Part shown: piece by piece, positions 1 to 64,000 of the stretch | How positions within the stretch are numbered: position 1 is the first letter of the stretch | Layout: each line of letters begins with the position of its first letter | Assembly (NCBI RefSeq): GCF_009914755.1 | Contig: NC_060930.1 | DNA length: 64,000 nucleotides | Origin: the human T2T-CHM13v2.0 reference genome, Homo sapiens | Direction: 5' to 3' (one strand) | Made by a program: the position numbers and the translations under genes | The notes under the pieces: model-generated | Seen by the model: only the letters and a program-made list of their open reading frames with translations | What the model was told of the DNA's origin: nothing | The model's database searches: none

Positions 1-240
1 AAAACTTATATAGTATAATGTCTATCTCTATCAGTCTTGGTAATAACAATTACATGATAATGATTAAATGATAGGAATGATAATGAATGCTTAAAGTATT
101 AACGTTATAGATTATTTTAAATGCCTTTTTTATAACTCTAATTCCCGAATTGCTCATATAGCTGCTTTCCAAACAGGGCAAACGTTCGACTTCCACACTG
201 AGACACGAATTAGAAACAAAAAGTGGCATACTGAAGTGAA

Positions 241-295
241 TAGGAGCAGAGACTTTGGGGCCCAAATGTCAAGAGTCTGAATCCTGGCTTCAGAA
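241..295 (+). mobile_element. MIR fragment (5' part)
   Basis: agagactttgggg...gagtctgaatcctggcttc resembles the MIR tRNA-derived head (GGTTCGAATCCTGGCTC); short and diverged. Confidence 0.45.
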
Positions 296-1299
296 CACGG
301 ACTGTGGCTTTCTGTCTCAATAGGGTCAATAGGGTCATTTGTCCCACCTTGCTCTATCTTTCTTAATCAACTATATTTCCATTGAATTTTTGCTGTTATA
401 CAAAACCAAACATGTTTCTCTGTCACTGGAGAAGCTATTTTTATAAACCTGCAGAGTTTTGGACAACAAACTAATATATCCTGGTCTTGGTATTTCCTAG
501 AATGATGTCCAAATTTCATCTCCGATTAAATAATTTTTAACTTTTGAAACAATTACTTCTATCTTTAGTATTGCAGTCCAATTGTGAAAAATCCAATTAA
601 CTCATTTTCCCCATATCACTCCTCTAGCATGTATTTTTGTGGATTTCCGATGAAATACACTTTCAATTCATTTAATGTATTGGATATATACCTTTGAAAG
701 GATCAGAACAAAAACCATTATGGGATGCCTATAAAAGAAATCATTTTAAACTAGCCCCATATCCGTTTTGCAAGGAGTCTATATAAAGTAACAACTATAG
801 AAACAATATCTAAGATGTAATTTCTCCATCATGGCTTTTTCAAAATTTTTCATAGTATCTTTGTGTAAAATCTCAAGAAATGTGCTCTGAGTTCAGTGAA
901 AGGTTTTTAGTTTGTTAAGTAAGCACGCTAAAGGAGTGCCAATTAAGTAATTTAGTGGAATAGTTTTTTGTATAATGAAAGGTTGTACTTTAAAGACTCT
1001 TTCCCAAACTGCATTATACAACACATAAATGGATATGAAATCAGGAAGTTGAGAGTTACCCTCTGATACCTAACATCATAGGGCTTTCACCTTCATTTAG
1101 TTTTTTTTTTTTTTTTTGGTGGGGGGTGAACTTAGATAGTTTTCTTATTAAATCTACAAATACAAACATTACTGGATTGGAAGAGTTAATGAATGATAGA
1201 ATTGAGGTTTAAAAAGTATCAAAATCTAAGAAGTGCAATCTACAGAAATAAAAGTTAAGACATGCATTCATGTTCATAAAATTCACTACAAAAGAATAG

Positions 1300-1555
1300 T
1301 TAAGAAACATAAAGTCAAATACTGCATTTTCTCACTTATAACTGAAAGCAAAATAATGTACATACTTGGAATTGAGTGTGGAATAACAGATATTGGAGAC
1401 TTGGAAAAGGGGAGAGTGGAAGAGGGATGAAGGCTGAGAAATTACTTAATGAGTACAATGTACATGATTCATGTGGTTGCACTGAAAGTCCAGACTTCAG
1501 CACTAAGCAATATATCCATGTAACAAAGCTGAATTTGTACTCTTTAAATTTATTT
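1300..1555 (+). mobile_element. L1 3' UTR fragment, L1PB3/4-L1MA-like
   Basis: ttctcacttataa...gagaaattacttaatgagtacaatgtaca...cagacttcagcactaagcaatatatccatgtaacaaa matches the recalled L1PB-type 3' end. Confidence 0.85.
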
Positions 1556-1699
1556 ATTTATTTATTCACTTTTTAAAAGTAAGAGGGGGCTCTTTTTCTA
1601 CAGCTATTTGTGTAAAGTTATACCTCAGGAAATTTGATAACTATGAAAACATTGTTTAAAATATTAAAGTAATTTATTAATCCGTTAATAGTAGTACAC

Positions 1700-1920
1700 T
1701 AGAAACATGATATTGTAGTCTGCATTGATGAGATGCATTGAGCTCAGTTTTTGAGTTCTTATTTTGGGAAAGCATTGAAAATATATAAGATTACTCTAAA
1801 GAGTTTGGTAGGAGCAGAGTAATATAAAAAGAAAAGTTGATAAAATTATGAAGTTTAGTGCTGAGAAGAGAAGCCCTGCCATGGCCATAGACCTGTCTGT
1901 ACACACTTGAAAGACTGCCT
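1700..1920 (+). mobile_element. L3/CR1 LINE fragment
   Basis: tttagtgctgagaagagaag...ctgtctgtacacacttgaaagactgcc resembles the CR1/L3 motif TTTAGCCTGGAGAAGAGAAG...GCTGTCTTCAAATATCTGAAGGGCTG; highly diverged. Confidence 0.45.
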
Positions 1921-2799
1921 TGGTTGTTTTCATTTGTTTATCTACCACCCATTAGCCAAATTTAGACCAAACGTGAGAGACTTATATGGAAATGCATATG
2001 CCTGAGTATAAGAGTTATCTTTCCTACACTCAGGATTGGCTAAAAATATAAATAACATCTCAATTCCCCATTCATGAAGATGTCCAAGGTAATTAAGGAT
2101 GTTGAAGGAGATAATCTTTATCAGATGAAATGCATCACTAAATGCTAAATTAGTGTACAGAACGACCCAGAAAAAAACCTGTACACTGTAACACCTCAAG
2201 ACCACATGAATCATGTCTGTATTTGGCAGCTGAATTAAAACTTTAAGCCATAATTAAATTACTGTTGTAAGATAATAAGGATGGCAATGCTACAGACTGT
2301 CAGAAAGTGTAAAATATAGTAGGGCAAGATAAGGGTGCTAACTCTTGCTGAATGTTAGTCTGAAGTACTGGTGCTAGGCATCTGATACATTGGATCTCAT
2401 GTGACCAGTGTAAATCGTCAAAAGCAAAACCAAAAACCTCTCAAATCAACTATGCTGTTTACATGAAGATATACTAGATAAATCATCAGGAAGAGTAATA
2501 ATTAAAATGGCCTCTAAAAACTTGTATAAAATATATAGCAGATAAAAGAAAGGTAAATTATAAAATCCAAAGTGAGTCCCCTCCCTGATGTTTCAAGTAT
2601 ACGATGATTTTAACATAACCTCTCTTGATGCCTACCACATTGCATTCTTATTCAGCTTTTCTGTTAGGAGTCATAAGTTTCTAACGTTGTGTGTTCTCTC
2701 TAATAGGATCAAATGGTCTATGAAAAGATTATTGACTTGTATTTGTATTATAGTTACTAATTCTGTTTCTACTATCTTACTAGTAATCAGAAAGTACTC

Positions 2800-2930
2800 A
2801 TAACTTGTGCTTCTTTGGCATATAACGTTCTCTCTCCTGTCTTTAGCTCCCTACCTGTAAACTTATAGGGCTAGGCTGGCTGGCTTTTAAGTACAGCATA
2901 TTTACCTTCTGAAATTATTTGATTCTTTAC
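2800..2930 (+). mobile_element. MIR/MIR3 fragment
   Basis: ctctctcctgtctttagctccctacctgtaaa core-like segment followed by an ...attttgattct-type tail. Confidence 0.45.
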
Positions 2931-3793
2931 CACCAAAGTCCAAACAGAACCTACTTTCTCAGGGGAGTTTTGATGACAGATGGCCTCTACTTTTTATCTA
3001 CTATTTGCAACATCAGAGAGGCGTATGCTAGTCTCTCTTCATCCTGCTATGCATAGGAATCATAGCTTTTCATAGGTACTTACCAGAAAGCCTTTAGTCA
3101 GGAATTCTTCAGTTTTGCTTTCCAAGAATTCAATAAATCTGAAATCCACAGGAAAAAAAATGGCCCTTTTCAACTCAGCTTTTGCTTTTTAGCTTTTGCT
3201 GGAGCTAAATAAATAAAACTCAAAGGTTAACACAGTAGCCTGGGTACTACCCTGGCTTGATGGCAGTTTTGCCTTATCAGAAAGTACTCAGAATGAGTTT
3301 CCCACATGATTGCATTACGTTTTCAATTTCCCACCTGTTTCGTAGGACATGTGTAAAATACATTTTGCTTCTGCTATCTCCAGTTTTAACATTTTCCCAT
3401 TTCCTATGTTTAAGCTCATAGAATTTTAAAGTAGCCAATCCTTTTTCTTAATGAATATTTTAAAATAATTTGAATATTCAAAATATAGCAAAATAGTTGA
3501 AAGAAAAGTTTTTTTTAACATAAAAACAAGAACATGTCTCACAGACTTCACACTTGTTCCTTTTTTTACTTGCTGTAGTCTAAAATGACTTTTGGGCACA
3601 GACATAAACCTAGCTACCAGCTGTCCAAATTTCCTCTCCTAAATTGCCTAAATTGAGCCGTTGTTTGGTGTCATGAGGCTAACTTCTGATAATATTTAGT
3701 ATTCTGCAGCAGTAATTTTCTAAGTATTTTCTGAAGAGACTAGAAGTTAGTGTAACATTGAAAAAATCTAATATGCCCCAAGAAGTAATTGTA

Positions 3794-5177
3794 TGCATAT
3801 TGGTCTAAGTTCAATTAAGAGATAGAAACCTCACCACAATTTCAACAGAAGAAGCTTAATATAAAGAATTATTAAACGATGCTAGGTGTGAAGAAAAATA
3901 GTTAACAGGCTTGAAATGACTATTCTTAGAAAGGATTGGTTCCAAGGTTGGACCTTGTCTGGTTTCTGGAAATTTGGATTCTAGAAGGGTTTCAACCATT
4001 CCCTGATAAAAAATGGCTCACAGTGCCTAACCTGTTTATGAAAATTATCTGTTTAATGTGGAACGCCTGTTTTCTTTCAGGAGTCTAGAATTTTGATATA
4101 TACTAGGTAAGAGGGTGCTTATGTGACCACCCTCCAATAAAAGCCCTGGCCGCTGCATCTCTAATGATCTCCATTAATAGATAATCCCTCACGTATAGTT
4201 GTCAGTATTTGATGCTGAAAAAATTGAGTTCTTTGGGACTTGACTTGGAGAAGACTCTTGTTACCTGGAACCTCGTTCAATACTACTTTTCCTTTGGCAG
4301 ATTTTTCTTTGTACCCTTTCCCTGTAATAAATTATAGCCATGATAAGAATACATGCTGAGACTTGTTAGTCTTAGCCAATTATGGAAAATGGGGATGGAA
4401 CTAAGGACCACTGACATACAAGGCTAGTATACAAATATAAAGAGAACTATGAAGGATGCTTTAAGGTAGAGAGAAAGTCACTCAGAAAGGACAAATTGAG
4501 AAGGGAGGTCCCATTCCAAGGCCTTGTTGAAGAAGATATAGTTGTAACCCAATGAGTGGCAAAAAATTTTACCTTGTTGCCCAGGCTAGATCTGGTCCAT
4601 AGTCACTGTGCAAGCAGGAAACAGCCTTCCACAGCAAAGGCAAGACACATTTGTGTGCAGGCAAACAGGGAAGTCAGTGAGCCACCACCTGTAGGCGGTT
4701 TGGAGCTCTTAGTCTGCATTGGGAAGGCCACATGAAGCAACTCTGTGAGTCATAGTCAAGCTGAAGCTGGTGTGTAGGCACACAGATGGGGTCCAGGCAC
4801 TGCAGGCACATGTCTTAGATCATGCAATGTCTGCATAAGGAGGGCCATGACAAGGTGTTGTCAGGGTCAGGGCCAAGGAAGCAAGGTCACTGAGGGATTT
4901 GCAGTTTGGGGGAATTCTCTTCCACCCTCCTCACTGACACACACATTGATGACATTCTATGTAGCAGGAGCAAGGCAGAGCAAAAGTAGCAGTTTGGATC
5001 CGGGAAGATAAGCTCCCTCTCCTTCTTGCAGTGCCCTTCCAGCACCTTCCAGTGACAAAATATATATCCATTGTAGAGGAGAAATGCTTAGAGAGTGCAG
5101 TTCATGATCTCAAATCAGATATTTAAGGGTACATTTGGATGTGAGAAAAAATGAATTGATGATAACTGGCTGGCACA
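3794..5177 (-). mobile_element. Ancient LTR, LTR78/LTR79-like, interrupted by a MER68-like LTR
   Basis: Ends ...gatgtgagaaaaaatgaattgatgataactggctggcaca (reverse complement of the TGTGCCAGTTATCAATTTATT start); left piece agatagaaacc...aagcttaatataaagaattattaa. Confidence 0.6.
3887..4418 (+). mobile_element. ERVL solo LTR, MER68-like (MER21/MER68/MER77 group)
   Basis: Starts tgtgaagaaaaatagttaaca, contains ccaataaaagccctgg and gtaataaattatagccatga, ends gacata; 5-bp TSD ctagg (3882-3886)/caagg (4419-4423). Confidence 0.75.
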
Positions 5178-8100
5178 TTTAAGGAAAGCATGTAAGAGAC
5201 TACCAAACAATCTCCTTCTCTTTTGAGTATTTTCAATTGCCAGACTATAAATCAAACCAAATTTAACTATAGTTATTCCATTCCTTTCAAATAAGTAAAA
5301 ATAAAGTATATTTATATTTTTTCTTAGCTCCAGGTATAAGAAAGACCTTAGTATATAACTTTCTGAAAGTTCTCACCATTTTCCCAACCATAATAGGTCT
5401 TTGACTTGTTCTTGTATTTTTTAATGGTAAATAAAACTGCAGAGTAATGAATATACAGGTAATTTAAATTCTAGGATTGTCAGAATGCTAGTCTTTCCTT
5501 GATTTTCTGTCTATAGTAAACTAGCACTGAGTGAATATATAGTAACACAACTAATTTGGGATAAATTGAAAAAAGTGCCACTTAATTTTTAATATGTATT
5601 TTGCTTGTTTACTATTCACATTTTACTCAATCTGAGCAATACAATTAGATTTCAGTATTCTTTTCCTTCATTTTGTTCTCCCAGGCTACACTAAATATTT
5701 AAATTAGTAAAGTGTTATTGATTTTCTGTTATTTTATCATGAATATGTTCCTGGTCTTATTAGGTCGGTGAATTTATTTCTTAATGGAACTTACATTTTC
5801 AACTTAAATTACTTTGTAGTACAACCTAATGTCCCATGCAATGAGGTTATACCTGTATTTGTGTCAAATCTAATTATGAAGCCTTGATTTGTGTAATGTG
5901 AAAGAAATTATTTCCACTTTCTCTACCATGCAAATAGATTAATTTTCTCATTAGCCATTTCCATCAGTTCTGATTGCTTTAAGCTTATGGTTTTCATATT
6001 ACTTTGTTTCCTAGACAGATTTGGTCCTTACTTCATGTGTGAATAGGTTGACTACACTTTAGGATATTTTATTTATGTTGAGAAATGAGCTAATGAGCTA
6101 TGTAAGTCAGTAATCGTTATTTTTTCATTATTTTCTTTATCTTTTATATTGTGTCATGATAGCCTTTCTACAGTTTCTAATACATATGTGCTTATTTCTT
6201 TTTTCCTTTTTCTTTATATCATCAGAATTTAGAAAAGTACAAATAAGGAGATAAACTGCAAAGTAGGTGACAGTAGAAGATGAGGAAGTGGGAGGTATAA
6301 TTCATTTTTGGAGCAAAGCTTTGGATAAAAGACTCTAGGGATACTTATTTAGGCTCTATGCTCTGACAAAAGGAGTTATGTGGTGGTGCATAATTTTCCC
6401 ACAGATCTTTTGTTCTTTGATGTGTTTGATGCACAAATAAAAATGTGAGTTGAAAGTTTGCAGAGTGGAGTTTGAATGTTTACAAAGGGGGCTGTAAAAT
6501 GAATATGCTGATGTGTGTGAAGTCAAACACGCAGTAGATAATGGGAACTATTAGGAAGATAGGCTCAGAAAAGGAGTTTTTAGAATGCCTGATGCCTTTG
6601 TGAATGCCAGGTTTTGTTTATTGTCTGTATATAACAACCATTCACCAAGTGCATATTCAAAGCATTTTCTAATAAAATGTTCTCTAATAGGAAGGTTGAT
6701 TCTGTTTGATCAGTAAAAAACTTGAAGTAATATTTACATGATGATACAAAATAGAAGTGGAAGTCTGGTGGCCTCTTGCTTTATAGTTTGAATCTTCAAG
6801 ACAGTGGTACTCAAGATAGTACCAAAATACACCTTACCTTCTTTGTAGTTTCATGATAATGACGTGTAATTTTCTCTAACTTTTTTTTCTTAGTCTCTCT
6901 TTTTGTGTATATATAGAATTTGTATAACCCAGACTTCAAAAATTTGAAGGATAAGAACAAAATATTTCCTGTTTAAAGCTCCCCATGTAACTTTCAGAAT
7001 TGCAGTTCTCCACTCTCCTTCAAGAAAACACTTCAGGTTCCCAGTGAAGAGTCAGGATCATGGTAAGATCATAAATTATTTTTGCTGACACTGATATATA
7101 TCTGAGGACAGCATAGCATAGTATGCAGTAATGTTTCACAAATGTTTTTCCATGAAAAAGCAAATGAGTAAAAAAAAAGAATGAATGATTTTGCTATTTC
7201 CACCTAACTCAGGTGGTATGGTTGATAAATGACGATGTTCCACTTTTCCAGAGCCTGACTTTCAGAAACAAATCTAAATTTAAATAAAAACAAGTCTAAA
7301 TTTTTACTGTGACTTAGTTACTGCTGTCAGATAGCCTTCAGAACCTAGACTCATGCCTATTAAGGCCCAACTGTGACTTGGGCAAGACTTTTCTACTCCA
7401 CTGGGGGAAGTCAAAAACCTATCTTGGGCTTCAGGCAGTTGCAGGAGATGGAGAAACAGACTATTGACTTTATTGACACTGGATTGTCTTTTGGACCAAA
7501 GAAGGTCTCATCTTTATCTGGAGTAGATAACCAAGTATGGAGCCTTGGATCCCAAAGTTCGTCTAGGACACTGAGATATATTTTAGTCTCATCAGAGGTA
7601 TAGGGTTGTATTTAGAGTGATCATGTCATTTGTTATTCAAACCAAGACTACCGAGAATGGAAGTGGCACTGTTGATAGATATTGGAAAATAGGTGAAAAC
7701 CAGGACCCTTGCATAGGGATGCATAGCGATGGATCTCCTGAATAGGTACCATAAATAGGGATCTCTGGTAACACCATTCATGGTAAAACTTTTCCTCTGT
7801 TTCAAGTTTCTCACAGGCTCTATTGTGAAAGTAATAACAACTTCACTCTTTTTAAGATTATTTATTTCACTTCAACATGGCCAGGAAGTTATTGACTTCT
7901 GATAACATGGTTCTGTTTCTGTTTCAAACAAAGTTTGCATAACGATCAATAGATTCTTTTGTTTTATTCTCTTTGTACAGGCTTTAATAAGCTTTGTCTC
8001 TTTGGTTCACACAATTTTCCCAAATCTCTAGAGCTAAGCACTCTAAATAGTTATTTTTAGTGAAACACATTATGTATATTATACATTGGCATTGTAATTA

Positions 8101-8859
8101 TACTTTCCCTCCTATTCAAAGTACTATTTTCTTTCGTTTGTATGGGAGAGGGAGGTTGTCTTACAGTGTTTTTTGTATTTTTCACTGGAAGACCTCTCTT
8201 CCAAATATTATATTTCTCCCCCACCATGAAGGATGTTTCTCTTCATTCCACTCATGTATATGAAGGACAGATGCATGCCAATTCCACCTTGGTGAGACTG
8301 TGCCATACAAACAGGGCTTCAGGGAAAGATAGTAGTGTTATCAGAGTATGGCTCAGTCTCTTTCATGGGCTCATAAATTTCTTCCCATTACAATACAACA
8401 ACACAAAACTTCAGGGTGGTGTTAGCTTTTACTGAAAATTTAGAATAAACAAAAATGAATTAGAGTGTATTTTTAAGACATATATCTGATTTATTACCCC
8501 TTATCTACACTTGGAAAAAGTCAGTTGCCACCTACTGGAGCTCAGTCAAATTTAGATAGGAAACTTCCTTGTGTTCATTTTTAGTGAGGTATGTATGTGT
8601 TGGGACAATGCAAGGTGGAGAGAGGCAGGAGACACTGGACATAAAGCAAAGATGAAAGAAAGGTAGAAAAGATGTATCCTTTGGTTAAGAGTTAATGCAT
8701 AAACTATTAATGTTAAAGGGTGTAACCCTATGCTAAAACACCTATACATAACAAATTTGTGTGTTTCTCCTCCTCTTTGGAAGGCATATCAAATACCAGC
8801 AGATCAAAATGATAAAATAAACAGGGTGGTCTTTTTTGTACAAAATTGCCTTGGAGTTA

Positions 8860-9316
8860 TGTATTCATAAGGGTTGTCTTGAAAAACTGAACCAGTAGGG
8901 TCTATGTATATCTGTATATATCTATGTCTATCTATATCTATATCTTTACCTATATATCTATATCTATAATGAGTGTTAGTTCACACTCTCATGGACCCTG
9001 AGATGCCCCACAATATTCTTTCTGCAAGCCAGAGGCCTAGGAAGGTAGTTCTTGTTCATGTCCTTAGGCCCAAGAACCAGGAGTGCTAATGTTGAAGGAA
9101 AAAAGAAGAATGTTCACGCTCAAGAAGAGAGAACAAGTTCACCCTTCCTCTGCCTTTTGTTCAACTGGGACCCTCAACAGACTGGGTGATGCCCGTCCTC
9201 TCTGGTGAGAGCCATCTTTTTCACTCATTCTACTGATACACCCAGAAATAATAATTTTCTAGCTATCTGAGCCTCCCTTAGTTCAGTCAAATTGACACAT
9301 AAAATTAACCAGTATA
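8860..9316 (-). mobile_element. MLT2 (ERVL) solo LTR with internal (TA/TC)-rich tract
   Basis: Ends cagtcaaattgacacataaaattaacc (reverse complement of the MLT2 5' end); ttcacccttcctctgccttttgttc motif; tatatcta repeats at about 8905-8968. Confidence 0.85.
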
Positions 9317-11739
9317 GGTTACCACTGAGGTATATAATTGTTAGAACTCCAGAGAAATCACAAAATTAAACTGAATCCCTGTTGCCCATGGCATGTATAA
9401 AACATTTGCCACTTTACCTAATTTCGTTTTTCCACCAGGAAGTGAACACTGTGAGACTAGAAGGCACTTACATATTAGAAGATGTAAAGATTCCAGGTGA
9501 CCACAATGTGGATATTCTAAATGCAAGAAATATAATTGCTAATTTAATCATTTGAGTTTGAATATTTTTATTACAATGGTCAGCCTGGGTGGAATATATT
9601 TAGAAGGTGATCCATGTGGCCTTTGCTTTCTAGTCTATAGTTTCTGAAATTTGTGTAAAACATGTTATATTACCTCACTAGGAATGGTATATGTGGTTCT
9701 TACTTCATAGATCCCAGATAAGCAAACACCTGTGGCCAAATGAGTGTGGTGTAAGCAGCAAATTTGGGTGACAAGACTTCCCTGGTCTGGATGGAGGCAA
9801 CTATGGATACCTAATTCCATTGGTAATGACAGGATGGACACCTATTGACAAATAAGGAATGGCGTGTTGAGCATTAGGGAACTTGAAACTTGTAATCCTT
9901 ATTGGAGTGTAAAATTTAACAACTATTCTTCAGGGCTTCCTAGTAGTTGAGTCATTTTTTTTTTTTTAATCAAGACTCAAATGAGGTCTAGAGTTAAAAT
10001 ACCCTTCATTTTAACTGAGGGAAAATACCTATTTACTAACAGAAACAAAACACTATGACACTCTGTTTTGTAAATCCTTTTGTGACCTCCTACTTAAAGG
10101 GCACATTTATTTGCCCTTCCTCAAGTTTTCAGGTGAAGGACTCATCATTTCAGCAGTATTGCTGACCTCAGTTTGCTTTCTCTCTCCTTCCGTTTAAGGG
10201 AGGAAGATTGATTGGTTGGAATGGTCACTTTGAAAGAAGGAACTAAGCCTGCTTAATTCACACCCTTCTTTTTGTTTGTTTTTTCTCTTTGAAATATGCC
10301 TGTGTGTAAACACACATTTTCTGTGGTTTAGTGTGGTGAGTTTTATAGATGCAGTATTCTTACGAAAAGCCAGTGGATTTTGACCTGTGTTCATACCTGA
10401 ATGGGACTACTCCTTTAGCACTACAGTTTTGGCAAGTCCGCTTGCTTAACAGATCAAGTCACGACATATAATCTAGTTTTCATCAATGTAAAGGTGATGG
10501 GTTGAACTCCACTGGGGTTACTACTGTGTCAATTTTAAAAGTTTCAAATAGGTGAGGAATTAAGGGTGACGGTGACATATATTTGATCCTATAAAATGCT
10601 AACACTCCTCCTGTTTGTCCTTTCATAGTCCTTAAAGCTCTTTAATAGTGTAATATTGTTTCTATGCTCTAATATCTTAACAAAATTTCATGTGAGCTAA
10701 TGTGATATTTCTTACCATAGAAGAGTAAATTGAAACCTCATGCATTTCTTTTTACTATGCATATTGGTCAGAGTCTAATAATTTGTCACAGAAAACATAC
10801 TGTGTATATTTTGTGTGTCTATATATAACAGGAAAATGTTAAGGCTAGTCTGATCGGTCTTGTTCTATTTTCTATAAGTTTAAAATCATCAACTAAATAC
10901 ATATACAAAAGGAAATTTTGTGACAACTTTACTAAAACATTCAGGTCGACATTTTGAAACGTCCTTTAGCTAAACCAAGACACACGAAGAGAAAAAAAAT
11001 CAAAGCCAAGGAAGAGCTTATGAAAGGCAGAGTAAATCCTTTAGGATGATTAGTTCAGTGAAATATTAAAAGAATATTTTGTCTGCAAGTCAGGTCTCTT
11101 GCTGGTCTCAAACTAGTAATTTGGATTCACTTCATTATAGCCACTGAAGTACCTTAGCAAAGTCTGGGAAGAGGAGCAAAGAGCCAGAAAGAAAAAGAGC
11201 AATAACACTTATATGATGGAGTTACTCTCATAATTCAGCACCAGATAACTCAAACAAGCACCTTGCAAACGACAATGCAGGGCTTAGCTTCACTCTTTGC
11301 GAATAAAAATGCATCACACACAGAAGCCCTCCAGGAGCTCCCTTGATGAGCCTCAAAATGAGTATTCTAAAGATGTAACAAATTTCTCTCTTTGTTTCAA
11401 GAGCTGATTCTTCCATTTTAAATCAAGGATACCTTACAAACCAATGATATCTGACTGAACAACTACTTTCAGGGTAATAAAAGTTGTAATATTTTGCTAA
11501 AAACACATGGATTTTGCATACTGGCAATTTTGTTAATGTGAATTCATATATATTTTTTAAAACAACTCTTTAACTATTTTATACAGTTTTTCATGGGCAA
11601 TATCAGGAGTGGAATTTTTGAATGACCTGATTATTTACTAGCCTGGCTCTTTTCAGAAAACCTGATACTCAAAGGAATACTACACTGATAATAAATAGAT
11701 TTGAATTCATTGTAAGAAGAAAGAAAGGTTTGTACATGG

Positions 11740-11905
11740 GCTCTGGATTTAAACGAACATGAATATAGGACTAAAATCTGGCTCCAAGTCTCACTAATTG
11801 CGTGACGGTGGCAAATATGTTAACCTCTCTGTTTTCTAATCTGTAAAATGGGATTAATATCAGTACTAACCTCATATATTAGTGTGAAAATAAATAAAAA
11901 TAAAG
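11740..11905 (+). mobile_element. MIR
   Basis: ttaacctctctgttttctaatctgtaaaatgggattaatatcagtactaacctcat core. Confidence 0.8.
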
Positions 11906-12069
11906 ATAATAACCACCAATTATTGCAAGACATCTAATTGTCCATCAAACACTAAGCCAAGTGCATCTTGTGATTAAATTCTGTCTTCACAGCAACTATT
12001 TGAGATTGTACTTAAATTCTCTACCTTGACTACATTTTCATAAGTGATAGCTGTCTCTCCTGTAAAAAA

Positions 12070-12932
12070 TATTTTCAAATTTTGTCTTCTAGCTTAAAAT
12101 GCTCCTCTGAGCTCCAGAATTATATATCTATTATTAATAGACACATAAGTAAGTACATAAGCTCAACCGAGGTCATCATCTTTAATCCTGCTCCATTCTT
12201 GTCTTTATCCTGTTTACTTTGGTAAATGGCACAACCATCCAAACAGCACTTGAGCTCTAAGTCTAGAATTTATTCAGTCACAGAAACTTGCTGACTTATC
12301 TCAAATCCATCCATCTGCCACCTGCAAATGACCTAATCATCTGACACCTCAAATATTATTATAGTTTCATAATTGGACTTTCTGTGAACATTTTTCATTC
12401 CCTCTCTGCGGTTACCCAATCCAGCATCTACCTGTATTGCGGCCGAAATATCTCTTAGAAACTCATGTATAATTATGTTGTCCTATTGCACAATGCCTTA
12501 AATTTTTCTTTAGATAAAGATTAAAGTACTTAACTTGACCTACAGGGTCTTGTTGAATCAGGACCTTGTTGACTTTTGGAACCCTTTTGTGCTTTGACAC
12601 TAGCTCTCCCTGCTTCAGACATACTAGTCGGCATTCATTTTCTCAAATTGTCTTCCCCTACGTTGTTTCAGGACCTTCACTCATACTTTGTTTCTGCCTG
12701 GATCCTCTCCCCTCCCTGTCCTAGCTTGGCTTATTGACAGCCAACTCTCCACACAGGAAGTAGTTCATTCCATACCTTATGCATCCATAGGACTTGTACT
12801 TCTTGGCGGCTAATTGCTTACAGCATCTGCTGGAGAGTTATCTCCATGACGGCGGGGAATGTGTCTTTTCTCACTGCAAGTCAAGCACAATGCATTGCTC
12901 AATGCTTATGTGTATCAGTAACTCTTTGTTGA
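12070..12932 (+). mobile_element. L2 3' region
   Basis: ctcctctgagctccag, gtaaatggcacaaccatcc and tcaggaccttcactcatact...tctgcctgga motifs typical of the L2 3' end. Confidence 0.75.
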
Positions 12933-13279
12933 AGCAACTGCAACTTTAAATAAACAAGCAGCTGTAATCTATTCCTTTCATTCCTCGGTGCTAAGAATTG
13001 GTTTGAGCTAAGAGACAGCAATGGGGATAGAGGAGTAGAAGAAGAGACAAGGTGAGAGACAGAGGCACAGAAAATTTGTATAGAAAACAAATAATGAGAG
13101 ATGTAATCATGAAAGCTCAAGCATGGACTGTGCTGCTTTGACATCAAGGTGAGGAAGGTTCAGGGAGAAGCTCATCCATTCCTTCCAACTTATCGCGACC
13201 ACTCCACAGTGCAGTGCTGCTTCAACAGAGGGAGGGAGTTGCTGCTATTATTTCTAGCTTCCATTCATTTGAAGCTTCA

Positions 13280-13465
13280 AATGTTTATACATATTACGTC
13301 ATTTAAACTTAACAAGCCTGTAAGGTAAGCTGCTATGTTATCCCCATTATTTAGATGATGTGGTAAAGACAAAGAAGTCTTAAGTAACCTGCCCAAAGCG
13401 ATGCCTAGAAAAATAGATTCAAATACAGAAAATGTGACTCTAGTGTTTGCTTACTTAACAACGAC
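13280..13465 (-). mobile_element. MIR
   Basis: ttatccccattatttagatgatg...taagtaacctgcccaa is the reverse-strand MIR core. Confidence 0.8.
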
Positions 13466-13832
13466 ATATCCTGCCATCAGGAAGCTTGTCACTAGCGCAT
13501 CTGCCAGTGAGCACTGGCCAAGCGGTCTACTGATGAGGGAAAAAGTTACAGATAATCCAGGCAATGAGGATTCATTAAACTAACAGAGAGGATTCTTAAG
13601 GGGACTGCCACTTAGCTGAGTAGCAGACGACAGATATTAAAAGTGTGTTCTGAATCAGCCTTTCTGGTACCAGCGCACATCTTGACAAGTATGATTATGT
13701 GTGTGCATGCATGTGTGGTAAAAGATTAGATTCACGAGAAATCTGAAAACTCTAGGACTTTCTTTCTTTGAGTTATTCATTAACCTCATATGGCTGATAT
13801 GAGTCCTCAGCCCCTCTGACACTGAAACTGTC

Positions 13833-14214
13833 TGTATTAGTTTGCTAGGGCTGCCATAACAAAATACCACAGACTGGGTAGCATAAACAACAGAAATTCA
13901 TTTTCTCATGGTTCTGGAAGATGAAAGTCCAAGACCAATGCGCCAGCATCTATGGTTTCTTCTGCGGCCTCTCCTTGAATTGTAGATGACTGCCTTCTTG
14001 TGTTCTCACACGTTCCTTCCTCTGCACATGTGCATGTGTGCGTATGCATCTCTTCTTATAAAGCCACCAGTCATATCGGATTAGGGCCCACCAGTATGAA
14101 CTCATTTTACCTTAAATACCTGTTTAAAGATCTTGTTTCCAGTCACATTCTGAGGTACTGGGGATTAGGACTTCAACATATGAATCTAAGGGGGACACAA
14201 TTTATTCCTTAATA
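13833..14214 (-). mobile_element. MaLR solo LTR, MLT1B/MLT1A0-like
   Basis: tgtattagtttgctagggctgccataacaaaataccacagactggg...cacattctgaggtactggggattaggacttcaacatatgaa. Confidence 0.9.
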
Positions 14215-15011
14215 CCATACATTCCATGAACACATAGAGTTATACAAAGGATTATAAGAGTGATTAACTGGGACTATTCAGGCTCAAACTGTTAAGTCTT
14301 TAAAGATAAAGGCAAAAACTCATAGTATTTTTGTTTTGTTTTGTTTTTTATCAGTGGCAAATGTGTAGGCAGGAGCATCCATAGCCCGGGCTGTTCTCTG
14401 GTGGTTCCACTGATCGAAACAACTGAGACAAGTCAATGTGAGGATTATAAATCAATTGGGAGTGTATTAGAATTAATAAAGAATTGGAATTATAGAGTCT
14501 AAACCTGAAATATGTAACTGATTCATTGCTTTTTTTTTTTTTTTTTTTTTTTTGGTCACGAGAATCGCCAGGACTGGTTCTCTTAACATATGTAAAGAAA
14601 CTTGAATATGACAGACTTTTATTGCCAACTTAACAGCCATTTTCAAACTCCTTCTTTGTCACACAAGTCTTATTTGCCAAAGAACACTAATTCTGTTCAG
14701 AATTTGGTACTTGTGTGCTTCAGTAAAAATGAATCCTTTCATAATCCAGGAATGAAAATATGCTTAGTTTACACCAGTCATGGAAATTGTTTTTTCTCCA
14801 GGCTAATTAATGGTTTAGTAAGGGCAACCATTTCTCACCAAGGAGACCCGGTGGAATTGGTGAACCTTTTGGGAATGGATTATTCCTTCTGAAAACAAGA
14901 AAAAAAAATACAAACTGTTCTTTTGTGACCCTGAATCTAGTTGGGTTGAGAACCTGACATCTGCAACAGCTGCTGCATTTTTCAAATATGAGTAAGAGAG
15001 TGAGAGAACAA

Positions 15012-15784
<773 letters not shown>

Positions 15785-18269
15785 CCAAGGCACTCCTCTG
15801 GTAATGGTAGGGTGAGCAATGGACAGAATTTGTGTGCTTGATGATGCTAGTGAGTAAGGGATAAAACAACAATACCTCTGTTCTTTTTATTAGAAAACAT
15901 TTTTTTCCTCTTGTTTTAGACAATGCTAGTAAATTTATTTGTGATTTATTGCTGAGACATCCCAAAGCAACATGCAACGTTTGGGGTATTGCAAATATTT
16001 AGGGGAAAAGAATACTTGGAATGGCCTAGAGTTCCCTATGCTAGTCAAACAGGTGGAGGCTCCAGTGTAGAGATTTGGAGTATTAACTTAAATGTGACCT
16101 CATGTGTTCTCACAGTCTGCTGAAGCTTTGCACTTATCATTTACATTCTGTTACTTATTGTCATTCCACTGTTATCCGAGACTGGTGTGGCCTGGGGAAA
16201 TGCCACCGACATTTGCTTGATGGCCAAGCACCATGCAAGTCAATTTCATTTGCTTTGTATCAAGATCCTAGCCTGGAGTTTTGATTAAAGATAAAGAGAT
16301 GCAAAAATACCCAAATCACATGCATGGAAACAAAACGTCTGCTTCTTCAGATAGTTCTATTTTTGTGTCTATAATTCTGCTCACCAACTGCATGTGTAAC
16401 CTTTCTTTAAATTTGCAAAATAATTCAGAAGTTTTCATGCTGCCAATTGCTAATCAAACCTTCTTCATCAACATCCACGCCCTCTTCCCATTTGTCCTCA
16501 TATTCATACACTGCAAACAGTGGCTCACGCAGCTCCCTCTTCTCTTTGCCTCAGAAAAACAACAGGCTGTGTAACCAAGGGGAAGCTTATTAGCAGCTAA
16601 AAGCTCATTTTTAATGCTACCTAATCAGATTGCAGACTCATTTAAATTATGAACCTTAAAAAAACCATCATTTAATGACTCATATATTAGTGTGGGTTGT
16701 CAAACAGCCTTTAATATCGCTTGCTTCCTCTCAAAGAGTTCAAGCTCTAACCTTTGCCAGAATAAATTGGTAAACCTGTTTCTTTCTCAGTGCATATGGT
16801 GAAAACCTTTAAGGTCTGTCTGATTTATATAAGTGTACTTGGCTGCTATTTTATATTTATTCAAACTATGTTATAAAGTAAAAGTAAGGCTTAGCTCCAA
16901 GAATAAGATATATTTTAGTATAAAGACTGGACATATTCATGAATAAGGCACATGTAGGCTTCTCAATTATGACTGGCTTACTAAATTGAGTTCATTTACT
17001 CTGCATCATGTTACTTGCTTTTATTATTGATTTATCCTGAAAGTTAATGAATGAAAATGCAGGTGCTTGAAATTTTCATATATTTTAAATACATTTTTAA
17101 GCTGCAACATTGTAAAGGTATTTTTATAGCATTTAGGGTTTTTCTGACTGGGTATGTGTTTTCATTTGCCAAGAAAATGTAAGACCTGTGGCAACAGTTG
17201 GTTATCTCTTTGCTCCCCATTGCTATCATCAAGGAATTGATTTGAAACTGTCTGTATCACCAACTAAAGGGAACTATCCATTCTGACATGGCTCTGGCAT
17301 ACATGTATGTCATCTAAATTGACGTACAGCTTAATGTTGCTGTGTGGAAGCAAACTCATGACTTTACTGACTGTGAAGAAAATTGTTTCAGGAGCCATCT
17401 ATCAATATCAGTCGGGCATCCAACATTTATAGAACCAGCATTTGACAACTTTTAAGTAAATTACTCCCTCTAGACGTTTCAAATATTTCAAGGTTAGTTG
17501 AGAATGTTTTAATTGTTATAGTCTTAACATATGGGCTATGGAATTAATGTCAGAGGAAACTTGCAACAGCCTGCCATCCTAGAACAAAGAGTCTTTGAAC
17601 AAACTGGAAGTTGACTATCTGGTCTCTGTCTAAGAACTCCAGGACACAAAATCTTAGGTATTACCATTGTTCAGTCAAGGCCTCTCCATTGAGACTACTT
17701 TTTTCTTTCTGCAACGTATAAAAAATACTATCACACTTTCAACATGACATTCTTTCAAATGTTTGAAGATAATGTCTTCATACAATTACAGGCTAAAGAA
17801 GTTCAATACTTTTAACCACTCTTTTGTCTTCATACTCTTTAACTGTGATGTTTGGTAGTAAATACAACATTCCATCTTGATATGACCAAGATGGAAAATA
17901 GGAGTATTATGCTCTTGTAGCCTACGTATAGGGACATTGGGTGATGACTTTGAAGAAAAATATATATCTAATTTTAAAAGAAAAGAAACACTTCTCTCTC
18001 CTTTCTCTTCCTCCATCTCTCCCTCTCTGACATCCTTCCTGAATATAAGTGATTCTGTCTACAGTCAGTTACATTGTGCTGATCAAGGTAAGTTTACTCA
18101 TTGAAATTGAATGGCAGAGCAGCATGAGTTGTTGGATCAAGCAACGGGAGGATAGTGTCTATGTTAGTGTCACAGGGAAGCAGTAGCAGTCCACATTGGA
18201 GAAAGTGTTGAGGCTAATGTGGGATGAGAAAACTTTCTGTGCAGTAGACAGAAGAGAATTACCATTATA

Positions 18270-18910
18270 AATGTCTATCCATTTATTTAGAGCTCCTATT
18301 ATTTGTCTCAGCAATGCTTTGTATCTTTATACAAATTGTGTATTTCTTAGTTAAATGTATTCTTAAGTAATTTATTTTTATGCTATTGTTAACGAAATTA
18401 CTTTCATAATTTCAATTTAGATTATACATACTTACAATATTGAAATACAACTTAATTTTCTATATTCATCTTGTATTCTGCAACCTTACTAAACTCATTT
18501 TTTAGCTCTAACAGTGTGTGTGTATGTGCATGTGTGTATTCCTTGCAATTTTCTAGATACAGACTCACGTCATCTATAAATACAGGTTTACTCTTTCCTT
18601 TTAATCTTCATAGGATGTTAAGTTATTTTTAATAGTTTTAGCACTGGCTAGAACCTCTAACAAGTTGTTGAATAGAAGTGGTTAGGGCAGGTATTCTTAC
18701 CTAATTCCAGTTTAAGAAAAAACGGTTCAAGCCTTCTCCATTAAGGATAATGTTAGCTGTAGAATTTTAACAGATGTGTTTTATCAGGTTTAGGATATTC
18801 TTTTTTATTTCTAGTTTGTTATGAATATTTATTATGAATGGGTATTGGAGTTCACCCATTTCATTTTAGTCTATTGAGAAACCATGTGTTTTTTCTCTTT
18901 TATTAATATG
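18270..18910 (-). mobile_element. Old L1 (L1M) ORF2 fragment, left part
   Basis: atcttgtattctgcaaccttactaaactcattt, gcactggctagaacctcta...ttgaatagaagtggt: antisense L1 ORF2. Confidence 0.85.
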
Positions 18911-19947
18911 ATATGATAAAGACCTGTGATTATGCTATCTTAAATAGAAATAGGAAACTAAAACATAAATAGTACCCATAAATGGGGTGCTGCTCTCACA
19001 AATGCCTAACAATGTTGAAGTGGCTTAGGAATTTGGCAATGGGCAAGGACTAAAAGAATTATGAGAAACATGGTAGGAAAATTATAGATTGCCTAGAACA
19101 AACAGCATTAAAGAAACAGCTAGTCAGAATACAGAATGAAGTGAGGAAGAAAAAAAAAAGACTACTGTCATAGAGAACACCTAAAAAGTAATAAATAAAC
19201 TTGGTAGACATATAAATGTTAAAGGTGCTTTTGGTTAGAACTCAAAGCAAAATGAGGAACATGTTATTGGAGACTAGAAGAAAGAGAATCCTTATTGTAT
19301 ATTGGCAGGAAGCTTAACTGAATTGCATCTTACAAATTATGTGAAAGGTAGAATTTATTAAGCAATGAACTTGGATGTTTATGTGAGGAGATTTCAAAGC
19401 AAAGTGTTGACGGTGTGTCCTGATTTCTTCATGCTGCTTACAGCAAGCCACAGAAGATTGTTCATAGCCCTTGAAACTTAATGGAGATTACCTAGATGGA
19501 TTTAGAATTCTCTTAAGATAGGTGACTTCCTTTGTCCTTTCATTTTCTCCCTTCTTCAGTGGGAATTTCTATTAATATTATCATTTCCCTATATCTGCAC
19601 CACCATTGCATTTTGGGAGCAGATAATTTGTTTTATAGTTTTATAGATGCATAGATGAAGGGAAATTTTTCCTTAGGATGAATTATGTCCTTAGCCTCCT
19701 CCATAGCTAATTTAGATGATGAAATTCAGGGCTTTTAAGTTGGTGAGTCTTAGGTGAGATTTTGGGCTTGAATTGATGATATAATGGAAACTTTGGGATG
19801 TGCTGAATATATTTTGTGTGTGGAATGACTCCCTTTCGCACCAGAGGAGGGATTTTGGTAGGTTGAATAATAACCGTCAAAGATGTCCATGTCCTAATCC
19901 CTGGCTCCGATGAAAATGTGACCTTACATAGCAATAAGAAACTAGTA
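18911..19947 (+). mobile_element. MLT1D-like MaLR provirus: internally deleted MLT1-int flanked by two miniature LTRs
   Basis: Internal part 18966-19853 (atggggtgctgct...gaagtggcttaggaatttggcaatgggc; caccattgcattttgggagcagataa); LTR remnants about 18911-18965 and 19854-19947; candidate TSD atatg. Confidence 0.85.
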
Positions 19948-20130
19948 ATATGGTATTTTATGTTAATTTACACACAGATGTTAAATTAACCTTGTACTTT
20001 TTGTGTAATTCTCGTTTGATCATGGTGTTTAATGCTTTTGTATATAGCTGGACTTAATTTACTAATATTTTGGTAACGATTTGCAACTAACTTTTAAAGA
20101 CATGAATATGGTGTTTTACTTTTATGTCTG
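19948..20130 (-). mobile_element. Old L1 ORF2 fragment, continuation of 18270-18910
   Basis: ttgatcatggtg...tatatagctggacttaatttactaatattttg resumes the antisense L1 after the MaLR insertion. Confidence 0.75.
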
Positions 20131-21317
20131 TTAAAATTTGTCTCGTGTGCTTTTTCTAGCCAACTGAGACTGTCACATTACAACAGGGAAAGTTATTAAA
20201 TACAATATTGAGTACATCAATATTAACCTTCATTGGGTGAACAATATGTAATATACTCCCACCGTTAAATCAATTCTAGTTGACCCTGCTTTAATCTTTA
20301 ATATCCACTGTACTTATGCTCTTACCTGCATATTTCTATGTAATTCTAGAACTTTTTTTAACTGTCCTCTTTCTCAATACCACCACTGTTCATTTGGAAG
20401 CAGGTATATCCTTGAAATATCATAACCTATAATATAAAATATAATCACTTGATTGTGTTAAAATCAAATCTCCATAAGTACCCATTATTTTGAAATTAAT
20501 TTAGAGAAATCTGACTTCATATGTTCCTCACAGCCCAGCTGGGAATAGCTCTTCGAAAAACTAGAGAGATATTGCTGGTAGAGCTGGACTACTTCTTCAA
20601 AGTAGCCTTCAGCCTTCAAAAAAAAAAACCAAAATAAAAAATAACTCAACTTCTGTCTCTTTTTTTCATATGACTCTGATAACTGTCGTCTTTTAAAACA
20701 ACTTTATTCAAATTTTGGCATGTCTTAATTTTGTTCTTCCTATGTATGTTGATTCCTGACAATCTGGCTGTCTTCCCTGGTTCAATAATCCCAATAAACT
20801 TTGTCTCCATTCCTGTGAATGTATAATTGATTTTTTGCTTTGCACATTTTTTTCCTCTTATGTTTATAGTTTCTCATTTCATTTGTGAGTACTCGCTGAC
20901 AATTCGGGATTCCACAGCTACTAGACATATTTCTCAGTTCTAAGTAAAGGGTAATTAGATCCACCTGGAACCTTTGGTCTTTAGACCCTTCATCTTGGCT
21001 ATTTTCTTCTGCCCTTTCTGGCTCCATATGGCACTACTGCCTCCACCCTCTAACTTTTGAGGGTCTTAATAAAAGCTGCCCCTTTTATATCATACATGAT
21101 AGTCTAGAAAGTAGGCTAACTTTATATATTTTATGTATAAAATATATATGTATAACTATATATTTTAAATATGTTTATATATTTTTATTTTTAGCTAAGT
21201 TTTATCTTTTTTTCTGAAAATTCAGTTTAAAGAATTATTTATTACATTAGTGATTCCTATCAGAAAAAAATGCTTTGTCTCCTTCAATCAAACACCATTA
21301 TATTAAATTACAAATGT

Positions 21318-21790
21318 CATTCATTTAATAAGAGTAATTTAGTGTCACTATGTGTTAGTTACTATACTACTCATTGGGACACAGGTAACTAAGATTGATT
21401 TGCACTCTCAAGGAGCTCATGGTCTATTATGGGAGAGATGTTAATAAGCTAACCATTGCTATCAATGACAATAAAAAATGGTGATATTTTAAAACGTTTG
21501 AAAATAATATTTGCCAAATGGGTCAGTAAATGCTCACAAACTGTAGTTTGGGTGGACATGGGAATTTTTCTTGTGAATTATTTGTGAAAAAGGCATTTTA
21601 GATCAGGATAATTGTATGTGCAAATGCTGATATGTTTGGCAGAGGCTTAGTTTGTTTTCCTCAAAAGTAAAACCTGAGATAATGTCTTGAATACATGTGG
21701 TTTACTTGGCAGGATGGGAGTGAACCTAGAAAACAGGACTAACGGAGAAGGCCTAAGTGGGAACAAAAAAGGATTAAAAATGAATGTAAG
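21318..21790 (-). mobile_element. L2 3' fragment
   Basis: tcattcatttaataag...actatgtg...ctctcaaggagctcatggtcta is an antisense L2 tail. Confidence 0.65.
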
Positions 21791-21949
21791 ATTTCATCTG
21801 AGTTTCCTGCTCTGGGCAACAGAGATTCATTTCTGCCAGTACCTCAATGAAACAAAAGCTCCAATATTTAATTATTAGTTATCCAGTCTGAAGATGGATA
21901 TCTAATTTGGTCACAGTAGGGCTCACACTACCTCTTAGATGTGGTCCCT

Positions 21950-22240
21950 GAAAGCTAAAAGTCAGAAGGGTGGAACATTCATTCATCATTTCTGTCCACT
22001 ATTGGCTGAGGATAGCTCTCGGGGAATAACATCCCCACATTCTGGCTGTGATCATGCGAGGGTCAGTGGAGCTCTTGAGGCATGGGGAGAGGGACATGGG
22101 ACAGAATGCTGCATGACTTTTGATGCATTTGTGGTAGTGCAATGAGAACAGAACTTGGATGGGACTGCTGTCTATCACAGCAGCAGATGAAATCAGAGGT
22201 GGACAGAGATGTGACACAGGCACCAAAGACATTTGATACA
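21950..22240 (-). mobile_element. Old ERVL LTR fragment, LTR33-group-like
   Basis: cagcagatgaaatcagaggtgg...gacatttgataca; the reverse complement begins TGTA and resembles CCACCTCTGATTTCAGC of LTR33A-C. Confidence 0.45.
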
Positions 22241-22559
22241 GGGGACTTTAAAGAAATTTGATATTGCTGAGGCATAGGATGTGTACATAAGTGTGAGTGT
22301 GGATCGAGGACTCAGTAGTGAATTGGTGGTAATAGTATTGAAAAATCCAGCAAAAATGAGATTTAAGATGCCAAAGTATGAAAGCTAAAATTTCCTGGGG
22401 ATAATCATTGGGGAACAAATAATTTATAAATAGAAGTAATATGGTATAGTATTTGTGTTTGAGAACAATTACTCTGAAAACCACTTTGATAATGAGGAAA
22501 AGAACAAGACAAAGGAAGGTGAAGCTAGAAGAAGATGAGAGCATCCACCTTTGGGGATG

Positions 22560-23490
22560 ATATGATTCTGAATAACTAATGCTATTGAAAATGGAGATTC
22601 AGGAATATGAAATGGAGATGACATATAAATCATGGAGCAGGAACTAGTATCTAATTAGATGTGTAATGTAGAGGGAAAGAGAGAAAACAATGTGGCTCAT
22701 ATCTTTGCAGATAAACAAGTAGAATGGTCATCCTATCAATTATAACCAAGAATAAAGTTCACACATTCAGCTGGTTTAAGTTGAATTCAGAAGGCAGTTG
22801 GACCTTGAACAATCGAGAATGTTCTGTGTTGGGATAGAGATTTGGAGTTTTTTTTTAAATAACAAAGTAGTAGTATAATCTGTGAATGTGCATGAGATAG
22901 TTCACAAAACACATACATAAAGGGAAGAGACAACTGTTCAGGACTCTGAATACTGCCAATATCTAAGGAGAAAAGAGGAATCACCAATGATAATGCAAGG
23001 AGTAAGTGGAACAATTAAACCAAGAAAGACTGTGTTTATAAATTCTAAGAGATGGTAAAATGTAAAGGAGAATATATTAAAGTGCATTAAATGGCAGGCA
23101 TTTTAAACAGTGCTGGAAGTAGTCAATTGTGTTATGTATCTTGCAAATTCAAATAATTTAAGAATAATAAGTGACAATTAGATTTTGCAGTTAGGCTTTT
23201 AGGGATCTTAGCAAGAACAATTTCTGTCTAGGGTAAGAAAAGTTGGCAGATCACCAAGGGCTAAGATGAGAATAGAAGAGAAGGCAGAATAACCTGGCTA
23301 GGATGAAAAGAAGAGAATTTAACAATAGAGGGTGATTCAGATGAAAATGGTTTCTTAAGTATGGGAATAATCTGTACATATTTACATGCTGAGAAGAAAG
23401 GGCCAAAAATATAGGATAAAGAGGGGAAAAGATAGGGAAGTCCAAAATGTGAAAGTGGTACTTGGAACATGATGGATTAATGTTAGAGAT
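22560..23490 (-). mobile_element. L2 fragment
   Basis: Purine-rich antisense L2 motifs (tagatgtgtaatgtagagggaaagagag; gacaattagattttgca...cttagcaagaacaatttc). Confidence 0.65.
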
Positions 23491-23502
23491 AAAAAGAGAG
23501 GC

Positions 23503-23537
23503 TCCAGCCTGGGAAACAGAGCGAGACTCCATCCCAA

Positions 23538-23579
<42 letters not shown>
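23503..23579 (+). mobile_element. Severely 5'-truncated Alu (about 33 bp of body) with (AAT)n tail
   Basis: tccagcctgggaaacagagcgagactccatc plus (AAT) array; TSD gagaggc 23496-23502 / 23580-23586. Confidence 0.9.
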
Positions 23580-23582
<3 letters not shown>

Positions 23583-25670
23583 AGGCATCTTCTTTTGAAG
23601 TAAGACAAAAAAACTAAAATATATTTAAGTTTAGATGCTTTTAATTAAGATAAAATAGTAATAGTCTAGCTATTTACAATTTTATCATAGATAAAATTTG
23701 ACACAAAAGAGTTTAGCTCCATGATAACATTGGTTATTAGGGACAACTTCCTGCTGATATAATTTGTTAATGGGTTTGTAGCACTTCTACTTTATATCTT
23801 TAAGGACTGTGGAGATAGCCATCAATCAAGAGTGATTTAGGTGAAGCCTAGTGATGAGACCCCTGTTGATAGTTCCCAGAAATATCACTCTATCAGTAGA
23901 GTATATCAAATACAGTTCACTGTAAAAATGGAACTTCTTAGCACAGTTGTAGGTAAATGGCACACAGTAGGTACTAAATAAATAGCTATTAACTTCATAA
24001 CATGGCATCATCTACATTTTAAAAAGAAAGATATAGCAATAGTTTAATTTATTGTTATCCTTGGACCAGAAAATACTAGCACCACTGGGATTTTAATTAG
24101 GAAAATTATTAATGGAAATGTTTCCTATATGCAAAATTTGCCTAATTTGTGTTTGTGACATCAACTTTATACATTTCTGTAGTAATATTCTCTGTGATTT
24201 TAGTTCCTCTCTTTGAACATAAGAAGTCCTGTTTTTGAAATAATCAAACAAAAGGCACTGCATCTCAAGATTTGTGTTTTGAAGTGTAATATCTAGGGTA
24301 CTGTTGAGTTAGTTTTTATATTACTTGAAGCCTCTGTAGAGTTAATCCGAAGAGGGATATCTAATGTGTTCACAATAGGACTCACACTACCTCTTAGATG
24401 TGGTCCTTAAGAAGTGCGAAACTTGAAGAAAAATTGCCCAGCCTATACTCAGCAGACAATTGCTTTTGTCAACTGAAATTATTCAGTTGCCCTGACCTAC
24501 CTTAAGGGTTTCCTAGTCACTCTTCAGCTCTAAATGCAGCAGGAAAAACTGCTGCAGGATACAATTGTCTGCCTGTACTTTACTGAAACTAAACAATTAT
24601 TTTCATGTCATGAGCAAAAATCTGCGTTCAAAATAAGAGAATTGAATCCATGTCTAGTTTGTCTAACCTTCAACATCATGAAAACATTTGGTATTTATTA
24701 ATTTCAGGATATTTTTGAACATGACCCTCACAGACTGACATATTCTTCTCATAACTTTAGCATTTTATTTCAAAGTAATCATTTGGGAAATGTTCTCCCT
24801 TTGAACAAAACCTGGAACAACCATTGACAAATTTTAAGTTATATTATGTTGATGATATAAAATGTTTCAGTATATAAAACCATACTCTAGTTTCCAAAGA
24901 AACTATTTTATAAGGGGCATATTCTTTTTTTAATATAAAGAGATGGGTCTCTTTAAATACATATTGTGGAGTAAAATGCAACATTATTAAAGGAAACAAA
25001 TTTCCCTACTTCACATGTCAGAGAGAGCAAGAACATGCATGAATAAACATCTAGACAAAACTTAGTGTAGCTAAGACATCATTATACACAGCAAGAGTTT
25101 CCTTTGGTATAACTACAGTTTTTAATTGGATTCTCCAAGTCCAGAGGTTCTTTGACTTTAGAATTAGGAAAGGCAAACCAAAGGTGAACTGAGATTGGTG
25201 AGCACACACTCTTGAATGAGAATGATTTATATTTTCAAAGCAGTCTACTTATATACAATCATCTATACCACAAATTATACATGTTTTAATGTATGATTCT
25301 GTCTTGTTAGCAATTGCTAAAAAGGTCTCAAGTCTAAGTTCCAGTCCTGCCTTATTCTAAAGAATTTAGAGAAAAAATCTTCAAACACTTGTAGAGATAA
25401 CTATTTCATTAGGAAAATTATAGCTTTGTCTTCAGGTACATCTGAATCCTTGTTTAAAAGAGGTAGGATATACTTTTACATATTTTGTATAATAACAGCA
25501 ATAACACTTATTTTTCTGGCCTCTAAATCTTATATACCAGCACTAAGTACGATCAAATATTAACACTCTTAAGTTCTTATCAGAAAGTATTATTTCAGAA
25601 TAATAATTATTTTCCTATGAATTTGAAAAATCTTATTTGACTATGGATGGTGGAAGCACTCACTTTGGCC

Positions 25671-25921
25671 CAGAGGCCACAAATTGATGTATCATGGCCC
25701 AAATTGGCTCAAATATAAGAATTTTATTTGACCTCTAGTTTCCAAAATTTATTTTTGAATTGAATAACACTTCAAAATAAGGAGAATTTACATAGAATCA
25801 GGATATTTGGCTTTTCATAAGAAACTGGTAACCTATACTGCTATAACAAGTTTAAGGAGCCCTTAGTACGCCTTCTTTACCTGCTTATTACCTTTGTAGT
25901 TATTTGAGTTTGCAATCTCTA
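25671..25921 (+). mobile_element. MER102-like hAT-Charlie DNA transposon
   Basis: Starts cagaggccacaaattg, ends atttgagtttgcaatctct; internal ggagaatttacatagaatcaggatatttggctttt. Confidence 0.7.
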
Positions 25922-25931
25922 CCTAGAAAAA

Positions 25932-26065
25932 TGTGGTTTGAATTCTAGATCCTTTTATTAATTGTGTCAATTTGAAAAAAAACTCATGTAACTTCACTAA
26001 GCCTCAGTTTTCTCCTATATAAAATAAGAACCATAACTGCTTTATCTTATAATTTAGGGTAAAGT
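25932..26065 (+). mobile_element. MIR
   Basis: ggtttgaattc...taacttcactaagcctcagttttctcctatataaaata. Confidence 0.8.
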
Positions 26066-27139
26066 AAGTTGCAGATATTTCAAGTAGTACGGATATTCCC
26101 TACCATTAATTTGGTGTTACTGGGGAAACTGGAGCTATCTTAATCTCACCTCAGATTCCTCAGGTGATGAATTTCTGAGGTGATCCAAAATCTGCCCTGT
26201 TTCTTTAAACTCCAAATCCGGATTGGTCAGCATACAATTAATTCATATTAATTAAGCCCACAATTCTGTTGTTAAACAATTACATCTATGTCATTTTATA
26301 GCATACATTTTAATTGTTGGGGTATTAGATATTTGAGTCTTCTGACCAACACATTTCCCTTTGGATAAATTACGCAGATTGTCAAATTCAACCAATTTGC
26401 TGTTGATTTATGATTAGAAATATAATAGGCAAGGTTAATATATAGAGGACTTAAGTCCTTGGGCTGCATATTTTGTTCTACAGGAGCTTCAAAGGGAAAA
26501 CATAGATTCGTCAGAAGGTACTTTAGTGAATATGGCGTCAAAAGCAGAGAATTATATATAATATTTGAATAATTGATAAAATTAGGTTAAGCTATATTGT
26601 TACAAGTGGGCAGAGAAAGTCTTTGGCCCATAGCAACCATTTTGTTGGACTGTCCTTGGATGGGCAGTCATTATATTTGATACTGGAACACTGCTTATTT
26701 TATTTCTCATGCTTAAGCTACCTTCCTTCTAATGATATTGATATTTTATTGGATGTGTAAATTTATGCAATCAGGATTCATTAAAAGCTTTCTCTTCTAA
26801 GAGGATCTTTGTCTTTCTAAGACAGATAGTCCATCCCTGTCCAGGTTGATTATGTCTTGATGTTCCTGTTTAATTCTCAAAGGATAATCTTATTGTAAAT
26901 TCTTTGTAAAATTCTAGTTGCAATTCAGATTGGTTCTTATTCTCTTAGTCCCTTGGAAGAACTTGCACCCAAAGTTATATTGTCTTTTAACACATTTGTC
27001 TCTGAGTATTCTTTGTATGTCTGTTTTGTGTATATATGTCTATGTGGGCTTTAGAAAGTATGTTTAATGTTTAATGTAATCTTTCATTATACATCTCTGC
27101 ATTAAAAATAATAATAATGTACTCTTTTTGACTTACATT

Positions 27140-27478
<339 letters not shown>

Positions 27479-30400
27479 TAACCTACCATATAAGATGATT
27501 AGAAAATCTGTCTGGCTTCAAAATTTATTCAATCTTAACAGAAATTTATCTGTTCAAAATGGCTGATTTGAAGTGGCCAGCACTTGCCTTCTCCACAAAA
27601 AAAAAGGAAGAAAACAACAAATAACAACACATTGAATATAGTATCTAAGAGAGAATGCTGAAATTCAGCAAGAAAGTAAAGAAGACTTTTTGAGGCATTA
27701 AAACTTGGGATGACGAGAGAGAGGGAAGTAAATTACCTGGCCAGAATCAGCTCAGAACCAAGAGAGACTCTTCATTGCAAGAAAAAAGTAAATGGAAGAT
27801 ACCTAGCAGTTCATATTTCCACCATGGACCTTAAAATCCTAGTTACAGGAGAGCCCTACAGCACTCACAGCCCTTGAGTCCAGTATAGGAAACTGCTTAA
27901 GTACACTCAACTGCATTATTCCTGATACGAAATTCATAGTGGGTCCCCACACTGTGACTGCTGTTACACAATGCCATTTTGAGAATGAAGTCACCACAAA
28001 AGTGCATTCTGCCCTGCATCTCCACATCCCTGGGGCTCTACCATCATCCTACCACATCCACCTAGAGGCCTGTAGTGTTGTGACACCAGCTGGACCCAGT
28101 GGAGCAGCTGTGTCCCTGGAATCTGAGCCCACACCATGGGAAGCAGAAGATCCTTCACAGCAAGGAAACTCTCCTTATTACAGAAGGAGCTTATGCACAT
28201 ACACCCTAGGGGCCCAAGTAATGGCCTACCCAGGTACCTCCATTAACTGCAACCCTATTGCCTACAGCAATAGAGCCACCGGTTGCATGCTTTCATTCTC
28301 TCTTGGGGCCCAAGGACTGGTCTGCCAGACATCCCAGCCTTAAGAGAAGCCACATCGCAGCCTCCACAATAACCCTAACTTAGGGCACTAAGGCACTTGC
28401 AGACACCGCTGATGTGGCTTACAGCCAATGAAATCACATAGAAACTACCCTACTTCTTCTACCCAGAACTGAAGCCGAAGCACCATACCCAAATTACAGT
28501 ATAGGACAAATCTACAGAAGAAAGTTCTGTAAACTTTCTTCAGTTTGAAAGCTACTTCATAAAATTGAAAGAAAAACAGTTCCACAAGATGTGCAGATAT
28601 GAATGCAGGGGGATAGAAGAAACATGCAAAAGCAAAGAACATGACACTTCTAAAGGAGCACAAAATATTTCAATCGTAGGTCTCCAAACAGAAGGGAATA
28701 TGTGAAATGCCTGAAAAGGAATTCAAAATAATGATCTTAAGAAAACTAACCAAGATGTAACAGAACACAAACAGACAATTCAAAATAAAGAAAACAATTC
28801 ATGATCTGAATGAGAAACGTAACAAAGAAACAGATATAAAAAAGAATCAAACAGAAATCTTGGACCTGAAGAATTCAAAGACTGGAATAAAAAAAAAAAT
28901 ACAACTGGGAGCTTCAACAGTATACCAGATCATGAAGAAGAAATAATTTCTGAGCTTGAAGACAAGTCTTTCAGTAATACAGTCAGACAAAAATAATGAG
29001 CACAGAAGAATAGCAAAAAGCCTATTGACATGTGGAAAATGATTAAGCAAACAAATATTCACATTGTGGGAATACCAAAGGAGAAAGGATGGGAAAAAAC
29101 ATAGAAAACCTGTTTAATAAAATAATAACTAAAAACTCTCCATGTCTGGGGAGAGATATTGAAATTCAGATGCACGAAGCTCAAAAATTCCCAAATAGAT
29201 TCAACCCAAAAAGTTATCTTTGATGCACATTGTAGTCAAACTGCCAAATATCAAAGACAGGGAATCCAAACAACAGTAAAAGGCAAGCATCAAGTCACAA
29301 ATAAGAAAAATTCCATCAGACTAACAGCAGATTTCTCAGCACACCCCTTATAGCCCAGAAAAGAATGGGATGATATAGTCAAACTGCTGAAACAAAAAGT
29401 AACGTGCCAGACAAGAATATTATACCAAGCCAAGCAATCCTTCAGAAATGAAGGATAAATAGTCCTTGCCAGACAGGCAAAAACTGAGGACATTCATTGC
29501 TACTAGACCACACCTACAAGAAATGCTTAGGGGAAGATCTACAATATCTACCATCATAAAAATACACAAAAGTATAAAACTCATTGGTAGAGTAGATAGA
29601 CAAATGAGAAATCAAAAGGATTCAAACATTACTACTACAGAAAACTACCAAATCACAAAAAATAAACAATAGTAGAGGAGGAAATGATATATGAAACAAT
29701 CAAAAAACAACTACAAAATGACAGAAGTAAGTCTTCACCTATCACTAACAACATTGAATTTAAATGGTTTAAATTTTCCAATAAAAATATAGAACAGATG
29801 AATGATTTAAAAAATAAAATTACCCAACTGTATGCTGCCTAAAAATATCCCTTCACCTGTAAAGACACAGAGACTGAAAGTGAAGGTGTAGAAAAAATAT
29901 ATTTCATGAAACCAAAAGCAAATAAGACTACTTATACTTACAGAAGATAAAATAGATTTTAAGTAAGATCTCATACAAAGACACAAAGGAGGTTATTACA
30001 ATGATAAAGGGATCAATTTGGCAAGAGGATATCACAGTTCTAAATGTATTAACATATTTACCCAACATCAAACCACTCAGATATTTAAAACAAATATTAT
30101 TAGAGCTAAAAGGAGAGAGAAACTCAAGTATAATAATAGTTGTGACTTCAATACTTTACTCTCCAGCATTGGACAGGTCATCTAGATAGAAAATCAACAA
30201 AGAAATATCAAACTTATACTGCACTATAGACAAAATTGACTCAATAGATATTTATAGAACCCTTCATTGAACAACTGCAGAATAAACATTCTTCTCATCA
30301 GCACATGGAACATCCTTCAGGATAGACAATATGTTAGAACACAAAGCTAGTCTAAAAAAATTTCAAAATTAAAATCAAATCAAGTATCTTATCAGACTAC

Positions 30401-32349
30401 AATGGGATAAAACTAGAAATTGATAATGAGAGGAATTTTAAAAACTGTTCAAATACATAGGAATTTAACAAGATGCTACTAAATGACCAATTGGTCAACA
30501 AAGAAATTGAAAAAAAGATTAAAAATTTGAAACGCATAAAAATAGAAAAATAAGTTATTATACCTTATAGGATAAATAAAAAGCAGTATTAAGAAAAGAG
30601 TTTATAGCAATAAAACCTACATCAATAAAGTAAAAGGATTTCAAATAAATAACCCAGTGATATAAATATCTCAAGGAAATTATAAAGCAAGAATAAAACA
30701 AATTCAGAATAGTGGAATACATAGTAAAGATCAGAGTAAAACTATACAAAATAGATGCTAAAAAATACAAAAAGCAACAAAATTAAAAGGTATTTTTTTG
30801 AAAATATAAGCAAAATCAACAAGGCATTATATAGCCTAGCTAAGAAAAAAAATAGACTACCTGAATAAATAAAATTAGAAACAAAAAAGGGGATTCAACT
30901 GACACCAGTCAAAATACATAGGATCATTAGAGACTATTATGAAAAAGTATATGCCAATAAATTGGAAAACTAGAGGAAATGAATAAATGATTGGATACAT
31001 ATAACCTACCAAGATTAAATCATCAATACATAAAAAATATGAACAGACCAATAATGAGTAAAATGATAGAGTCAGTGATAAAATGTTTCCCAATAAAGTA
31101 AAGCCCAAGACTGGGTGGCTTCATCACTCAATTCTACCAAACTTTTAAAAAATAACTAACACCATTTTTTTCTAAAAGTATTTTAAAAAAGTAGAGAGGC
31201 GGGAATTCTTCCTACATTTTTCTATAAGGCTGGGATTATGGGAATTCCTGACAAGGACACAACTAAAAGAAAAACTACAAGCCAATATCCTTGATAAATA
31301 TAGATGCAAAAATTCTCAACAAAACACTGACAAATAGACTCCCACAGCACAACAGAAATATACAACATGATCAATTGGGATTCATCCCAGAGATGCAAGA
31401 ATGGTTCATCATATGCAAATTAACAAATGTTATATATTACATCAACAGAATGAAAAACCAAAACCATAGGATTACCTTAATGGTTACAGAAAAAAAGTCT
31501 GGATAAATTTCAACACCTCTACATGATAAAAACTCTCAAGAAATTAGGTTTAGAAGGAGTTTACCTCAATGCACTATATACGACAAACCCACTGCTAACT
31601 CCATATTATACTAAATGGGGATAAGCCGAAAGCTATTTATCTGAGAACTGGAACAAGACGAGGTGCCCACTTTTGCCATTCTTTTATCTTAGCCAAACCA
31701 ATTAGGCAAGGGAAAGAAATAAAGGATTCCCAAATTGGAGAAGGAGAAGTCAAGTTGTCCTTCTTTGCAGATGACATCATCATATATATAGAAAAACCCA
31801 AAGACTCCACCAAATATACTATTAGAACTGATAAATAAACTCAGTAAAGTTACCACATACAAAATCAACATGCAATAATCAATAGTGTTTCTATATGCCA
31901 ACAATAAGCTAGCAGAAAAAAAATCAATAATGCAATCCTATTTATAATAGGTATCAAAAATAAAATACCTAGGAATAAATTTAACCAATAGTGTTAAAGA
32001 TCTCTACAATAATAACTGCAAAACATAGATTGAAAAATTGAAGATGACTCAAAATATTGGAAAGGTATTTTATATCCATTAATTAGAGTAATTAATATTG
32101 CTAAAGTGAATATATTACCCAAAGAGACCTATACATTCAATGCAATCTCTATCAAAATACCAATGAAATTCTTCACAGAAATAGAAACAACAATCCCAGT
32201 TCATATGGAACCAAAATAAACTCCAAATAGCCAAAGCAGTCTTGAGCAAAATCAACAAAACTGAACGTATCACACAACCTGTCTTCAAATGTATACTACA
32301 AACCTACTATAAACAAACCAGCTTGGTACTATTATAAAAACAGACACAT

Positions 32350-32450
32350 CCTGGGAGGCGGAGGTTGCAGTGAGCAGAGATCATGCCACTGCACTCCAGC
32401 CTGGGCGACAGAGTGAGATTCTGCCAAAAAAAAAAAAAAAAAAAAAAAAA
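32350..32450 (+). mobile_element. 5'-truncated Alu right-arm fragment with A25 tail inside L1 ORF2
   Basis: cctgggaggcggaggttgcagtgagc...gcgacagagtgag plus A run 32426-32450; no TSD visible. Confidence 0.95.
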
Positions 32451-32956
32451 CAATGGAATGGAAGAGAATAGAGAATCCAGAAATAAATTTTCATATCTAT
32501 AGCCAATAGATTTTTCTACAAAAGCACGAAGAACATGTACTGAGGAAAGGATACCCTCTTCAATAAATGATTCTGGGGAAACTAGATATCCATATTCAGA
32601 AGAATCAAACTAGGCTCAATCCACTCACCAGATACAAAAATCAACTCAAAATGGATTAAAGACTAAAATGTAACACCTAAAACTATAAAACTACGAGAAG
32701 AAAGCATAGGGGAAATGATTCAAGGCCTTGTTTGGGACAAATATTTTATGGGTAGGACTTCAAAACCACAGGCAATAAAATAGAAAACAGACAAGTGAAA
32801 TTATATCAAACTAAAACGTTTCTCTACATCAAAGAAAACAACCAACAGAGTGAAGAGATGACCTGTAGAATGGGATAAAATATCTGCAAACTATTCATCT
32901 AGCAAATCATTAATATCCAGAATATATAAGGAAAGGAACTCAAACAACTCAGTGAC

Positions 32957-32958
<2 letters not shown>

Positions 32959-33002
<44 letters not shown>
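32959..33002. repeat. (CA)22 microsatellite
   Basis: Perfect CA run inside the L1. Confidence 0.98.
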
Positions 33003-33005
<3 letters not shown>

Positions 33006-36000
33006 TGATTAAAATGGGCAAATAATCTGAACAGACATTTCTCAAAAGACAATATACGAATGTTCAAAAACCATAAGAAAAATTGCTTAACATCACTAAT
33101 CATCAAGGAAATTAAAATCAAAACTACAATGAGATATTATCTCCTTCCAGTTAGAATGGTTATTACCAAAAAGAGAAAAAAATACTAATGCTGGAGAAAA
33201 GGGAACTTTTATACACTGTTGGTAGAAATATAAATCAGTACAGCCATTAGGGAAAACAGTATGGGGCTAGTTCAAAATACCAAAAATAGAACTACCAAAT
33301 GATCCAGCATTACCCCAATGGGCATTTATCTAAAGGAAAGGAAATTAGTTTGGCAAAGATATCTCTGCAACCACATGTTTATAACAGCACTATTCACAAC
33401 AACCAAGCTATAAAATCAACCTAAGTTTTCATCAAAAGATAAGTGGGTAAAGAAAATGTGGTATATATACACAATGGAATACTATTTAGCCATAGAAAAT
33501 AACAAAATTCTGTCATTTTAGGCAGTGTGGATGAACCTGGAGGACATTATGGTGAATAAGTAAGGCACAGAAAGATAAACACCACCTGTTCTTATTCAAA
33601 TATGAGAGCTACAAATGTTGAGCTCACAAAAGTACAGAGTAGAATTGTGGATATTAGAGTCTGGGGAAGATGGTGAGGGGAGGATAGGGAGAGATTGATC
33701 ATGGATACAAAATTACAGTTAGATAGGGGAAATACATTTTAATGTTCTGTAACTGTGTAGGGTGATTATAGTTAAAAATAATTTATTGTGTATTTTTAAA
33801 TAGCTAGAAGAGAGGATTTTGTATGTTCCCAACATAAAGAAGTGGTAAGTGTTTGAGGTGATAAATATGCTAAGTACCATGATTTGATCATTGCACATTG
33901 TATACATGTATTGAAATCTCACTCACTACCCCGTATATATGTACAATTATGAATTTATTATAAATTTAAAAATGTGTCTTGGATCCTTTATTTTTAACCA
34001 TCCCCAAATTTTGTGATTCTCTTAACATTAAAGAAGTAATTGTATTGAATGATAAGCAATAATTATAGCACCTTTACCCCAAAGCTTCAAATAACTGTGC
34101 AAAAACATTGCATGTATTTTTTTAAAGTTATTAAGTTGATAGCCTGAATTTCTTCAGATTTTACTGTAAGTTCTAAAAAGAAAAAAATATTTACTCCAAA
34201 AATGTTGCTCTCAATATTGCTTCAATGAATAATACAGTTGATTGTTTAAAAGGTTGGTACAAAATTTATTAACTGAATAAATAAATTTAACACTAAAATA
34301 TACTTTATTTGGGGGTTTGTAGATTTTAGGGCATCACTTGTTAATTGCTAACTTTATATTTTAAAGTTATACAGAAACATTTCTATGTTTATTTCCCGCA
34401 GTATAATTATTAATGTTTTAAATGTTTGAATTTATATTTAAATATATTTTAGTTATAATATTTTAATATTGTGTGATAGTTATAAAATAGCATAAAATGT
34501 ATAACAAGTGCTAGAGTCATTATACAGATGCCATGATTATTAAAATAAAACTAATATAAAATAATAGCAGATTATAAAAATTCAATTTGATCCTAATTTA
34601 TTGAAAGCAGCTGAGCTCTTAATTATTCACTTCGCCTCATAAAATTCAAGGTCTGTTTGTAATAGGTCAGGTAGGCCATGAAATCTAAAGAAATTAAATT
34701 GGGTCATATAAAAAGCAGAAATTTGCCTGAGGGCTAAGCAAAATCTTAGCAATGTGGAAAAAAAGGAGAGCGGGAACTCAGTTTACACATACGTGAACAT
34801 TTTTCATTTGTATGTTTCTGTGTTCACATAAGAAAATCAGGATCTAAATAAGAGAGTAATAGAGCTCACAATGAACTCAGTAAGAATTAATTGGTAAATG
34901 GTGCTTAATTTAGTTTCCAGGACATGTGTTCTTTTAAAATAGGCACTGATGTAAGAAACTTCCTTTCTGGAAGGTGTCACCTTTTTTGTCCAAATTTTGT
35001 AGTAATAAAAGGAAAAAAGGAGCTAAAATTGAAATGAAGCATTTACTGTTCTCGTGTGGCTTGTTGTGGCATTTTTAATCCCTATGTTATCTTTTCTGTC
35101 TGTTGGAATGCCACCAAGAGAAACAGCAGCTGAATAGCTGAATTCAGATATTTACTTAGCAGAAAGAGAGTTAAATGTAAGGGGCAGTGAATGGGGGTTG
35201 TGGATTTGGTGAACAGAAATGCATTAAGAAAGGTGCAGAGATAGCATGTGAAAGGAGAAATTGATGGCAATATTAAATGAACTACTGATCCAATAATTAG
35301 TTTTCCTAGAAGACAGGTTCCCTAAAACAAGTAGTTACAGAACAGTTCACTTAAAAAAAAATTGCCAATACTAAATATTGGAATACTAAATAATACTAAA
35401 TATTATCAGAAGTTAGCCTCATGACACCAAACAACAGCTCAATTTAGGCAATTGGCAGTAAATTGACTGTAAATTGGCAGTCTTCTCTGTATTCTATAAT
35501 AAGAACCCAAAATACAGAAGTACCCAATGAATAAACAAATAACCATTTCATCCATACTTTTTGATGTTGATCACCAATCCACATTGAACCTAATTCCCTA
35601 TAGAAGAGCAACAGAAAATGCAATTGTTGAATGCATATATCTGGTTTCCATAGCCTTATTGCCTGAAGATACTTCCTAGATATTTCATAATTCATTTTAA
35701 CTTTTTAAAATTGGCCTACATTTCAGGTGTTTTGTTTGGGCAGACGTGTCAGTCCAAGCATTAGATTCAAGTATATCTATTCTTTCCTTGATGAAGTTAT
35801 TTTCATGCACAATGCCTTGCTCTCTTCATTTATCTTTTTATAAATAACAAAAAAATATCATGACAATTCCAAGACAGGGATCTATACTCAGAGTAGCACC
35901 ATTTTAAATAAATGTAGATTTTAATATATATTCAATTCACAATTATTTCCCCAGCCTTCTTTAATTCATGACATAAGCCAGACAATAAGGCTGAAACAAA

Positions 36001-36154
36001 CTTAAAAATTCTGCAATATATAAGCTATATGTGTTTGTGTGTGTGTGTTTATATATATAAAAATTTAAACTTAAAAAAATATATATATGCCTTGTTGGTG
36101 TATAAACTACTTTTTCCCTGAAAAGTGGTAGGAATACATTTAGAGTTGGTTCAA

Positions 36155-36485
36155 TTTTCTTTCTTTTCTTTTCTTTCTTTCTTTCTTTCTTTCTTTTTTT
36201 TTTTTTTTTTTGATACGGAGTCTCACTCTGTTGCCCAGGCTGGAGTGCAGTGGCGTGATCTCGGCTCACTGCAACCTCCACCTCCTGGGGTTCAAGCTAT
36301 TCTGCTGCCTCAGCCTCCCGAGTAGCTGGGACTACAGGCGCCCGCCACCCCGCCCGGCTAATTTTTTCCATTTTTAGTAGAGACAGGGTTTCACCATATT
36401 AGCCAGGATGGTCTCGATCTCCTTATCCGACTGCCTCGGCCTCTCAAAGTGCTGGGATTACAGGCGTGAGCCACTGCTCCCGGCC
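36155..36485 (-). mobile_element. Alu, AluSc-like, with (TTTC)n/T tail
   Basis: Canonical Alu; small deletion near gatctccttatccg. Confidence 0.97.
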
Positions 36486-36602
36486 AATTCTTAATTTTTT
36501 AAGTAATCACTTTTGTTCTCTCACTACTTTAAAGTACATTATGACAAATCTCAAAATACATTATGTTTTCCATTGATAAACAAAGCATTTCATGTAACCT
36601 TT

Positions 36603-36908
36603 TAAGGGTGGTTTGCACTGGTGACTTCCTTCAGAAAAGTATGGAAAGGGGAGAATATGTGGCTTTATAGTGGAGAAACGTGACACACACTACCTCAGCC
36701 AGGTGATCAAAGTTAATACTATGATATGTCATGTTGATAGTACATGCCCTTGATATGATGTCATGAGATTGGCATTTATTTACTTTTATAATCTCGCCTC
36801 TAAAATAAATGCATTACCTCAGTATAATCATAAGGAAAACATCAGTCAAGCACAAATTGAGGAATATTCTAACAAAACCGATGAGATCTTCTCAAAACTG
36901 TCAAGGCT
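36603..36908 (+). mobile_element. L1MC/L1MD-type 3' UTR fragment
   Basis: gtggagaaacgtgacacacactacctcagccaggtgatcaaagttaa...gtcatgttgatagtacatgcccttgatatgatg. Confidence 0.8.
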
Positions 36909-37859
36909 TTTACAATCAAGGTTGTCACTGAACCCATTTAAACTGTGCTACTATACATCTTGCTGTATCTATACCAGCAATTCTATAGAAATTAATCACA
37001 ATTCTGTTTTGCCTTCTGCTCAATAAAGAGGATTCATTTCTTCCTCTTACCTCCACTGAAACCAAGGAGCGGGAATGGCACAAAGCCCAGGAACAGAATC
37101 TAATACTCTTGCTTCCTTTCAGTTCTCCTACTTCTAGTCATGTTGTTTTCAGAAATAAAAATATTTCATTATTATTGATAATCTATTCTCATATTTTGTC
37201 ATTCCTTTCCATTTTGATACCTAAAATAAGCCTTTTGTGCTTAAAAGTCAAAAATTGCAGGGGGGTTTTGTTTGCTTGTCTATTTGCTTGTTTGTTTAAT
37301 TCAGTTCTTCTAGAATGAATTTTCTAAATAAAATGATTACTGCTAATGTGGTGGCCAGTTTGACGGACGGTTACTAGAAGAAATAAAGCCCATCCTAGGC
37401 AGAGGAAAATAAATAATATTTCATTATGTCAATAACTTTCTCTAGAATATTTAAGGCTTTCTCATTACCTTCAAGTAAAGTCCATTTAATGTGATTTTCA
37501 AGTTGTTTTTTAAATTTATCCCAAGTATTACAATAAATATACAATAAAACCTCATTTCTAAAATTGTCATTTTTATTAATAATATTTACATAACATGATG
37601 ACTGTGCCATTGTCACAGCCTGAAATCTGATATTTGATTTTTTCTAGCTCTCTAAATTTATATGTAGATTTAAATGTTCACCTTAGACTTTTCTAACCAC
37701 ACCAGCTTACAGTGTACTCCAAATCTTTTTTAGGAATAAAATTGAATCTCTTTCTTTCATTTGACAATTTACTATGACTTGCCTAGTTACATCTCTTGTG
37801 GTATTATGGAATATTTGTAAAGCAAGTATGAAACTTTGTTCTTATGGTATTTGAGTCTG

Positions 37860-37970
37860 TAATGTATTTAAAAAGGATGTCAGACTCTGACAATTTGAAT
37901 GACTTGCTTATGATCACAAAAGTGACAGGCAGCAAGATCAAGACTAGATCCACATATTATTCTGACTTGG
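37860..37970 (-). mobile_element. MIR fragment
   Basis: tgaatgacttgcttatgatcaca...tctgact antisense MIR. Confidence 0.55.
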
Positions 37971-38738
37971 AACTCCTATTCTCGGTTTCACCCTTTCACT
38001 TTCTTGCTTTCCTTCTCCCCGGGAAATTTGGAAAGATTTCTGTTTTTCTTGCATCTGTAGCTGCCTCTCTCAACACTGCATACAGAAATAAGCCAAATAA
38101 GTAATCTATAATAATATAAATCAAGTGCTTATGTAATTAAATTTTCATAGAGACTAATATGAACAAGATGAACAGATTTGTCTCTGACCCATTTGTTCTC
38201 AATCCTAGTTCAGAAGTGAGCGCAATACACTCTTTATGCTTACCTGTTTTCTCTCAGATCCAGGGAAGTTTTTGCCTGCAAATGGAAATTCCAAGTGTTT
38301 GTCATAAAATGTATTATTTTGACCCTCCTAACTATATCTTACCAATGGAAAAGTGATAGAAGATTTTAAAATAGACACATGGCAGTTATCTTTAATGAAA
38401 AGAGCATGTCAGAGCTTAAGGATACTGACTCTTAGCTATGTACTCTATAAAGTGGGTGAAATTTGTCCTGTTTAGTGATGTCAGTCCAGGTCAAGGAGCA
38501 GTGTTATAATTTTCAGCATTCTCAATAGCAACTATTCCAGTGCCATGAATACAGTATGAGCCGAATTAATTACTGACTTAATAAAATGTTGTATGGCCCA
38601 CATGTCAGAGATATTCAGTCTTTCTCAACAAATGACACAGTAGGTAATAGAATTGAGTAAATTTATCATTGGTATATTAAGTACAATGAGATTGCAATTT
38701 CTTTATTCACACTACAGCAAAGATATCAGTATGACTCA

Positions 38739-39190
38739 TGTGACAAACAGTGCAGTTTCTTGCCCAATATCGTTTTTGCCCTCTGCCCTTATTAATATAA
38801 TCCTAATTTGGTTTCGAATAGAAATGTGTTCAGTTTCCTTGGCTCCTTTGCCTCTATGATGGTTGCCATGGGGCAATAAGATGTCATTAGATATTGATTT
38901 GTGGGAGTGTCATAACAGTCACTATGTTTTTAAAAAGTAATAATAATAATAAAGGGACAAAGCATCCTGGCATAGGCCTGATGACCTCTACTTTTCTTTC
39001 TTTATTTTAGACTCTGACCAATGTGTGGTAGCAGCTTGTGAGTAGGAAGACGGAAGAATCTCCATCTCTTTTGGCATCATGGAACTGTCCTGCATGGCTT
39101 ACTTCCAGACTTTGTTATGTGAGAGAGCAATTTATTTAAGCTGGATAATTGGGTTTCTTTCATCCTAAGCCAAACATAATTCCAACTATG
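38739..39190 (+). mobile_element. LTR33-like ERVL LTR
   Basis: tgtgacaaacagtg...gcccaatatc...; cttacttccagactttgttatgtgagaga...tatttaagc...agccaaacataattcc. Confidence 0.7.
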
Positions 39191-39837
39191 GCTTTCTTTT
39201 CAAGTCAAATCCAGTATTTGGGAAGAGAAATAAGGTACAAAGTAACCTTATTATCCATGAAGACTTGTGCTTAGGGATGTAGGTGGTCATAATATGTATG
39301 ATAAAGTTCCCTACGGCTATTGTCCACTAGAAAGCACCAATTTCTCACAAAGTCAAGATCAAAGCCAGTATTATACTACAATAAGTTTTCCCTGATCTGC
39401 TGTTTACCAAGCTCTTTTAAATCTGAAATCAGAAGAGAGAATTTCCCTGAAGTAATTAACAAACCATCATTTGGTGTTATTTTTGAAACAATGAGTTATT
39501 TCAAAATTTGAAAAGATCAATGATCAGTTGGGTCATTCACCAAGAAAAAACAAAATTAAATTAATTTTGAATTAAAATACCTAGTCAAAACTATTAAAAA
39601 TTTTTTAAATTGTATCAAATTATTAAAATAACTCTAGTATGTAGTAAAATTATGTTTAATTGCTATATAAGGTCCACATATAATTTATTATCTAATACCT
39701 CTGAACTTTTAATTCAATTTTGAAAATATTTTACATTTTATTTATGTAGTAAATAATTTTATTTAAAGTTCAGCCACATGCCTAAAACTTTCATTAATTT
39801 AGTCATTAAATAATCACTGATGGTTTATTATGATAGA

Positions 39838-40058
39838 AATTATGCTAGCAAGATTTGGCCTGCACTAGCTCTTGAAAGTTTTTCCCCTCTCTTCTCAAGT
39901 CTGCAATAAGTAGCATCACAATTCATCTTGAAATCTGCCATACTAGGAATATTTACACCAAATAAATTGGCAAATGCTGAAAATAAATTTCTGTGTGTGG
40001 AGTGGGGTTGTGTGAGGGGATAAATGACAGTTGTTAAGCATTTACCAGCACACTATTG
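39838..40058 (+). mobile_element. MER63A-like hAT-Blackjack DNA transposon
   Basis: cttgaaatctgccat...gaatatttacacca...ttggcaaatgct; end gttgttaagcatttaccagcacactattg. Confidence 0.75.
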
Positions 40059-41146
40059 CAAAGAATATAAAGGTAAATAAGATGCCACTTCCTGCTTATT
40101 TCTTCAATGAATATTGATTTAGCCTAATTTTATGCCATATACTTGTTAGATTTCATGAAAATTGCAGATATGTTGCATGATCATTTTATTCACTGATGAA
40201 AATTTTTATTGAATGTCCATTACTAGTGGTTAAGTGCTGCTGCTATTTAGAGTTTACATTTTAGTGGACTAGGTCTTCTCCTGAAGATTTTTACAATATA
40301 GCAGGAGGTATTCTACCTGCTTACAAACCACTGAAATGCAAGAAAGTGTCTGAGAAGTCTAGGTGAAGGTGAAGTCGATGGGTTATGTAATTCTGAGCAA
40401 GAGAGAACACTTGTGAGTAAGCCGGTAAACCGTACAATGCTTCACGGAAGCTTGACATTTGGAAAAGAAATCTTTAGCTAAAAGTTGGTGTGGGTGGTGG
40501 GCAGATTACCTCTTTGTCATTTTGAACTTACGACTCTTTTTTCATATTTTTGTTAAAATGACTTTCATGTGTCTTTCCACCATTAGGCTTTGAGAACGCT
40601 TCACAAAACACAAGATGAATACTAATCTGTTTTGTTTCCTGGCATAGAAACTGTCACAGTCCAAATTCCCAATAAATGCCTTCTGGACTGAATTCAGGTG
40701 GGAGAAATAAAAGGAAAATGCAAGCCGTGTTTAGGAAATGGTGAGCACTATAATTTGGCTGGATGAAAGACTGTGAGAAGTAAAGTGTATTAAAAGAGAT
40801 AAATAAGAAAAAGAAGTGAAGTCAGATTCTAAGACTTTATTACATAGAGAAGACCTGATCTTTTTTGTTCGTGGGCATTTAAAAAGTATCTAGTAGTAAG
40901 AGAGAACAATCAAATCATGTTCTAGAAGGGTAATCTGACAGGTGTTTTGAAGGTGAATTGCCATGCAGAGGCAAAAATGAATATTTAGAAAATAATGAAA
41001 TAATAGATAACAAATAAAAATGGATATCATGGGGCAAAAATAAAAATTATAGAATACAGTAGATTTCAAGGTAGATAAAATAGGAAAATTGGGTATCATT
41101 ACGTACAAAATAGTGACTGAGAAGAAAGCAACATATTTTGAGCCAG

Positions 41147-41188
41147 TATATTTTGGAATATGAGGAATATATTTTGGAATATGAGGAA
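41147..41188. repeat. Perfect 21-bp tandem duplication
   Basis: tatattttggaatatgaggaa twice. Confidence 0.95.
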
Positions 41189-41457
41189 TCCACTTGAAGA
41201 ACTAAGGAATGAAGAAAAGAACATACTTTTGGTTTTGTACATTTATTTTCTTTAAAAACGTGAGGTTTTTGTATATGTTAAGTTTAGCCTTTACATACTT
41301 TATAAATATATGAGATATGCATTAACAAAAGTTAGAATTCAACAAATTGTTCAATATGCATATATACAGTTATAGTTGTTTAAAAAGAAGTATGGAATGT
41401 ATTTAAAGCAAATACTTTACTTTAAGATATATTACTGAAAATATTTAACTTAAACTA

Positions 41458-41600
41458 GGCCAGGCATGGTGGCTCATGCCTATAATCCTAGCACTTTGGG
41501 AGGCAGAAGTGGAAGAATTGCTTGAGGCCATGAGTTCGAGACCGGAGTGGGCAACATAGCACAACACCATCTCTTAAAAAAATAATAAAAATAAAAGTAT
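41458..41600 (+). mobile_element. FLAM (free left Alu monomer)
   Basis: Single Alu monomer plus A-rich tail; TSD atatttaacttaaacta (41441-41457)/atatataacgtaaacta (41601-41617). Confidence 0.92.
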
Positions 41601-43529
41601 ATATATAACGTAAACTAAACATAGTGCCCAATTTATTCTTATCCTTAATCAAAACTTATATGTTTTCTAAAACCAATTGAGTTTCAAAATATCCATATTC
41701 CTTTAGCTAATGGAATATTGGTAAGATTGTCTTACTATACTTTGGAGTTGTTTAGCAGTAGTCTTCCATTAATATGAAAAAATATATGACTAATGAAATT
41801 GATACATTATTCAATAAGGGATTAGAACACAATTCATTTACTTCCAAAAGGCCCATTGAAATTATGTGAGTCTCACATAGAGCTTAATGACTTCAGATGT
41901 GTAACCTAGAAATGTACCTTGTGCTATAAGTATATATTTAATATGATTGTTCTTATTTAAATGGCAATGGAACACAAAGTCAAGTTATATTTACCATCAG
42001 CTCACTTCCTGGACTTTGATGTGAAATAGGTACATTAACCCTTTCTGGATGACATGTTAACCATTTCTTGCCACTTACTTGTTACTTACTAAAACTGGGT
42101 TATTCTTATTCCTTGTTAAAATAAGTCCTGCTACTATGTTTTATAAAACCATCTATCAACTCGCTTTTTCCATTCAAAACAGAATCAGAGTAACATTTGT
42201 TTTTTTATACCTTATAGGAACATTTTTAATAAAGAATAATACTTTAAAATTCTTTGAGTTTTAAAAAGGACAATTTCTGCTCAACAGTTTCAAAGTATCA
42301 TTATGATAACAAATACACAAAAACTATAATATGAACAATAGTTTTATAATACAGGAAACACTAGACAAGACCCTGAGAGTTAAGTGAGTAAACTGCTAAG
42401 TGGCATGATATAAGATTTACTTTAACTGCTACCAATTCTTTAGGTAAGCTTAATATAGATTCAGATAGGCTATTTGTTGGCTTTTCTTGGGTTAAAAAAA
42501 AAAAGACATTATACTAATTCTCAAAAGAGTTTCTTATCTTGTTTAAACCTATGAATTGTTTATTTCAAGAAGGTATCATTAGGATATGGAAGAGCATGTG
42601 TTCGTATGTGTATACCATTGCCAGCTATTATTAAAATACACAAGCATATTAAAAATTATGAATGAAAAGAAAGGATGTTCTAACAGTCACAAATATTAAC
42701 AAAGCAAAAACTGACTATTCAGGAGACACATAAAACATATTGGACAATACACAGAACATAATACAAGTAATAAAATAAAAAATCTTTTGACTCTTTCCTA
42801 TTATATGCATTTAGTAATAATACACAAATGAAGAAACTTAGAATATCATACAGAGAAGCCATCTGAGATTTCTTTAAATGCAGAATAAATGATGTAGGAT
42901 CAGTGTGGGAATTAAAAATAGTTTTGTGGAGTTCAGTAGAACATATGTTTGTCTCATTGAATTTTTATTTCTGACTGATCAACTGATTAATAGCCCCATG
43001 AATTTTTAGATTCCACACAACTGAACATGTAAATCACATTTTACCTTTTTTTCCCAAAGAATAACAGTGTGTTTTCAAGAAGTTAACACAGATTCTCAGT
43101 TGGCCACATTAACAGTTCACACACTTTCCCCATGTGACAGATTGCATCCTTCAGATGTCAGCTGATGAATACAACATGCACCTTATTAAGGGACAATTGG
43201 AGGTTAGTAAAATCCAGCTTTTCCATCAGAAGCCAACTTCTTTATGGCAGCTAATCAGAGTTAATTGATAATACAGTTTATAAATGAAGAATATCATGCC
43301 CATTGCACATGGGAGAGCCTTTACGTGTATTTAAAAATGGTAGTCAAAATAGGTCCTAATTCTTGGAATTTTAATCTAGCCTGGTAATTCAATAAATTAT
43401 GCTGTTGTTTTAGGAAAACAAATGATAAATCCAAAATGCAATTCTTAGAATAACCAATAACTCTGGCTCACTGAATATGTACTAAGGTCTTCTTTTTTTA
43501 AGGTTTTCAATGATGCTAAATCAATATTA

Positions 43530-44177
43530 AGAATCTGAAAACCTTTTGTTACCACTCTGGTCCAAGCCATGAATAACTTTGACCAGAATTATTACAATGA
43601 TTCCCGAGTTGATTCCCACACTTCTATCCTTCATCCCTACAGGATACTCTCAGCACAGCTTCCAGAGTGATTCCTTTAAATAGTTCAGATCATTCCCATA
43701 TTCAAAACCCTAAGTAAAAGGAAAATTGCTTACAATGGCCAAAATCCCTACACAAAGTGTCTCATACTCCACATACATCTCTCCAACCTCAATATTTGCT
43801 ATTCCTCCGCTGTCTCACATTTCTCCAACTATAATGATCTTGCCTTCTATCACCTTGTTTAGTGTGCTTCCACATTAGTGTATTCTGAAGATTCTTTTCC
43901 TTGTATTTCTACATATCTGAATCTCTTATGCACTTCAAATAATCTTTTCATTGAGGTACCATTCCTAACCTGCTCTACTTTACATTACAACAGTTGGGAC
44001 CTTCTCCTTCACGTATAGTTTACTTAATTATTATCTTTATTTCATGCTTCCTTGCAGGAATAAAATGTTTTAAAGGACAGAGCTTTTACTTTGCTTTGAT
44101 CACTGACAAATCCCAAGAGCTAGAAAAGTGGGATGTAGTAGGTAGTTAATAAATATGTATTGAGTTAATGTATGAAT
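43530..44177 (+). mobile_element. L2a 3' end
   Basis: accactctggtccaagcca...cacagcttccagagtgattccttt...gtaggtagttaataaatatgtattgagttaatgtatgaat. Confidence 0.85.
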
Positions 44178-46937
44178 ACTTCCTTATAGTTGGAGGGTGA
44201 GAAGAAGTCATCATCTATCACTATATCAGGAAAAATAACCTGACAATAAAGCTTAGAATGCCAATTAGATAGTGAGTATAAATAATTAAACCATACACTG
44301 AAAAACAAGACAGGTACTTACTAAATGTCTTCTTCTCCATATGCTTTAAGTGTCTGTTCCTTTTCTTGGTAGATTATAACGAAAGCTACTGAGCAGTCTT
44401 TGTGTAAGTAGAGATTGTGGTTGGTCATAAGTGAGTCAGTCAAGAGCAAAAACTCACAACTATTTTCTTAAATGCTAAATTCAGTGTGATTTATATCAGA
44501 ATATTTTAAATAAATATAAAAATTAGTGCATGTTAGACAATAAAATAATCTAAACTTCAAGTGTACTAAAAGTGTATATCTCTTAAGTTCATTTGCATAT
44601 AATATGAATCATATAGGAACATAGTATATTCAATAGTGCAGAAAATGTGTCATCCAGCTTCTTTGAGAGACTCTATAATGTAATGGAAAGCCAGCGTTGG
44701 TTTAGAGCTCACGTGCTCTGTAAACACATTCAGTTGAAATGCCTCCGTGCTTCTGCTGTTGAAGAATATATTTTTCTCTAGTAAGCATTAGTCCCTTCAA
44801 GAAAGCAACCAACTAACCACTGAAAGTCCCCTCTCTATCAGGAAGAGCAGAGGGCTCTGCTACTGTGTCAAAGTCCGCAGAAATGGATGGAAAAAGCCTT
44901 GTAAGCTTAAAGTGCATCATTCCAATAAAAGTAAATGAAATTAGATAAAAGTTGCATTCATTAAACTATTGTTTCATTTTTTAATATGAGGTACATTAAT
45001 ATTGACTGTATTAACAGTTCAATTGTACATTTGGTCCAAGGTCATAATATAGCAACTTAGGTTTCCTTTGGAAAAAAAAATGCAGAAAATATTTCAGCTT
45101 TCTTTTTTTTTAATTAAAAAAGACAAGTAAAAATGTGACTACTGCTTTGAAACTTTATCTAACTAAGCACAAACCACATGGAAAGATGCATAAATGTAAA
45201 ACTAACTTTTTGCTGTTCAGAAAAAGAATTTGGATTTGATAGCAAGTGAGCTAAAATAAAAACATGCATAATTTACACTACAGATGGGTATATTCTCTAC
45301 ATTAAATGATACCTAGCGATTTCAAGGAGAAAGAAACTAAAGTGACAATCAACATTAAGAAGGTGGCAGAAGTAATCAAACACATGCCATGTGTAAGAAA
45401 AGGCATAATGAAGTTTCCATAAGAATGTTTTTTTCATGACTCAGACACCAAATAACTGTTTCACAAGCTTCAGCAGAAGTTCCACTGCACTTATCAATAA
45501 TGCATCCAGCTACAGCTTTAGATATTAAAACAAGCAGAAGTTGCTTGTATCAAAGAATCAAAGCTGAAACACATTATACTATGGAGCTTAAAACCAGACA
45601 AGAAAAATGTGAGTGTGAGGGAGATGGATAGTGTGCAGATGCAAAAACACTTTTGTTGAAACTTGAGAATAAATTAGCAATAAGGCACAAGGCCTTTAAT
45701 TTTACAAATCATAGCTCAACCAAAGATTCCTAGGCCAGAACAAAATGTTTGCCATTTCAACAATATCTATTAGGCAAGGGAAAGATGGAGAGCATTGCAA
45801 TTTGAAGCATTTGCTTTGCATGCAATAATTTCGTTGGCGACAGCCATTATGTTTGTTGAAGACCTCTGCAGAAACAGAACTATATTACAGAACTTTTTGG
45901 TTCTGAATTGAAGCACATTAGTAAAGGAAAAGAGTGCAGTTAGTATTACCAGGTTTGATATTTATACTCACAGATAGAGGATCAATATGGCCCCAGTGAT
46001 AATTCATAAATAAATGTTATTATGGAAAAAACTCATCATTACAAGTTTAATGTAGAATGATTTTTGTTGTAGTTTAACAAATATTATCATAAGTAGATGA
46101 TACTTCAACTTAGTTGATTCATACCATTTTGTATTGCTTTTTTGTTTAGTAGTATTTCACCAAAACATTCCAGGTATGTCTCAGTACATTCAGGAAAGTA
46201 AAATCTACAAAAGTCCATAGTATATGGCACTATAAGTTTCTAATATGTAAGTGAAAATTATCTCTTTATCAATTACTAGGAAATAAATTAAAATAAACAT
46301 TCTGTGATTCATGTTTGGTTCTATGAACGCCAGCCAAATGAACTTCAAATCTAGATAGAGCTATTAGGCAACAAAAATGCAGAAGATTTAGCAGATGGTA
46401 ATTACGTATGTAAAATGCATGCTTTGAAAGTGCCAAAACTTTAAACTTGAGTAAGTTTTAGAAACTCCTTTTTGCGGGTAATCAGGGCACTATTTTCCAA
46501 TTTTTTTATCTTTAAAATTTGCCTCAATTATAACAACACTTTCTGGGCTCAGGACCCTCACTTAAAGTAAAGATGTTAAAGCAGATAGTGTTTATATCTG
46601 GGTAATTTTCAGGCCTCATTGATTCGGACTATATTGTATCTAAATATCAGGGTAGTCATGTGTTTCTATCTAACATCTTCTTTAGGCCCACTTACAAAAT
46701 CTTAACTCTAGTAACACTTAAAGAAGAAAAAATAACTACCAAGAGAAAACCCCAAAAATAAAAATGTCAATTAATATCTTTGTGTCCATCTAAAAATTAT
46801 CCTTACAATAAAAAATATTATTTTTCCCTTTAATTGTCAATATAATGTTTCTAGATAGAGTAGTGACTTAGTTTTCCAAAGGGAAAATTATTAAAACTAA
46901 TACTTAGAAATAAGTTATCTTATATAAAATATAAAAT

Positions 46938-47079
46938 ATTTTATTTTATATTATGTTTTGTAGACATGGGGGTCTTGCTATGTTGCCTAGACTAGCCTCA
47001 AGCTCCTGATTTCAAGCAATCCTCCCTCCTCAGCTTCCCAAAGTGCTGGGATTACGGGTATGAGCCACTGCTCCTGGCT
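46938..47079 (-). mobile_element. FLAM (free left Alu monomer)
   Basis: ggggtcttgctatgttgcc...aagtgctgggattac...gagccactgctcctggc; TSD aaatataaa on both sides. Confidence 0.9.
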
Positions 47080-47174
47080 AAATATAAATTCTTAAGAGAG
47101 CTAAACTATTACTTTTTTTGTACTGGAGGCTGAAGCATATTTTAAGCAAGGTTATTTTAAGATTTTAAACAGCA

Positions 47175-47491
47175 ATTGAGTACTTTTATTACTCCATGAA
47201 TATATAGCTTATGTAGTCAACTATGTAGATGAAAACATTGTTTTACCTTTGTTGCTGATATGTTGCAATATTGTTCAACAATGTAATGCTTTTACATTTG
47301 TATCTGCAATTCATGTGAATGTTTATTTTTTCCAGAATAATTCTCTGCAACAATCAAGACCAATTGCATTAAGACAAAAAGTTTACAAAATGACAAGATC
47401 ATTACATAATTTACAACTCTGTTGATAGAGTACCTATACAAGTAACACTAAGTATGTATAATGAGCACACTGTACATACTTCAAAATTTGC
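47175..47491 (+). repeat. Inverted repeat, left arm (317 bp)
   Basis: Reverse complement of 49251-49567 with 3 substitutions and no indels (aligned by hand). Confidence 0.98.
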
Positions 47492-47782
47492 CATTTAATT
47501 GTATTCTATGGTAGCTCATTTGATTAATATGGGCAACATTAGTGTAAATTGGCAAAGCAACTACTACATGTGTAAACAATGCCACTTCATTACCTTACTT
47601 CGCTAAATAAAAGCTAAAGCTACCATGGAAGTAGTCTGGAATTGTCTTTTGCAATCTGGTCTTTTTTCACCTTAATATTAGGAGCTATTTTTCACAATAA
47701 ACTTGATCCTTTTCTTATAATTATTTGTGCATAAATATTACTTCCTCCAAATGACTGAGTGGACTCTTTGTACATAAAAAAA

Positions 47783-48150
47783 TGCATGATTGAATATTTG
47801 TGTTTCCCCAAAGTGCATAGTTGAAACTCCACTCTCTAACGTGATGATATTAGGAGCTGGGGTCTTCCTGTGGCAACTAGAATTAGATGAGGTCATGAGG
47901 ATGAAGTTCCCATGAATGGGATTAGTGTCCTTATAAGAGTCCCCAGAGATCTTGCTTCCTTTCTCCCTCATGTGATGACATGCAGAAGACTGCTTCTATA
48001 AAACAGAAAGTAGGCTGTCACCAGGCATCAAATCTGCTGAAACCTTGTACCTGGACTTCCTAGCTTCTAGGACTGTGAGAAATAAATGTTTATTGTTTAA
48101 GTCACCTAGTTTATGATATTTTGCTATAGCAGCCTGAATAGACTAAGACA
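47783..48150 (+). mobile_element. MLT1A/MLT1A0 solo LTR within the inverted-repeat spacer
   Basis: ttagatgaggtcatgagg...atgggattagtgtccttataaga...ctgtgagaaataaatg...tatagcagcctgaatagactaagaca. Confidence 0.9.
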
Positions 48151-49250
48151 GAGTTTTCCCTGGTATCTAGCAATTCTTTTTGGCAAAATTAAAGTGAGAG
48201 AAAACAATAAATTGCTCAGGAAATTTTTAAAAACAGAATAAAATAGAACTCTTGAAGCCAGAAATTCAAAAATTCTTTGAAAATAGCATTTCATTATAAT
48301 CAATAGAATTATTCAAAAATAAATCTAATCTATTGTAAATTTAACAATATACCATAGTTCATTTTAACAGAACCACAGAAAGAGCATTCCACTAGGTTAA
48401 ACAAAAAACGATTTCTGTTTACTTTTTAAAATGTTTATACTTTTACGTCAGATGTTATTAGGCAACTTGAAAAATCCTGTATACAAATTCAGTTGCCTCT
48501 AATGATTTTACTATCTCATTGTGTGCATACTTTTCAGCATGAAAACAAATAATTTTGTTAAAAGATAGCCTGTGTAGTGAAATACATATTATTATCACAG
48601 GTTTAAAATGAAAGCAGTTAGTAAACTGTAAACACAAAAAGAAGCAGCTGTTAAAATAATACTTAGCTTATCCATTTAAAGATAACTTTTCTCTACATTC
48701 ATGGAAAAATTCAAGATCGATTAATAAAGTGCAATAATTAAAGAATTATTTCTAAAGATTTTCATGACAGACTGGATTTCCTAAAATGGAGTTAAATGAT
48801 CAATGAGAGATGAGAAAACGTAAGAGTGGATATGTACAATGCAATGCTGTAGTAACCCAATTACTTTCCGTAGTCCTGATAACATGCAATTTCCACACCT
48901 GGGAATATAGTAGGATGTTATTTACACAGTTTGATTCTGAATATATAGTAAACTTTTTTGTTTTCATTTCTGGGCCTATTATTTTCTCTTCCTCTATTTC
49001 TAAGTTAAAAGTGACATTTCTTTCACTCTGCTGTTTGGCTTGACAAACAACGTCTTTCCTCCTCCTGGGATAGATTTGATTGAAGGGGATGCATCAGGTA
49101 GGAAAGTAAAAGTTTTGTTTCCCGATTGCTCTGGCAGTGCCTGCTGCTGACTTCTCATACTGGAGATGACAGCAGCTTCACAAGGTCTTTGCAATTTTAT
49201 ATGCCTGAAAAAAAGGGACATAAAATTTAAACCACGTATAGGAGAAAAAC

Positions 49251-49567
49251 GCAAATTTTGAAGTATGTACAGTGTGCTCATTATACATACTTAGTGTTAC
49301 TTGTATAGGTACTCTATCAACAGAGTTGTAAATTATGTAATGATCTTGTCATTTTGTAAACTTTTTGTCTTAATGCAATTGGTCTTGATTGTTGCAGAGA
49401 ATTATTCTGGAAAAAATAAACATTCACATGAATTGCAAATACAAATGTAAAAGCATTACATTGTTGAACAATATTGCAGCATATCAGCAACAAAGGTAAA
49501 ACAATGTTTTCATCTACATAGTTGACTACATAAGCTATGTATTCATGGAGTAATAAAAGTACTCAAT
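49251..49567 (-). repeat. Inverted repeat, right arm (317 bp)
   Basis: Reverse complement of 47175-47491. Confidence 0.98.
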
Positions 49568-49585
49568 GTTTAATAATAAAAATGC

Positions 49586-49842
49586 TGCTATAGTTTAAAT
49601 GTTTGTGTTTCCCCCAAATTCTTATTTTGAAACCTACTCACCAACATGATGCATTAAGAACTGCACCCTTTGGGAGGTAATTCACGGGGCTCTGCCCTCA
49701 TAAATAGGATTACTGCCCTTAAAAGGGAGGCTCCAGAGACCTGCTTTGCCTCTCCCACTATGTGAGAACACAGCTAAAAGTTGCCATCTGTGAACCAGAA
49801 GACATACCCTCACTAAAAACTGAATCTACTGATGCCTTGATT
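49586..49842 (+). mobile_element. MLT1A/MSTD-like LTR, 3' part missing
   Basis: tgctatagtttaaatgtttgtgtttcccccaaattc...gccctcataaataggatta...gatgccttgatt then stops abruptly. Confidence 0.85.
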
Positions 49843-50027
49843 ACAGTGAACTACAATTAACAACTGTACGCTAATACATTAGATAACCTAGATAAAACGG
49901 ACAAATTCCTAGAAAAACACAAATTGGCAAAACTGACTCAAGAAAAAGCAGAATATTTGCATAGATGTATATTAACTAAAGAGATTGAATAATAAATAAC
50001 TTTTCACAAAGAAAATACCAAGACCAA
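49843..50027 (+). mobile_element. Old L1 ORF2 fragment
   Basis: tagataacctagataaaacggacaaattcctagaaaaacacaaa...aaaactgactcaagaa. Confidence 0.85.
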
Positions 50028-50029
50028 TG

Positions 50030-52790
<2,761 letters not shown>

Positions 52791-52804
52791 GAAAAGTTTG
52801 ACTC

Positions 52805-53025
52805 AACTGCCTCTGCCACTGCAATCAATACACAATGAATATGCACGGCCTAGTTCAGGGGTACCAGTAGGAAGAGTAGAGTTATAGGGAGCAAGGACAT
52901 CCTAGGTATGCCTAGCCTAAAGATGATCTGCAGCTGATCTTCAGCCAACGAATATGTGTGGGTACTAAATAAATGTTTGTTGTAAACCAACGATACTATG
53001 TAATTTATTTTACGTGGTAGCAAAT
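52805..53025 (+). mobile_element. Old MLT1 (H/J-like) LTR 3' part
   Basis: gcctagccta...cagctgatc...aaataaatgtttgttgtaaacca. Confidence 0.5.
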
Positions 53026-53486
53026 CAGTTCACCTCTATTCTGTCTTTTCTCTCAGCTCTCCTTCAAGTTTAAAATTAACTGAATTATTTGATCTCAAAA
53101 AACTTTCACAATTCTAAAAAATACCAATTATAATACTATATCATTGAAACAATCTTGAAAAGAGAAAGAATGAAATACAATTCATAGATTCAATTAGATA
53201 TAAATAACTTCTTGACACATCACAAATTTTAGTATAGAATGTAAAATAAATTTATGGAAATCAAAACATTTTAAAAAATTATCACTGATTTGATTTCATT
53301 ACTCAACCTGAAATGTGTTTTATTCTTCTAAATATTCTTGCTAAAACTCTTTTGTCTTTCCAAATTCAAACATCTTTTCTGCCATGGATATAAACTTTTT
53401 TTAAAAAAAGTAATATCAAATTAGACTTTAAATTGTCTTAAAGATTACAGACACAGTCTTTCTTTATGTGGATTTAGTTTGAAATT

Positions 53487-53809
<323 letters not shown>

Positions 53810-54895
53810 TAGAATGTTTCAACTCGTTGTCTAAAACTAACTGCATATCTAAGTCTAGTTGATTAAATGCAATTTCTATTTTAAAATTTTATGTAATTAG
53901 TTATATTTTAGGTCATTAATTGGTTGATCTAATGAAATTTTATTTCATATAATTTTGCTTAATCAATTTTCTTATTTTTTCACATTGAATAAATCATTTA
54001 AATCTCTGAATTAACATTTTTATAAAATACAAAATACTATGAGTTATAAAGAGTTCCTTTTAGAAGAGTCTGCTTCTAACCCTCTAAGATCTGTAGCTAA
54101 TGCTGATTTCAGGTCTTTTTCTTTTAAGCTATACATTTTTTGTCTCATTAGAGGAATTATAGAAATATTGCTGTTTTGCGTGGAGTTAGAAATTGTTTTT
54201 GGCACATCTTAGTATCTAAGCAATATCCATGCACAAATGCACACGCCCAGATTAAACGTCTTAAACCTTAAAACAAACAAAATATAAAATATGGTTCTCT
54301 AATGGGAATCTCTGACAGTTTTCACTGTGTTTGAGGCTCTGAAGTGAATTTCAGTTTATGTAATCTCATATTAAAGCAAAAGGGAATAAGGTAGAAAAAC
54401 ACTTTATTCAAGACTTAGATTTCTGAGGTTAATTTAATGTCTCATATTCAGTAACCTCAGGCCCCATAGAAACAAAATATTGTTTATCATTGAGAAAAAT
54501 TGTCATGCACCTGTCAGAGACACTGCTGATTTAACGAACAATGGTTTGGGAAGTGGAGGAAGGTGGTCTACTCCCAATCTAAGTTCCCTAGATCCTTGAT
54601 AGCCACCAGTTACCCTATCCTTTGCATTCAAGAGCATATTTTATAAACTTAGTTTGATGTTTTACATGAGAGAGATGCCATGCCTTTGGGCATGATTTTT
54701 AAAACTGTGTTGTTACTCTGTGCCAAACTGAGCCAGGAGCACGCCACAGATGTTTTATTACCTGTTTTTTCAAATGCCAGCTTGGAAAACAATTAGTCAA
54801 GAGATATAAAAGAAGAAATCATTTTACTTACTTACGTTTTCAAAATATTTTCTCTAATTCACGTAGTCAAGTTGATATTTTTTGAAGAAATCCAT

Positions 54896-55678
54896 TGTGT
54901 TAAGCAAAATAATGACCCCAAAAGATACCCATGCCATAATCCACAGTGTTTGCGATACGTTACCTTACATAGCACAAGGCACTTTGTAGATATAAATTAA
55001 AGATATTGAAATGGTAATATTATTTTAAATATCCAGGTTGGCTCACTATAATCACAAAAGTCCTTTTAAGAGGAAGGCAAGAGATATGATAAAGGAAGCA
55101 GAAATCAAAATGATGCAGGGTCAGGAGCCAAGGAAAGAGGGCAGCCTCCAAAAGCTGCAAAAAGCCAGGTAACAGATTCTCCCTAAAAACTCCAGAAAGA
55201 ATGCAGCCATGCCATATCTTGATTTTAACCAAGTGAAACTGATTTTCTTAAGTACATGGAAAGTTGTATCACCTTCTTATATATGAACACTCAATTACAT
55301 AACAGCTCACATGAAAGTAGCAGCTTTTATTTAAATTATTGTACTGCTCTTAAAATCTATATGACAGAATCAACAATGTTCCCTTGACTAATCAAAAATA
55401 GGGAACGCAAGTCCTCTTCCAGAGTGCCAGGCCACAGTAGATTTAGTAGATCATCAATTCTCCCTCCGATAAATGTTTATAAAAGGAGTTAAACAACCTC
55501 TTCTTTTCTGACAGGTCAGTCATCCCTGATCATTGACATGAGAACCATATTGTTTGATCATGTATCCACTTAAGGTTATTGCTGGGTTTCTGATGCATAA
55601 CTATGAAATAATAAATTTGTGTTGGTTTAAGTCACTAAGTTTGTGTTAATTTATAAACAAGGCAATGAGAAACTAATA
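54896..55678 (+). mobile_element. MLT1D solo LTR split by a ~337-bp foreign insertion (55247-55583)
   Basis: tgtgttaagcaaaataatgacccc...agtgaaactgatttt | insert | gggtttctga...ataataaatttgtgttggtttaagtcactaagtttgtg...aaactaata. Confidence 0.9.
55304..55579 (+). repeat. Direct copy of 57060-57334
   Basis: Shared blocks ttttatttaaat.attgtactgctcttaaaa, tcaaaaataggga, tcttccagagtgcca, tatccacttaaggttat; about 80% identity by eye. Confidence 0.95.
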
Positions 55679-55694
55679 TTCTTACAATCTCACT

Positions 55695-55696
<2 letters not shown>

Positions 55697-55726
<30 letters not shown>
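55697..55726. repeat. Poly-T run (about 29 nt)
   Basis: Direct reading. Confidence 0.95.
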
Positions 55727-55728
<2 letters not shown>

Positions 55729-56179
55729 CTTCTGTAATACTATAATCATTAAGAGAGAATACATCCAAGGAGGCTGAACAAAAAAATCATAGCCCCTGAT
55801 GGACCAGGGATAAATTAATTACCATATACCTTCTAGAAGATATACAGACACTAATTTAAATGATCCTTACATTTAGCTTTTCAGCTGTGATGCTTTTATT
55901 GCATTCAAACATAGGCAAAACAAAATGATTTTAGCATGTGCTTAGTAATAGAATCCGTGTATTTTTTTATTTGCTCCTAAAATAGAAATCACCTTTCAGC
56001 AGTTTTTTTCTTGTAATAAATGACAATGAGGGTGACAGATATGTGTTTATTTTAAAAATCTTTGCAATATGTCTATTTTAATACTCTATCATCTAAAACT
56101 CGTTATCAGTTTTTAAGCATTAGTTCCGAGAGCAAGAGAATGAACATGCAAGAGTATATATGCATCTACATGTGCGCAA

Positions 56180-56210
56180 GTGCACGCACGCGCGCATACA
56201 CACACACACA
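56180..56210. repeat. Alternating purine-pyrimidine tract (CG/CA)
   Basis: gtgcacgcacgcgcgcatacacacacacaca. Confidence 0.9.
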
Positions 56211-56914
56211 GAAGGCTTTCTTAGCAACCAGATGTAAATTAGGCATCAGAAGACGCTCAAGGAGAAACATATTTTTCTCACCAAATCTGAAAATACATTT
56301 TCAGAACACCTCAATTGCCTCATTGTTAAAACTGGAAGAGATTGAAAAACAGTATTTATGATAGCAGAAAAGGAGACAATAATGGTGTATGATGTATACA
56401 AATTGTTTAGCTAAATGTCCTGTAATATACTTGCCCCCTGCTACCTCCATTATTTTGTTACTCAAAACAAACAAACAAACAAACAAACAAAAACGGAGAA
56501 TGCGTAGTCCATTGATTAAAACATGTGAATTTAAGTATCTAAGTTTGTCAGTGGAAGCAAGAGATACAGAATTTCAGGATCTGTTTTTCTTCTACTTAGA
56601 TGTAACACATTCTCTCATTTCTAGATGAATTATAAACAATTCATCTTGTGAACGCTCCACATTTTTCTCCTACCTAATTTTCCTATAGTGATTTCCTTCT
56701 TCTTTCCTTTGCTACCGACCTTGGCTTAATTTTCCAAAATTAAAACCCACATATGGGTTTGATCAGTGATTATGGTTGTAAGCAATAAACTACATTGTTT
56801 TTGATTAAATTGTATAATTTTTCACCCCTAGTTCAAAAGTAGACTGTAGATGGCCAGAGAAGAACACTTTCTGCTTCAAAACTGAACAGAATGGGAAAAT
56901 ATTTAATTGAACAT

Positions 56915-57030
56915 CAATTAATCTATTCACTTAAATATTTATTCAGTATCAAATGTATGACAGAGACTCGGCTGGAGAAACATCAGTGACAAAACAGACA
57001 AAGTTTGTCCACATGGATCTTAAATCCATT
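56915..57030 (-). mobile_element. L2 3' end fragment
   Basis: tattcacttaaatatttattcagtatc...cagtgacaaaacagacaaagt...catggatcttaaat. Confidence 0.7.
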
Positions 57031-57699
57031 GTTCAGAATATTAAAAATGCTGTCCAGTTAGCTCATCTGATAATAATAGTTTTTATTTAAATCATTGTAC
57101 TGCTCTTAAAACCTGTATGACAGAATCCACAATCCCTCCATGACTAGTCAAAAATAGGGAATGCAAGTCTTCTTCCAGAGTGCCATGCAATAGACTTGGA
57201 ATATCCTCAAGTCTCCCTCTGATAAGTGTTTCTAAAAGAAGGTAAACAATCTCTTCTGTCCTGTATTACAAATCAGCCTTCCCTAATTATTGATAAGAGA
57301 ACATGGATTTGATAACTTATCCACTTAAGGTTATATCTGTCTTTTCTAAACTTTCCTTGAAAGGAAGTAGAATGGAATTCTTTGGCCAGGTTCAGCAGGT
57401 GTCACAAAATTACACAGATTCACCTTCAGTTCACTTGCAAGAGGCAGTAAAGCTTATTTTTGCAAATTTTTGGTTTACATAGAAAACCAAGAACTACCAG
57501 CTGACATTATTGATTACATAATTAATCCAGTACATGTTAACTATCAGCTGGTAATTCTTAATGTAATTTTTCAAAATCTGGGACTACAACAATCACTGTC
57601 CTTCAAAACTTTAAGAAAAGAACTTTTTAAATGACAATGTACTTTCTCTTGATTAGATGCTTATAAATTCTTTCATTTATTTTCCCTTTTCTGTCTCTA

Positions 57700-58190
57700 T
57701 TCCACTTCTACTGGCATGTTCTTTCCTTTATGGGTGTAAGATATTTTTATAAATTATTAAAATGTAGATAGTCCTTTCCTGCCATATATATGGTTTAATA
57801 ACTTTTTAGTTTTTTTCTTTAAGTTTTAACTTACTTTATGTAGTTTCAGCCAAGGTAATTTTATTGGCATTGCACTTAATTCATATGTAAATTTAGAAAG
57901 AATAGGCAAAGTTATGTGATTGAGTGTTCACATATAAGAAGGTGGTATAACTTTCCATTCACTAAAGCAAATTTTATAACTATTAGGAGATGTTTAGGCC
58001 TTTCTTGATACAAATTCTATACTTCTTTCATTCACTTCATTCCTTAGTATTTTATATTTTTGCTTATTATTATGAATGTGACTATTTAAATCAATACATT
58101 TTATAAATGCAATTTATAGGCATATATTAAATATTTCAGCTCATGTATTTATTTTATAATTAGTGACTTTATTTATAGAGTCATTTTTGT
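57700..58190 (-). mobile_element. Old L1 (L1ME-like) ORF2 fragment
   Basis: ttttattggcattgcacttaattcatatgtaaatttagaaagaataggca: antisense L1 ORF2. Confidence 0.65.
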
Positions 58191-58407
58191 CTGATATTTA
58201 ATATTGAGATATTTAATATTATGATTCTAGTTAGAACTCATTTACTTATGCAAAAAAAGGTAAGGAAACTGGTCCATGATAGATTCTATCCTCAGTCTTA
58301 GGATTCAATAATATTTCAGGATACATCCAGATATTGCTTACTTTTCATGAACATTGCAAAATACTGAGCCCTTTTGTTCCACATGTCTATAGAAATTATA
58401 AACTATA

Positions 58408-58616
58408 GAGTTGGCTGCCTAATGCAATGGCTACTAGCCACATTACTAATTAAAAGTAAGTTAATTTAAATTAAATAAAATTAAAAATTCAGTTTCTCAT
58501 TTGCATCACATTGGACAGGTTTAAGTGTTTACCAGTTATGTGTGGCTGGTGGAAACAGTATTGAACAGCACAGAAGAATATTTCTATTATTGGAGAAATG
58601 TTCGATTGGACAATCT
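58408..58616 (-). mobile_element. MER3 hAT-Charlie DNA transposon
   Basis: ggctactagccaca...aattaaataaaattaaaaattcagtt...atgtgtggctggtgg...gtattgaacagcacag...attggaca. Confidence 0.85.
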
Positions 58617-58677
58617 AGGCAGAGTACTTAAGGGCTATGGAATCAGTCTGCCTGTCTTTGGATTTGGATTTCATCAT

Positions 58678-59250
58678 TGTAATTGCCATTTATATGTGTT
58701 AAGTAGCCTGGATTAAGGGATGTCCAGATAACTAGTAAAAGATTATTTCTGGCTTTCCAGAAGAGGTTAACACTTGTTAGACAGTTTGTTTGTTTATTTA
58801 TTTTAACTTTTAAGTTCAGGCATACAAGTGCAGAGATTAACATCTGAATCAGTATGCTGAGTGAAGAAAATTTGTTCTCATCAATGTGAACAGGCATCAT
58901 CTAATTCATTGAGGGGCCAGATAGAACAAAAAGGCAGAAGAAGGTCAAATTCATCTTTTTCTTGAGCTGAGGCATCCATCTTTTCCTGTCTTCAGACATT
59001 GCATCTCTTTGTTTTCAGCCTTTAGGATCTGAGACTTCCATCCTCCACTCCAATCCCCAGAGTTCTCAGGTTATTGGCCTAAGACTAGGAGTTTTACCAT
59101 CAGCTCCCCTGCTTTTCAGGTGTTTGGATTCAGACTGAATTGCCCCACCAGCTCTCCTGAGTCCCCAGCTTACAGACAGCACATGATGGAACTTCCCAGG
59201 CTCCATAATCATATGAGACAGTTGCCATGACATTCTCTTATATATCCACA
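58678..59250 (+). mobile_element. MLT2 (ERVL) LTR
   Basis: gattaagggatgtccagataactagtaaaa, gatagaacaaaaaggcagaagaagg, ttggattcagactgaattg, ctccataatcatatgag. Confidence 0.88.
58777..58831 (-). mobile_element. Tiny 5'-truncated L1PA 3' terminus inserted in MLT2
   Basis: tttatttattttaacttttaagttcaggcatacaagtgc; TSD agaggttaaca (58762-58772)/agagattaaca (58832-58842). Confidence 0.75.
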
Positions 59251-59309
59251 AACTACGACATTAGTTATTCTATCATTATTGTTAGTACTGCTACTACTAT
59301 TATTATTTC

Positions 59310-59382
59310 TGTAGCGTAAATATATGTTTTTTAAGCCTTCCTAAGTGTGGTAGTTTGTTAAGCAGTTCTAGGAAACTAATAC
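59310..59382 (+). mobile_element. MLT1 LTR 3' terminal fragment
   Basis: ttttttaagcc...gtgtggtagtttgttaagcagttctaggaaactaataca. Confidence 0.75.
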
Positions 59383-60089
59383 AGACACCATTCCCCAAAC
59401 TCAGAAGGTGGAACCTTCTAGAAAAATGCAGAACATAACACAATATGTAGCTAAATCCAAGACCAGGCCAATTAAAATTTTCTTAAAAATGTATTGCAGT
59501 TCAGTTGCTCCAAATGTATACCTGCTTTACTTGAATTGATTGCCTTTACACGTAGCTTTCTTCTTTATCTCTTACATGTTGTGTTTGTCCTCCTGTAAGC
59601 ACCAAGATATTTGGGTAGGTGCTGTACTTATCTAAGGAGAACGAATAGAGACTATACTAACTGAGAGTTGTAAAGACTATCATCAAATACTACTTAGTCA
59701 AAGTGCAGTGCCTTCTTTTTGTATATGTTGCTAAGTCCCCAGGCTCTGTGTCCAGTCTAGTCCTATCCCTACATATGTCTCCAGGTACAAATATAATTGT
59801 AGTCAATTATTTTCAGGCAACTGCCATATTGACTCAGTACTATAAAAAGTCACCCTGTAGTAGGTCCACACATTCAAAAGTTTTAGCATTTTAGGAAGAC
59901 TGGGGAGACCTCTGGAAGCAACATTTTCTCTGCTTGGATTTTTTTTTATGGGTTTTGAAACTACTTGCAAGTGAGCAAGCCTTTTCTACCTAGCTTTTTA
60001 ATTGGCATGGTCTTGGATTTAGCTATATATTGTGTTATGTTCTGCATTTTTCTAGAAGATTCCACCTTCTGAGTTTGGAGAATCGTGTC

Positions 60090-60524
60090 TGTATTAGTTT
60101 CCTAGAACTGCTTAACAAATTATCATACTTAGGGAGGTTTAAAAAACATATATTTATTCCACAGAGACTAGTAAGTCCAAAATTGAGACAGTGGAAGGGC
60201 TTGCTCTCTATGAAGGCCGTAGGAAGAATCTGCTCAGTTCCCTTCTTTCAGCTCCTAGTGTCGCCAGCATTACTTGGCCTTCGCTGGTTTGTAGATGCAT
60301 CACTGCAATCTCTGCCTCTGTCACTGCATGACATTCTCTAGTGTATCTCTGTTTCTTATTGTTTTATAAATATATCAGTCATAAAAAAGATTTAAGTCGC
60401 ACATTTTTCAGTAGGAGTTAATCTTAGTTACATCAGCAATGACTGATTCAATTTTCAAGTAAAGTCATATTCTGAGATTCTGGGAAAAACAGGAATTTGG
60501 AGGTAACACAACTCAACCCATACT
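60090..60524 (-). mobile_element. MLT1C solo LTR
   Basis: tgtattagtttcctag...tggtttgtagatgcatcactgcaatctctgcctctgtc...cacaactcaaccca. Confidence 0.88.
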
Positions 60525-60874
60525 CTCTCCAACTACTCTCTACTAGAAGGTGTGGTCTTCCACATGTGGAAAGTGTTTTCCCAGTTATGAATTAATTTGA
60601 CCACTTAAATCCTCAGGCCAATAGACTTGCTAATGATCATTGTTCATCTGAGGTAGCAATATAATTTTTTAAATGTTTTTTATTACAATAGGTTTTTGGG
60701 GAACAAATAGTGAATGTTTTGTTACATGAATAAATTCTTTATTGGTGATTTCTGAGATTTTGGTGCACCCATTACTCAAGCAGTGTACATACAGCGTACC
60801 CAATGTGTAGTCTTTTATCCCTCATCACTCCCAACCCTTTCCACTGAGTCCCCAAAGTCTAATGTGTCATTCTT

Positions 60875-60936
60875 TTTTTTTTTTTTTTTGAGACGGAGTC
60901 TCGCTCTGTTGCCCAGGCTGGAGTGCAGTGGCATGA
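60875..60936 (-). mobile_element. Severely 5'-truncated Alu (about 47 bp of body) within L1PB
   Basis: T-run plus gagacggagtctcgctctgttgcccaggctggagtgcagtggc; perfect 15-bp TSD taatgtgtcattctt (60860-60874 / 60937-60951). Confidence 0.95.
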
Positions 60937-61148
60937 TAATGTGTCATTCTTATGTCTTTGTATCGTCATAGCTTAGCTCCCACATATGAGTGAGAATATA
61001 CGATGTTTGGTTCTCCATTCCTGACTTACTTCACTTAGAATAAATCTCCAATTCCATCCAGATTGCTGAAAATGCGATTACTTTATTCCTTTTTATTGCT
61101 GAATACGATTTTTATTGCTGAATACTATTCAATGGTATATACATATGT

Positions 61149-61324
61149 TATATATTTCATATATATTTCATGTATATATTTCATGTATATATTTCATATA
61201 TATATTTCATGTATATATTTCATGTATATATTTCATGTATATATTTCATGTATATATTTCATGTATATTTCATGTATATATTTCATGTATATTTCATGTA
61301 TATATTTCATATATATATATATAT
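61149..61324. repeat. Minisatellite of (TA)TATATTTCATG 11/13-bp units
   Basis: Tandem tatatatttcatg / tatatttcatg units inside the L1PB 3' end. Confidence 0.95.
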
Positions 61325-62216
61325 AATTTTGTTTATCCACTAGTTGATTGATGGGCTGGTTCCATGTTTTTGCAATTGCAAATTGTACTGCTATAATCAT
61401 GCCTGTATAAGTATCTTTTTGTATAATGATTTCCTTTTGAGGTAGCAGCATAATTCTGAATGGAATGCATTTTCTCTCTTTCTTGGACCCTAAGTAAGTA
61501 CCTCAAATTGCTGTCCTTCAAGTTTATATTGGATTCCTACAGCTTCATGAAATTTCTTCACTGTACTATTGAGAATCTAGTTCAGAAAGTCTCCTCTTTG
61601 ATGTTTAACATGACATCCCTTCCATCTCTACTTTGGTGGCTCTGAAATGCTATTAATTCATGACAGTGAATAGGGTTATAGATTTATTTTTATTTTTATT
61701 TTTATCAATTCCATAGGTTACTGGAGAACAGGTGGTGTTTGGTTACATGAGTAAGTTCTTTAGTGGTGATTTGTGAGATTTTGGTGCACCCATCACACAA
61801 GCAGTACACACTGCACCATATTTGTTGTCTTTTATTCTTCACCCCCTTCCCACCCTTTCCCCAAGTCCCCAAAGTCCATTTTGTTATTCTTATGCCTTTA
61901 CATCCTCATAGCTTAGCTCATAGTTATGAGTGAGAACATACAATGTTTGGTTTTCCATTCCTGAGTTACCTCACTTAGAATAACAGTCTCCAGTCTCATC
62001 CAGGTCACCACTGTGAATGCCATTAACTCATTCCTTTTTATAGCTGAGTAGTAGTCCCTCATATACATATATATATATAAAATCACAGTTTCTTTATCCA
62101 TGTTGATTGATGGGGATTTGTGTTGGTTCCACTTTTTTGCAATTGTAAATTGTGCTGCTATAAACATGCATGTGCAAGTATCTTTTTCGTATAATGACTT
62201 CTTTTCCACTGGATAG

Positions 62217-62682
<466 letters not shown>

Positions 62683-64000
62683 TGATTATGGCCATTGTTG
62701 CAGGAGTAAGGTGGTATATCGCACTGTAGTTTTGATTTGCATTTCCCTGGTCATTAGTGATGTTGAGCCGTTTTTTTCTTATGTCTGCTGGCTATTTGTA
62801 TATCTTCATTTGAGAATTGTCTATTGATGTCCTTAGCATAGTTTTTGATGGGATTTCTTTTTTCTTGTTGACTTGTTTGAGTTCATCGTAGATTCTGGAT
62901 ATTAGTCCTTTGTCAGATGTATAGATTGTGAAGATTTTTTTCCCACTCCATGAGTTTTCTGTTCACTCTGCTGACTATTCCTTTTGCTGTGCAAAAGCTC
63001 TTTAGTTTAAGTCCTAGAAATTTATCTTTGTTTTTATTGCATTTGCTTTTGGGATCTTGCTCATAAAATCCTTGCCTAAGCCAATGTCTAGGAGAGTTTT
63101 TCCAATGTTCTAGAATTTTTATAGTTTCAGTTCTTAGATTTAAGTCATTAATCCATCTCGAGTTGATTTTTTTATAAGGTGAGAGATGAGGATTTCATTC
63201 ATTCTTCTACATGTGGCTTGCCAATTATTCCAGGACCATTTGTTGAAAAGGATGTTCTTTCCACACTTCATGTTTTTGTTTTCTTTGTCAAAGATAAGTT
63301 GGCTGTAAATATTTGGTTTTATTTCTGGATTCTTTGTTCTGTTCCACTGGTCTATGTGCCCATTTTTGTATGAGTACCATGATGTTTTGGTGACTATAGC
63401 CTTATAGTATAGTTTCAAATTAGGTAATGTGATGCCTCCAGATTTGTTCCTTTTGCTTAGTCTTGCTTTGGCTATGTGGGCTCTTTTTTGGTTCCATGTG
63501 AATTTTAGAATTGTTTTTCCTAATTCTGTGAGGAATAATGGTGGTATTTTGATGGGAATTGCATTGAATTTGTAGATTGCTTTTGCCAGTATGGTCATTT
63601 TCACAATGTTGAGTCTACCCATCCATGAACATGGGATGTGTTTCTAATTGTTTGTGTCATCTATGATTTCTTTCAGCAGTGTTTTGTAGTTTTTCTTGTA
63701 GAGGTCTTTCACCTCCTTGGTTAGGTATAGTCCTACATATTTTATTTTATTTTTCTTTGCAGCTATTGTAAAAGGGGTTGTGTTCTTGATTTGATTCTCA
63801 GCTTGGTTGCTGTTGATATATAGAAGAGCTACTGATTTGTGTACATTAATTTTGTATCTGGAAACTTTGCTAAATTAATTTGCCTGTTCTAGGAGCTTTT
63901 TGGAGGAGTATTTGGGGTTTTCTAGGTAAATGATAATAACATCAGCAAACAGTGACAATTCAAATTCCTCTTTACCAATTTGAATGCTCTTTATTTGTTT

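What the first reader, a model, noticed from the sequence alone, without database searches (positions are those of the whole stretch)
47175..49567. 317-bp, 99%-identical inverted repeat of apparently non-TE DNA around a 1,759-bp spacer
Seen: 47175-47491 is the reverse complement of 49251-49567 with no indels and only 3 transitions (47203/49539, 47263/49479, 47304/49438). All three lie in the outer 130 bp; the inner 187 bp are identical. I recognise no TE in the arms and see no TSD, while the surrounding TEs are heavily decayed. Established: near-identical inverted repeats mediate recurrent inversions by NAHR and are homogenised by gene conversion. Inference: this is either a very recent inverted duplication (template switch) or an older palindrome kept identical by conversion, and the spacer (47492-49250) may be an invertible, polymorphic segment that short reads would miss.
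Basis: partly seen in the sequence, partly recalled or inferred. Interest (0 to 1): 0.8.

Follow-up and report, generated by a model that had tools for sequence, protein, structure and literature searches.

The report
Small recent inverted duplication, gene desert
A 317-base stretch of unique human DNA on chromosome 6 was copied, flipped and reinserted about 1.8 kb away a few million years ago, leaving a real but probably functionless inverted repeat that has not been reported to flip the DNA between its arms.

Summary
47175-47491 is the reverse complement of 49251-49567: 317 nt, 3 transitions, no indel, 1,759-bp spacer.

- **Not a transposon.** The arms occur only twice in the 3.1-Gb assembly. 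Both flanks and most of the spacer are single-copy. There is no target-site duplication.
- **Age.** Arm divergence of 0.95% dates the copy to about 5-10 My, with a 95% range of 1-28 My.
- **No sign of gene conversion.** The clustering of the three differences is not significant (p = 0.07-0.27). The arms are not GC-enriched.
- **Earlier listing.** The right arm is a 314-bp human-chimpanzee "inverted" alignment in Feuk 2005 Table S1, with 0% repeat cover and 99.36% match. The spacer is not listed there. This argues against an inversion that made the repeat. It hints that the right arm is the derived copy.
- **No spacer-sized inversion call.** None appears in a T2T-based callset of 41 people. None appears in the GRCh38-based table of 65 people.
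- **Open lead.** One low-confidence 334-bp call lies nearby and could not be placed.

Verdict: an ordinary small inverted duplication, probably made by switch-and-return DNA synthesis. Low interest.

The parts
47175..47491 (+). Left arm of the inverted repeat. 317 nt, 28.7% GC, no CpG.
   Evidence: It has only two copies in the whole assembly.
47492..49250 (.). Spacer of 1,759 bp at 33% GC. It is single-copy except for one old LTR-like repeat. No Pfam family reached its cut-off and no Rfam family matched.
   Evidence: uniqueness; ORFs, Pfam; Rfam.
47782..48157 (+). Old interspersed repeat inside the spacer. There are thousands of candidate copies genome-wide at 70-77% identity. It looks like a MaLR/MLT1-type LTR; that name is recalled, not tested.
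   Evidence: 4,596 candidates, of which 40 were scored; the 39 hits at other loci lie within query positions 291-666.
49251..49567 (-). Right arm, the reverse complement of the left arm. It corresponds to hg17 chr6:94,773,751-94,774,064 in Feuk 2005 Table S1, where it is a 314-bp inverted alignment to chimpanzee. It is possibly the derived copy.
   Evidence: For some searches, the end-to-end distance to the second listed row is 9,909 bp, against 9,910 bp in the window.
47162..47174 (+). Possible outer extension or microhomology. TTAAAC is shared with 49568-49577 once a 4-nt (AGCA) and a 1-nt indel are allowed. This may be chance.
   Evidence: gapped local alignment.
49585..49841 (+). Second old LTR-like repeat starting about 17 bp outside the right arm. 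It aligns to the spacer copy only over about 70 nt at 76%, so the two are probably not the LTR pair of one provirus.

Best explanation
A 317-bp piece of single-copy, AT-rich intergenic DNA was copied once in reverse-complement orientation and placed 1.76 kb from its source. The spacer was not inverted in the process.

The most likely route is a DNA-level switch-and-return event. A growing 3' end, at a replication fork or during break repair, left its template and primed on the complementary strand about 2 kb away. It copied 317 nt and then returned or was ligated back. This is the '3-2-1-4' order of the four-point template-switch model, equivalent to a fold-back with capture.

The event dates to roughly the time of the human-chimpanzee split: point estimate 5-10 My, 95% range 1-28 My. 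The right arm is probably the new copy. Since then the two arms have diverged neutrally.

The structure has no detectable coding, RNA or mobile-element function. It is a passive substrate on which non-allelic recombination could in principle flip the spacer, at a low rate.

What is shown: the repeat, its uniqueness, its age range, and the absence of TE hallmarks. What is inferred: the mechanism, which arm is the copy, and neutrality.
For: - **Structure.**
- **Uniqueness.** The arms have only 2 genome-wide matches. The flanks 47079-47174 and 47492-47781 and the spacer stretch 48170-49250 each have 1 match, themselves.
- **No mobile-element hallmarks.** There is no poly-A tail and no TSD at either arm (sequence).
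- **Age.** K = 0.0095, which gives 4.8-9.5 My at 1.0-0.5e-9 per site per year (rates recalled). That is 0.77-1.0 times the human-chimpanzee divergence.
- **Feuk 2005 Table S1.** The right arm, and only the arm, is an inverted net alignment to the chimpanzee draft: 314/318 bp, 0% duplication, 0% repeat, 99.36% match. The simplest reading is that the chimpanzee draft had no collinear partner for the right arm, and the gap was filled by the ortholog of the left arm.
- **Precedent.** Template switching that creates inverted repeats is documented in human-chimpanzee comparisons, at much shorter scale (passages of PMC5453318).
Against: - No outgroup or second human haplotype could be aligned here. 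Which arm is the copy, and whether the copy is human-specific, both rest on one row of a 2005 table built on a 4x draft.
- The neighbouring older repeat (arms 92% identical) shows the same kind of row in that table. There it must be explained by a draft gap or loss, so the same trivial explanation may hold for this arm.
- The chimpanzee distance between the two rows is 14,824 bp. That is about 2 kb more than any simple model predicts.
- Microhomology at the junctions is weak: AAA/TTT offset by 2 nt at the inner junction, and TTAAAC with a 4-nt filler at the outer one.
- With only 3 differences, the age interval is wide.
Confidence: 0.68

Rival explanations
1. An older palindrome whose arms are kept about 99% identical by recurrent arm-to-arm gene conversion, as in the large X/Y palindromes.
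For: The arms are 99.05% identical with a perfect 187-nt inner tract. Surrounding repeats are far more decayed, at 70-77%.
Against: - The position of the 3 differences is compatible with random placement: p = 0.069, 0.14 and 0.27 depending on the test.
- There is no GC enrichment of the arms, as GC-biased conversion would give: 28.7-29.0% against 33% in the spacer and 32-36% in the 5-kb flanks. The expectation comes from the abstract of PMC8981503 in the listing.
- The arms are 317 bp. The conversion-maintained palindromes I recall have arms of kilobases.
- A divergence of 0.95% needs no homogenisation if the copy is a few My old.
Confidence: 0.1
2. The repeat is the by-product of an inversion. 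Staggered breaks, or a replication-based inversion of 'arm plus spacer', duplicated the 317 bp at both ends. On this reading the spacer is inverted relative to the ancestor.
For: Inverted duplications at breakpoints are a known signature of inversions made by staggered breaks (recalled from Drosophila work). Giner-Delgado 2019 describes non-homologous human inversions with small insertions or deletions attributed to FoSTeS/MMBIR (passages). The final structure, arm-spacer-arm', is exactly what this model predicts.
Against: In the hg17-panTro1 list, only the 314-bp arm is inverted. There is no row for the 1.76-kb spacer, although every number beginning 9476-9481 was searched. This rests on one draft-based table that its own authors say holds many false calls.
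Confidence: 0.07
3. An active inversion switch: the spacer is currently polymorphic in orientation in humans through recombination between the arms. This can coexist with the best explanation for how the repeat arose.
For: Validated human inversions include ones with breakpoint repeats as short as 140 bp (section 4 of PMC13629690). The arms are 99% identical and only 1.76 kb apart. A low-confidence 334-bp INV call lies within my coordinate uncertainty of the locus.
Against: - 0 of 10 chr6 rows of the T2T-based table from 41 people are near 95.2 Mb, and no number beginning 9521 or 9522 occurs in its supplements.
- The only 'chr6-940...' ID in the 65-person GRCh38 table is 334 bp, not 1.8-2.4 kb.
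- The 24 NAHR inversions in Giner-Delgado 2019 have repeats of 654 bp to 24.2 kb.
- The longest perfect tract here is 187 nt. That is below the roughly 300-bp minimum I recall for efficient meiotic NAHR.
Confidence: 0.1
4. A non-autonomous DNA transposon or foldback element with 317-bp terminal inverted repeats, or else an assembly artefact.
For: The overall shape, long terminal inverted repeats around a 1.8-kb core, resembles such elements.
Against: - There are only two arm copies in 3.1 Gb, and the core is unique apart from an unrelated old LTR.
- There is no TSD.
- No transposase-like ORF or Pfam hit above cut-off was found in 5 ORFs tested.
- Against an artefact: hg17 is an independent clone-based assembly, and it has the right arm at the same distance (within 1 bp over 9.9 kb) from the next repeat.
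Confidence: 0.02

Closest known systems
Inverted repeats created by replication template switching (four-point model; Loytynoja & Goldman 2017, PMC5453318; Walker et al. 2021, PMC7954356)
   Same: A reverse-complement copy of nearby sequence is inserted close to its source. There are no transposon hallmarks. It arose on the great-ape time scale.
   Different: I saw only passages of the first paper and only the listing abstract of the second. Both concern short-range events. I recall the copied tracts as tens of bases and the switch distances as very short. Here the copied tract is 317 nt and the jump is about 2 kb. That places it between those events and kilobase-scale FoSTeS/MMBIR rearrangements.
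Inverted-repeat-mediated (NAHR) human inversions of the InvFEST / HsInv series (Aguado 2014; Giner-Delgado 2019; Moreira-Pinhal 2026)
   Same: A pair of highly identical inverted repeats flanks a short unique segment. The repeat length lies inside the 140 bp-190 kb range used for candidates.
   Different: Both orientations have not been seen here in the callsets I could search. The arms are shorter than the 654 bp-24.2 kb repeats of the 24 NAHR inversions studied in 2019. Table S1 of the 612-candidate catalogue is not held, so I could not check whether this locus is in it.
Inverted segmental duplications and large palindromes (X/Y palindromes; Jackson 2021, PMC8327919 and PMC8981503)
   Same: Arm-to-arm identity of about 99% around a unique spacer.
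   Different: The arms are 317 bp, below the 1 kb at 90% or more that defines a segmental duplication. They are far below kilobase-scale palindrome arms. No genes are present, there is no GC-biased conversion signature, and the locus is autosomal gene desert.
Putative human-chimpanzee inversions of Feuk et al. 2005 (PMC1270012, Table S1)
   Same: The right arm is literally one of the 1,576 listed regions: hg17 chr6:94,773,751-94,774,064.
   Different: The table treats it as a candidate 314-bp inversion. In the T2T sequence it is one arm of an inverted duplication, so the 'inversion' is most simply a paralogous fill. The authors themselves warn of many false positives among short entries.

Membership tests
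Segmental duplication (standard definition) | Copies of at least 1 kb with at least 90% identity, not made only of common repeats | tested here: not met
   Identity is 99.05%, but the length is 317 nt. The definition is quoted.
IR-mediated polymorphic inversion (NAHR) | Inverted repeats above 90% identity at both ends of the segment | tested here: met
IR-mediated polymorphic inversion (NAHR) | Both orientations of the segment observed among individuals | tested here: inconclusive
   There is no matching row in the T2T-based table from 41 people or in the GRCh38-based table from 65 people. No haplotypes were examined directly, and one 334-bp call is unplaced.
Gene-conversion-maintained palindrome | Arm-to-arm identity higher than identity between orthologous arms of related species | not testable with these tools
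   No primate genome is on hand. The only figures are human right arm against chimpanzee at 99.36%, and human arm against arm at 99.05%.
Gene-conversion-maintained palindrome | GC enrichment of the arms by biased conversion, or a non-random distribution of differences | tested here: not met
   Arm GC is 28.7-29.0% against 33% in the spacer. Clustering p = 0.07-0.27.
DNA transposon / foldback element with long TIRs | Target-site duplication flanking the terminal repeats | tested here: not met
   The flanks read ...TTAAACAGCA| and |GTTTAATAAT... and share no direct repeat.
DNA transposon / foldback element with long TIRs | Multiple dispersed copies of the family | tested here: not met
   There are 2 matches genome-wide, both of them the arms. 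The core is unique.
Retrocopy (L1-mediated duplication) | Poly-A tail and 7-20 bp TSD at the copy | tested here: not met
   Neither arm has an A- or T-run at either end on either strand.
Template-switch / fold-back inverted duplication | Reverse-complement copy of nearby sequence with the intervening DNA left in its original orientation | tested here: inconclusive
   The copy is shown. The spacer is not listed as inverted against the chimpanzee draft, but no direct alignment was possible.
Template-switch / fold-back inverted duplication | Microhomology or short filler at the switch points | tested here: inconclusive
   Only AAA/TTT offset by 2 nt at the inner junction, and TTAAAC plus a 4-nt AGCA at the outer one. 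This is within what chance gives in AT-rich DNA.

The most novel reading that the evidence does not exclude
The locus is a young, possibly human-specific fold-back duplication that is still structurally unstable in people. On this reading, the unplaced low-confidence call 'chr6-94031362-INV-334' (GRCh38) sits on the right arm. The arm plus its weak extensions spans 332 bp (49246-49577). It would mean that arm-sized DNA differs in orientation or presence between GRCh38 and other haplotypes. The same region also shows two inverted duplications within 12 kb, which would suggest a local hotspot of template switching.
Probability: 0.1. Interest if true: 0.5.

Novelty: new member of a known kind. 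Interest (0 to 1): 0.22.

Why it matters
Sub-kilobase, highly identical inverted duplications fall below the 1-kb threshold of segmental-duplication tracks. They are therefore invisible in standard annotation. They can still seed inversions, confuse alignments (this one was listed as a human-chimpanzee 'inversion' in 2005), and record how template switching acts at the hundreds-of-bases scale. This single case lies in a gene desert with no annotated gene within 100 kb. It shows no functional signal, so by itself it matters little. It would matter more as one data point in a genome-wide census of such repeats in complete assemblies.

Tried and rejected
- **MaLR provirus idea.** I asked whether the spacer LTR and the right-flank LTR are the two LTRs of one provirus. 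That would place the right arm inside its internal region and make it the ancestral copy. I rejected this: the two LTRs align over only about 70 nt at 76%, and 48170-49250 has no other genomic match.
- **Coding or pseudogene content.** There are 19 stop-to-stop ORFs of at least 45 aa. Five were scanned against Pfam, and none reached a curated cut-off.
- **Structured RNA.** The only Rfam hit in 45000-52000 is a sub-threshold SRP/Alu-like match at 46966-47078.
- **Which arm is the copy, from interrupted repeats.** Both flanks of the left arm and the inner flank of the right arm are single-copy, so no split element reveals it.
- **Papers not held.** Porubsky 2022 and Ebert 2021 were not available by DOI or PMC id.
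- **Giner-Delgado 2019 supplements.** In the 12 of 18 supplementary files that the search fetched, 'chr6' occurs only in GWAS rows for HsInv0058; 6 files were not searched.
- **A 2026 inversion benchmark.** It has no T2T number 95216-95219.
- **Placing the 334-bp INV call.** The anchors are GRCh38 89,213,914 = T2T 90,422,569 and GRCh38 106,721,331 = T2T 107,897,410. These leave a 33-kb uncertainty.
  - If hg17 and hg18 agree here, which I assume, the call lies about 9 kb beyond the window end. I fetched that stretch (L011) and saw no repeat flanking a 334-bp segment.
  - No such short-repeat signature was seen in 37000-64000 either.
Full report
**1. The observation**

The window is T2T-CHM13 chr6:95,170,001-95,234,000. 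The repeat finder reports one outstanding inverted pair, 47175-47496 / 49246-49567 (322 nt, 98% complementary).

A base-by-base comparison gives 317 nt (47175-47491 against the reverse complement of 49251-49567). There are exactly three mismatches and no indel:
- 47203/49539, T against C
- 47263/49479, T against C
- 47304/49438, C against T

All three are transitions. The spacer is 1,759 bp. Past both ends the ungapped match drops to background, 31 and 32 of 100 positions. A gapped alignment adds about 9 matched bases outward (47162-47174 / 49568-49577) across a 4-nt and a 1-nt indel, which I treat as possibly chance.

Among the 22 inverted pairs of at least 60 nt in the whole window, this is the longest and the most identical.

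**2. What the pieces are**

A search of the whole 3.1-Gb assembly with the left arm finds two places only, the two arms (E = 6e-161 and 5e-157). The tool warns that its counts are lower bounds, but a young repeat family would not be missed.

The remaining pieces were searched the same way:
- **Spacer.** It is single-copy except for 47782-48157. That stretch belongs to an abundant old family: 4,596 first-look candidates, 40 scored, and 70-77% identity at the 39 other loci. From memory it looks like a MaLR/MLT1-type LTR; I could not test the name.
- **Stretches 48170-49250, 47492-47781 and 47079-47174.** Each matches only itself.
- **Right flank.** Another old LTR-like fragment lies at 49585-49841, followed by a different repeat.

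Other checks were negative:
- No poly-A tail and no target-site duplication at either arm or around the whole unit.
- No Pfam family above its cut-off in the 5 ORFs tested out of the 19 listed.
- No Rfam match apart from a sub-threshold Alu/SRP-like hit left of the structure.

The arms are AT-rich (28.7% and 29.0% GC) and hold no CpG. As single-stranded DNA the 2,393 nt fold with 316 of the 317 arm positions paired arm to arm. That is simply what the repeat implies.

**3. Age and the gene-conversion question**

Three differences in 317 nt give K = 0.0095. The Poisson 95% interval is 0.002-0.028. With recalled rates of 0.5-1.0e-9 per site per year, the point estimate is 9.5-4.8 My and the outer limits are 1-28 My. 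Relative to the 1.23% human-chimpanzee divergence quoted in Feuk 2005, the ratio is 0.77.

For three randomly placed differences:
- p = 0.069 for that end
- p = 0.14 for either end
- p = 0.27 for any perfect tract of at least 187 nt

The arms are not GC-richer than the spacer (33%), the 5-kb flanks (32% and 36%) or the window (34%). Long-running GC-biased conversion would predict enrichment; that expectation comes from the abstract of PMC8981503 in the listing. Nothing here calls for homogenisation. Divergence simply tracking age is sufficient.

**4. Evidence from print: chimpanzee**

Table S1 of Feuk et al. 2005 (PMC1270012) lists hg17-panTro1 net alignments of inverted orientation. I saw part 1 of the supplement, the hit rows, and passages of the main text. 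Two of its rows fall in this window:

| hg17 chr6 | Chimpanzee chr5 | Human / chimpanzee length | % duplication | % repeat | % match |
|---|---|---|---|---|---|
| 94,773,751-94,774,064 | 96,520,973-96,521,290 | 314 / 318 bp | 0 | 0 | 99.36 |
| 94,783,813-94,783,973 | 96,535,797-96,535,957 | 161 / 161 bp | 0 | 41 | 94.41 |

The end-to-end distance between the two rows is 9,909 bp. The distance from the end of the right arm (49567) to the end of the left arm of the window's second inverted repeat (59477) is 9,910 bp. No other pairing of arms comes within 600 bp. Row 1 is therefore the right arm (about 49254-49567), and row 2 is 59316-59476.

Four things follow:
- An independent, clone-based human assembly has the right arm in the same place. 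This argues against an artefact.
- RepeatMasker found no repeat in the arm at the time.
- Only the arm, not the 1.76-kb spacer, was inverted against chimpanzee. I searched every number beginning 9476 to 9481. This speaks against the model in which an inversion of arm plus spacer created the repeat.
- An inverted fill of arm length is what one expects if the chimpanzee draft had no collinear partner for the right arm, so the gap was filled by the ortholog of the left arm. That would make the right arm the derived copy, perhaps one specific to the human lineage.

There are cautions. The draft was low-coverage, and the authors state that many short entries are false. The neighbouring repeat has arms only 92% alike, so it is surely older than the split, yet it shows the same kind of row. 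For that repeat a draft gap or loss must be invoked. The chimpanzee spacing of the two rows (14,824 bp) exceeds every simple expectation by at least 2 kb.

**5. Evidence from print: human polymorphism**

*Porubsky et al. 2023* (PMC10150506; passages and supplementary tables). This study called 373 inverted regions against T2T-CHM13 in 41 people.
- No number beginning 9521 or 9522 occurs in its three supplementary files.
- The 10 chr6 rows of Table S1 lie at 26.6 (three rows), 65.4, 77.3, 124.3, 131.7, 143.1 and 168.6 (two rows) Mb.
- The known 317-bp inversion HsInv0059 is also missing from those 10 rows, so sensitivity for very small events is limited. Events of 2.2-4.3 kb are present.
- Its Table S4 gave two GRCh38-T2T anchors. 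They place the locus at GRCh38 chr6:94.008-94.041 Mb.

*Logsdon et al. 2025* (PMC12350169; passages and one supplementary workbook that was cut when stored). Table 38 holds GRCh38-based PAV inversions from 65 people.
- Its only ID beginning 'chr6-940' is chr6-94031362-INV-334. The verdict is 'lowconf', with 38 ref, 18 het and 8 hom.
- No 1.8-2.4 kb inversion is listed in chr6:94.0-94.1 Mb.

I could not decide whether the 334-bp call lies on this structure. I took the Feuk coordinate together with the hg18-GRCh38 offset of HsInv0059, and assumed that hg17 and hg18 agree here. That places the call about 24 kb to the right of the right arm, 9 kb outside the window. A 24-kb shift between hg17 and hg18 would put it on the right arm. 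The anchor I looked for was not in Feuk's table, and the look-ups were then exhausted.

*Moreira-Pinhal et al. 2026* (PMC13629690; abstract and two sections). This 612-candidate catalogue accepts repeats down to 140 bp. Its table is not held.

*Giner-Delgado 2019* (passages). The 24 NAHR inversions had repeats of 654 bp to 24.2 kb.

**6. Mechanism**

The facts are these:
- a single reverse-complement copy of 317 nt of unique DNA lies 1.76 kb from its source
- the spacer is apparently not inverted
- there is no TSD, no poly-A tail and no family of copies

Together they fit a DNA-level switch-and-return event. A 3' end leaves its template, primes on the complementary strand about 2 kb behind, copies 317 nt, and then returns or is joined back. 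In the four-point notation of Loytynoja and Goldman (passages) the order is 3-2-1-4. A fold-back at a resected break followed by end capture gives the same product.

Junction microhomology is weak (AAA/TTT, and TTAAAC plus the filler AGCA). It neither supports nor refutes this. The mechanism is inferred, not shown.

The repeat can in principle mediate inversion of the spacer. Its longest perfect tract is 187 nt, and the published callsets have no entry for it. Together these suggest a low rate.

**7. Comparison and verdict**

It works like the inverted repeats made by template switching, but at a scale of hundreds rather than tens of bases.
- It is not a segmental duplication by the standard definition, because it is too short.
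- It is not a conversion-maintained palindrome by any test I could run.
- It is not a transposon.
- It is not a documented inversion polymorphism.

Its right arm has sat in a 2005 supplementary table as a putative 314-bp human-chimpanzee inversion. The complete sequence shows that this entry is one arm of an inverted duplication.

I rate it a new member of a known kind, in a gene desert, with no sign of function. It is real and neatly explained, but of low interest unless the unplaced 334-bp call turns out to sit on it.

Noticed in passing
window 59308-59477 and 59996-60165: A second, older inverted duplication: 170-nt arms, 92% complementary, 518-nt spacer. Only arm positions about 10-90 match a dispersed repeat family (43 candidates, 40 scored). 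The rest of the arm occurs only in these two arms. The duplicated piece therefore spans a junction of repeat and unique DNA. Its left arm is also a row in Feuk 2005 Table S1 (161 bp, 94.41% match). That makes two small inverted duplications within 12 kb.
   Followed up: partly
GRCh38 chr6:94,031,361-94,031,695. In the window this is either about 49,250 or about 73,300, i.e. beyond the window end. Unresolved.: This is the low-confidence PAV inversion call chr6-94031362-INV-334 in Logsdon 2025 Supplementary Table 38 (38 ref, 18 het, 8 hom). It lies within the uncertainty of my coordinate conversion. No repeat signature was seen at the alternative site (L011).
   Followed up: partly
window 46966-47078 (- strand): A short Alu-monomer-like fragment just left of the repeat. 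It is seen as a sub-threshold Metazoa_SRP match (26 bits against a 70-bit gathering score), preceded by an AT-rich palindromic stretch at 46924-46951.
   Followed up: no
window 49850-52000: A strong A-over-T skew (0.25-0.39) and a GC rise to 0.46-0.52 at 50000-50900. Many genomic copies at 77-82% identity start from 50027. This looks like a sense-strand L1-type element abutting the truncated LTR; the family name was not tested.
   Followed up: no
window 61159-61327: An AT-rich tandem or palindromic stretch built on a (TATATATTTCATG)-like unit, giving several overlapping imperfect inverted pairs.
   Followed up: no
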